Shown here: positions 1-64,000 of the stretch, in pieces
Position numbering within the stretch: the stretch's first letter is position 1
Layout: each line of letters opens with the position of its first letter
Source of the DNA: Octopus vulgaris
Lineage: Eukaryota
DNA length: 64,000 bases
Direction: 5' to 3'
NCBI GenBank assembly: GCA_951406725.2
Contig: OX597832.1
Span: forward strand, 5,580,001-5,644,000
Translations under genes and position numbers: made by a program
Notes under the pieces: model-generated
Told to the model about the DNA's origin: nothing
The model's database searches: none
The model's input: the letters and a program-made list of their open reading frames with translations, nothing else

Positions 1-7
1 AACAAAC

Positions 8-78
8 CTGTACAAATAGTGCGGCCGGTCACTTGCTATCACAGCTACAGGCACCTGTGAGATTTTCTGTTGTGGGAG
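8..78 (-). CDS. POMGNT1: POMGNT1 coding exon 9 (LPQQKISQVPVAVIASDRPHYLYR), start of the GT13 catalytic domain; gene continues beyond the window
   Basis: TTTCTTCCACAG| acceptor, AG|GTTTGT donor, 71 nt. Matches human [24 protein letters not shown]. Confidence 0.95.
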
Positions 79-529
79 CTGTGGAAGAAAATAATTTTAA
101 TTGCCAATAACTTAAATACAGCTCAAATATAAATGAATAACATATATGTCATAAAAAAAAAAAAACTATTGATGAATATATGTAGATATGTATGTACATA
201 ATAATCTAAATATGCAAATAATTATTCCTGAGGTGATCACAATTCCACCTCAGGAATTTCTTGACAAGAGAAGAACCCACAGTTTAGCTTTGATTAGAAC
301 TATTTCCTTTCTGTCACAAACTCTCTTGACAATAATCTCTCAGTTTCATTTCTCCTATTTTTTTTTTTTTTAGATGTTACTAGCATTATGACCCATCGTT
401 GCCGGGTCATAGTGCTAGAGCATGTATATATGTGTATATATATATGTGTACATATTACATGTACATCTATATATATATACATCTACACATAAAATACAAA
501 GTTATATCTTGATATCGCTAGAGATAACA

Positions 530-905
530 ATACTCAAAATATATAACAGACTGGAATTGTAAGCCCGTCTCTTGTAATTTCGATCAATTGTATCTTGTCC
601 TCCCTCTTGTACAGAAGTGTGGCTACAATCCAGCCTACCTCAACTTCAGGGGGGGGATCATTTTTAATTTTTATCCGGCATGTCCTACGTCCCAGATATA
701 AAGGTAAAAATAAAATATTTCCACTTTGCAAGTTCGAGTCGAGTACTCCCTTGCACGCTCTGTTGACTCGAACCTTGCTTCTATTGTGGCGAATTTACCG
801 CCTCTGGTTAGATATCTTTCATAGTCGCACCAAGACATTTTTCGAAGGTGCTTTCCTCCAGGTGTTCAAATCTTCTTTTTTCTCTACATTGTATACTTTA
901 TAGAC
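530..905 (-). mobile_element. Probable retroelement coding remnant, unassigned
   Basis: Protein-like reading (LFLPLYLGRRTCRIKIKNDPPPEVEVGWIVATLL), CpG-richer than flanks, no splice signals fitting POMGNT1. Confidence 0.3.
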
Positions 906-1249
906 AATAGTCTTTTCTTTAATTTAATTTTTTATTATCCATCTGGACTATTCCATTTCATCATCATCATCATCATCGTTTAACGTCCGCTTTCCATGCT
1001 AGCATGGGTTGGACAGTTCAACTGGGGTCTGGGAAGCCCGAAGGCTGCACCAGGCCAGTCAGATCTGGCAGTGTTTCTACAGCTGGATGCCCTTCCTAAC
1101 GCCAACCACTCCGTGAGTGTAGTGGGTGCTTTTTATGTGCCACCGACACATATATGCATGTATATATACATGTAGAGATAGGTACGTACATATAAGTGTG
1201 TATATATGCATATGTTTTATTTATTAATTTATATATACATATATCCCAT

Positions 1250-1525
1250 CAGATATGGGAGAATGCTCCATTGTAGTGTTTGGAACATTTACCATTTGTC
1301 AGTATCTGCTCAGGTCATCCTGAACAATCCTCTGAGTAGAGTCTTAGTTGATCCCCATCTCCACAAGATACCGCCTCATCTGCTGTGACCACGAGGCGTT
1401 TGGTCAACCAACATAAGCCATCGCCCCAGCTGGATTCTCAGAGAAGAGAGCAGAATACGCAGGTTCCAACTTGGAAAATTGAGCAACATGACCAAACAAT
1501 GTGAACTGAAGCTCCTGAATTTGTG
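1250..1525 (-). mobile_element. RTE-type LINE ORF C-terminal remnant
   Basis: QIQELQFTLFGHVAQ resembles the R.R..GHV.R motif; downstream reading is interrupted by stops. Confidence 0.55.
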
Positions 1526-1589
1526 GGGTTGTATGGTTAGGGTTTTTTTGTAGTGTCTTGTTGTGAGCTGTGAATGTGTTTGTGTTTGT

Positions 1590-1956
1590 GAGGTAATTGT
1601 AGAGTTGTGTAGTGGGTCTGTAAATCCGTATTGTGGGTCTGTAAACCTGTGTTGTGGGGCTGCAGAGTTGCATTGTGGGACTGTAGAGCTGTGTTACGGG
1701 TTACTAGAGATGTGTTGTGGAGGTGTAGAACCGTGTGTGGGACTGTGAAGATGTGTCGTGGGACTGTGGAGATGTGTCGTGGGACAGCGGAAATGTGTCG
1801 CGGGACAGTGGAGATGTGTTTTGGGACTGTGGAGATGTGTTGTGGGACTGTGGAGATGTGTTGCGGGACTGTGGAGATGTGTTGTGGGACCGTGATCTAT
1901 GTTATGGGGCTGCAGAGCTGTGTTGTGAGACTGTAGAGTTGTGTAGTGGGGCTGTT
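1590..1956 (+). repeat. 21-bp minisatellite, about 17 units (GTGTTGTGGGACTGTGGAGAT)
   Basis: Visible 21-nt period; explains the CCGTVEM-repeat ORFs in the track. Confidence 0.92.
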
Positions 1957-2334
1957 ATATCAAGATTTTCATAACTCACTTTTCATGTAGGGTTTCGCTG
2001 TTTCGTGAACGAACTGGTAGACAACATATTAGGGCCGTTTCTTGTGAAGAATGGATTCTGGGTGGATCCACACAGGGTCATTGGAGTCTAAGGTCTCCTG
2101 CATGCTAATTTTATTTTTAATTTATTCCCATTCATGTGAAACCACTTATTCAAGTTCAAGTCATTGATGCAATTTTATACCAATTGCTATTTTTACTTTT
2201 GTTATGTTACGATTATATTATACTTTAGTTTGATTTTAATTATTGCTTACTACATATAATTCAATTGTTATTATTATTTTTATTGTTAAAGTGAAAGTAT
2301 CTGACATAAAATAGAGAAATGTTTTTGTTTCACT

Positions 2335-2542
2335 TTTAACACGTAATACTGAAATAGTGGAGAAGATATGATATTGCTATGGGCTCGCTCTAGGCAAGAA
2401 GATGAACTTTGTTTTTGCCGATGACACTCCCCGGACCCTTAGTAAGGCATGTGTAAAATTTGAATGAAATTGGTTGTGTAGTTCTCGAGTTTTAGGGAAA
2501 CACACAGACAGACACACATTCTCAGTTTTATACATATAGAGA
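2335..2542 (-). mobile_element. Helitron-like 5' end fragment
   Basis: Reverse complement starts ATCTCTATATGTATAAAACTGAGAATGTGTGTCTGTCTG. A similar start lies on + at about 57489. Confidence 0.5.
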
Positions 2543-2902
2543 TTAGATATATTTTCTCAAATAGATATTCTTACACATTTTACGGTGCTACTTTAGATGT
2601 TTCAGAAACACAACTGCTGACATAATACCTAAGAAATGTTTTAACAGGATGTCCTTTAACACAAAGTTGAGAAATTATTGTGCAAAATATTCTGAGAAAA
2701 AGTATTTTTTTCACAACAAAACACACACGCACACAAACTCTGTTTTACATATTAAGATTATTTGAAAGAAACACAGAGCATCTCAACAGAAATATGGTAA
2801 CAAAGGGGCTAAATGTGATGATGACATCCTAATAGCAAATATATAAAAAATTTAAACTGAAAATTAGTAATAATAATAAGAAGAAGAAAAAAAGAAACTT
2901 AC

Positions 2903-3030
2903 GGTACTTGGACTGAAAACAATTGGGGCGGGATCCTTGCACTGACAAACACTACCATAACCTTCAACTTTAGAGCAGAATGTCCGACGCCGATTGTTGA
3001 TTTCGTCATCTGGCCATTGGCATTCACTCA
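2903..3030 (-). CDS. POMGNT1: POMGNT1 coding exon 8 ([42 protein letters not shown])
   Basis: TTTTGTAG| acceptor, |GTAAGT donor, 128 nt. Matches human [32 protein letters not shown]. Confidence 0.97.
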
Positions 3031-3720
3031 CTACAAAAATAAAAACAATATTCAGTATACAATCTAAATCAGTGACTTCCAATGTCGGGTATATGCCCCA
3101 CCAGTGGGGGCTGGGAAAATTGTGGTGGACCGTGGTTTCCAAAATTTCTTATTTTTTTTTTTAAGTTAAGACATGAAATTGTGAAAATCTTTTGTACGCA
3201 GCAAACATACTACACCTATTCACAACCTAGCCAAACCAATCCCTCAAGCCAAGCATACTGTGTAAAGACGGTTTGCTACAGTATAGTACTATCCTAACGC
3301 CTTAGTGTGGATATTTCTTTAAGGAAAGTATATAATTATGAAATATTAGTTTCAAACTTTGGCACAAGGCCAGCAATTTGGGAAGGTGTTCAGTTGATTA
3401 CATTGACCCCAGTGCTCAACTGGTAGTTATTTGATCAACCTTGAAAGGATGAAAGGCAAAGCTGACCTTGGTGGAATTTGAACTCAGAACATTAAGACAG
3501 ATGAAACACCACTAAGTATTTTGTCTGGCATACTAGCAATTCTGCCAGCTTGCCAACTACTGGTGGAGCATACATTTTTCTGGAGAGTTAGGCTTGTGGG
3601 AAAATAGGTTGGGAAACACTGATCTAAATAGAAAAGTTACTACCTTTACTACAATTAATACTATCACTACAACTAATATTTCTTTTTTCTTTTTCATCCT
3701 TAGCACTATTATTACAAGGT

Positions 3721-3940
3721 AAGGCGGTGAGCTGGCAGAATTGTTAACATGCTGGATGAAATACTTCGCAGTATTTCGCCCATCACTACGTTCTGAGTTC
3801 AAATTCTGCCGAGGTCAACTTTCATCCTTTCATCCTTTCGGGGTTGATAAATAAAATACCAGTGAAACACTGGGATCAATGTAATTGACTAGTCCCCTCC
3901 CACCAAATTTCAGGCCTTGTACCCTTAGTAGAAAGAATTA
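3721..3940 (+). mobile_element. tRNA-derived SINE (family A)
   Basis: GGCGGTGAGCTGGCAGAA A box and GAGTTCAAATTC B box. Copies at about 3345, 4075, 13280, 33830, 35130, 37900, 38154, 38580, 39487, 39987, 41565, 58925, 60470, 61380. Confidence 0.88.
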
Positions 3941-4433
3941 TTACAAGATGATGGTGAGGAAGAAACAGTACGCTACTAAATTGAGTACCTGGCAGTATTG
4001 AGTTTCATCTCTTTTGGGTTCAAAACCCCACTGGGTTTGTATTTACCTTTCATCTCTCTGGGCTGATAAAGCATCAGACAAAATGTCATGTGGTATTTGT
4101 TCCATAGCTTTATGCTTAGAGTTCACATCCTGTCATGGTCAACTTTGTCTTTCATCTTTTGGGGTTGTTGGATAGAGAACCAGTCAAGTAGTGGGGTTGA
4201 TGGTACTGACTATCCCTTTGCCCCGCAAAATAGTTAGCCATGTGTCTAGATTAGAAACAACCACTACTGCTGCCTCCACCACTACTGGTAGTGAATTAGC
4301 AGAACCATTAGAGTAACAGGCAAAATGAAGGACATGTTGGATAACACAGTGCTAAATACAATATATCTGAAAGAAAAAGAAACCAGAGGATATTCAAGGG
4401 TACCCAAGTGGTTAAAATTAAATTATTACTTAC

Positions 4434-4532
4434 ATTCAGCTGGTACTAATGGTATTGCTGCAGTAAGAGTCACTTTTTCTCCCCAACTTGATAAATCAAG
4501 AGACTTGCTATATGCTTCGGCCACTTTCTCAC
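4434..4532 (-). CDS. POMGNT1: POMGNT1 coding exon 7 (EKVAEAYSKSLDLSSWGEKVTLTAAIPLVPAE)
   Basis: TTTTTACAG| acceptor, T|GTAAGT donor, 99 nt, phase 1 to 1. Matches human [24 protein letters not shown]. Confidence 0.93.
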
Positions 4533-6108
4533 CTGTAAAAAACAGGGACAGAAACTTTATACACTAATTCACATGAATCTTAAATGTACTCATATGTTTT
4601 ACATAGCATACAAACAGTAACATTTATACACAATCAGTTAATACTTTAATTCTTTTTCTTTATCTATTCAAGTGCAATTTGAGATAACGAGAGTAGAACA
4701 GGAAATTAGAAAAAAAATTGTGTTTAAGAAATGAGTGCAGGTATGAATGAGTAGTTAAGAGTTTGCTGAACAATTCAGTCCTGTGGAGGTGCATGGCTTA
4801 GTGGTTAGGGTGTTAAACTTACAATTGTAAGATTGTGGTTTTGATTGCTGGACTAGGTGATGCATTGTGTTCTTGAGCAAAACACTTCATTTCATGTGGC
4901 TCCACTTACCAGGTAAAAATGAGTATTCCTACAATGGGCCAGCATCTTATCCAGGGAGGAATGTATAATGCCAGAGAAACTGGGAAACAGAGTAATGTGG
5001 ACCAACCAAGTTCAATCCTAGTCTGCAGCATCTTGGCCAAATGTCTCTCACCATAATTTTGGGTTGACCAAAACCTAAGAGAAATTTGCTATTTTACAAC
5101 TTGTGTGGAAACCTACTGGAAGGTCTGCTCCTGTTTCTGAGTGGTAGACTTAATCCATTACTTAGTTTAACAGGTTTAATACCACCACCTGGCCTTTCAA
5201 TGCTATTAACACAGCCCACTCAGTTGCAAGTGTTTGAGTTAAGTTTCTTTTTCTCCTACCAGTCTTGAAGGTCCAGCAAAAAGGGACATGAGGAATGTTT
5301 ATCTTCTGATTCCACCATTAAATTTATTTCTCTTTTATCTCTTACTTATTTCAGTCATTAGACTGTGGCCATGCTGGGGCACCACCTTGAAGCATTTTTT
5401 GGTATCAACCCCAAAACTTATTTTTTTAAAGCCTGATCAATTGGTCTTATTTGCAGAACCACTAAGTTATGGGGATGTAAATATACCAGCACTGGTTGCC
5501 AAGTAGTGGGGTAGGGGGTGACACACACAAATATACGATGGGCTTCTTTCAGTTTCTGTTCACCAAATCCACTCACAAGGCTTTGGTCCACCCATGGCTA
5601 TAGTAGAAGACACTTGCTCAAGGTGTTACACAGTGGTATTGAACCCTGAACCATGTGGTTAGCAAGCAAGCTTTTACTTTTTACAAAACAAAAAGAGAGA
5701 AAACCATGGTAGATATGAGTAGACAAGATAAGTGCACTGATAGAAAGCAATGTGGTTAGGAGGGTCATGGCTGTTTACACATTAAATGCAGTACTTATGA
5801 GAAGTTACATTAAATAAAATTGAAATCGTAATTCAATATAGTCAGAAATACTAAATTTCTAAATCTCTCGTAGAGACATGTACGGTGGTGGGGTGATAGA
5901 ATGGTTGTATACTGTCAAAGCCATCAGGAGGCGTCAATGCTTCCTAGGGCTAAACAGCGGTGGTGTACCCCCCTACTGTCATGTTCGTGTTAAGAGTGAC
6001 AGTATACAACAATTCAATATAGATTTTTTTTAAAAGTGAGAGGTATGAAATAATCAAAAACCTAGTGGCTTATAATATAGTCAAAAACGCCTAAGTGGAA
6101 ATACTTGC

Positions 6109-6226
6109 TTTTTTTAATTGTGATAAATGCCCACATGTCTCTCCAGTTGAGGAAATCAGCTTTCTCACTGCCAAGCTGCTTCAATGCATTGCGAGCAGTC
6201 TGTTTCAGTTGAAAGGATCCTTCATC
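6109..6226 (-). CDS. POMGNT1: POMGNT1 coding exon 6 (DEGSFQLKQTARNALKQLGSEKADFLNWRDMWAFITIKK)
   Basis: TTTTTAG| acceptor. Matches human DEGSFHLKDTAK...WRDTWAFV. 118 nt if the donor is A|GCAAGT (GC-AG intron), which gives the phase 1 the next exon requires. Confidence 0.92.
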
Positions 6227-6419
6227 CTAAAAAGGTAAACACAAAGATTTCATAATTCTACTTCAGGAGACATATACAAGAAAAAAACTAAATCAATAGC
6301 ACAAAATATTTTGCAAGAAACCAAGTTCCTTATAGTCTGTTTAATATACATTAGGCTAATGGTTCTCTATATTTCCATGATGGGGAATATACATTATGCA
6401 GAGCACACTGCATGTTAGT

Positions 6420-7035
6420 GAAACATCACTGAGGCAAGAGGAAAGGTCAAAGTATCTGGACGCTGTATTCATGAGTGTCAGGAGATGGGAAACTGAATTG
6501 GATGCCAGAATTGTAGTTGTTGGTATAGTAGTGTGCCAGCTTCAGCATTTGATCCTCAGAAGAGAATTTAGTAAAAAAAAAAAAAAGTTTTCAATCCAAT
6601 GCTCACCAATGGTCATAAATGTTGGGTATGACTGTGAATACAAACAGCTGAAATGGGGTTCCTCTGAAAGATCTCTAGAGTAACATTACTCAACAAGGTG
6701 CATAGCTTGGAGATCAGAGAGTTTCTTCAGATCAAGCTGCTACTTCTCTGCAGTGAGAAGTCACAGCAATGGTATTACAGACATGTGGTTAGAATGCCAC
6801 AGAAAAGGGTCACAAGATAGACTCTTCAAGCCAAGGCAACATATGAGGGACCTAGAAGTAGAACCACAAGCAAGATGGTTGAATAATATTCATAGTCTCA
6901 GTTGATCATGCCTGGGAATCCAACTGGAAAGTTTAATGACAGTTGTCTCAGATAGGTTCCTATGGAGGAGGTGCCTAAGGACTGTACCCTGACAACACTT
7001 TAAGGAATAACAGCCACCCAAAAATGGATGAGAAA
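6420..7035 (+). mobile_element. Heavily decayed RTE-like LINE 3' fragment
   Basis: KYL.AVF and PMLTNGH-like remnants of post-RT motifs; many indels. Confidence 0.4.
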
Positions 7036-8510
7036 AATAAAAGTGTTAGTTCTGCTTTAATTCTGATGATCTATGTGGAAGAAATCAGTCTGTAGTAAAG
7101 ACTTTAAGGGAACCTTTTGGAATTAAAAGATGCAAAGTGAAATGCAATCACATCTGTACATAATATCTTTATTCTTTGATATGGAGTCAGAGATTGGTGT
7201 ACTAATTGGAGAAGACTGAATGAAGTGATTTGTTATGAAACAAAAAACACTCAATCTCTACTCCAATAACAAAGTAAAGTTAGTTTTGGGAGAATTTAAC
7301 AGGTGCAGGTTGTTCATAAATATATTCTGATGTCCTACTGTTTAATGAAGAAATGTTTTAAAACATCTGATTAAATGATGGTACAAGTATTCCTCAACCT
7401 TGCATGAAACTGAATAAAAATCATGATGTTATGTTGACATTTCCTATTAGCAAACTGCCCTGTACTTTTGAAGACAACTAGAATAAAAAATACCTTACAA
7501 GGAAAACAGTTATGAGTTACAGAGAGGAAGAGCATCCAGCTAGAAAATAATACCTCAATTAATAAGTATCTTCGGCCCAAGTTAGCATGAAAAAACAGAC
7601 ATAAAATGAACAGTTGTTATTGTAGTTAAAATTTCACAGAGGGGAATATCTTGTTATTACACAATGTAACAACATTCAATACTAAGAGTAATTACTTTAT
7701 CAAGACATAAAAATATTTAACTTAAAAAATAAAATCAGGATCCACTACGTTTCATTCAATGAAATTTAAGCAAGGGGATTTATATCTTGTGACATATCTT
7801 GTAACATAATATTCTCCTTCTGAGCAAAGTACACACGTTCACTGAACTGACAATTCCTGTTTGTATTTTTGAAAGAGTAAAAACTGTGAGTCCAAAATTT
7901 ACCTTACATTTATTTGTCAATATTGAATACATCAGCTTTATTCATGATAAATATGGAACTAAGTCATATATATGGATCTTTTCAATTGTTGTCACAGGCT
8001 TGGAAATTTTAAGATTAAGTGAAACTTTTTAAAATTTTGTACATTGATGTAATTTTTACATACTGAGTTCCAATCTGAGATTTCCATTTATTCCAGAAAA
8101 ATTTAGAAACATGTTACAAATGTTCAAAATTTGATAATTTTTAACCAATCAGAAAATGGGAATTAGAAGCTGACATTTTCTGTGTGATAGTTGTGTCACA
8201 AAATGAAAGCAAAGCATTATGAAAGTTGTTTATGTGTGCAATGCTGGTTTTTGATTGGCTAAAATTACCCAAAATTTGCACACTTTAAAAGCAATTAACT
8301 TATTATTTATTAATTTAATGCAAAAATGATTTTCATTTTCTAATTAACATACAAAACTAAATTGGAATGACCAAATTTGAAAATAACTGGAACAAAATTG
8401 AAAAACATATGAAATCTGTGATAGCAACCAAAATAAGCCATATTTATCTACCTGTCTACACACACACACAATCACTAGCCACAACACATTCTTTATTTTC
8501 TTTCCTTGTT

Positions 8511-8548
8511 TCTTTCTGTGGAAGAGCATAGGCTCGAAACGTTAAAGA
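8511..8548 (+). ncRNA. Minimal hammerhead-like motif with variant core, in a Penelope-like terminal fragment
   Basis: TCTTT-CTGTGGA-A-GAGC atag GCTC-GAAACGTT-AAAGA. The core deviates from CTGANGA. A more decayed copy lies at 15896-15933. Confidence 0.45.
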
Positions 8549-8623
8549 CTTTTTCACTTCTCATGCGTTAAAATAATACATCTTGTGAATTCTTCCCTTA
8601 TATATATATATATATATATATAT

Positions 8624-8748
8624 GTAGGTCCCGGGTTGATTCGGGGTTAACCACAGTAAATAAGGTACTCAATACATAGCAGAGTAAAATTAATTTATTA
8701 TATAGAATGAGCTTCTACAGGACTAGAACTGTTTCATTCAAGAGAAAT
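8624..8748 (-). mobile_element. 5'-truncated copy of the 47288 hammerhead-bearing element, between (TA)n tracts
   Basis: Reverse complement reads TTGAATGAAACAGTTCTAGTCCTGTAGAAGCTC, identical to 47308-47340, then about 85 nt more. The CTGATGA half is missing. Confidence 0.8.
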
Positions 8749-9164
8749 ATATATATATCATCGTCTTCTTTTTCTCTTTTACTTATTTTAGTCATTTGAC
8801 TGCAGCCATGCTGGAGCACTGCCTTTAGTTGAAGAAATCAACTCCAAGACTTATTCTTTGTAAGCCTAGAACTTATTCTATCAGTCTCTTTTACAGAACC
8901 ACTAGGTTAACACACCAACATCGGTCATAAAGTGGCAGTGGGGGGACAAACACAGACACACAAATACATACATACATATATATATATATATAAATATATA
9001 TATATGACAGGACTCTTTCAGTTTCCACCGACCAAATCCACTCACAAGGCTTTGGTCATCCTGAGGCTATAGTAGAAGGCACTTGCCTAAGGTACCATGT
9101 GGAGGACTGAACCCGGAATCATGTGATTGGGAAACAAGCTTCTTACCACCTGTACCTATATTCT

Positions 9165-9370
9165 CTTTCTCTTTTACTTGTTTCAGTCATTTGACTGCAG
9201 CCATGCTGGAGCACCGCCTTTAGTCGAGCAACTCGACCCCGGGACTTATTCTTTGTAAGCCTAGTACTTATTCTATCGGTCTCTTTTGCCGAATCGCTAA
9301 GTGACGGGAACATAAACACACCAGCTTCGGTTGTCAAGCGATGTTGGATGGGACAAACACAGACACACAA

Positions 9371-9418
<48 letters not shown>

Positions 9419-9580
9419 GACGGGGTTCTTTCAGTTTCTGTCTACCAAATCCACTCACAAGGCTTTGGTCGGCCCAAGGCTATAGTAGAAGACACTTGCC
9501 CAAGGTGCCATGCAGTGGGACTGAACCCGGAACCATGTGGTTGGTAAACAAGCTACTTACCACACAGCCACTCCTGCGCC
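9165..9580 (-). mobile_element. Full-length tRNA-derived SINE with internal (TA)/(TG) microsatellite (family B)
   Basis: Head GGCGCAGGAGTGGCTGTGTGGTAAG (A box) and GGTTCAGTCCC (B box). Other copies at about 5335, 8770, 12330, 15160, 23160, 28100, 30185, 42555, 42750, 44800, 45315, 47730, 49605, 53915, 56385, 58055, 60745, 63490. Confidence 0.9.
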
Positions 9581-9641
9581 ATATTATATATATGCACACA
9601 CATAAAGAGGTTAGAAGTAAGCAAGCATCATAATTACATAC

Positions 9642-9755
9642 CTTGATTGTGAAGATGATGATTCGACCATTTGTTATCATATTAAGAAAGAGGACCATTG
9701 CTTCATCTTCTTGCTTACTGTACGTATCAAACACCCTCTTGGCCATCACACTTGC
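9642..9755 (-). CDS. POMGNT1: POMGNT1 coding exon 5 ([38 protein letters not shown])
   Basis: TTTGTAG| acceptor, |GTATGT donor, 114 nt. Close to human [24 protein letters not shown]. Confidence 0.96.
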
Positions 9756-10035
9756 CTACAAACATCAAACATAATCCACTAAAAAACATGTAGGTTACAT
9801 TATAATTTCTTCAAAAAGGCGATACATATTTAAGCAATTATATTTAACAGCAATTCAAAAAGCTTTATAGTTCAAAGTTGACAAGCAGAAAATTTTTTTT
9901 ATCGCATAAGATACAAGATTATACATATATACATACATACATACATATATATATCTATATATAGACATATAAATGTATATATATATACACACACACACAT
10001 ATATATTTATATACATACACACACACATATATATA

Positions 10036-10932
10036 TTACATTGGTAAGAAAGTTCTTGGACAAGTCATTGAAGCCGATCCAATGCAAACTGCATGTCAAC
10101 TTGAGGTACACTTTGGCATCTCCCGTGCCATGATTATCAACCACCTGCATCATCTCGGCATGGTCAGCAAGATTGGAAAATGGGTGCCACATGAACTGAC
10201 TGAAGCAAACAAATAAGCACATGTCACTGCATGTCCAAAGTCTGCTCTGGCAAAGCCGAAGATTCAATTGGTTAGAGTCAGTAATCACTATGAATGAAAA
10301 GTGGGTACTGTACTCTAATGTGAGATGCAGACGATCCTGGTGTAGCAAAGGTCAACAGCCAAAATCTTTGCCAAAATGACTGCTTGTGCAAAAGAAGGTT
10401 ATGATCTCAGTTTGGTGGGACTGCCGTGGTGTGACCATGTTGCATCTTCCCTCATGCAATACCACCATTGACAAGGATGTCTACTGAGAACAAATCAACC
10501 ATCTAAAGATTGAACTGGCTGAAAAATGCTCAAATTTGAAGAAGATAATTTACCACCAAGACAATGTGCCATCAAATCATGCAAAGAAGATGTCAGAGAA
10601 GTTGAAGGAGGCAGGCTGGGAGATTATGGTGCACCCACCATGTTCTCCTGACCTTGCCCCTTCTGACTACCACTAATTCTTTGCCTCGCAATGCACAATT
10701 AGCCATACAGGGTTCGGAAATGAAGAAGATGTGAAATCGTTCCTTTCTGATTTTATTGATTCAAAGCCACGTGATTTCTGGATGAAAGGATTCAAAACTT
10801 TGCCTGAAAGATGGCAAAAGGTGATCAATAACGAGGGTGATTACCTTTTGGACTAATTGCTCTTTGTTGTTTTTTTAATTGTTAATAAAGTGATATGTTA
10901 AAAGTGTCCAAGAACTTTCTTACCAAACTGAT
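10036..10932 (+). mobile_element. Internally deleted, decayed mariner (DD34D) transposon
   Basis: Perfect 22-bp inverted repeats 10041-10062 and 10905-10926 in TA context. Remnant motifs KWVPHELT (10181), ITMNEKWVLY, KVMISVWWD, HQDN, HPPCSPDLAPSDYHL, with stops and frameshifts. Confidence 0.93.
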
Positions 10933-11251
10933 ATATATATCTCCCAATCTGCACCAACATGAGCATTAAAATCACCCAAAATGACAACTTTGCCATCATG
11001 GAAGATATTGCGTATAATCTCAGTAAGTGATTGACAGAAGGCAAGTTTATCACCTCATAGTTGGAGCATATGCACTTATGAGTGTTGCATAGCGACCTTT
11101 TCTTAATGGCAGATTTACAGAAATTAAGTGATCCGAATGACCACATGGTAGTTCCTCAAGTTTTGAAGCCAGAGTGGTTTTCATAGCAAATCCCACTCTT
11201 GATTCTCACTTATAGGTCTCCTCTCTACTGCTATATATACATATCAACATA

Positions 11252-11300
<49 letters not shown>

Positions 11301-11374
11301 AATATTAGGGAATAAATCCAAACTTACAGGGAAAAATCAGATTTAGGATTGAATCCAATTTTATAGTAAAATAT

Positions 11375-11479
11375 TATATTATATTAAATTAGAGACAAAA
11401 CCACTATTAGGCAAATCAAACAATGAAATATTGTTTGATTTGCCTAATAGTGGTTTTGTCTCTAATTTAATATAATATA
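11375..11479. repeat. Perfect inverted repeat, 50-bp arms, 5-nt spacer
   Basis: 11375-11424 versus 11430-11479, loop GAAAT. Confidence 0.95.
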
Positions 11480-11578
11480 TATATACACACACATACATAT
11501 ATGTACATACATATACATACATATATACATTCATCTATATATATATATATATATATACATAAAGCTATACATATACAT

Positions 11579-11609
<31 letters not shown>

Positions 11610-11664
11610 TACATATATATACATATATATACATACATACATACATATATATACATACATATAC

Positions 11665-11707
<43 letters not shown>

Positions 11708-11731
11708 CACACACATATATATGTATATATA
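11470..11731. repeat. Compound TA/CA/TACA microsatellite (representative of dozens)
   Basis: Simple repeats. Others at about 16025, 19870, 26500, 30950, 32300, 43080, 47360; (TTA)n at 40198 and 61520; (GACA)n at 49500. Confidence 0.95.
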
Positions 11732-12976
11732 GTACTAGCAACCAAGATAATTACATTGTTTTTCCTTACTATTTCTGTGGCAGAATGAATTTAGTAAATA
11801 ATGCATCCCTACAGCCCAGCATGAGTTGGAGTAGCATACTGGATTAGTGGGAGTCAAGAATGAGGAAAAGAGAGATAGTTACATCTACATTCATCCTGAT
11901 TACATTTCTCAGATTATTTGCAACAAATTGTCTCCAACTCTTAAGAATTAAGCCCATTGGGAGTTGACAGTTAAGTTCCTGCTAGTGGTGATAAATTAAT
12001 TAAATATCAGATACTCTCCCACATGCAGCCCTTACTTTACTGAGATGAAAAGTCTAGTCTTATCTATATAAAAAAGGCATGTCAGGTACTTGCTAGTAAG
12101 AGAATGGCAGAAGGAGAGGGAAGTGATAACTAGAGTGAGGAAGGAAGGGGTGGTCAAATATATTCAGATTATCAAATAAAAGGAGCATATGGTTGAAAAC
12201 AAAGAGGCCAAAAATTTAAAATAATTGATAGCTTCTGCTACTGAGGTGATCTAATTCATAGTAAATGTGTTTGGAAAGCATAGTAACTAGATTAGGAATA
12301 GGCTTTAAAAAGGGATTTTCTTGGTGTGAGCATGACTGTGTGGCTTAGAAATTTACTTCCGAACCATGTGGTTTCAAGTTTAGTCTGATGGCACATATCT
12401 TCTACAATAGCACCAGGCTGACCAAAGTCTTGAGTGGATCTGGTAGATGGAAACTAAAACAAGCCTATCATTTGTGTGTGTGTGCATGCACGTGTATGTG
12501 TGTGTACATAGACGTGTGTGCCAGGGTCTTGGCATCACATGATAGTTGTAAATGAGCACCCCTATCATACAAGCAGTATTGTTTGTTTCTAGTCTTCCAT
12601 GAAAACATGTCTGGCAATGAGGAAATATTACCAGGCTTGGAAACGGGTGAAGGTGGATGACAAGAAGGGCATCCAGCCATAGAAAATCTATCTCAACAAA
12701 TTCTGTTTGACCTATGCAAGCATGGAGAAGTGGGCATTACATGATGAACACACACTCAAAATAGTACTTATATTATTTCTTGACATTTCAGATAATAGTT
12801 CATTTACATAGATAGTATGCCTGGATTTGCAAACCTCAATCTAGTTAGAAAATAAATACTAGTTTCATTTTTCAAAAGGCATATTCTGTGTGAAGAAGGA
12901 AACCTATCAGAAAGATACCTTCCAAGAACAACAGAGTAGTATGCATACACACACACACAAACAAACAGTCACTTAC

Positions 12977-13042
12977 TGTTGCTTGGTTCAGGACAATAAC
13001 ATGAATGCCTCGGTTTTTATCAGGTTCTTCATCATGCAAAAC
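12977..13042 (-). CDS. POMGNT1: POMGNT1 coding exon 4 (VLHDEEPDKNRGIHVIVLNQAT)
   Basis: TTCTTTAAG| acceptor, |GTAAGT donor, 66 nt. RGIHVIVLNQAT is identical to human. Not in the ORF track. Confidence 0.95.
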
Positions 13043-13764
13043 CTTAAAGAAACAAAGAATAAAGAATCAAGTAGGAACATAATTAAAGTAAAAATTCAAT
13101 TACAATACAAAAAGTTGCTTCAAAATAAATTTCAAAATAGTCTGAATCAAAATCAGTTTTCAATCTGAAGTAGAGTTAGCAGCTGATTAATAACCCCATG
13201 ACAACGGCTTTTTTTTATCAGGCAATTAGGTTGCACTGATGGTAATCATCTTGGCTGAGATCAGCAATTAGCTCATGACCCCAGTGATAAAGTGGTACTT
13301 ACTTTACTGACCCTGAAAGAATGGAAAGCAAAGTTGACCTTGGCAGAATTTGAACTCACAAATGTAAAAACGGACGAAATGCTGCTAACAATTCTGCCAG
13401 CTTGCTGTCTTTCTGATTAATAATAATGATAAGGACAAAATGTCATGGTAAAGTAAGTTTCTGAGGAAAAGTCTAGTAGTGAGATTCCAACACAACAAAA
13501 CTTTCTGGTGCTCAACAAACATGAGTGATTTGATAATGACAACAACCAGAAGAACAGTCTAGTTATTGATTATTATAGATGAATGACAGAAATGATGTGA
13601 TATTAATGCCAGGTGCTTAGAAGTGAATTCACAAACTTTACTAATATTAGTCATGATCAATATTACAACTGTTCCAAGGACTGTGGGCAGAAACCATTTT
13701 CTCTTCTTTGTCTTCTTCAGTTTTTTTTTCTTTCCTTTTGTAGTTAATTCATTTACTTACTTAC

Positions 13765-14045
13765 TGGCACTCCATCGGTTATGATAACAAGGGCTTGAGT
13801 TGATCTGATGAATGGAACAGCCTGCTCATGAAATCAATGTGCAAGTGGCTCGGCACACCACAAACATGCATACCCTTAACATAGTTTTCAGGGACATTTA
13901 GCATGACACAACATGACATGGCTGGCTCTTTGCATTACAGATATGACTCGTTTTTGCCAGCTGAGTGGACTGGAGCAATGTAAAATATAGTGTCTTGCTC
14001 ATGGACACAATGTGCAGGCAGGAATCAAATTCATGACCTTAGCCA
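13765..14045 (-). mobile_element. tRNA-headed SINE with conserved central domain (family D)
   Basis: Shares the TTGAGCAAGACAC-type core with copies at about 4785-4990 (+), 22115-22240 (+) and 27595-27720 (-). Confidence 0.65.
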
Positions 14046-14111
14046 CTAAAGAAAACATGTCATTGAAAAGCAAATTGTTAAAACTGTTACTAGAAATGAA
14101 ATGGAACCTAC

Positions 14112-14230
14112 CGCTGTCCCATCAACTGAGACACTAACCGCATCCTTGCTGGATACTACTATCACAGAAAGAGTTCTTCCTAATTTCTCATTTTTAGACT
14201 GTTTATCGTGGATGTCAGTGCTCACTCCAG
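14112..14230 (-). CDS. POMGNT1: POMGNT1 coding exon 3 (GVSTDIHDKQSKNEKLGRTLSVIVVSSKDAVSVSVDGTA)
   Basis: TCTTTCCAG| acceptor, |GTAGGT donor, 119 nt, phase 1 to 0. Matches human [21 protein letters not shown]. Confidence 0.9.
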
Positions 14231-15319
14231 CTGGAAAGAAAAGAGATGTCAGGTTACATTCATAACACATTGGTTGGCATGGGACTATAGTAGAAAACAC
14301 TTCCCCAATGTGATGCAAAGTGGGACAGTACTTAAAAGCACACTGTTACAAAGTGAGCTTCATAACCATGCATCCATACCTGCATTAATGACTCATGAAA
14401 AACTTATTTCTAAATAACTGTCCCCAAAACTACAAACTCTTGAATTTGCAAACCTGTCAAAGTCAATCTTAAAAATAATGGAAATATTGAAAGCATCTTG
14501 TTTTCACCATCATCCTTTAAATATTAAGAAGGTCTCGCAGATTTTTGTAGTCCCAGATACTGTAATCATTTGTAGCATATGAATTAAGGATTTTGCATTC
14601 TCTCCCCAAGATACCAAGTTCAGCTATACTTTCCTGCAGATGGATTGGTATGTATACTATTGCTCCAATAATAATAGGTATGAAACTGAATGGGTTTCAT
14701 TAGCTTACCATTCTTGCCACTATGTGTGTGTAGTTGTGTAGACATGTGATGGTTGTAAATGAGTGTCATTGTCATACATGACTTAGAGGAGGAAAGCCAA
14801 CACCCATGATTGTTTACAAAACATCAGAGTGGTGGAAGGGAAGAAGTCATCAAACCTGTGTCTTGATTTGAGCACCTGCAACAGAGTTGTCTCAAAAGCA
14901 AGATGATGACATTAAACCAGACAATGGATCAAGTTTACTCCAGAAGAGCAAGAACTTCCACAGAAGGAGATTGAGCCCAAACACAACACAATTGTAAAAT
15001 AAACTTTTTTAACCACACAGACAGTGACTGCATCTGTTTACATCAACTCACACTGTTTACACCAATAATTTTGTTGTTGCATCACATATATTGACGTATG
15101 TGAAGTCAATTTAATGATTTATTTCTTTAGTTTATACCATAGCTGTTGCTATTGATGGAGGCATGGTTGTTGTGTGGTTGAGAAGTTTGCTTCCCAACCA
15201 CATGGTTTTGGGTTCCATCCCACTGCATTAGCACACTAGGTAAGTATCCATGAGGATAACATGGGGTCAACCAAAGCCTTCAAAGTGGATCTGGTAGAGA
15301 GAAACTGAAAGAAACCCAT

Positions 15320-15369
<50 letters not shown>

Positions 15370-15399
15370 CACACTCTTCACTCCTTTGCACCACATGGT

Positions 15400-16025
15400 C
15401 TCAATCTCCTCCCCTCTTCATTTAACCCCCTTCTCTCTCCTCTCACACCGACTTCCTCTCTTCACTTCTATCCACTTTCTCCCTTCATCGTCACCTCTCC
15501 ATTATTACCCCACCCCTACACATTCCCACCCACCATCCCTATACATCCCACCCCTACTCCACCCTCCACCTAACCCAAACCCCATCCTCGTCTCCCCCAT
15601 ATCACACCACACACCACCCCACACACACTAGTACTGGCCACTTCCCAGCACCCACACCATCATCCACACACCTACACATGCACATACATCAAGGTCACTA
15701 GCCCCTATCCACACGAACATACACACTCTCACATACACACGCATGTGCACCTTCGTTTTGGGATCACCACTACTTTTTTATCTCCCCTTCTTCCTAGATC
15801 TCTTGTCTGACCACCTCTGTCCAGCATTTGCCATGATTGATTGCTAGCCACTAAACTGTTTTTATTATCTCTCTCTCTGTGTTTATTTCTGTGTTTCTTT
15901 CTGTTAAATAGCGTAGGCTCAAAGCGTAAAAGACTTTCTCACTTCCTGAGCATCAAACTAATACATCTGTTTGTTGTTTACACACCCGTTTTTGTCTTTA
16001 GTTTTGTTTTCTTGTAAATTCAAGC
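15400..16025 (+). mobile_element. Penelope-like 3' terminal region (C-rich tract plus decayed hammerhead-like end)
   Basis: 15850-15970 is homologous to 8470-8585 and ends in a TA/TACA microsatellite. Confidence 0.45.
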
Positions 16026-16519
16026 TATACATATATATATATCTATATACATACATATGTATATATACATACATATATACATATGTACATATACATACAT
16101 ATATAAATATGTATATATACATACATATATAAATATGTATATATACATACATATATAAATATGTATATATACATACATATATATATATATGTATATATAC
16201 ATAAACACTAGTACTGGCCACTTCCCAGCACCCACACCATCATCCACACACCTAGACATACACATACATGTCAGGTCACTTTTGAGTGCTAAATCAGAGA
16301 TGGATGTAAGAGTGTTGACGGTCGGTAGTTAGGCCAAGAAAGAAAGATCATAACTGGCTGGACACCGGTCATGTGGAAGGAAGAGAGAGGGGTAGGGGGC
16401 AGCAGGATTGAAGATATATATACACATATATGTATATGTGTGTGTATGTATGTATATATATATATGTTTATGTGTATATATATATGTGTGTGTATACATA
16501 CGTATATATATTCGATGAC

Positions 16520-16985
16520 AGTACCACATGACTGGCATCCGTGCCAGTGGAGCACCATCCAAGCGTGGTCGTTGCCATGGCCACTGACTGGCACCTGTGC
16601 TGGTGGCATGTAAAAAGCACCATTCGAGTGTGATCGCTACCAGCGTTGCCTTACTGGCACTTGTGTCGGTGTCACGTCAAAAACAACATTCAAGTGAAGC
16701 CGTTGCCAGTGTCGCTGGACTGGCTCCTGTGCAGGTGGCACGTAAAAAGACCATTTGATTGTCGCCATTGTCAGTACCGCCTGACTGGCCCTCATGCAGG
16801 TGGCACATAAAAGCACTCACTGCACTCTCAAAGTGGTTGGCGCTAGGAAGGGCATCCAGCTGTAGAAACTCTGCCAGATAAGATTGCAGCCTAATTCAGC
16901 CATTTGGTTCACCAGTCCTCAGTCAAACTGTCCAACCCATGCCAGCATGGAAAGCGGACATTAAACTATGATGATGAGATGACGA
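16520..16985 (+). mobile_element. Retroposon 3' end with internal ~66-bp tandem units and (GAT)n tail (family C)
   Basis: Ends GGACATTAAACTATGATGATGA. Homologous copies at about 960(-), 24900(-), 29555(+), 31840(+), 42045(-), 47040(+), 49270(+), 56660(-), 59213(+), with variable 5' truncation. Confidence 0.85.
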
Positions 16986-17368
16986 TAATATACATATATA
17001 TATATATACATATATATGAGAAGAAAATGAATATAACAATAAGGAGCTCGTGGTTTTTGTTGGTATGTCTTTAATTAAGTAGATAACAAAGAAGGAAGAA
17101 GCAGAGATGAAGGTATATACACATATATGTACATATATATACATATATATATCTACACACACACACACATATATTTCTTACACAATGAATTTCTGCATAG
17201 TTTCCATCTTCCAAATTTCACTCATATTGTAAAACAGTATTGATTCCATGTATACGATGTCATGCAGTGATGTTGAACCCAAAACCATGTGGTTGCAAAG
17301 TGAGCTTTTTAACCACACAACAATACCTTCACCAGATATTATATAATTTCAGTTCTGATGCTCCAAAC

Positions 17369-17699
17369 AGTGGTTCTCAGCCATTTTTCATCTATGGTCC
17401 CCTTTGATTACTATTTCATTCTGGTAGACCCCCATAACCATTTAATGTTTAATAACTAGTTTCATAGATAGTTCCTTCAAAATTCCTTATCACACATTCA
17501 CTTGTGTAAGCTGAACTATGCAAAATGTCAGAGAAGAAAATGTATCTGTTTCTTGCAATAAATTCATTTAAAGTAAAAATTTTTCATGGACTCATAAAAT
17601 ACTAAATGTAGACCCCTTTTACTATTTTGCTTGGGTAAACCCTACAAAAATCTTACATGGACCTCAAGAGGTCATGTGGACCCCAATTGAGAACCACTA
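17369..17699. mobile_element. hAT-like MITE
   Basis: Ends CAGTGGTTCTCA and TGAGAACCACTA. Homologous copy at about 28721-29054; a related element at about 50483-50735. Confidence 0.7.
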
Positions 17700-18594
17700 G
17701 AAAGAAAGTGAATACATGATGTTTATTTTCTTCATAAGGTCTCAATAGCACAGGAACACAATGAAGGTGTGATAAGAAGGAAATAAAGGGCAGAATATCA
17801 AAGCAGAAATTGAATATGACACAACCAGTCTTTACCTCACAGATACCATGTTTATTTGGCTATTTGGCTAACAGCTGTAATAAACAGGGTATGTGGTTCT
17901 TCAATTTCAAAACTATCTTTCTTAGGAGATTTCTTTCTCATCTTTGTATACTTCTACAATGCACTAACCATCAACTCAAAGATTCACATTAACTAAATGT
18001 CATGCAAACCCCTATTTCTCTAAGATGAAAGGAGCCTCAATAGCAAAAATTAAAAAGTACAGTAAAAACAAAGAATAATATTTTATTCTTTTATATTCTA
18101 TAAATTGCCTTATAACAACAAAAGCAAAACGTTTTCTACCTAATGTTAATATTTTACCTATTTAAATGTTTTTTCAAATTTTCTGAGCAACTAGAACATT
18201 TAGCTCTGTTGTGCATTGAGAATTTAATTAACTAATATGTCTTCAATTTGAAAAAAAGTATTTGAAATGAACTTTCAGCAGGATACGTTGAAAATTTTTC
18301 AAATTTAATTTTTTATGGCTGATTCCATAATCATCTTATAACCTTTAATTTCAATACACCATGGAAACTTTGTAACAATAGAAGCCTCATTTTATATAGG
18401 ATCAATAAAGTATATCATTTATACAGGTCAATACCTTTTAGGGAAAACAAAGAACATTTGGTTTGTTTTTCCAATCCACATGAATTATTAATCGTAATGG
18501 TTGCAGAGGTGGGAGAATAGTGAACAATGTACACTTTTAATAAATTCTAAACTGTAGGAAGAGTAATAAGAGAATAAACGCAGAAGGAACTTAC

Positions 18595-18691
18595 ACAACT
18601 TGGCATAGTTATCCTGCTGTTTTTTACCTGTGTCAATGAGGAAGGTGATGTTGATAATAACAGTGATGATGAGAACTATTCCCAGGCTCAC
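18595..18691 (-). CDS. POMGNT1: POMGNT1 coding exon 2, transmembrane anchor (VSLGIVLIITVIINITFLIDTGKKQQDNYAKL)
   Basis: TTGCAG| acceptor, T|GTAAGT donor, 97 nt, phase 0 to 1. Matches human LLVTVIVNIKLILDT. Confidence 0.9.
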
Positions 18692-19175
18692 CTGCAAGTA
18701 CAAACACTGAAATCATTGATCTCAACTCTATTGGTAATCAATAGAATAGTTTAGCTTGTATAGAAAACCAGTTAAAAATGTACAGCAAAGTTAATCTCAT
18801 AAAGGAAACCAATTAAAACAAACTGTAAATAAAATGAATAAAGAAGAGAAACCATGTTGTTACTAAGGAAAAAGGAACATTACTTCAGCTTAGAGAATCT
18901 GCAAACTTTTTATCAAACAACCAGTTTTTCTTAAGCAGAAAAACCTCTGCAACTTATAGTTTCATCACAGTTTCTCCACTTGGAGCTTAACATGCACACA
19001 CACACACACACACACGCATGCACACGCACACACATACACACACATTATAGGGTTTGAGATGTTTTGGCACTGCCTACTGGCATTGTTGATTTGACGCTGA
19101 CTTATTTCACATTAGATATTTTAATCTCCCTCCTTCTGTTTCTCTCTCCGTCATTCTCTCTATATGCATGCATGT

Positions 19176-19223
<48 letters not shown>

Positions 19224-19409
19224 ATTTTTGCTTCGGTGCCAAAAATAGATACAGTATCCAGTCAGCTGCATCAAATCACCAGTGTCCAAACAGACACACC
19301 CAATCATTGCATTCCACATTTTGTATTTACTGAATAAGAAGCCTAAATAACAGGAAATAGTTTAATTTCTGAAGCAATAAAATATAGAGAAAAAAAACAT
19401 ACAACTAAC

Positions 19410-19535
19410 CTGAAATATTTTAGCCAGTATTTTCTTTTTTGAATATGTCCGAACATGAAAGCCAGAGGCGTTCCGAACCATTCGTTTTCGAGGTATAAAT
19501 GGTTTAGCATTAGGGTTAGGTACCCAGCTGTCCAT
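19410..19535 (-). CDS. POMGNT1: POMGNT1 first coding exon (MDSWVPNPNAKPFIPRKRMVRNASGFHVRTYSKKKILAKIFQ), cytoplasmic tail
   Basis: ATG at 19535; resembles the human N-terminus MDDWKPSPLIKPF. Ends CAG|GTTAGT, phase 0, 126 nt. Confidence 0.88.
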
Positions 19536-19789
19536 GGCCTGAGATAAGTGTGCAGTGGCAACAATGACAGATGGCAGTTGTGGTGTTGGCAAAGAGAAAC
19601 CACACCAATGGAGGGCTGTACAATCCTGCCCAAAAACTCAAATAGCATGCTCCTCACTACTGACCAACCTTTTGAGGTGGTGTCAACACAGTTCAACTTG
19701 GGTGTCCATTGTGTTCAGAATGGCAATTTAATTGTACAGAAGACATCATGTGAAGTTTTCAAAATAATTCAGCATAACTTAAAAGGTAT
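19536..19789 (-). other. POMGNT1: Probable 5' UTR portion of the POMGNT1 start-codon exon
   Basis: Strong pyrimidine-tract acceptor TTTTCTTTTTCTTCCAG| ends at 19790 on the minus strand, implying further non-coding exon(s) upstream. Confidence 0.6.
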
Positions 19790-19912
19790 CTGGAAGAAAA
19801 AGAAAACATAAATAACATAAAAATAAAAACTATGAAAGATAATACACAAAATGCAAAAGCATATTTTAGCTATATACACACACAAATATACATGTATATA
19901 TACATGAGCATG

Positions 19913-19964
<52 letters not shown>

Positions 19965-20027
19965 TATACATATATATATGTATACATACACACACATAGA
20001 TATATAGAAATACACACATACACAAAG

Positions 20028-20088
<61 letters not shown>

Positions 20089-21703
20089 GTTAAAGGTGAA
20101 TGTATAGAAAAGAAGTAAATGCAATGAGATTATTTTTTTAAATTTGAGTTGTCTTAAAACAAAATTATTCACTGAAATAGAGTGAAGTGATTGGGTAGGT
20201 GAAAAAAATAATCGTACACACAGAGGGGGAAAAGATATCTAGTTTTAGGGTGTGTTTCTAATATTGTGTTCTTTTAAATAGACTTATCATAATAAATCTA
20301 ACCATGAAATAACTGCCTCAGAGCTCAATCTGAAAAACAAGTATTATTATTATTAAAATGTGAAAACTGAAAAATATACCGATTACAAGAACAGAATGTT
20401 AACTTGAACACTTTAATTTCATGAAATACACATATGTATTTTTTTTATTTGATATTCACACACAGAGTTAAAAGAATAGATGTAGTTTTCAACATAAAAT
20501 TATGCATAGTCATTATTATGTATGGAGCTGACATGATACAAATTAGATAACACTCAGTCTACACACATGGGGAATGGAAAGTGAGATGATTAAAACCTTT
20601 TCCAAGGAAATGTTGTTTATAAAAGAAGAAAAAAAGAACCTATAAGACATTAAAACTGGATAAAGACTAGACTTGGCAACAATGGAAGTGCTGTGCCATG
20701 AAACTGGAGTTGGTACAACACTGGATATTTAGTATGTACAAACTACTAGTTATTCTCTATAATAGTGGATATTCTTCAGCAGCAGCAACATCATCAAATC
20801 CACTGCCGATGCCTCCACCATCATCACTGCCACCACCACCATTTTTGTGTCTGTTTTTCCATGCTGGCATGGGTTTGATGGGACTTTATTATGATTAAGT
20901 ACCCTGTCTGATACCAACTTTTTTCATAGCCTTTTATGACATAAGGATCTGGTACACCTACTCTAAAAATCCGGATCCAAACAAAGTTAAATGACAAACA
21001 GAACCACCTGTGACAGGTGAACTATATATCTGCCATAGCAGATGATCACATAATCAACTACACTAAAAGCATTCCTGAACTAATAGTAACAGTATGTTAG
21101 TATTAACAGATATTTTGTACTTAGTAATATTATCTCTATGCTAGTGAACATTCAGTATATATTTATTCTTTGCTAGCAGAATGTTCAGTACTAACTGTTA
21201 TTAATTATATGGTGGTGATGAGTAGCTATTCAGTACATACAAACTAATGTCAACAGCAACCTTAAAGCTATGTGCTGTGCCACACCTAGAAATAAGCTTA
21301 TTCCAATAGTATGTTAAAAAAAAATTTAAGGTTTGAATCTGAAGGAGAGTCAATGTTTTCATTGTTTTCAATTTTTTATGTTTGTTACCGTAAAATGACA
21401 ATTTGAAAAATAAACAATCATTGAAATAAAGTGGAAGAATATCAAATAAAAGAAAAAAACAAATGCAAAAAGATAATCTTTGTCATTACCATTTCCATAG
21501 TTCCTAAGTTGGCACAGTTGAGAATGTAAATCAGTAGCAATAAAAATATACAGATGAGTATTTTAGAGGTTGTTTTTAACTGCATCTTAGTATAAGCACT
21601 TACTGTTGTATCACTATCAGCAGTAGTCTCTTCCACTTTATAACTTAATATCTGTTTGAGGGTGTATATTAACCAACAGTTGTCCATTAGACATTCAAAT
21701 AGT

Positions 21704-21761
<58 letters not shown>

Positions 21762-24700
21762 GGTGAGAAAGAGAGACTTCATGAATAGAAAAAGATACCA
21801 CATGTATGAATGAGAACAAGAATGTGTATGTAAATGAAGGGTATGTGTGTGTGTGTGTATGTACTTAATTGAGGAGGATGCTATATAATATAGTGAGCCA
21901 GAAAGGAAAAAGTTTTCATTCATTAAAACTTGCAGTGAGGATGGATAAATCATTAGTTCCAATGATTCTGGTAAAAAACAGAAAAAGTAAGAAAAGCAAA
22001 GCAAAAAGTCAAAAATTGAATGAGGGCATGTTTTGGGGAATGTGTCTAATCTTTGGTAAGTATGATGATATATTTTTGGTCTTAGAGATAGTGTGAGAAG
22101 GCATTATTTGGACTAGTGTGGTAAGGGTGTTGTACTCATGAGCATAAGATTGTGATTTCAGGCTGGATTGTGTGTTGTCTTCTTGAGCAAAACACTTCGT
22201 TTCATGTTACACCAGTTCACTCAGCTGGAAATGTGTTCCAGGAAAAACTTAATTAACCTTGTGACAGATCAATATCTAAGTCTATTAGATATTGTCAGGT
22301 TTTAACTGACTGAAAGATATAAAGATTTTGAGTTAGAAGTTGAACTTCTGGAATCTTTTGCACATTCTAGTGGTCATAATACACGTGTGTATGGGCATGC
22401 ATGATGTATGTGTATGTAATATAGCTAATAATTCTACCAGCAACAAAGCTTTTCTCTAATGGTGCAAAAGCAGACAGTATGAAGCAGGCATAGTAAATGT
22501 GATGTTACATGAGAGATAGATAGGCATTGACTGATGACAGACTATGGTAGGCTGGAGAGGAACATACAAGTGCAATGTATTGGATGTGAAATATGTATCT
22601 GTCCAGGAAGCAGATGGGGAAATGATTTGACAGAGTAAAGAGAGCAGTCAAAATATGCAGAAGAGACAGCAGTGCTGGTATGGTAGATCTTTCAGAAACA
22701 GATACTTCCCCAAGAAGAGGATATTGTAAAAGTGGTTAGGTCAGATCTTAAGCCATCAAGCCTGGAAAGAGAGAGGACAAAAAGGCTGAGATGAATGCAA
22801 ATATGTTGAAGAATAAATTTACCTAACCCAAGGTGCATGAGAAAAATAAAAGGACATTAGATCATAGATTATGATAGTTATGATGCATATTTGAATACAT
22901 ATTTGTGCATGAGTGCACAAAACAAAGATGTTTACTTGGATGTGAGGCTAAAAGGAAAGTTAACTAACTGGCAAGTGAGGTACATTGTCGAGTTACAAGA
23001 GCTGCAGAGGCCAGAGGTTTGACAATTTTCTATCTGTAAGTAGTGCTTGACAGATAAATCAAGATATAATTGAGAAGAAGCCAATATCAAGTGATATAAA
23101 TACCAAGTGATTACTATCAGTGGCAGTTAAGGGTTGATGAATGAAAAATATAAATGATTTGGTGCAGGTGTGGTTGTGTGGTTAAGAAGCTTGTTTTCCA
23201 ACCACGTAGTCTTGGGTTCAGTACCACTGCATGGCATCTTAGACAAGTGTCTTCTTCTATAGCCCTGGACCAACCAAAGTTTTGTGAATGGATTTAGTAG
23301 ATGAAAACTGAAAGAAGACTATCATGTGTGTATTTTGAATTTGTGAACTCGTATGTACTTTTGTCTTGATATCACATGATGGTTGTAAACAAGCAACATT
23401 ATCATACAAGTAATACTGTTTGTTTCTCATCTTCCATGGACAAAATGTCTGGCCATGGGAAATATTAACATGCTTGGAAACAGGTGAAGATAGGTGACAG
23501 GAGATGCATCTGGCCATAGAAAATCTGCCTTAGCAAATTCTGTCTGACCCATGCAAGCATGAAAACACAGACACTAAATGATGATGACAATGAAATTAGA
23601 ACACTTGCAAACCAATGGCATTAACAGAGAAATTAGTTAGAAGGTTTCAACAGACAGACAGTTAGTAAAATGATTAATCCTTTAACATTTAAACTGGCTA
23701 TATCAAGCTAAAATATTCTACCTATTTTATATTCAAACTGGCCAGATCCAGCTGCTCACACCTACCCTACAATGTCACTCAAAAAATAAACAATCACATC
23801 ATCAGAATCTCAAAACCATGAGATAATGCATGATTAATTCAAAACAATGTGAATATATAAGCATTGCAGTTGATAAAGTAATCTGAATGCCAAAAGGGTC
23901 TAAAAAAACAATCAAGTCAGATTTTCCACAGAAATAGTTGACCAGATGTTAAAAGTACATGTTAGTGTCACATTAGTTACCCACCTAGCTAATAACTTGT
24001 GGTAACTAGCTAGGCAAGCAAGATGGATTCAGAAATTAATTCTTAAAATCTTGGGAATAATTAGAAACAGTTGGCAAACCCTTACAAGGTTTTATCATTG
24101 TAAGAAAATGAATTTCCTGGTGAACATGTGTATTATATGAACCACAGTGAAAAGTTATTTCAGGGTTTTATTGCAAATAGCGTCTTTGTTAGATTAATAG
24201 GAACATTTATCGTTAGTTGTTCATCAGAAATGTAAAGATTGAATGCACTGGAATAGATAGTAATTATGTGTAAGTTTTCACATAGCTGCATGGCTGACCA
24301 ATAACTGTTTTAAAAAAGTGGGAATATAATTACAATCATAAGTTCTGCAAACAACAAACCCAGTATACAGACAAGATGGCTACAACTTGAATAACTTGAA
24401 AGATTAAATGCTTGGTGCTCAAACTGATATTACAGCTGTTCCAGAGATGTTTATATACTTGATCAAATGAAGCATTGGCTTTGGCTATGTGCCTGGAGAT
24501 CTAATGAGCTGGTTGTCTGTTAAAGCCAAGATACTGCCACCCTCTAAATAGCATATGAAGTCACCTTAAACAAGCCATAATATTAATATTCTTGTGCATT
24601 AATGTTTTCCAGAGCTTATAATACATTTATTGCAAATATTACATCAATCAGATCATTCATAGTAAAACGAAGTGCAGGTTTGAAATGAACAATTATTTGG

Positions 24701-26137
24701 AAAATTTATGCAATCTCTAGCAAGCCAGTATGTACTAATTGCTTTATAATTAGATCCCCAAAGTAGCTAATACACAAGTTAAGCTAATTAGATAATATTA
24801 TATGTATATGTGTGTGTGCACGCATGTGTGTGCACACACACATGTATACGCATGCAAATATATACAGATTTACATTTTGGGATCATGATCATCATCTTTA
24901 CATCAGGCATGGTTTGAATGCTTAAAATGGGATCCAACAGGTCAGAGGATCACATCTTGCACCAGTGTCTCAGTTTTGGCATGGTTTCTACAGCTGGATT
25001 CTCTTTATAATGCTAACCAATTCACAGAGTGTACTAATTGCTTTTTTCTTAGCACCAGCACTAGATGTTGGTTGCTTTGTAACTTTCAAGACTAAAGAGA
25101 CAATTCAACTGAGCAAGGACAGGAAATAGGGTAGTTGCATTATGTGAGATACAACTCATACTATGCAACATTGCACTTCTTACACATGCATTATATACTC
25201 TGTTTATCATAGAAGAAAAAGCACTTCACTGCAAGCAGAGGTAACAACTCCAATTTTTCATCTAGTTTTTATTCTGACTATAAATCTTTCTGGATGCTCA
25301 TTCCCACTACAAGTTAAGTTTGCTAGATAACAGAAGCTATCAACAACTACAATGCTGCCTGTGCATAAGAATCTATTTCGTATTCACTCTTAGTATATAT
25401 TGCTCTATGCACCTATCCCATGCAAAGTCTACCTTCTCTGCCAAACTAGCAGTGTCATGTCTCCATTCCTATGCGGTTGAAAAGCAAACTTCCTACCACA
25501 CACACACGCACACTATATCGCAGGCTACCTATCCAAGACAGCAGTAACTCTAAATAAGAACTGCTATAAGGTAGAGGTAACTCTTTAATCCCTTCACATA
25601 AGACAATCTCATTAGTATGTCTGGTATGAATAAAAAGCATCCAGTCCACACAATAAGATGCATACAGTACCAAAGTTGGCAGGTTATCTGTTACAGTGTG
25701 TGCAAGATGAGGTGAACCATGACAACACATCTAACCTATACCAACATAGAAAGACAGATGTAAAACTAATGATTATAGAGTGTACGCATGCACACACACA
25801 AATATATTTACAGAGAGAGGGAGAGATGTACATGGATATATATAGTTGAATGGATGAATGGATACATGTACATTATAGTAAAATTTTGGTTTTATACTAA
25901 CAAAAATTATCTCATGTAGATATTTGATTTCATGTACATGAAAGGAAAGGTTATGTAGCTTTTTAAATAGTTCCATCAGGAATGCAACAAGGAAGACATT
26001 TGAGGAAACAAGTAAACCATTTGGTCTTCATAGACTGGAGCAACAACTAGATCAATAACTTTTGTCCAGATTATTATATTTCGATAAAACTGACAATCCT
26101 AACAAAATACGATGAAGTCTGTTGTATATATCCATGC

Positions 26138-26171
<34 letters not shown>

Positions 26172-26501
26172 GTATGTATGTATGTATATTGCCCAGCTCC
26201 TAAACTGACAATAATATTATTCATATATAGCTCTGCTGTCAATAGACTTAAAATTAAAAGCCAACATACAACAAAAATAGAAAGGAAAAGACTGACAAAA
26301 AAAAAGAAAAAAAAAAGAAAACAGAGCTTGGAAACAAACCGAGAGATATATAATGGGAATTATTTTAGCAAAGAAGAAAGGAGTGGAGATAAAAAAAAGA
26401 GCAACTTTTACTTTTGTGTGAATTGTTGTAGCAGCTGAGGTTTTTGATAAAGTTGAAACAACAAAGATCTTCAATCAGAAAAACTTACTTTTCTATGGAT
26501 A

Positions 26502-26552
<51 letters not shown>

Positions 26553-26578
26553 ACGTGTTTATATATTCATATACTTAA

Positions 26579-26640
<62 letters not shown>

Positions 26641-29600
26641 GTGTTTATATATTCATATGCTTAAATATGTGCATATATATATATGTGTGTGTGTGTGTCA
26701 AATGTACTCTTATAATTTGCATGTTTATTTGTTTAAAATGTGTGTATATGTTGTGTGTTTCTGTGTGTATAAACACATACACACACACATATGCACATCC
26801 ATGAACTGAGAAAATAAAACTAAGTGTAAGAGGAATCAGATGTTGTGTGCAAGAAAGAGGACTACTGATATGAGTGCATGATATATGTGGGAGATGACTA
26901 CTGCATAGTGTTGCAAATTGGTGGAACCTGAGAGAGAGACTTGGGAAGAAATGGTGAAAGGTGACTAAAAGATGTTACATCTTATGGAGAAAGTAGCAAA
27001 GGACTGGAACTGATACACCAAACTACAGAAGAACCACCCCCTATGGCAACACATACTCTAACTCTAGGGCAGTGATTAGAGGTTGCAATATTTGTACCCT
27101 GTCAGGCTTAATTTGCTGGCCCCTCACCTTACATCCTTGATATAGCTTACCACATTTTTATCACCTGTCTTTTTATCATTCATAACCCTCTAACTACCAT
27201 CTCCCTATCACCTGTGCCGATTGCACCATCTCCATCATTCTATCTTTCCAGGCTGGTGACTGCATGCATGAGACCACTGTCATCCTCCAACCACATCTAA
27301 TGCACCCCTAACTTCACCAAGCTGTGCTGCCAGCCAATTCTTTCTCTCATTTGAACCACCTCAACTGCCAGCCTTCACCTAACTCTTGTCTGCCAAGCAT
27401 ATGCAACAATGCAGTTTTACAGTGCCTTGCTGCATACACCTGACAGATGATGCTTCTACACTACTCAGGCAACAACCTTCCAACCCATGGGTAGTTTGGG
27501 TGGTTGTTGTTGGTGAAATTCAACTTCTTTGAGTTGCTTTTTATGACACACAAGGAAATGTTGAATCTATTCTTTGACATGTTGGTCTCCCACATAGCAC
27601 TTGAGCAAAGTGAAATGAAGTGTTTTGCTCAAGAACACAAAATGCCACCTGGTCTGGGAATTGAACCTATGATCCAATGATCATGAGTGCAACACCCTAA
27701 CCACAAGGCCACACACCTCCACCATATCATGTTGAATGCACCAGTCCTCATCTGAGAGAGAAGGGATCAGAGAAAATCTTCGAGATTTGTGAAGAGCCCA
27801 GTTACAGAACTTCCAAGTAAAGGGTGGATTTTATAAGGGTAGAGAATGGGTTGATATGCACTCCAATGCATCTTGGATGAACATATAGAAGATAAAGGAA
27901 CTTAATGATATGAAAATTATAGAAGATAGAGAGATATAAAACAACATAAAATAGCCTAATGTATTAATACAATAATAATAGGGGCATGTAAGAAAGTAGA
28001 ATATAGGAAATAAGAATATGCCATAGTGGGATATAAAATATTGGAATATAAAAGTATATATACTTAAGAAATGAAAAATATACAACAATACTTTTTCTCT
28101 TTTTAATTTGTTTCAGTCATTAGACTGCTGCCATGCTGGAGTACTGCCTTGAAAAATGTTTTAGTCAAATGTATCAACCTCATTATTTATTTTTTTAAAG
28201 CCTAGTACTTATTCTATCAGTCATTTTTGCCGAACCACTAAGTTACGAGGATGTAAACACACCAGCACTGTTGGTGGTGGTGGGGAAGACATACACACAT
28301 ATACACACAATGGGCTTCTTTCAGTTTCTGTCCACCAAATTCACTCTCAAGGTTTTGATCAAAGTGCCATGCAGTGGGACTGAACCTCAATCCATGTGTT
28401 TGGGAAGTAAGCTTCTTATGACAACCAAACCTGTGGCTAAAATGAAGATAGATAACTATGCAACATCTGTATATAAACATAAGTATCCCAATGTTAGATA
28501 TAAAATATCAAAACTATAGATATCAAAATATAGAAATATGAATGAGAACATTAAAATACATAAAATGTCAGAAAATACAGAAAAACAGAAAATTACCAGG
28601 AAAAAATATTTCTAAAAAATAGAGAAACATCAAGTTGTAGAATATTAATACTAGCCCTTATATGTAGAATTGAAAATATGTCTATAAGGGGAATAGTGAT
28701 AGATCATATATTATATAAATCAGTAGTTCACCATTTTTTGTCTATGCACTCCTTTGATTACTATTTTATTTTGGTGGACTCCCATAGTCATCCAGTGTTT
28801 AAAAAGTTTTATAGAGACTCCTTTCAAAATTCCTATTTTGTTTACAATACATTCACTTGTGTAGGCTGAACTACATAAAACATCAGAGAAAGAGACCTAG
28901 CAGTTTCTTGCAATAAATACATCAAATTCAAAATTTTATCATGAACCCATACAATACTACTGTGGATCCCCAATGTACTAGTTTGCTTGTGTGGATCCTC
29001 CCACCAACCACTACCACCACATAAGGTCATATGAACCCTGGTTTAAAACCACTGGTATGATTGATCAAATGATCACTTTCGGGAGGAAGATCAAACCAAA
29101 AGCATATGATCAAAGTGCCATGCAGTGGGATTGAACCTCAATCCATGTGGTTGGGAAGCACATGGATTAGGTCTGATCTGAAAGGTATTTACTAATGCCA
29201 CTGAAATCAATTGAATAACGGGAAGAATTTAAGGTACACCATAAGAAAAATCCTCAATCTAATGAAAGCTTCCCAAAAGTCCTATTATATTTATCTATGT
29301 GGGCATCTAATCAAAATCTTATTACATTTCTTTGCTAGATTATCCCTATTGTTTATAATTTCAAGTGTTTCAAGTGAGCACAGATTGCATTTACTCCTAC
29401 TATTCATATAGGAGAAGGCAGTTCTGACCATACAGCAAAAAATTTCATATATTTCATTCTCTTTCTTTATTTTAATATCTGTTTTATTTTTATCACAGTG
29501 ATTCACCACTTCACTGTAATACTTTAACACATTCTAAGCTGAGTGGAATCATGGTCATGGCCAGTGCTGGTGATGCGTGAACGGCACCCGTGCCAGTATC

Positions 29601-30946
29601 ACATGAATGGCATCCATGCTGGTGATACATAAATGGCACCTATGCCAGTGACACATAAAAAGTACCCAATACACTCTGAGGAGTGGTTGGCATTAGGAAG
29701 AGCACCCAGCCAAAACAGACTATAGAACTTGGTATGGCCCCTGGCCTTGCTAGTTCCTGTCTAGCCATCCAACACATACTAGCATGGGAAACGGATGTTA
29801 CATGATGATGAACACTACTTAAATTTGTGGTTTATTACTAACCAGTGTCAAATCAGTGTCACTTATGCCACTAAGATTAGTTCTATTACTATTGGTATTG
29901 TTACTGTTAATGTTTTTATCATTATCATTATTATTTTCATCCTTTTCCATTGTTGTGAATTTATAAAATTTTGCTCTATTTACTCTTAACCTTTTTTATT
30001 CATCTGTTAATCTTTGAATTTAGCAGTGAAGTACCAGGAGTTTTAACAGCAGTGAACTTGAAAATGTTTCTATAGTTGCAATATGATGGTGTAGACAGAC
30101 AGAAGTCCACGATGAATGCTACTCTGGAAATATACCGATCTTCTACCCTTGCAGGATCTAAACGTGTGTGTGTGTGTGTGTACCTTTTGTTTCAATCATT
30201 AGACTGTGGCTATGCTGGGGCATCATTTTGTAAGATTTTAGTCGAATTGACCCCAGTATTTATTTTCGTTTTTAAGCCTGGTACTTATCCTATTGGTCTC
30301 TTTTTGCTGAATTGCTGGGATGTAAACACACCAACACCGATTGTCAAGAGGTGGTTGGGGGAGAAACACACACACACATATGATAGGCATCTTTCAGTTT
30401 CCATCTTCCAAATCCACTCACAAGGCTTTGGTCGGACCAAGGTTATATATAGAAGACAGTTGCCCAAGGTACCACACAGTTGGACTGAACCTGGAACCAT
30501 GTGGCTGAGAAGCACACTTCTTATACAGCCATGCCTATATACATGTGTGTGTATATTGACATATGTATGTATAAGTTTATATTATAGACACTCCCTTCTC
30601 ACTCACCATCAGAAAAGTTATCAGTGACTGAACAACTGGAAACCTGTGACCAAGAACATACAAATTGCAATATAAAATCACTAAAAAAATAAATGTCTTG
30701 AAATTACAAATAATAGTAAAATATATGCATGTTTGTAAATGTGAGTCTGTGTGTGCGAATAAATCTAAATTCATGTGTGCGTGCGTATATACAGGATGGA
30801 CGGATGGACAGATAAACAGACAGATAGATGTTCCAGTCAACATGATCTTCACCAATTTTACTTTCAACATAGAGTAAACCCGTCAGTAAATGTTTCATTG
30901 TTATTGTTAAACTTTGAGAAATGAATGACCTCACTCTAATAGGTGA

Positions 30947-30994
<48 letters not shown>

Positions 30995-31788
30995 TTATAA
31001 AATATATAAAAATTCATATTGTAGAATTTTATTAATGAGCTATAACTTTTGAAAGTATATGCCTGAGTGTATATGAACTGTAAACATACTGAAACTTAAT
31101 ACAAGCAGAAAGAAAGAAACATTAATATCTTTCTCAATGTATGCCTCTACTGAATGTGTGTGTGTGTGTGTCTGTGTGTGTGTGTGTATCTGCATAAGAG
31201 TGTATCTTTAATTATATGTGTTCATGTGTTTGTAACTTCACTGTTATATGAATGTATGTGATGCACAAACGCATAGTAACAGATACATACACATGCTGCT
31301 TCACTTGTTTCTACATATATATATATATATATACATTAGCCTGGCAATCATAGATGAAGCCAAGTCTATGTCTGAGGCATTTATCATTGATTTATTATTG
31401 GTGTCCTGTCTCCTTTATTTTCAGAGTGGGAGCAAATCTTCAGCAACAATGGTAGATTTGTCTTCTTTGTGGCAAATCTCCTACTCCCTCCCACTCTCTC
31501 AGCTCCTTCTCACTAAAGAAGTATTTCTTAAGTCAAAGTAGAAAGAAACATCGTGTAGAATGGGAGGAGGTAGAGGTAGGCAGAGATCAATAATTCAATT
31601 TAATTTACATACAGTGAGCAGTAAATAACCAATAATTCAATGTGGTGGATCAATAAACAATAAGATACTGATTTACTTTCATTGTTTTATAGGGTATCAA
31701 TTCCTTGGGCAGTTCTTTAGGAGACGAGATGGAATGGAACACAACATTAACAACATAGGAATATATCATAAATATCATATATATATAC

Positions 31789-31828
<40 letters not shown>

Positions 31829-34800
31829 ATGTCGTGATCATTGCCAGAATGGCTTCTGTGCCGGTGGCATGTAAAAAGCACTATTCGAGCGTGATTGTTA
31901 CCAGCGACGCCTTACTGGCACTTGTGCCAGTGACACGTGAAAAAACATTTGAGCGAGGTTGTCGCCAGTTCTGCTAGACTAGCTCCTGTGCAGGTGGCAC
32001 GTAAAAAACACCATTTGAGCGTGGCCGTAGCCAGTACTGCCTGACAGGCCCTCGTGCCAGTGGCATGTAAAAGCACCCACTACACTCTTGGAGTGGTTGG
32101 CGTTAGGAAGGGCATCCAGCTGTAGAAACTCTGCCAGATCAAGATTGGAGCCTGGTGCAGCCATCTGGTTCGCCAGTTCTCAGTCAAATCGTCCAACCCA
32201 TGCTAGCATGGAAAGCAGACGTTAAACGATGATGATGATGATATAATGCTATAATAAAAACTACAACTCTTTTTTGAAATACAGCTACCCAGGATAGTTG
32301 TGTGTGTGTGTATATACACATATACATACACACACAGATATATATATATATACATATGTGTGTGTGTATATATGCATACATACATATGTATGTATATATA
32401 AACCTGTATATAAGTGTGCGTGTATGTGCATGTTACACAAATGTTACACAAATGAGAAAAATATAAAATACAGGTATGAACAGGACAGAAAAAGAGTTTA
32501 CAAGTACTAACACTAAACTTGACATCAGAGCAAAAGAGAGAACTGTATATTTTGTTATGACAAAACAATCTTTCTAACTTTTTTTTTGTTTTATGTGATT
32601 TTGGTCAAAACTCTACAACACTGAATGAGATCTGCTACTGTACATACTTATTACCAAGATGTTCTCGTACTGGTGGAATTAACTTTACCATTAATCCCTC
32701 TGCCAATGTATAAGATACTTTACACTAATATATTAAAAACAATTATCTATACCAGTTCCCTTTAAATAGTAACTCATTGCTTCGCTCAAAGAAAGCAATA
32801 TGATTTTCAAAGTAAATATATAGTTTACTGAACCAGTTAAAAGCAGTGATATTTTGTTGTTACTGTGAATCAGAAAAGTTAACGGAACAGACTTTATTTA
32901 ATAGAGACTTACAGTAAATACAAAGTAATTCAGTAGATGTTTAATAGTAGTTTTATAATAAAGTAGGCATGGACTCAAATTCATAAGGTTGAAAGTTCTC
33001 GTTAAAAATATATAGATACAGTAATAGAGAGAAGCAATACTGATATCTTTTCTTAGCACTTAGATGACCTCTAAATGGTGAAGGACTAGGGCTGGATGTT
33101 TCAGTCCCAACACATCAGAATAATGAAAGATAAATGACTTTCATTATTATGTGATTTGATCTTAGAATGGATTGGAGGAAACAAGATACTGTAAAAGCAT
33201 TTGGTCCACTTTTCTACTCTCTTTTGGCCATTTCTAATCTTGTAAACCCATCATTTTATATCTACGACACTTGCAAATAATAATGATTTCTCAAACTGGC
33301 ATGAGGCCAGAAATTTCGAGGGAATGGCTATAGCCAATTGAAATCAACCTTATTACTGCTAGTAATTTTATTGGCAATATTTGAACTGAGAATATAGAGG
33401 GACATAATTAATAACTGCAATGTCATTAGTCCATCACACTGGCTAATTTACCAAACAATAATGAGTTAATGAACAGTAATGATAATAATGATTTCTTATC
33501 TATGAGGTTGTTTTTCTAAATGAGGGAGAAAGGTTGGTCTTCCTCTTCTCACTATTTTACTGATGCTAGCTACAAAAGGACTAAATCAGAAAACATTTTC
33601 AAATATCTAATCCAGTTATCTAAATTGGACTGCCTATGTTCAGTTCACTGCAGGATGAAGGCCTCAGTAACTTTTCTCCACCAACCATGGTCAAATGTGT
33701 AGGCTGTGAATTTGAACCAGAGATCATACTGCTCTGCCACACTGGCTCGAGGTGGCTTGGCAGAGTGGTGCAGTCATTTTTTAAAAAATATTCTTACCCA
33801 GAAGTAGCTAAGTTAATTACATCAGCCTCAGTGCTCGATTGATACTTATTTTCTTGACCCCAAAAGGATGAAAAGCAATGTTGGCGTTAGCAGAATTTGA
33901 ACTCAGAACATTATTTCTGACATTTTGATAATTATCATAATTATGAATAACAAGTAAAAAAAAAAAAAAAGTTGATTGTCATTAAATGTACAGGAAAATA
34001 TTCTTAAGTTAAAACAAAAAAGATAAAGAAAAATAATGAGTTAAGAACCAATGAATTTTGCAAACTGGTGAAATAACACAGAATCAATGAAGATTGATTT
34101 AAAGAACAACTCTGTATTAGCGATAACAACTATTTGAATTACAAATTACAAATAAATACAGAAGCATATAAAGATCACACAAAGATAAATCAAAGGATTA
34201 AACAAGACAAACCTCTAATAATTCTTATGATTATTCAGGTACAATATATAATGAAAGAAAAAAAACATTCCAGATGTGTGTCTGAGTGTGTTGATTAAAT
34301 ATACTTTGCCATTGTTACTGTCATCATTATTCTAATCATCTTTCTTTATTATAGTGTAAATGCAGTTATCCAAGAACAATTCTTCAATACAACATAACTC
34401 TATGTATCTTCATTACAACCCCTGTGAGGCCCAAGATTGTACACCGATACTATTTCAAAAGGTTTTTATCTATCGCTATCATGTGAAATACATCACAAAA
34501 GAAGCTTACTGAAACTGTAAAAATGTAATATGAGAGTGTGGTTAAGCTGAAATATGTAGTGTCCGCATATTTAAAAGTCATAAAAAGTACTGAAGTTGGC
34601 GATAATTAAAATTAACTTCAGTAATTAGTCATTACCCGAGACCTACCAAAATACATCAACTTTGTGTCAGATGCCAAAATCCCTGGTGCTATATAAAAAT
34701 TATTAGATATGAAAAACAACAGGAAATTGTTAATTCATGAGTTGGGAGAGAGGTTTGATTAAGTAGTAGTAGTAATATTTCAAATAAGCTAACAAGTACA

Positions 34801-37059
34801 AAGGGGTGAAGTAACCGACCTGGCAGCAAATACTTCTTTAATAGAGTGAACAAGTTATTTGAATAAATAAAAGATAAATCAATTGTTCATTAATGAATCA
34901 CTCTAATTGAAATTAGATACAATAGCAATTAGTTTATTTTTATGAGTTCATGGACTGGAATTACTTGGCATCATGTGTGGTAAATCGTTTGTTGAGATAA
35001 TCTGTCCACAGCCTGTTTTTAACCCATGGCAGATTCTAAGGAGCTTTTATTAAGCTAAGCCTGCAAAACATATGCTGGTTTCATTTCATAACCACAACAA
35101 ATATTAGTTTCAAATTTTATTTGAATTTATTTTATCAACCCCAAAAGGATTAAAGGCAAAGTCGACCTTGGCAGAATTTGAACTCAGAACATAAAGACAG
35201 AGAAATGCCACTAAGCATTTTGCCTGGCATGCTAACGGTTCTGCTAGCTCATTGCCTAAAACCAACACAAATATTGATATCTCTTGTCCTTTGTTACAAA
35301 ATCCTGCAGGGAATTTGGAACCCATGATAATTAATGTGATAGGTACAGGAATCTAAATTACATAAGAAAATTAAGAATGACAAAAAGAAATGTTATAATT
35401 TTAGTTTTTAACAGAATTTTTTTTTCATAGTTGTTTTTATAAGGTTTCGGCTTCTTAGAATAGAATATTATTCCTTTCTTTATCACTAAGAATCTATATA
35501 GGATTGGTGCACAACTGATTTTTTGTGTGTAAAACAAATGAGAGATATCCTATCTTGGCCTGTTTGGTATATCATTATCTCTGAGAAGACTTGACGCCAA
35601 TTACTTATAAAGCCCAGAGTGTTACTCTTTCATACAATAATGGATTGTACCTACCTGTTACACCTATCTATATCTAAATACAATTTAATGAGAGAGCTTC
35701 TTCTACATGGCTGATTAACTTGCTAGATATAGATCAAATCACTTCCAACTTTAAAAAGAAAAAAAACAATGACTGACACATGGGATAATATAGTTATAGA
35801 TACACTACATCAAAAAACAAGATGGTTTCATAGCTGGAATGCTTTGAATATAGGTCAGCTCTAGCAAGGCTGGCTAAGGACTAAATAACAAAAAGCAAAC
35901 CATACATCCTATTCTCATTTTCTAAAACTTGACTATATGATGTGGTGGCTCTACCACTCAGATCTTAGTAATAACAGCTTCCAGTTAATCTTCCTCAAAG
36001 TCTCTTTTACCCATTCCTATAAATTTATCTGCAGTTTTTACCACTCTCCAATCACCATAATCTACTTAACTAATAGATGCAAGATGTGTCTACAATCTAG
36101 ATGATCAACCAACCTGTTAGAAAAGGCAGCCAAATCTCCCTGAAAGAAGGACACTTTAGATAATAAGTTCTTGGAAGCACTATGCTTTTGGAAAAAGCAA
36201 GGAGGATGATGATCACAACTGGGATGCTTTTGATTAAGACTGACTTAGGATTAAACAACAACAACACTGCTTGCACTGTGACCTTCAGGAAAACAAAAGA
36301 TGCTTTTGTTCATTGCACAAGCTGCTAATTCTTCTACCATCAAATTACCTTCTGGTTCCTGGCAAAAATACTCTCAACTTTTCAGAATCCTCCTACCTAC
36401 CCATGTGTGTATGTGTGTGTGCATTTATAGATACATACGTGGCATGTAAATAACTGCGATAAACAATTTTTCAGTTCTTGTGATGTTTCTGATATTTTTC
36501 AAAAATACCAACAACTAAAAATCAAAAGTTACCTGTAGACTCAGCTTACTGGCAGTTTACATGTATAAAGCTCTCTTCCAGTAATAGCATCTACAACAAT
36601 GTGTAATGAATGAGTTGCAAATTTCTTTAGTTCCTAAATTCTCATCTATTAAAATATTTTACATAGTCCTTTCACATTTAAAATGGTCATATCCAGTCTA
36701 AATATTCTGCTTGTTTTATGTTCAGCGTGGCCAGATCTGGTCACTTAACACTTACCATACAATATAATACTAAAAATAAACAATCACAACATCAAAATCT
36801 TGAAGCTATGATATAAAGCATGCTTATTTAAAAACAATGTGAATAAATAAGGATTACATTTGAAAGTAATCTGAATGCTAAAGGGTTAACTTATTTATTC
36901 AGAATCACTGAGTCAAGAGTTATAAGAGAATGTTGCCATATCATGCTCATTGTCTGTATTTCACTCAAAAACAATATCCTATCTTTTATGATTCAACTAT
37001 CATATATGAGAGAATTTTTTTCATAACAGATGTGACATATTAAAATAATACCCTTTGAC

Positions 37060-37225
37060 AAAGTATAAGGCTAATTGTTATAGGTCACCTGATTACTTAA
37101 CAGATCACATTTCAATTTGCGGTATTTTCCAAACAGTCTCAAATGACACTACAAACATATGGAAAAAAAATTTCATTTTCAACTTGGGAACTTCTGTTCT
37201 ACAAAGTGTGAACATACACTTCCAT
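37060..37225 (+). mobile_element. Penelope-like element GIY-YIG C-terminal remnant
   Basis: DHISICGI...NFIFNLGTSVLQSVN resembles the PLE terminal motif E..FIF.LGTL.P.GLN. Confidence 0.5.
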
Positions 37226-38984
37226 CCTCCTTTTAATCATACATCCGTGTCCCCTTTCCTTCTATTCTTTCAATTAAGATATTCTAGATCAATATCATGT
37301 AAAAGTCATGGATGTGTATATAAGCATATAGATGTGATTGTGTATACCCCAACACCCCAACGTGCCTGTGTTTGAATCTGTCTGTAAACACCAATGTGTG
37401 TGTCCCTGTATACAAGGACATGTATCAATGTGTGTTTATTGTTACTGGTTAAATTTTCAGCCTTTCTAAATTTAGAATTTTCTTAGGTAACTTTACACCA
37501 ATAGCAAGAAGGTGAAACCTATGTCTTGCTTGATATTTTAGCTCTTTCTCCCTCTCTAATTCCCAGCTTCCTCCTACTTCATTCACCTCAGTGACTCTTA
37601 CACACAATGTCTCTTGGCCTTTCAACCTCACTCCCACATCAGTCTTCCTCATTTGTCTACAACCAAAACAACAACACCACTTTCACTGACTTCAGCACTC
37701 ACAGACAAAAGTTATGAATCAAGGATGTTCAATTCTTTACTCCTCACATCAACTGAACTTACTGAACACTTCTACAAACTCTCCTATGAACAACCGATTA
37801 CTGACAGCAGACTGTTACCAGCTAGTTCAGATTCTGGATAAATACCAATTTCTTTACTACCCACAAAGGGCTAAACACAGAGAGATCAAACAAGGACAAA
37901 CAAACGGATTAAGTCGATTATATCGAATACAGTGCGTAACTGGTACTTATTTAATCGACCCCCGAAAGGATGAAAGGCAAAGTCGACCTTGGCGGAACTT
38001 GAACTCCGAGCTTAACGGCAGACAAAATACAGCTACGCATTTCGCCCGGCATGCTAACGATTCTGCCAACCATAGGGATTGACATAGTTATATATCTTCA
38101 TTTCATCCACCCTGAACAGATTTAAACCAGATAGCCACTTAAAAAAAAAAAATGGTTTCAAATTTTGGCACTGAGCCAGCAACTTCAGGGGAAGGGGTAA
38201 GTTAATTACATCAACCTCAGTGCTCAACTGGTACTTATTTTATCGACCCCAAAAGGATGAAAGGTAAAGTCAACCTCAATGGAATTTGAACTCAAAGCGC
38301 AAGGATAAAATACTGTTTAGCGTTTTGCCCAGCATGCTAACAGTTCTGCCAGCTCACTACCTTCTTCTTCTTCTACAACAACAACAAAACATCATACCAA
38401 AAACAATCACCAATGCTACACAAACAAAGTGCACTAGAGAATGAACTCTTAAAATAAAATAAAAAAAACAAATAATGAATATTTAAAAGAACATGTAATA
38501 GAAAAAGGAATTGTTTTGAACTGTTTAACAAATATTCTGAACAATGCACAAACTAGATTTGTTAGATAATGGCTACAGAAGCAAGTGATAATGCAGAATC
38601 ATTAGAGCATCAGACATATTGTCTTGTGGTATTTCTTTCAGCCTTTCATGTTAAGAGTTCAAATCCCATAGAGGTTAACTTAGTCTTTTATTGTGCCAAG
38701 GTCAATAAAACAAAGAGCCAGTCAAGTACTGTGGTTGATTTAATCAACTAGTCCCCACCTCTTAATTTCTGGCCCTGTACCTGTATTAGAAATAATAATA
38801 ATAATAATAATAATAAAATTATTATTATTATTATTATTATTATTACTACTATTATTTAAGAGTTCACAGAATAAGTACCAGATGGACACTGGAGTCAATG
38901 TAATCAGCTTATTTCCTCCCCCAAAATTTCCGGCCTTGCGCCAAAATTTGAAACCATTATTATTATTGTTGTTGTTGTTATTAT

Positions 38985-39440
38985 TCAGTAGTCTTATTTT
39001 TATCACGTGCTTTCACTGCACAACCTAGTACAGCTCTGTGTGCCTTGGGTATGTACTGTGCTCTTATTTTTACTGTATTGAAAATGTTTTACAGAGGATG
39101 TGTGCAGTGCATAGTAGTGCTATTTTTTGTATGTTATATATACTTGTTAGCCCTGGTGTTTTTGCTATGCATTTGTCTGAATATTTTTTTTATTATACCT
39201 AATGTGCCTACAATCATAGGAATTGGTTCTGTTTTTAGACTCCACATTCAAGTTACCTCTATTTCCAGGTCTTTGTATTTTGAAGGTTTCTCCATTTCTT
39301 TTAGAAAAACGTTGTCATTTGTTGGTATTGATACATCAGAAATGTATTGATACATTAGAAAGCATTTTTTTTCTTGATGATCTCTGACCACTATATCCAG
39401 CCTATTGGTCTTAATTTCTCTATCTGTGAGAAGTTTTATC
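38985..39440 (-). mobile_element. 5'-truncated R4/Dong-type non-LTR retrotransposon (restriction-like endonuclease end plus 3' UTR)
   Basis: TDREIKTNRLDIVVRD...DVSIP...KEMEKPSKYKDLEIEV is a PD..D / K..KY RLE motif. The 3' end abuts (AAT/AAC)n. Confidence 0.8.
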
Positions 39441-39602
39441 ACACAGGGCAAAATTATTAGTGGTATTTTGTCTGTTTCCACATCCCGAGTTCAAATTCTG
39501 CCATGGTTGACTTTACCCTTCATCCTTTCGGGGTTGATAAAATAAATACCAGTTGAGCACTAGGGTTAATGTAATCAACTTACCCCCTAAAACCATTATT
39601 AT

Positions 39603-39969
39603 TACCTCCGCCTTCACTAAGGCGGAGGTATTGTTTTCAGTCGTGTTTGTTTGTTTGTCCGTGGACAAGATATCTCAAGAATTATTGGATGGATTTGGAT
39701 GAAAATTTCAAGGATGTTTGGCCTTGTGACTGGTACAAACTGGTTAAATTTTGGGATCAATCCAGTAGTACTGGACAAGGATCTGGATCATTTTTCCTGT
39801 TTTTTTTACTTAATTTTAGAGAGCAGTCAGGTTCATTTTTAGTATTCTCGTTTGTGGGAGTAGTCAAGTTTATTTCAGATATTCTCATTTTAAAAATCAT
39901 CTCTGGCTAATCACTGAGAGGACGTTAGTGTTGCCTTGGTGGAGGTTTGCGCTCTCTGAGCGCTCTTGT
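39603..39969 (+). mobile_element. Helentron-associated / DINE-1-like non-autonomous element
   Basis: 5' TACCTCCGCCTT with adjacent inverted copy AAGGCGGAGGTA, (GTTT)n tract, 3' subterminal GGTGGAGGT and hairpin GCGCTC-tct-GAGCGC. Confidence 0.8.
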
Positions 39970-40196
39970 TATCATTATTATTATTAAGGCAGTGAGCTGG
40001 CAGAATCGTTAGCACACTGGATGAAATGCTTAGCAGTATTTCACCCATTACTACATTCTGAGTTCAAATTCTGCTGAGGTTGACTTTGCCTTTCATTCTT
40101 TCAGGGTCAATAAAATTAGTACCAGTTGAACACTGGGGTTGATGTAATTGACTCATCCTCTCTCCCAAAATTGCTACCTTTGAGGCAAAATTTTAA

Positions 40197-40240
<44 letters not shown>

Positions 40241-43082
40241 TATTATTATTATTATTATTATTATTTAATAACAATAATTTCAAAAGTGAATAAAAAAGGA
40301 GCCTTTGATTAAAAGCACCTGTGAATAGAAAATGAACTGAATCAAATTAAATTTCTCCTACATACTGAAAAGATAGTTGCTGTTCAGGTCTTCTATTTGT
40401 ATTTCACTGCCAAAAGTAGGAAAATCTTACAAGTCCTGATATCTTTATAGAAGTTTCATAGATAGTTTCATAGGAGATAGTTAAGTTCTAAGATCTGAAT
40501 TAGATTTAATAGCAGGAGTTCATGTTATTTGTAATGCATTTTGAAAACTGATAGCAACAAGATGATATTATAATTCATCTGAAAATAAACTAATTTTCTT
40601 TCATTTGCAGTGAAGCATAGTAACATTACTAACTGGATTTACTAACTGGATAGCTATATCAGCTTTAACGGCCATATAGCAAACATGAAGAAGCTTTCAG
40701 CTAATTCAGCTTCCTTCACAGATTAAAGAGATCCAAGAAGAAAGAGACAGTGGAGTAGAGAATAGTAGCAGACAGGACACATCACAGGAATCAAAGTTGG
40801 CTATAAACAGAAAAAATAAAACTAACATTCCCACTCCAGCAACAATATTGAAAAAAATGAAGCTGGTACAAAAAAAAAAGAGAAGGAAAATTTCAAAAAA
40901 AAACATGATCTTTGATGATCTTTATGAAAGACAGAATTAATCAAAATAATTACGACAGCACACTTGTCAATGGATTGATGCCCCAGATATTTAAGCCACC
41001 CTCTTTCGACACACACACACACTCCACTCCTATCAAAGTAAAGAAAATTGGCTGCCAGGTTGTAATTAGTTTGTGTAAGTGATACTTAATTAATGTCAGA
41101 ACAAGAAAGTTTCAAATCATTTTCACACTGGCTCTAGGATAATAACACTAGCTCAACACTTAAAACTGGTCACCATTAATATGAAACCACTCAATAATAC
41201 ACTTCTAGTTTATGCAAGGGAAGGATGAGAATTTATCAGTATCAAATTAAGCTTTATTGATTGTATCTGACACGTTAACTTTCTACGTGGTGTACATGTA
41301 CTGAAAAGCATGGAAGCATGTGAGCAGGCTAACTGTAGATACCTAGGTAAGATGGTAGCATGGTAGCTAACTGCCAATAAAAGAAAATTGCAAATGTATC
41401 TATGATGTCTTGAGTAGAATACAGGCAATTGTAAATAGCGAGAACAGTAACACATCTAACGACAAAACAATTATAAAATAGTTACCCCAAGGATTACAGC
41501 AAATTTCTAACTTGTATACCTATTCAACATATGTATCAATAGGAAAATAATAAATACACAAAATATTGGTTTGAAATTTTGGCACAAGGCCAGTAATTTG
41601 AGGGAAGTGGGCAAGTCGATTATACTGACCCCAGTGCTCAACTGATACTTATTTTATTGACCCCAAAAGAATGAAAGGTAAAGTTGACCACAGCAGAATT
41701 TGAACTCAGAACATAAAGTTGGAAGAAATGCTGCAAAGCAATTTTTTCTGACATGCTAACAATTCTGTCAGCTCACTGCTTTAATAAACATACAGAATAT
41801 TGAAATTCTGTTAAATACTTTAATTAATGTTTTTGTTTTTTTTTATGCATGCATTTAGTTCTACCAACAAAAAAAAACTTTAATAACAAAGGAACTAAGA
41901 TTAAGTGACATAATTTTATATTATGTTTTTGTACTATCATAGATCACATGTTCCAAATACACAACATTTTGTATGAATTGTTTGAATATCCTCTAGAATA
42001 GTCTCTTTCAACTGTACTCACATACAGACACTATATATATATATATCATCATCATCATTTAGCATCCGCTTTCCATGCTAACATGGGTTAGACGGTTCAA
42101 CTGGGGTCTGGGAAGCCAGAAGGCTGCACCTGGCTCCAGTCTGATCTGGCAGTGTTTCTACAGCTTGATGCCCTACCTAACGCTAACCACTCCGTGAGTG
42201 TAGTGGGTGCTTTTTTACGTGTCACTGGCACAGGTGCCTGATGGGGCTGGCAAACGACCACGGTCAAATGGTGCTTTTTACGTGCCACCGGCATGGGGGC
42301 CAGGCGAGGCTGGCAATGGCCATGATCGGATGGTGCTTTTTACGTGCCACCGGCAGGGCTGGCAATGGCCACGATCGGATGGTGCTTTTTACGTGCCGGT
42401 GGCACATATATATATATATATATATTCAAAAGAAACAAATTTCAAAAAGTATATCAACTATACCTAGCATTATAAACAATTTAAACATTTTTAAAAAATT
42501 GCTAGGGCTTACCATCTCTAGTAGTCACTGTGGTATCAAATATATTAGATAAAAGCATGATTGTGGTTAAGAAACTTGGTTCCTAACCATGTGGCTTCAG
42601 GTTCAGTTCCACTGTGTGGTACTTTGGACAAATGTTTTCTACTACACCTCAGGCTGATCGAAACTTTGAGGGTGAATTTAGTAGATGGAAACTGAAAGAA
42701 TCCTGTATTATATAAGTGTATATGTGTGTGTGTGTGTATACATATTCTTTTATTTATTTCAGTCATTTGACTGCAGCCATGCTGGGGCACTGCCTTTTTA
42801 GTCAAACAAATCAACCCCAGGACTTATTCTTTGTAAGCCTAGTACTTATTTTATTAGTCTCTTTTGCCAAACCGCTAAGTTATAGGGATGTAAACTCACC
42901 AACATCTGTTGTGAAGCGAGGATGGGGGGACAGACACAGACACACAAACATATACATGATAGGCTTCTTTCAGTTTCTGTCTACCAAATCCACTCACAAG
43001 GTGCCATGCAATGGGACTGAACCTAGAACCATGTGGTTGGGAAGCAAGCTTCTTACCACACAGCCATGCCTGTGCCTATATT

Positions 43083-43134
<52 letters not shown>

Positions 43135-45002
43135 TGGTGACTCTGGCACTCAGGCTGTTTGGGCTTAGCCTGAATATAAATTTAGTAAAGTGAGTGTGTA
43201 TTTGCAAGCTGATTTAATTTCTACCAACACTGACTTCAAGTATGTAATTCAGCCAATAACTCAGGCTCCTTTTATTGAGCCTAGTTGCAGTTAAGCATCT
43301 GGTGGTCATCTTAGAGGGACTCTGTGTCAAAAAAGATCATTCATAGTAAATGTTCTCTCGACATCATTCACACACGTCTGACTCAGGCTCAGAAGTTACA
43401 GCCAGAGTCGTTATTTATAATTGTAAAAATTAAAGGTAATTCAATGTTTTCTTAAAACAATATATTTCTATTGAGATTAGGGTTTAAATTTCAATCTATG
43501 AAAAGTTTCCATTCTAAAATATTCTTAAAGGAACGAAAAATTACCCAGCAACCAAGGCTAATACAAACGAGCCTGATAGGTATAAAAGAGTAACTGGCAT
43601 TTCTTGTCAAGAGTACAGGCAACAGTCAGATCGCTGATGCTTGTTGTGCACTCTGCTGTTATTTGATTACCATTATTCTGTGCATCTGTGTGTAAAGATC
43701 AGTTTTGTTTTGCAGGGTTGTTTTATATTTACCCTTAACTTAGAAATGGAGAAAGACATAGTACTAGATATAAAAAATAAGCCATTTAGGGCTAGAAGTA
43801 AAGTGGAGAAACATAAAATTCTTCAAGTGTCTTATGTGAAATCTGTAACGAGCTTGAGTGATGCTGATGACTTGGAGTTGCCTCTGATATATATCTATAC
43901 ATACATATGACAGGTTTTGTGTATGTATATATGTGTCTTCTAGTCTTGACATTGTGTGACAGTTTTAAATTAGTGCCAGTCATTACGAGCAGGGTCATTT
44001 TTTTGCAATATTCTGAAAACAAAAGAAAAACATGTCTGGCCATTGAGAAATATCACCTTGCTTGGAAATAGGTGTGGGTTAACAACAGGAAGTGCACCCA
44101 GCCACAGAAAAAACTGCTTTGATAAACTCTGTCTGACCCATGCAAACATGGAAAAGTGGATAGTTAAAATGATAATAATGGTGGTGGCGGAGATGATGAT
44201 GATCATAATTGCCAAGACTGGAATCCAAAGGTTGATTTCCCGTTTCAAAACTGGCAGATACTAAATGCCCTTTTACTACTGAGTAACTTTACTAAGTATA
44301 AAATACAATTTACTGAACTTTATTAACATACAGACAGAAAAAGACAATTCAAATATCAGAAAGAACCCCACCATATATGCAAGTGAACATTTTTCTCTTC
44401 TGAACTCACTGACTCTATGCCCCGCCTCCACCTGAATTCACTCAATGCAGCTTCTTCTCTATCACTCCCTTTTTATCATGAAATGTCAATGAACTTGCTT
44501 TCCTAGAACGCTGTTTCAAATTCCCTTCCTGCTGTCTACCACCCACTAACCCTCCAACAGTTCAAATTAATAATTAACTGCATCGACTTCTGTAAGTTAT
44601 ACTGACTTCAATTTTATGAACCTTGTAAAAGGATTATAAATATTACTGCTACTACTACTACCTCCTTCCTCAAGCTAATGAAGAAAGGATGCTCTCAAAT
44701 ACTTAATTGCATCAATTATGTAATGTGAGTGGAATCAAGTAGCTAATAACATGAAACAAAGAAAACCAAAAAAGAAAATGCTATTTCATGTAATCTTCTA
44801 TCTTTTACATGTTTCAGTCAGACTGTGGCCATGCTGGGGCATCACCTTGAAGAACTTTTAATTCAATGAATTTCTTCCAGTACTTGTTTATTTATTTTTA
44901 AGTCTGGTACTTTTTTATTGGTCTCTTTTGCGAAACTCCTAAGTTATAGGGATGCAAACACACCAACACCAGTTGTCAAGTGGTGGTTGGGGACAAACAA
45001 AG

Positions 45003-45067
<65 letters not shown>

Positions 45068-45625
45068 TGAGGGGCTTCTTGCAGTTTTCATCTACCAAAT
45101 CCACTCACAAAGCTTTGGTTGGTCCGAGGCTGTAGTAGAAGACACTTACCCAAGGTGCCATGCAGTAGGACTGAACTTGGAACCATGTGGTTGGGAAGCA
45201 AGCTTCTTACCACACAGCCATGCCTGCACTTAATGCTAAGATATTTCAAATATACCTTACAGCAAAACATAATCAGAAGTAAAAATAACTGATAAATATA
45301 CCAAAGTTATTTCTATCTTGTTTCAGTCACTGGACTGTGGCCATGCAGGAGCACCTCCACGAAGGGTTTTAGTTGAACATATCAACACTGGTACTTATTT
45401 CAAAAGTCTGGTACTTATTCTATCAGTTTCTTTTTTGCTGAACTGCTAAAACAAACCAACATCAGTTGTCAAGCAGTGAGTGGGGTGGACAAACAGACAG
45501 AAACACACACACACACACACACATGCACATATGTACATCTCGATTCTACTTGAATATTTAAATCTCTTCTCACCTTCCTCATACAATAGCCATTCCCTCA
45601 ATGCTCTACTTGTTATAACCAAAAA

Positions 45626-45719
45626 TGGCTCTGATGAAAGTAGCATTAATTTTCTTAGGTTATTCAATTTTCCTGTCAGTAATGTACCTGTAATAACTAC
45701 TGGAAACAGCTGTAAGCCA
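45626..45719 (+). ncRNA. Type I hammerhead ribozyme motif with long helix II and minimal palindromic helix III (Penelope-type)
   Basis: TGGCT-CTGATGA-aAGTAG...CTACTg-GAAA-CAGCTG-TA-AGCCA. GUA triplet, cut after 45714. Confidence 0.72.
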
Positions 45720-45790
45720 AATTTGCTCCAATAGAGGGAAAATGTGTAATGACCCTTATTTTTAACTTGTTTCTTAGATATATATATGTG

Positions 45791-45827
<37 letters not shown>

Positions 45828-47287
45828 GTAAAAGTAAAAAAATATACAAACTGGGACAAGAACGTAAAACACCTAGAAGACAACACAAGAAACACAGGAC
45901 GGGACATTCGAAGCCCTCAATCATCAGTCAAGAACCGGATCATCTTCGCAATTTCGGCTGATTATGTATATATATACACATATATGATGGGCTTTCACAC
46001 AGTTTCCGTCAATCAAATACACTTACAAGGCATTGATTGACTTGGGCTGGACTAGAAGATACTGCCCTAGGTGCCCAAAACCATGTGATTCCAAGTAAGC
46101 TTGATAACAACATACTTCATTGTTCCTATGAGATATTCCTAGTCTAAAAAATTCAAAATGTTAAGTTCTTCAGAAAAATTGTTTATTTTTTTCTGAAATA
46201 TATTTAGGAAATTAGGAAAAAAAATACCCAACCAAAAACTTCTTTCTTTTCTTCCTTCTATAAGGATACATTACTATAATTTGAAATCTAGAATCTAACA
46301 ATATATCATATGATTTAATTTGAACAACAATCAGAACATGAGATGGCCAGAGCTGCTCACCCATCCTATCACTAAGGTTATAAACAAAGAAAAAAATATC
46401 AAACAATGTTGATATTCCTTTAATTAATATCTAATCAATATTTCAAAGTTGAAAATTCAAACCTAATTTGCGTAAATTATACCATTCACTATTTCCATAA
46501 AACAACCAGAAAAAAAAATCTATTGACAAAACACTTTGATGAAAAATAGAATAAGCCCACGAACTTAAAATGTGCTTAAAGTTTCCAATTACAACATTCT
46601 TTCAGATGTATTATCAAATTAATTCCATTAAAGATCATTTCTGTATTTTGATTCCCTGAAATATAAATGTAAATGCTGCCAAGTAATAACATAGTCTGTA
46701 TCATTTAGCATTAAATCAGCGGTGAAACACATTTAAAAGGGGGAAAAAAAAAGTGTTCTCATTAACAAATTAAAGAGTTTTAAAGTTGTATGACGAATTT
46801 TGCTGATTCACAGGATAAAAGAAACGATTTTTATTTTCAGTGGATTTCATTTTAAGAGTTAAAACACTATGCTTTACACTGTCAAATGCTATCTTAGACT
46901 CTGTAAGAAGAATACACTTACATAAAATCATTCTCAACATATAGTTGCATCTTATTAAAAACCAACTACTAAGTCTTCAGACTGTCCCTCAATACTATTC
47001 TTCCAGTTGAGGGCTCTTGCTACTCAGTAATTTCACTGCTGCTGGTACCACGTAAAACGCACTCAGTACACTCTGTAAAGTGGTTGGTGTCAAGAAGGGC
47101 ATCCAGTCATTAAAACCATGCCAAAATAGACAGTAGAGCTTGGCACAGTTTTCTGACTTGCCAGTTCCTGTCAAACTGTCCAGCCTGTGTCATCATGGAA
47201 AACAGACATTAAATGATTTATATATACACACACACACATACACATGTGTATATATATGCATGTGTATATATATATATATATATATAT

Positions 47288-47340
47288 GAGCTTCCTGATG
47301 ATTTCATTTGAATGAAACAGTTCTAGTCCTGTAGAAGCTC
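47288..47340 (+). ncRNA. Type I hammerhead ribozyme motif
   Basis: GAGCTTC-CTGATGA-t TTC attt GAA t-GAAA-CAG ttctagtc CTG-TA-GAAGCTC. 7-bp helix I, intact core, helices II and III, GUA cleavage triplet (cut after 47333). Confidence 0.82.
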
Positions 47341-47477
47341 CTTCTATAAAATAAATATATATATATATATATATATATGCATACAAATGCATATATATAT
47401 ATATGCATACATATGCATATATACATATACATAAATACATACATATATATGCATACATACATACATAAGCATATATA

Positions 47478-47630
47478 CAGGGTGCGATAGGTAAATTGTC
47501 ACCATTTTATATTTTTAATTTTACACATACACATTGTTTGTTTTTGATTTTGTTGACTACAAAGTATAGTTGTAAGGTCAGTGTTATTTTCATTTTTGCG
47601 TAATTTAGACCATATATTCACTACACCCTG
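47478..47630. mobile_element. Short Tc1-like non-autonomous element
   Basis: TA-CAGGGTG...CACCCTG-TA termini; only 7 bp of the inverted repeat match. Confidence 0.45.
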
Positions 47631-48032
47631 TATATATAGCCACAGTCTAATGATTGAAACAAGTAAAAGATAAAAGATATATATATACATATATATACAC
47701 ACACATATACATACATACACACACACCTTTATGACAGGTTTCTTTCAGTTTCCATCCACCAAATCTACTCATCACTAAGTTCTGGTCATCCTGGGGCTTT
47801 AATAGAAGACAGTTAACCAAGGTGGCACACAGTGAGATAGGACCTGGAACCATGTGGTTCAGAAGCAAACTTCTAACCACCAAGCCATGCCATGTCCATT
47901 TTGTTTATAAATTTATATACTATCCGTATTGGTAAATATAACTAGAGAAAAATGCATGCATTTTGTCAGTATTAAGTAAAATTACAACCACGTATATGTC
48001 ACAATAGTGGCGGCAGTGGCAGCAGCAGTAGC

Positions 48033-48066
<34 letters not shown>

Positions 48067-49506
48067 TCAGAATTATAGACAATCTCACACCATTTCAAAA
48101 CAGAGCATTAACTAAATTCCTTCCACTTAACCTGATATTACAACACTAAGTCAGATTTCAGTCAAACACACACCACTTTTATCAGTGTAAGATGCGTAAT
48201 GGGAAGGCAGCACTAAAATAGCAAAACTACAGCCAAACTTACATTGTGATTACAACGATGGACATAAATATGAAAGATCTAGAAATATCTTTTGTTGTAA
48301 TTTGGCATGATTTCATATAGTTGTACAAACATTGCCTCCAGAACACTGCCAACTTAACAAGTTATCAAACGTTAATATGATTGACATGGACTAACATTTT
48401 CAAGTTGTCAGGATTTGTTGTTGTTATTGTTGTTGTTGGTGGTGGTTGTGGTAGTGGTGGTAATGGCATTTGTGTTGTGTTTATTGATTCATTTATTCTC
48501 GATAAGCCAGAAGGAACCTAATAGTTGGTGCAACATGGCATAATAATGAACCAGTCCTAGGGCTGACTTTTCCAAATTATGCTTTATTTCAAAGGTTTTT
48601 ATTTTGTTTTAGTATTTATTTTTCTCACTGTTGGTCAAAGCATTTCAATAGCATCCTGATGTTTATATCTCAATGCATGAGTACAATAAATCAATAAAGT
48701 ACATTAAAACTTACACCAAATACATTAATGCACCTACACTATCCAAATGCTGACCCTTTTAAATGAAGACTTAATTCAATATAGCTAATTTGAAATATTT
48801 TTTTTCCCTCTTCTTTTTCTTGCAAGTATTTCAGCAGCTAACATTCTTAATATAAGGATTACATGACAAATTTCAGATAGCTAAATTTTGATGGTACATT
48901 TTTAACATTAATTTAATTCCAACATAAATTGTCTCAAGTACAAAGTATATATAAGTGCTTACTGACAAGATGTTATCAACCAAGTTTGTAATATCATATT
49001 TAATAAATCATTTGCCAACTAAACTACGTATACATGTGGTTCTGTAATAAGTGTAGAAATTTGGTGGATGTGTAATGGTCAAATGTTGAAGGTGCTGGTC
49101 TCACAGTTCATGTATCTTGGATTCCATTTAAGATTTGTTTTAAGTCATTAGTCAATGCTCAAGAAACTAACTGTGTGTGTGTGTATATCATCCTCCCCCT
49201 CCTTCAACATCCATTTTCCATGCTGCACCATTCAAGTGTGACCAGTGCCAGTGCTGCCTGACTGGCTCCCATTACACTCTCAGTGTGGTTAGCATTAGGT
49301 ATCCAGCTGTAGAATCTTTGCCAAATCAGATTGGAGCCTGGTGCGGCCTCCTGGCTTGCCAGTCCTTGTTCAAACCATTCAACCCATGCCAGCATGGAAA
49401 GTGGATGTTAAGCAACGATATATATATATAAATATATGTATTACACACACACACACATGCACGCACACACACGCAGGCAGGCAGGCAGTCAGACAGGCAG
49501 TCAGTC

Positions 49507-49543
<37 letters not shown>

Positions 49544-50118
49544 GTCAGACAGACAGATAGATAGATGTCTTAGTTAACATGAGCTGAACACTTAGCTTTT
49601 ATCTTTTACTTGTTTTGGTCATTAGACTGCAGCCATGCTAGGGCACCACCTTGTAAGCTTTCAGTTGAATGAATCAACCCCAGAACTTTGTTTTTTTAAG
49701 CCTGGTACTTACTTTATCAGTCTCTTTTGCAGAACCACTAAGTTACAGGGACACAGACACAAGGATACACACACACAATGGGCTTCTTTCTGATTCCATC
49801 TACCAGATCCACTAACAAGGCTTTGGTTAGCCTGAGACTATAGGAAAAGACATGTTCCCAAGGTGCCATGAAGTGGGACTGAATCTGGAACCATATAGTT
49901 GGGAAGAATTCATTAACAACCACTGTTCATAATAGCTCTATCACTCATAACAATTATCATGAAAAGACAATATGTGAATAACTCATTGGATTAGTTGGGC
50001 ATCACTGAACACTGTTTCAACACAGTAAATCAATTGGGGGGGGGACACTGAAATGGATCTTTTATGAACTTCTTTGACCCAGTCAATCTTCAGTTCAGCA
50101 CCAATAAAATCTGTAAAA

Positions 50119-50286
50119 TCATACAATACTCCTACTGCTAAGAGCAGTGAAATCTACTTTGCAATGGCACTTATTAGTAAATAGATGAACATCAAGTTCA
50201 TAGATGAACATCAAGTTCATCTATTTACTAATAAGTGCCATTGCAAAGTAGATTTCACTGCTCTTAGCAGTAGGAGTATTGTATGA
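50119..50286. repeat. Perfect inverted repeat, 72-bp arms, 24-nt spacer
   Basis: 50119-50190 is the exact reverse complement of 50215-50286. Confidence 0.95.
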
Positions 50287-51074
50287 GAATTAAGTACCTT
50301 TGTCATTAGCAGACTGGCACTCTATAAAACTGTCCAAATGTGATATTTATCTTGGAAATGTTACACAACTAAAACTGCATTAAAGAGATTAGATTTCCCT
50401 TTTTTAAAACCTTAACTCTTAACAGATATTTATATGTTCCACAATGAAAGAATCTAAGAAAGATAAACTATTCTTCTAGAAAAGGGGTTCTCAGCTACAG
50501 ACCGTATGACCCTTGGGAATCCCATATAAGATTTTGTTGATAAAATTTATCTGCAATAAATTGGATATCTTTCAACAATACACAAGCTATTTAAACAATT
50601 TTTTAAAATATAATTCTTGATAATATTTAACTATAAAAATAAAATAAGATTTTTTTAAACATTGATTTGCTAGGATGGTTCACCCAAATAAAACAAGATT
50701 CAAAGGGATCCATTGGGTAAAAATGGTAGAGAAATATTACTATAGAAGGCAAAACAATTTTCACAAACTGCTTTCATTCCAGTTTCAGCCCGTTATCCAG
50801 CTGCATTATTTTAATATTTGTTTTAGTAATAACACAATCAAGATGATGGTATCAGCAGAGCAATGGACCAAGTTATTTTATGGCATTTATTTATATCCTT
50901 TCTGTCTTTGAGATCAAATGCAACCAGAGTCAATTTTGTATTTTTTATCCCTCTGGGACTGTTAAAAATAAGTGGCAGTCAAGTACTAGGATCAATTCAA
51001 TCGATTTCAAAATTTGTGGCATCATGCCAGAGTTATAAATCATTATTACTGAGAAGACTGCCACTGTAAAAACC

Positions 51075-51111
<37 letters not shown>

Positions 51112-52355
51112 TGTCTTTCTTCTGATACACATTCTATATCTTATTTCCTCCTGCTTTCCTATGCTACTTCCATTTAAGCATACCCACTACCCCTTACCCT
51201 TCTTTCCAATACCTATACTATATCTTATTCCTAAGCATGATTCACAACAAGTATGGTATTATGGTTGTGAGGATTTCATCACACAAACAGTCTTTTGTGT
51301 TAAGTATATAAACAAATGAACACTATCTTACAGCAGCATTTCTATAACCTAGAACAAACTTCAACACTGCAAATTAAAATGAAACAACAAAATAATAGAC
51401 CATTCTCCATTTCCTCTGATTTCAAATCAGAACGACGAAAATATCCTAGAGAAACATAAATGTATTGTCTTGATAAAAGGGAAGTTTTCTTTCTTATGGA
51501 AATAAATGTTTTAGAAATATTATTTTCACAGTGACTTATTCTTTTTCTTATAAATTCATGATCAGTGAAAGAACAAAGGAAAGACTTTAAATTTACTGAA
51601 CTCTACCAAATTATAAAAATAACTTTATATATATGGTATATTTTAAGTTTTAAGCCAGCTTAAGTCACAGCAGCATTTAATTTTAGGCACCTAGTCTTTT
51701 AATAAATAATATCCAGAAAGCATTGCTTTATCATTCTATTCTGGAATGAAGTAGCTAAATCTCAAGAACAAGAATACACAAAAAATATTCAGTTGTCAAA
51801 GAGCCAACAAAGGAAGCAGCTGGTGTCATATGGATCATTTGACATGAGTATAATAGTATGAAACAATAGTTTGTTTTCTGAATTAACAAAATTATTATTG
51901 TTCAATGTAAATTAATTCATTTAGGTTACTTGGCTCATTTACTTTTTCAACTGTCAACAGCATTAATGAGCAAGGAAGAGAAAAGCATGTCAGACAGAAA
52001 TACTTTCTATTCATTATGATAATCATGAAGTGTTGTACAACAGATACTTTCATGACTGCATGGCATGGGTAGGAAGAGGGAAACATACAGGATAAAGTGG
52101 GTGGAATTGTAAGAAGCATATTGTGTCAATCAATGAAAATGTTAAATGGCAGTTAATGTACAAGAGATATCTTGAGCAGTGATAAAGCAAAACAGTAATC
52201 AGTAATAGGAGGAAGTGAACAAAGATTAGATTGAGTTCAGTGATCCAGTATCAACATCTACAAAGAAGTGAAAATATATCCAGTAAGGATTCAAAAGAGA
52301 TACGAACTAAGAGAGACTGCAGAAAAATAATCACCTGACAAAAAAGTGAATGTAT

Positions 52356-52581
52356 CTTTGACCCTTTAGCATTTAAAGTGGCCATAAATGACCCAAATAT
52401 TCTGTTTTATGTTCAAATCAACCAGATCCCATCCCTCACACTTACCCTACAATGTCATTCTAAAAATAAACAATCACATCATCAAAATCTCAGAGCTACA
52501 AGATAATGCAAGATTAATTTAAAACATGGTGAATAAATAAGCATTACATTTGACAGAGTAATCTGAATGCTAAAGAGTTAA
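52356..52581. mobile_element. piggyBac-like MITE
   Basis: CCCTTTAGCATT...AATGCTAAAGAG TTAA. Homologous copies at about 23674-23900 and 36667-36889. Confidence 0.7.
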
Positions 52582-54339
52582 ATTAACATTCAGGAAACAT
52601 CAAATGCCACAATGTGGCAGTATAAGCATAAATTTATAATCCATTTGGAATTTATGACATGGAAAATAGCACAACACTTATGAAACAGAGTATTCAGTAC
52701 AGCAACTGAAAAGTCCTATGAGATGAGCAAAGATTTATGCAACCCAATACTGTTTATGTTCAAACAAGTGACCCACTTGTATCAAATTTTCTTTCAAAAA
52801 GGACATTATTTACAACCAACATTCTCACAAAATTTCAGCAATCTAATATAAAACTTTAAATTGACTTATAACTCAATTTAGCTAAAGAAGCCTCATATTT
52901 AAATATTTCAACCTACTTTGGGGTACTTGAAAACTTTTTAATGAATATCTTCAAAAGCTTAAGGACAATTTATAAAAGAATTAAAGGGGAAAAAATGATA
53001 ATCAAGTTATAAAACAATGGAAATTTACAATAGACTTACTAGTTTTATAAAACGAAGTAAAATATGAAAATATCATTATAACATTCAAATAAGCTTAACA
53101 TAAATATGAGAGATACACTAATCATAAGGCATAGAATATAACAAAATAATTCTAATATTCAGTAATATGCTATCTTAAAGATAGTGTTTTGGCAGTTTTT
53201 TTTGCATATTCTCTACATTCTCTAATGTAACTTACATTTTGGAAGAGCTTTGACAACTATTTTTGGTAGATTAACCAACCATGTAGAGGATCCTATGGTG
53301 GTTGTTTAGTTCCAAATTAGCCCTAATAGAATGGATGTATGATAAAAGGTGTTGCAGATGTGACCACCCAGTCTGTTTGTATATCATGAAATACATCGTC
53401 CAATGTGTCCATTTTTAATTTCATTTATTTATTAGATGCAATGGTAAGTGATTTGACAGGAATCTGGCCACATATAAGCTCCTTCATTGTTTATGCTTGT
53501 TTTAGCTATTTGGCACCAGGCCAGTATTATAAAATATATTTACACGAGAAGACATTTCATCTGCAACCATCCAATCTCTTTCTTAACCACAAAGCCCAGT
53601 GCACCAAAAACTATATCATTCAATGGGTTCTTTTTCCCCAGAACACAGTAAATCCAGAAATGTGGCTGCTATTTAGAGAATGGCGAAAGATGATAAAGAG
53701 GTCCCATCACTGGTTCATGTTATTGGGTAAAAAGAAACCAACACTAGAAAGAGTAAATGCATGTATCTTTTTTTTTTTTTAACACAGATGTGGTTTCCAA
53801 AACATAGCTACTGTAGCTATGTTTGTGTGTATCATTAATCATTCAGTTTGACTACCAAAATAAGACTGCATATTTGATAATGTATAAGTCTGTGCAATTT
53901 TATACATATTCTTTTCTTTTACTTGTTTCAGTCATTTGACTATGGCCACGCTGGAGCACCACCTTGAAGGGTTTTAGTCAAACAAATCAACCCCATGACT
54001 TAAGTTTTAAGCCTAATACTTATTTTATCGAACTCTTTTGCCAAATTGCTATGGTATGGAGACATAAAGGTACCAGCACTAGATGTCAAGTAGTGATGGG
54101 GGAGGAACACAGACACAAACACACATACAATGGGCTTCTTTCAGTTTCTGTCTACCATTATGTGATATCAAGACATGGGCATACACACGCACACAACTTC
54201 CTTTCAGTTTCTGTCTATCATATCCACTCACAAGACTTTGGTCAGTACAGGGTAAGAACAAGAAAATTCAGATGTGTACTTATCCTTGTTTACATTTGTA
54301 TAATATTTCTGTTGTTAGTTTATTTTCATTGTTAATTTT

Positions 54340-55279
54340 ATAGCATTTGAAGATGACCCAAGGTCTGGATGTCCTGCACCTACCACTACTGAAGAAAACA
54401 TTGATCGTGTTCACCACATGGTGATGGATGACAAGCGATTGACTATAAATCAAATAGTCAATGCTATTAGCATATCCTGTAAGAGAGTTGAGAATATTTT
54501 GCACAAAGAACTTGATATGATAATGATTTCTGCTCAGTGAGTGCCATGCCTTCTGACACCTGATGAAAAGTGTAGCATGCTGATCACATCACAGAAAAAT
54601 CTGACATTGTCTGAGGCAGACCCAGCTGGTTTCCTTGAACACTTCTTAACCCAGGATGAGTATTGACTTCATTACTTTGAGCTCGAGATGAAGAGACAAT
54701 CCATGCAGTAGAAACATTTCTCCTTACCTGCTCATTTCATCTGCAGGAAAGGTGATTGCCTTAGTTTTTTTAGGGATGCAAAAGGCATCATGTTTATTGA
54801 CTAACTTCAAAAGAGCCATACCATCAATAGAGAGTACTCAAATTCCTGAGGCAGTTATGAAAAACTATCAAGACTAAACACCCAAAAAAAACTGACGAAA
54901 GAGATCTTGTTTCATCAGGACAATACTCCAGCATACAAGTCCCTGCTTTCATTAGCTACTGTGTGTGACTGTGGCTTTTGACTAGTTGATCACACTTCTC
55001 AATTAGCCCCATCTGACTATCATCTGTTCCCCAACATAGAAAACACTTGGCTGGGAACCAGTATTGCTGTGATGATGATGTTATATATGGTTGATGACCT
55101 TTTGACCAACAGGATGAAAACTTCTTCACCAATGGGATCCAAGCACTGCAACACCGATAGAAGAAGTGTGTGGGCCACAAGGGGGACTATATGTTGTAAA
55201 ATAAACTTCAATGACTAAGATGCTCTCATTCCATGAGAGTATTTTGGTCAGCCTATGAACTTTTCACCCAACCTTCATA
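54340..55279 (+). mobile_element. Second decayed mariner, different subfamily, 5' end missing
   Basis: Remnants EDDPRSG, *VPCLLT, LTQDE, SAGKV, LFHQDNTPAY, LAPSDYHLFP. TIR-like right end AACTTTTCACCCAACCTTCATA; no matching left TIR found. Confidence 0.88.
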
Positions 55280-58227
55280 TATTATATACTGAAATATTCC
55301 TATTTCAACAAAATGATTCAAGAGTAAATCACAAAGCAGCGATGTTGCTCAATATGGAATGCAAATTAATGGAGTAATGAAATAACAATGCAAAGACATG
55401 ATTAGTGTTTAATTTATTTTCTTTTTAACGTAATTGTAGGAAAGAGTAAGTCAGGAATATTGGAAGATTGATTGAAGTGCACAAGCAGATGATTTGCAAA
55501 GGTAAAAATTACTAATTTGTTATGATAATGATACAAAAAATTAGGAAAAGATAAAGTTTTATTGACGGGCAAAGTAGTGGACCAAAGTATCTCAAAAAAA
55601 AAAACTAAGTTACTCTGGGTTGTTTCTATATTTAATTTTTAATCAAATACAAAATAAAATTATTATAAATTAATTTGATTTGTGTATGTACTGTATAAGT
55701 ATGTATACAGCTAAGACTTCATACATATGTAATATGTTTTGCAACCATATATGTTTATGTGTGGGAAGTAGGTTGGTTGGTAGGATGGAAGAATGGATAG
55801 ATTGATAGACAAATATTAGTTGTAGTAAGGTGAAATTGTACTGAGTTCTTAGCCAAGACTTTTGAGTATTTGTAAGGAAGTTCGTGCAAAGCATGTTGCT
55901 ATGGTCTTTTTTGAATCATATTAATAATGTGGAGTAGAAAATTCTGGACCATACAGTTATGGACAGAATGGATTTACTGAAACTCATTATTCTGTATGAG
56001 TGATAAATATTCTATAACTATAATTCAATGGTTATTGTTGTGTAGTGCAAGGTCAACCCTAATGAAGCAGATCTTACGAGCAAAAGCTGTCTAGCTTTGA
56101 CCAGCTACAAAGGTTATCCAGAGTATCCTTTCTGCTTTGTGAATCTAGAGTATAGTTTCAGGGAAAATGTCTATTTCTAGCAGATAAAGTAACTGCATAG
56201 AAGCTTCCTTGTTTATAGAATTACCAGCAGCTCACAACAATAAAGGTAAAAAACCAAATATTACTGAATTATTATGAATTTTCTTAGGAAAGTCATGAGA
56301 GAGTAAATATATCTGGAAAGAAAGGAGTCTGTTTATAAAGATGCACAAGGAATAAAACTGTTAAAACTAAATGAAATACCAGTTACAGGGGTGTAAACAA
56401 ACCAACACCAGAGGTCAAGCAGTGGCAGAACCAATACAAAGACACACATAAAATGAGCTTTAACATTAATTCACACATGTACACACATATATGTGGCAGG
56501 CTTTGACAGTTTCCATCTTCCAAATTTACTCCCAGGGCAATGGTCAGCCTGGGGCTAAAGCAGAAAACATTTATCCAAGGTGCTGCACAGTGGAACTGAA
56601 ACTGAAACCACATGATTGCAAAGTGAGCTTCTTAATCACATACACACACACACCACACACCATCGTTTAACGTCCGTTTCCCATGCTAGCATGGGTTGGA
56701 CGGTTCGACCAGGGTCTGGTAAGCCAGGAGGCTGCACCAGGCTCCAGTCTGATTTGGCAGTGTTTCTACAGCTGGATGCCCTTCCTAACGCCAACCACTC
56801 CGTGAGTGTAGTGGGTGTTTATTACGTGCCACCGGCACAGGTGCCAGAGGAGGCTGGCAAACAGCCACGATCGGTTGGTGCTTTTACAAAAAAATAAACA
56901 AACCAAGGGCATAAGATACTGGACTGTTGGTTTACTTGTGGATTATTTCATTTCATTGACCTAGACAAATCTTTACTCCTCAGTTCATTGAAATGGAGGT
57001 TAAATAGCAAGCTGGAAATTTCACTTGCTGCTGCTTAATATAGCATAATTTGGAGCTAAGAAGTGACTCAAATGAAACAATTAATTTTATGTGGTTAATA
57101 AATGAAGGGAAATGTGCTAAATAACTATTAATTTAGTGGCAGTTTTGTAAAGCATTAGAATAATTTGGTTTTATTAAAGCAGAAATCACACAAATGTTTG
57201 CATGATTATATTGCATTATGCAAGTAAATGCAAAAATGGGAACTAAAATTTAAGTTCAATAAAGAGAGATAGGATTTATGAATCAGAGATAACTGCTGTT
57301 GGTTTGTTTACATCCCTGTAACTTAAAGTTTCGGCATAAAAATTAATAAAATAAGCAGCAGACTTCATTAAAAAATTTTTTTAAAGCACTAGGGGGCAAT
57401 TTGTTGGACTAAACAATTTGAGGTGGTGCCACAACATGGCCACAGTCCAATGACTATAAGAAGTAAAAGATGAAAGAATATTATATCAATCTTACATATT
57501 AAAACTGAAAATGTCTGTGTGTGTATCGGTATGTCCTTGTTTTGCGCCAAAACGGCTCGACCAAGTTTTCTTAAACTTTACACGCACATTGCTTATGTGT
57601 CTGGGGAGGTTTTAAGTATAAACTGATTTTGAAAAAATGGTTAGGTAAACGGTGGAAGGAAAAACATTTGGGGTGAGTGAACCATGAGAGTAAAATTTTT
57701 ATGCAATTAAAATTAAGAACAGTGGTCAAGTTTTAACAGTCATTATAATTACAATATACAACAATTACAAATATAAACAATTACAAATATATACCACCTA
57801 GCTTTAATCATTTCAATTTTTACTCGCTAATTTCTTAACTATGATTAACCTATTACCCCAGACAGGCTCATCTGGTGCATTCTAAATACTACAATTGCCA
57901 TACATTAATAGTTGATAGACTGCACCAGTCACAGGGAACTCATTTTTCCTTTAAATTTTACCTCTCAGCCACTACCTACCAACAGTTGCAACTGATCCAT
58001 ATTTGCACTCATACTACCCAGCTGTAACAAATATCCAGGAGATTTCTCTTTTGCCTTTTACTTGTTCAAGTCATTAAACTGTGGCCACGCTGGAGCACTA
58101 CTTTGAAGGGTTTAAGTTGAACAGATTGCCCCAGTACTTGTTATTTTTTTAGGTCTTGTACCTATTCTATCAGTTCTCAAAGCAGTGCTCCAGAATGGTT
58201 GCAGTCTAATGCAGTAGAATATAAAAG

Positions 58228-58337
58228 ATATCATGTTGAATGCACCAGTTCTCATCCAATCACCAAAGTTAGGCAATATTAAACTGAGTCAGTACTTAGA
58301 TGGGTGACCACTTGGAAAACCTACGTTCTGTGAGCAT
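58228..58337 (+). pseudogene. Decayed 5S rRNA-derived sequence (pseudogene or SINE3 head)
   Basis: ATATCATGTTGAATGCACCAGTTCTCATCCAATCACCAAAGTTAGGC...AGTACTTAGATGGGTGACC is colinear with invertebrate 5S rRNA and shows CpG decay. A partial second copy lies at 27721-27755. Confidence 0.85.
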
Positions 58338-59162
58338 CATCCTATAGATCCTATATGGCTGAGTGGGTAAGACACTTACCTTGCAGTCATGCGGTTTTGA
58401 GTTCAGACTGGTGCTTATTATATTGGTCGCTTTTGCTGAAGCACTAAGTTATTGAGACCTAAATAAATTAATACCAGTGGTCAAGCAGGGGGACAAGCAC
58501 AAAGACACACACATATAATACAGGCTTTCATACAGTTTCCATCAACCAAATTCACTCATAAGGTATTGGTCAGCCTTGGGCTATGAAAGAAGACACTTAC
58601 TCAAGGTGCCATATAGTGGAACTGAACCCAAAACCATATGGTTGCAAAACAAACTTTTTAACATCAGTTATGCTTGCACCTATATAAGTAAAATAAGAAA
58701 TAATGAAGACAGAGAGCTTCTTACTATGCAAAAAGTGAAAGTTATGCAACCTTTATATATTTCAAATGTAAAGGTTCATCGGGCCTTTGCACCTGAAACA
58801 TATAAAAGTTACTTAACTTTCCCTATTTGCATTGCAAGAAGCTCTCTGCCATCATCATTTGTTATTTTACATCAGTATCACAATGCTTCAAGTAAAGTAC
58901 AATGCCCTTCTCATATATATATATAGGATGATGAGCTGGCAGAAGCATTACTGTCAGAAAAAATGCTTAGCAGCATTTCTTCTGACTTTGCATTGTGAGT
59001 TCAAATGCTGCCAGGGTCAACTTTGCCTTTCAGCTTTTCGGGTTTATAAAATAAGTACCAGCAAAACACTGGGGTTGATGTAATTGACTTGTACCATCTC
59101 CAACAATTGCTAGCCTTGTGCCAAAATTTGAAAGCTATATATATATATATATATATATATAT

Positions 59163-59271
59163 GATCTGGGAAGCCAGAAGGCTGCACCAGGCTCCGGTCT
59201 TTTCTGGCAAAGCTGTAGAAACTTTGCCAGAAAAGACCAGAGCCTGGTGCAGCCTTCTGGTTTCCCAGATC
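59163..59271. repeat. Inverted repeat, 50-bp arms (2 mismatches), 9-nt spacer
   Basis: 59163-59212 versus 59222-59271; the right arm belongs to a family C retroposon. Confidence 0.92.
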
Positions 59272-61523
59272 CCCGGTCGAACCGTCCAACCCATGCTAGC
59301 ATGGAGAACGGACGTTAAATGATGATGATGATGAAGAGAGAGAGAGAGAGAGATGCTGGAGAAAGATCAATGAGAAACTTGAGCAAAACTTGTGTCACTA
59401 CTAAATAACGTCAGAACAAATAAAATACAAATCTAATTAATGAGTTTTAACAACAATCATACTTCAGATATTTTATGAATGTAAGTTTCTGCAAGACTCT
59501 GTAACTATCACATAAAGCAAAATATAAACAAAGTAAGAGGAACGGGCAAATTTCTTTTGATCAATGAAACTATGGCAAGCTATTAACACAAACAGACTGC
59601 TCTGTAACAACTTATCTAAGCCATGCTAGATTGGATAAAATGGACTTAGCTAGCAATGTTGTCAATAAGGGTAGAGAATGATAAGGAAGAAGAGGCAGAG
59701 GAAAAATAGTAAATAAATTTTCTGATGGCAAATGATATTCACCATAGCAACACTGCAAAACAATATAAATGCTTTCTAATAATACAATCAGATAAGGTGG
59801 GGAGGGGGTCATGCTTAGTAACTTGCGAGATTGGAATGAGATAATTGGGTGCAGCCGTTTGGATGCTAGCGACTGGACACTGCTGACTGGATGTTCAACC
59901 TGTTTGGTGACAGTACATTTTGTCACTGGATGCAAATACACACACACACACATACATATATAGAGAAATCTACAGAGAGAGAGAAAGATGGGGGAGAGAG
60001 AGACATTACGATTTATTAACTGAACACGATTGACATGTGCTTTCCCTTTCCTCAGATGCATAAAGAGAAATGTGCTCAGAGAGTGGGGAGAGAAAAAGAG
60101 GCCCATTGGAACACCTGATGTTAAATAAGCATTGGATCAGTGATGGCAAATAGACAGGGCCAAATCATCTGTGTCAGAACATCTCATATCCAGGTGAGAT
60201 GGATGGGGTTGATGTTCAGCTTGAACATAAGCAAGAAAGTATGAGTATGAAGAAATAGGGAGGATTTGGGCAGATTATTTCACCACAAAGTGAACCCTGT
60301 TAAAGGCTCCTAAGAACCTTTAGCTGTACACCTTTACTGTTAAGTGGATGCATCATTATTATCACCATTTAACATCCTCTTTTCCATGCTCTGCATGGTT
60401 TGAACAAAGTATACTGAAGCAGATTTTATATGGCACAATGCCAGCATGTTTAGGAGAGAGATTACATCAATCCCAGTGCTTAACTGGTAACTTACTTTAT
60501 CAAACCCCAAAAAGATGAATGATAAAGTGGAATTTTAACTCCGAACATAAAAACATGAAATGCAACTAAGCACTTTGCTCAGCTAACAATTCTGTCAGCT
60601 CACTACCCTCAAACAAAGTAATATTTTCCCATGGCCTGACACTTTTCACAAAAAAGTTTAGAAACAAACTTTGCGTGTATGACGATGATGATGCTCATTT
60701 ACAATTCTAACATCATAAACAAGAGTACACACACACACACACCCACATAATGGGCTTCTTTCTGCTCCTGTTTACCAGATCAACTCACAAGACTTTAGTT
60801 GGTCCAAAGAAGACACATGTCCAAAGTGCCACACAATAGCACTGAACCCAAGACCACATGATTGGGAAGCAAGCTTCTTAACTACACAGTTACACCTGAG
60901 CCTAACTATAAAATACTCTATTATTGAGGTTAGATCAATCTGCAAACTTTAACTTCTTTCCAAAAACACATCCTAAGTTCAACCAAATGAAGATGACAAG
61001 AATCTCTACAGTAACATGAGTGAACCTTTTTTGGAAGGATCAGACTAAGGTTGCTACAACATTGGCGTGATTTTTATTGAAAAGTAGAAAACATTGAAAC
61101 ATTAATCAATCTGATGAACTGCTTCTACAAGACCACCCAGCTTAGTAAAATTTCAAAAAGGAGAATGCTAGAGTAGAGTTCTGCAGAAAAAAACGACCAC
61201 ACCTCATTCATTCATTTAATCTCATTTTTGTTTGTGGTAAATTTTGCCAAATAATAACAACCCCTTTCTACAATAGGCACAAAATGCTGCTAAGCACTTT
61301 GCCTGACATGTTAATGATTTTGACAGCTCACAGCTTTAACAAAAACGACAAAAATAATAATAATCCTTTCTACTATAAACGACCCTGAAAGGACAAAAAG
61401 GCAAAGTTGACCTCAGCAGAATTTGAACTCAGAGCGCAGCAATGGGCAAAATACCGCTAAGCATTTCATCCAATGTGCTAACAATTCTGCCAGCCCGACA
61501 CAATAACAATAATAATAACAATG

Positions 61524-61562
<39 letters not shown>

Positions 61563-64000
61563 ATTATTATTATTAGTGATTTATATTTTCTTTAGTGGTA
61601 TATTTGATTTTACAATTTATCATTGATAACACATCTGCAATGGTGGTACATTGGAGTGTTTTGTTTTGAATTTTTTTTTTAATTCTATTTATAATGGCAT
61701 AAACACCTAAGCTGTTTAACGAATACAGGTGCAATATTGCGGCAATACAAGATGGAGAGTTAGCAATATAACTGAGATGAAATGGCTACAAATGGCTACT
61801 GAAATCAAGTTATAAATTTACTTCATCAAGAACTCACCTCTACTCTATAATGTTAATCTAAAATATTACTTGATGTATTAGCGGCTCAAAATGTTACGTG
61901 ATACATCAGTCCAATGAGTGCATGTCTATGCAGTTACTCAATCTGCTTGAAATAGCAGCCACATATTTCTCACATCACACCTTACTATCTTTAAAAAAAG
62001 ATAAGGATACATTAGAGATAAAGTAGTCCTAGATTGGAATGAAATAAATGGGCACAGCTGTTTGGATGCTGAAGAATTTGGCACAGTTGATTAGACATTC
62101 AGCCTGTTTCGGTGACAGCACATTTTGGCACTGGAGGCAAACAGAGAGAGAGAGAGAGAGAGAATCAAAATGTTTGCTGTCAGATAAGTGAGCGTTGAAT
62201 CAGTGATGCCAAAACAGCTAGGCCAAAACGTCTCATACACACCCTAGACATATCCCTTAAAAGACGAGATGTTCATACCTGAAATCATAGATTTATCATT
62301 CAGGATTGACCAATAATAATAGAAATAGTGATCCATAAATAGAATTAGGAAGAGGTATGCAAAGATATAGCTATAGGTGTGCTAACAGAACTAATTATAA
62401 ATATAGCGAAACATTAACTGACAAAAATTGCATGTTACAAAAACTAAGAGATGAAATCCACAAAAGATTATCTCAAGTTGAGAACACTTTTATTATTGAA
62501 ATCAAACATCTATGAGAGACCTCTGTAAAATGTCAGATCATCAGAAAACAATGTAAAAACATATCCAGTCTATTAGATATATATCAAAGTATGCATAAGT
62601 TCATCAATCAGAGCAACTAACTTCAAACTGTAAACTGCATGAAAGATAATGGTTAAGAATTATTGATATTTACTTAATGAGCTCGTTGTATTTATTTGGC
62701 AATGAGTCCAAAAACAACACTAGAAGAATTTGTAGTCATATCATACAAAATATTTTCTTTTTCTTTTTAATAAAACTACATTAGAAAAACAGAGTTTATA
62801 TTGATCAATAAATCAAAGGTTATTCATGAAATGTTATTATTGCATAACACAATTATTAAAGATTTACTTTAAGAGGGATAATCTTTTATTTTATAGTGGA
62901 CCTTTGCAGGAGGAATTTAAAATAGGCAATAAAAAAAAAGATTTCCTGCTTTATTTTGGTTTCTGTTATTATTTTATTTGTTAATGTAGTTATGTGAGAG
63001 TTAAACATGTGAAGGCAGAACAACAGAATTTTTTTTTCTTTGTGAGTGTGCTTGATAGGACAAACTTACAAGGTATAGTTAAATTTTAAAATTAAGAGTA
63101 ATGTTGCAGATGGAATGATGCAATAAAAAAAATGATAAGTATGCAGATGTCATGCTGAATTAGCCCAGACCAGCTTAAAAGACTACAGATGATTTCATTT
63201 ATAATCTGTCTTGGTTTGAAACTTAAGATGCCTGATTCATCATCATCATTTTAATATCCACTTTTCTATGTTTACATGGGTCTGATGGAATCTGTTGAGG
63301 CAGATTTTTGTACAGCCAGATGCCTTTCCTGTCATCAACCTTTACCTGTTTTCAAGCAAGGTAATATTTCCCCATAACCAGGCATGTTTCTCATAGAAGA
63401 CTAGAAATGAACAGCCTCCATTCGTATGATGATAATGCTCATTTACAAACATTACATGATGTTTAGACAAGGGTACACACACATACACACATGATGGGCT
63501 TCTTTCAGTTTCCATCTACTAAATCCACTCACAAGACTTTGGTCAGCCTGGGGTTATAATCGAAGACACTTGCCCAAGGTTTCATGCAGTGGGAATGCAA
63601 GTTTCTTAACCACACAGCCACACCTGTGCTTCGGAAATACTGGATTTTGACACAAGGCCAGCAATTTTGGAGGAGATGTTGAGGTTGATTACATCAATCC
63701 AAAAGCCTCAGAAATATTCAGAAAAAGAAATCTACTGTAAGCACTAAGCTTTCGCATTTCACTTTTAAGAGTCATGGAATGGAATCTAAATTCCTGCACC
63801 AAGAATTCATTTAGTGGTTTTTCCATAAACCATACAAATGTGACATAACAGAGTTATTAATTGATACAAAAATCTATTATTGTTTTGTTGCCAACATGGA
63901 CTGAACAAGCCTGAAAAATACAAAGAAAGTGAATAACTATTACCACAAGGTCCATCAACCCTTCTCTATAACCTCTCCAGCATCAATATTGTGAGTATGT

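Follow-up and report, generated by a model that had tools for sequence, protein, structure and literature searches.

A complete hammerhead ribozyme motif lying in a short insert between two TA repeats of the Octopus vulgaris genome raises the question of what the insert is. A first-pass annotation of the 64,000-nucleotide stretch in which it lies (the window) had proposed a nearly naked ribozyme unit belonging to a mobile RNA family possibly undescribed in its lineage; the analysis reported here points instead to a fragment of a longer element of a kind that is already known. We consider it probable that the insert is the truncated 3′ end (pseudo-LTR region) of a Penelope-like retrotransposon of the Hydra clade, an assignment judged from the non-coding end alone, whereas the clade is defined by its proteins. 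The particular family may be an uncurated Hydra member, the comparison being with the available supplement of Craig et al. (2021, PMC8557442). The insert looks ordinary except in its third loop, which is unusually long.

Hammerhead motif between two TA repeats

The insert is 68 bases long and carries a complete type I hammerhead at 47288–47340. A scan of both strands of the window with a type I descriptor returned this motif as its sole full match, cored at 47295, with a helix I of 7 bp, a helix III of 4 bp and the CUGANGA, GAAA and NUH elements in register, open at helix I (Table 1). A relaxed scan that permitted one core mismatch still returned 47288–47340 alone at the scan threshold. The null set consisted of 100 block-wise dinucleotide-style shuffles, in which the mean number of descriptor matches was 0.0 when helix I was at least 7 bp and helix III at least 4 bp, and 0.54 at the loose setting. 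The complete type I hammerhead between TA tracts that the first-pass annotation had described was thus borne out, with every part lying where it had been placed. At the base of helix II, the G10.1–C11.1 pair is absent and is replaced by U47302 and U47313. Hammerhead numbering places cleavage after the GUA triplet.

Table 1. Coordinates and strands of the hammerhead insert, its parts and the second copy of the family in the window
Feature	Position	Strand	Remarks
(TA)n tract, 5′ side of likely target site	47265–47287	.	
Helix I, 5′ strand	47288–47294	+	pairs with 47334–47340, 7 bp
Core box CUGAUGA (C3–A9)	47295–47301	+	
Helix II	47302–47313	+	3 bp (47303–05 with 47310–12: U–A, U–A, C–G), 4-nt loop
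U–U at helix II base	U47302 / U47313	+	position 10.1–11.1
Core G12–A13–A14	47314–47316	+	
Helix III	47317–47332	+	47317–20 with 47329–32, 4 bp ACAG/CUGU; 8-nt loop with central palindrome CUAG
A17 of GUA triplet	47333	+	predicted cleavage between 47333 and 47334 (hammerhead numbering)
Helix I, 3′ strand	47334–47340	+	
A/T-rich family sequence to short 3′ end	47341–47356	+	about 70 nt longer in other copies
(TA)n tract, 3′ side	47355–47378	.	
Second family copy, 5′-truncated inside the ribozyme, long 3′ end	8624–8748	-	TA flanks 8599–8623 and 8747–8758

The Rfam search that the first-pass annotation had suggested returned no hammerhead family, either among 145 matches up to E = 1 for the whole window or among 10 matches up to E = 10 for 47270–47360. 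C/D snoRNA (best score 17.9 bits, against a cut-off of 47) and miRNA identities were rejected, as all of them fell below cut-off; these scores stem from the UGAUGA box or from TA repeats. The folding stability of the hammerhead region was unremarkable (z = −1.36). With Rfam blank and a z score of only −1.36, the evidence for the motif is therefore its register and not its stability. Searches with core patterns of 18–20 nt gave one match in metagenome contigs, none in prokaryote genomes and one in viral contigs, and both matches were dismissed as chance, as they contain neither CUGAUGA nor helix I.

The same results bear on whether the motif arose by chance, or is a C/D-box snoRNA-like sequence or a plain palindromic repeat with no ribozyme ancestry. 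Such an origin would fit the lack of an Rfam hammerhead, the weak C/D snoRNA scores, the modest z score and an active fold that is not the most stable one. However, the core letters, the NUH site and the three helices all stand in register, the strict setting yielded no match in the shuffles, and the architecture agrees point by point with published ribozymes of Penelope-like elements (PLEs) in the available tables of PMC8557442. We regard an origin of this sort as very improbable.

Relatives of the insert within and beyond the window

The window contains a second copy of the family, at 8624–8748, that is identical to the 47288 copy at 51 of 55 positions. None of the differences, which lie at 47306 and 47307 (loop II), 47341 and 47349, affects a core or a paired position. 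A TA tract leads straight into the second copy at the A9/U10.1 position, and the copy extends approximately 70 nt further in the 3′ direction than the 47288 copy. The distance from the motif start to the 3′ end is 88 nt in the 47288 copy and 158 nt with the long 3′ end of the 8624 copy, and loop III measures 8 nt in both. The first-pass annotation had stated that 8624–8748 carries the same U–U. Both U letters are indeed present, but CUGAUGA and the 5′ strand of helix I are missing and, judged on its sequence, 8624–8748 is for that reason not a ribozyme. Treating the U–U as a family trait on the strength of this copy was reasonable, yet rested on one incomplete copy.

To follow the family beyond the window, we turned to public sequencing runs chosen by the flank 46700–47220 and not by the insert; none of those listed is recorded as RNA. 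Four of the 24 listed runs were compared, with contigs aligned to 47280–47360 (81 bases) at 80% likeness. Matching contigs numbered 4426 in run X1, 539 in X2, 81 in X23 and 0 in X9, a zero that is no proof of absence. The X23 matches include one contig at a depth of 4272; that X23 is RNA is only a guess, so this is no evidence of expression. In X1, summed depth reached a peak of 3.2 million, compared with about 750–1200 over the TA flank, values that are not copy numbers. The family is highly repeated. The proposal of a TA-targeting, ribozyme-bearing mobile family was supported; the family is TA-inserted, high-copy and of Penelope-like character.

The contigs also reveal how the family is bounded at its 5′ side. 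Depth just upstream of helix I in the TA-flanked form was 1.3%, 1.2% and 0.2% of the helix I depth in X1, X2 and X23, respectively, and about 99% of the summed depth at helix I is without a TA flank. The commonest 5′ loose end starts before 47289 (40, 13 and 3 contigs in X1, X2 and X23), and its letters, of which 30 are visible upstream, are non-TA family sequence that is alike in the three runs. Loose ends before 47288 were found in two contigs, both from X2. The family match begins at 47289, so the seventh helix I pair, formed by G47288, is probably not a family trait; the 7-bp helix I of the first-pass annotation is present in the 47288 copy but probably does not extend to the family. Among the rows listed, 5′ junctions fall at seven positions at least (47288, 47291, 47296, 47302, 47306, 47309 and 47311). 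Four X1 contigs have the reverse complement of 47318–47331 in front of 47302, a fold-back junction that coincides with a natural palindrome and was seen in this one run. Inverted junctions have been described for the 5′ ends of PLEs (PMC8557442).

At the 3′ side, 12, 8 and 4 contigs (X1, X2 and X23) continue past 47356 as the 8624 copy does, and 6, 3 and 1 contigs end in TA repeats at 47357, part of which could be alleles of the 47288 locus. The family therefore runs past both edges of the insert in other copies, which is at odds with a nearly naked ribozyme unit. Nor is the 5′ edge set by helix I, as had been proposed: it is one of several junctions, the TA-flanked form accounts for about 1% of depth, and cleavage would leave a 5′ end at 47334, not at 47288. 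The 5′ truncation is variable, as the two window copies end at different points and the junctions in the contigs are spread. The insert is best understood as an uncommon, short fragment of a longer element, with the position of its 5′ edge at helix I a coincidence.

Several other repeats were noted in the window. A separate family at 8497–8598 (+), with a second copy at 15882–15968 (+), carries a decayed minimal PLE-type hammerhead with its core at 8516, a 5-bp helix I, one core change, a G–C-closed 4-bp helix II and almost no helix III. The 3′ end of 8497–8598 adjoins the TA tract 8599–8623, which it shares with the 3′ end of 8624–8748, so that two PLE-like tails stand tail to tail. A 139-nt insert between TA tracts at 45828–45966 (-) contains a CUGAUGA box, with a 3′ part rich in pyrimidines, and is possibly another PLE tail; motif scans found no intact GAAA or helices in it. 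The TA-flanked insert at 11298–11484 contains a long near-perfect inverted repeat (11382–11472) and resembles fold-back pieces of PLE 5′ ends. Long inverted repeats at 50119–50286, 58688–58870 and 59163–59271, with miRNA-model scores below cut-off, are probably fold-back repeat pieces. Adjoining the hammerhead insert, a 150-nt non-repetitive island between TA-rich tracts (47479–47628) is possibly a TA-targeted insertion, and no second copy of it was found within the window. SINE-like repeats, which are presumably octopus-type, are abundant (for example, 8766–9563, with up to 21 overlapping self-matches) and include a two-unit tandem of period 395. A diverged 5S rRNA match at 58217–58336 (+) (51.6 bits, against an Rfam cut-off of 38) is followed by other repeat sequence and is likely either a 5S pseudogene or the start of a SINE derived from 5S rRNA; shorter 5S-like pieces lie near 27724.

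Hydra-clade Penelope-like elements as the probable source

The available parts of Craig et al. [quoted passage not shown] The clade is defined by protein motifs, namely a reverse transcriptase (RT) with RWK and DKT, a GIY-YIG without CCHH, a CxCX5C linker and a single ORF. Its members include Penelope-1_HM, Hydra-1_aJap, Hydra-1_aMil, Penelope-1_SK and Hydra-1_Obim, the last being a cephalopod Hydra-clade family on record. TA-targeting, hammerhead-bearing elements with a U–U and a cephalopod member have thus already been described, and the suggestion that they are undescribed is not supported.

We counted the features of the Hydra families by eye in Files S1 and S2 of PMC8557442. A (TA)n preference is recorded for 26 of 27 families; here, both window copies are flanked by TA on both sides. 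A U after CUGANGA together with a U before GAAA is found in 14 of 25 families (13 of 24 distinct ones, as two rows are identical), and in the 47288 motif, as in most rows of H. magnipapillata, the U–U at the helix II base is followed by U–A. Helix III is 3–4 bp long and begins with AC in all 25 families, as it does here, and the exact ACAG/CUGU is shared with four of the 25. Of 24 comparable families, 23 have the motif start at 87–210 nt from the 3′ end and the remaining one has it at 425, with one row excluded from this count as a 5′ copy; the 88 and 158 nt of the window copies are similar. By contrast, loop III is 1–3 nt long in 25 of 25 rows but measures 8 nt, with a central palindrome, in the 47288 motif, and most Hydra families have a stronger helix II than the two A–U pairs and one C–G pair seen here. 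The Hydra pattern of U–U, helix III beginning with AC and short loop III is our reading of the table, and the U–U as a Hydra marker is not a claim of PMC8557442 or PMC4209133 in the available parts. We infer the clade from these likenesses.

The presence of the U–U in both window copies and in these 14 Hydra families indicates that it is very probably inherited and not a result of decay, as the first-pass annotation had held. A U–U closing pair looks like decay, yet it can mark Hydra-type PLE ends, and such ends escape Rfam. We rejected the idea that the insert belongs to Hydra-1_Obim or to another PMC8557442 family: the ribozyme row of Hydra-1_Obim differs from the 47288 motif, and family-specific motifs had no match in the available supplement, in which FASTA line breaks could hide single motifs. 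Short generic motifs did match there, and the places shown were unrelated.

Within the window, none of the 43 ORFs of at least 100 aa had a Pfam match to an RT or GIY-YIG domain, and two sub-threshold matches were unrelated; a linked ORF of this type had been among the features that the first-pass annotation suggested looking for. The tandem arrays that it also named were likewise absent from the window, where we found neither a partial tandem or pseudo-LTR nor head-to-tail units of about 300 nt with a hammerhead. The 81-base stretch used for the contigs is too short to show a partial tandem.

These findings bear on a different origin for the insert, namely a non-autonomous, hammerhead-bearing short element (a non-LTR retrozyme or a derivative of a PLE end) that passes through circular or tandem RNA and borrows the enzyme of a TA-targeting PLE. 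A short non-coding piece at very high abundance would be in keeping with this origin, as would a helix III that is predicted to be long enough to form within a monomer. The axolotl retrozyme HHR_Amex2, which has a U–U at its helix II base, cleaves 22% within an hour in monomeric form and more when dimeric (Cervera and de la Peña 2020, PMC7229834), and a preprint by Li et al. (2026, 10.64898/2026.07.22.740005), in its available part, traces retrozymes to the ends of PLEs and describes monomers that are dispersed. Because HHR_Amex2 has a U–U, this feature is not exclusive to Hydra. Against a retrozyme-like element, however, the window holds no ribozyme-bearing tandem unit (the 81-base stretch being too short for a unit junction), both copies are dispersed, TA-flanked and cut at different points at the 5′ side, and the pattern of helices II and III, like the distance to the 3′ end, agrees with the Hydra table. 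On this evidence we consider it an unlikely, though not negligible, origin. A more specific proposal is that an abundant, TA-targeting, short non-coding family has been freed from a Hydra-clade parent and that its rebuilt helix III (4 bp with an 8-nt palindromic loop) cuts as a monomer and switches to a dimer, despite the U–U and an A–U-rich helix II. This proposal is speculative and rather unlikely; if true, a retrozyme-like derivative would for the first time be traced to the Hydra clade, and the family would serve as a natural experiment on how dispensable G10.1–C11.1 is.

On our preferred reading, that of a Hydra-clade 3′ end cut short, the formation of the insert can be pictured from PLE biology, as given in the available parts of a review (PMC6765202) and of PMC8557442. 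The GIY-YIG endonuclease of the parent would nick a TA tract, and its RT would prime at the 3′ end of the element and often halt early, stopping just past helix I in the 47288 copy and inside the core in the 8624–8748 copy. The product would be a 3′ stub between TA repeats, without an evident target duplication. Within the RNA of the parent, cleavage by the hammerhead after GUA would trim or circularise tandem transcripts, and two copies would pair through the palindromic helix III, probably aiding cleavage. The template of the 47288 insert would have been uncut or re-ligated RNA, because the insert spans an intact cleavage site. We infer the enzyme, the cleavage and the dimer in this scheme, and the role of the hammerhead in PLE retrotransposition is itself stated to be unclear (PMC8557442).

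Structure prediction suggests that the 47288 copy folds poorly. Its active fold has an energy of −9.6 kcal/mol, against −11.7 kcal/mol for the best fold, with a predicted occupancy of 0.5%. The loop II letters at 47306–47307 permit a competing 5-bp hairpin that engages G12 and A13, and the piece 47302–47333 alone is predicted to be in the active fold at 1.5%, compared with 16% for the corresponding piece of the 8624 copy. The 47288 copy is probably a poorer ribozyme than its relatives and is probably inert, because family sequence upstream is missing from it and misfolding is predicted. For helix III, the predicted energy is −12.8 kcal/mol as a self-duplex and −1.4 kcal/mol as a hairpin; pairing of two molecules through helix III would fit the dimer model, without saying anything on cellular concentration. 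Monomer and dimer cleavage could be conveniently assayed in a high-copy family whose helix III is longer, and the palindromic loop III, with its length, is the only feature here that merits an assay. Small PLE hammerheads are reportedly the subject of Lunse et al. 2017, said to be the likeliest place for tested small variants.

Comparison with other known systems

The minimal PLE hammerheads of metazoans catalogued by Cervera and de la Peña (2014, PMC4209133, available parts) resemble the 47288 motif in being type I, in having an extra nucleotide after A9 and a palindromic helix III region, and in occurring as scattered single motifs from truncated elements. Unlike the 47288 motif, with its U–U, 3-bp helix II and 4-bp helix III, they have G10.1–C11.1, which is called highly conserved, a long helix II and a helix III that is absent or 1–2 bp long. 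A U–U arrangement was seen in one of the 56 PLE ribozyme rows of their Fig. S3, counted by eye, and this row is from Hydra magnipapillata.

This comparison also concerns the possibility that the insert is the 3′ end of a PLE from another clade (Neptune, Nematis, Poseidon or a ribozyme-bearing Naiad). Neptune and Naiad elements likewise favour microsatellites, and TA targeting and 5′ truncation are common to both (PMC8557442); loop III lies outside the range of the Hydra table; and the available part of a 2026 O. vulgaris annotation records 190 Penelope-like families (PMC13282606). However, typical minimal ribozymes have G10.1–C11.1, a long helix II and hardly any helix III, the U–U arrangement is missing from 55 of 56 PLE rows (PMC4209133), and Naiads are without a canonical hammerhead (PMC8557442). 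Another clade is therefore distinctly unlikely, and a Hydra-clade source remains our preferred reading. In the available parts of the literature, a search that excluded Lunse et al. 2017 gave nothing closer on a cephalopod ribozyme or a U–U variant than PMC8557442, PMC4209133 and PMC7229834; ribozymes are not mentioned in the part of PMC8967140 that was available, and the PLE and hammerhead literature examined contained no cleavage test of a Hydra-clade ribozyme.

Naiad elements, remnants of which are present in cephalopods, resemble the family described here in targeting (TA)n, in being heavily truncated at the 5′ side and in having inverted pieces there, but carry no canonical hammerhead in the available description (PMC8557442), whereas the 47288 motif is complete. 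Non-LTR retrozymes, in turn, have in common with it a type I hammerhead within a non-coding repeat (PMC7229834). They are built of head-to-tail repeats of about 300 nt, whereas the window copies are single, truncated and flanked by TA.
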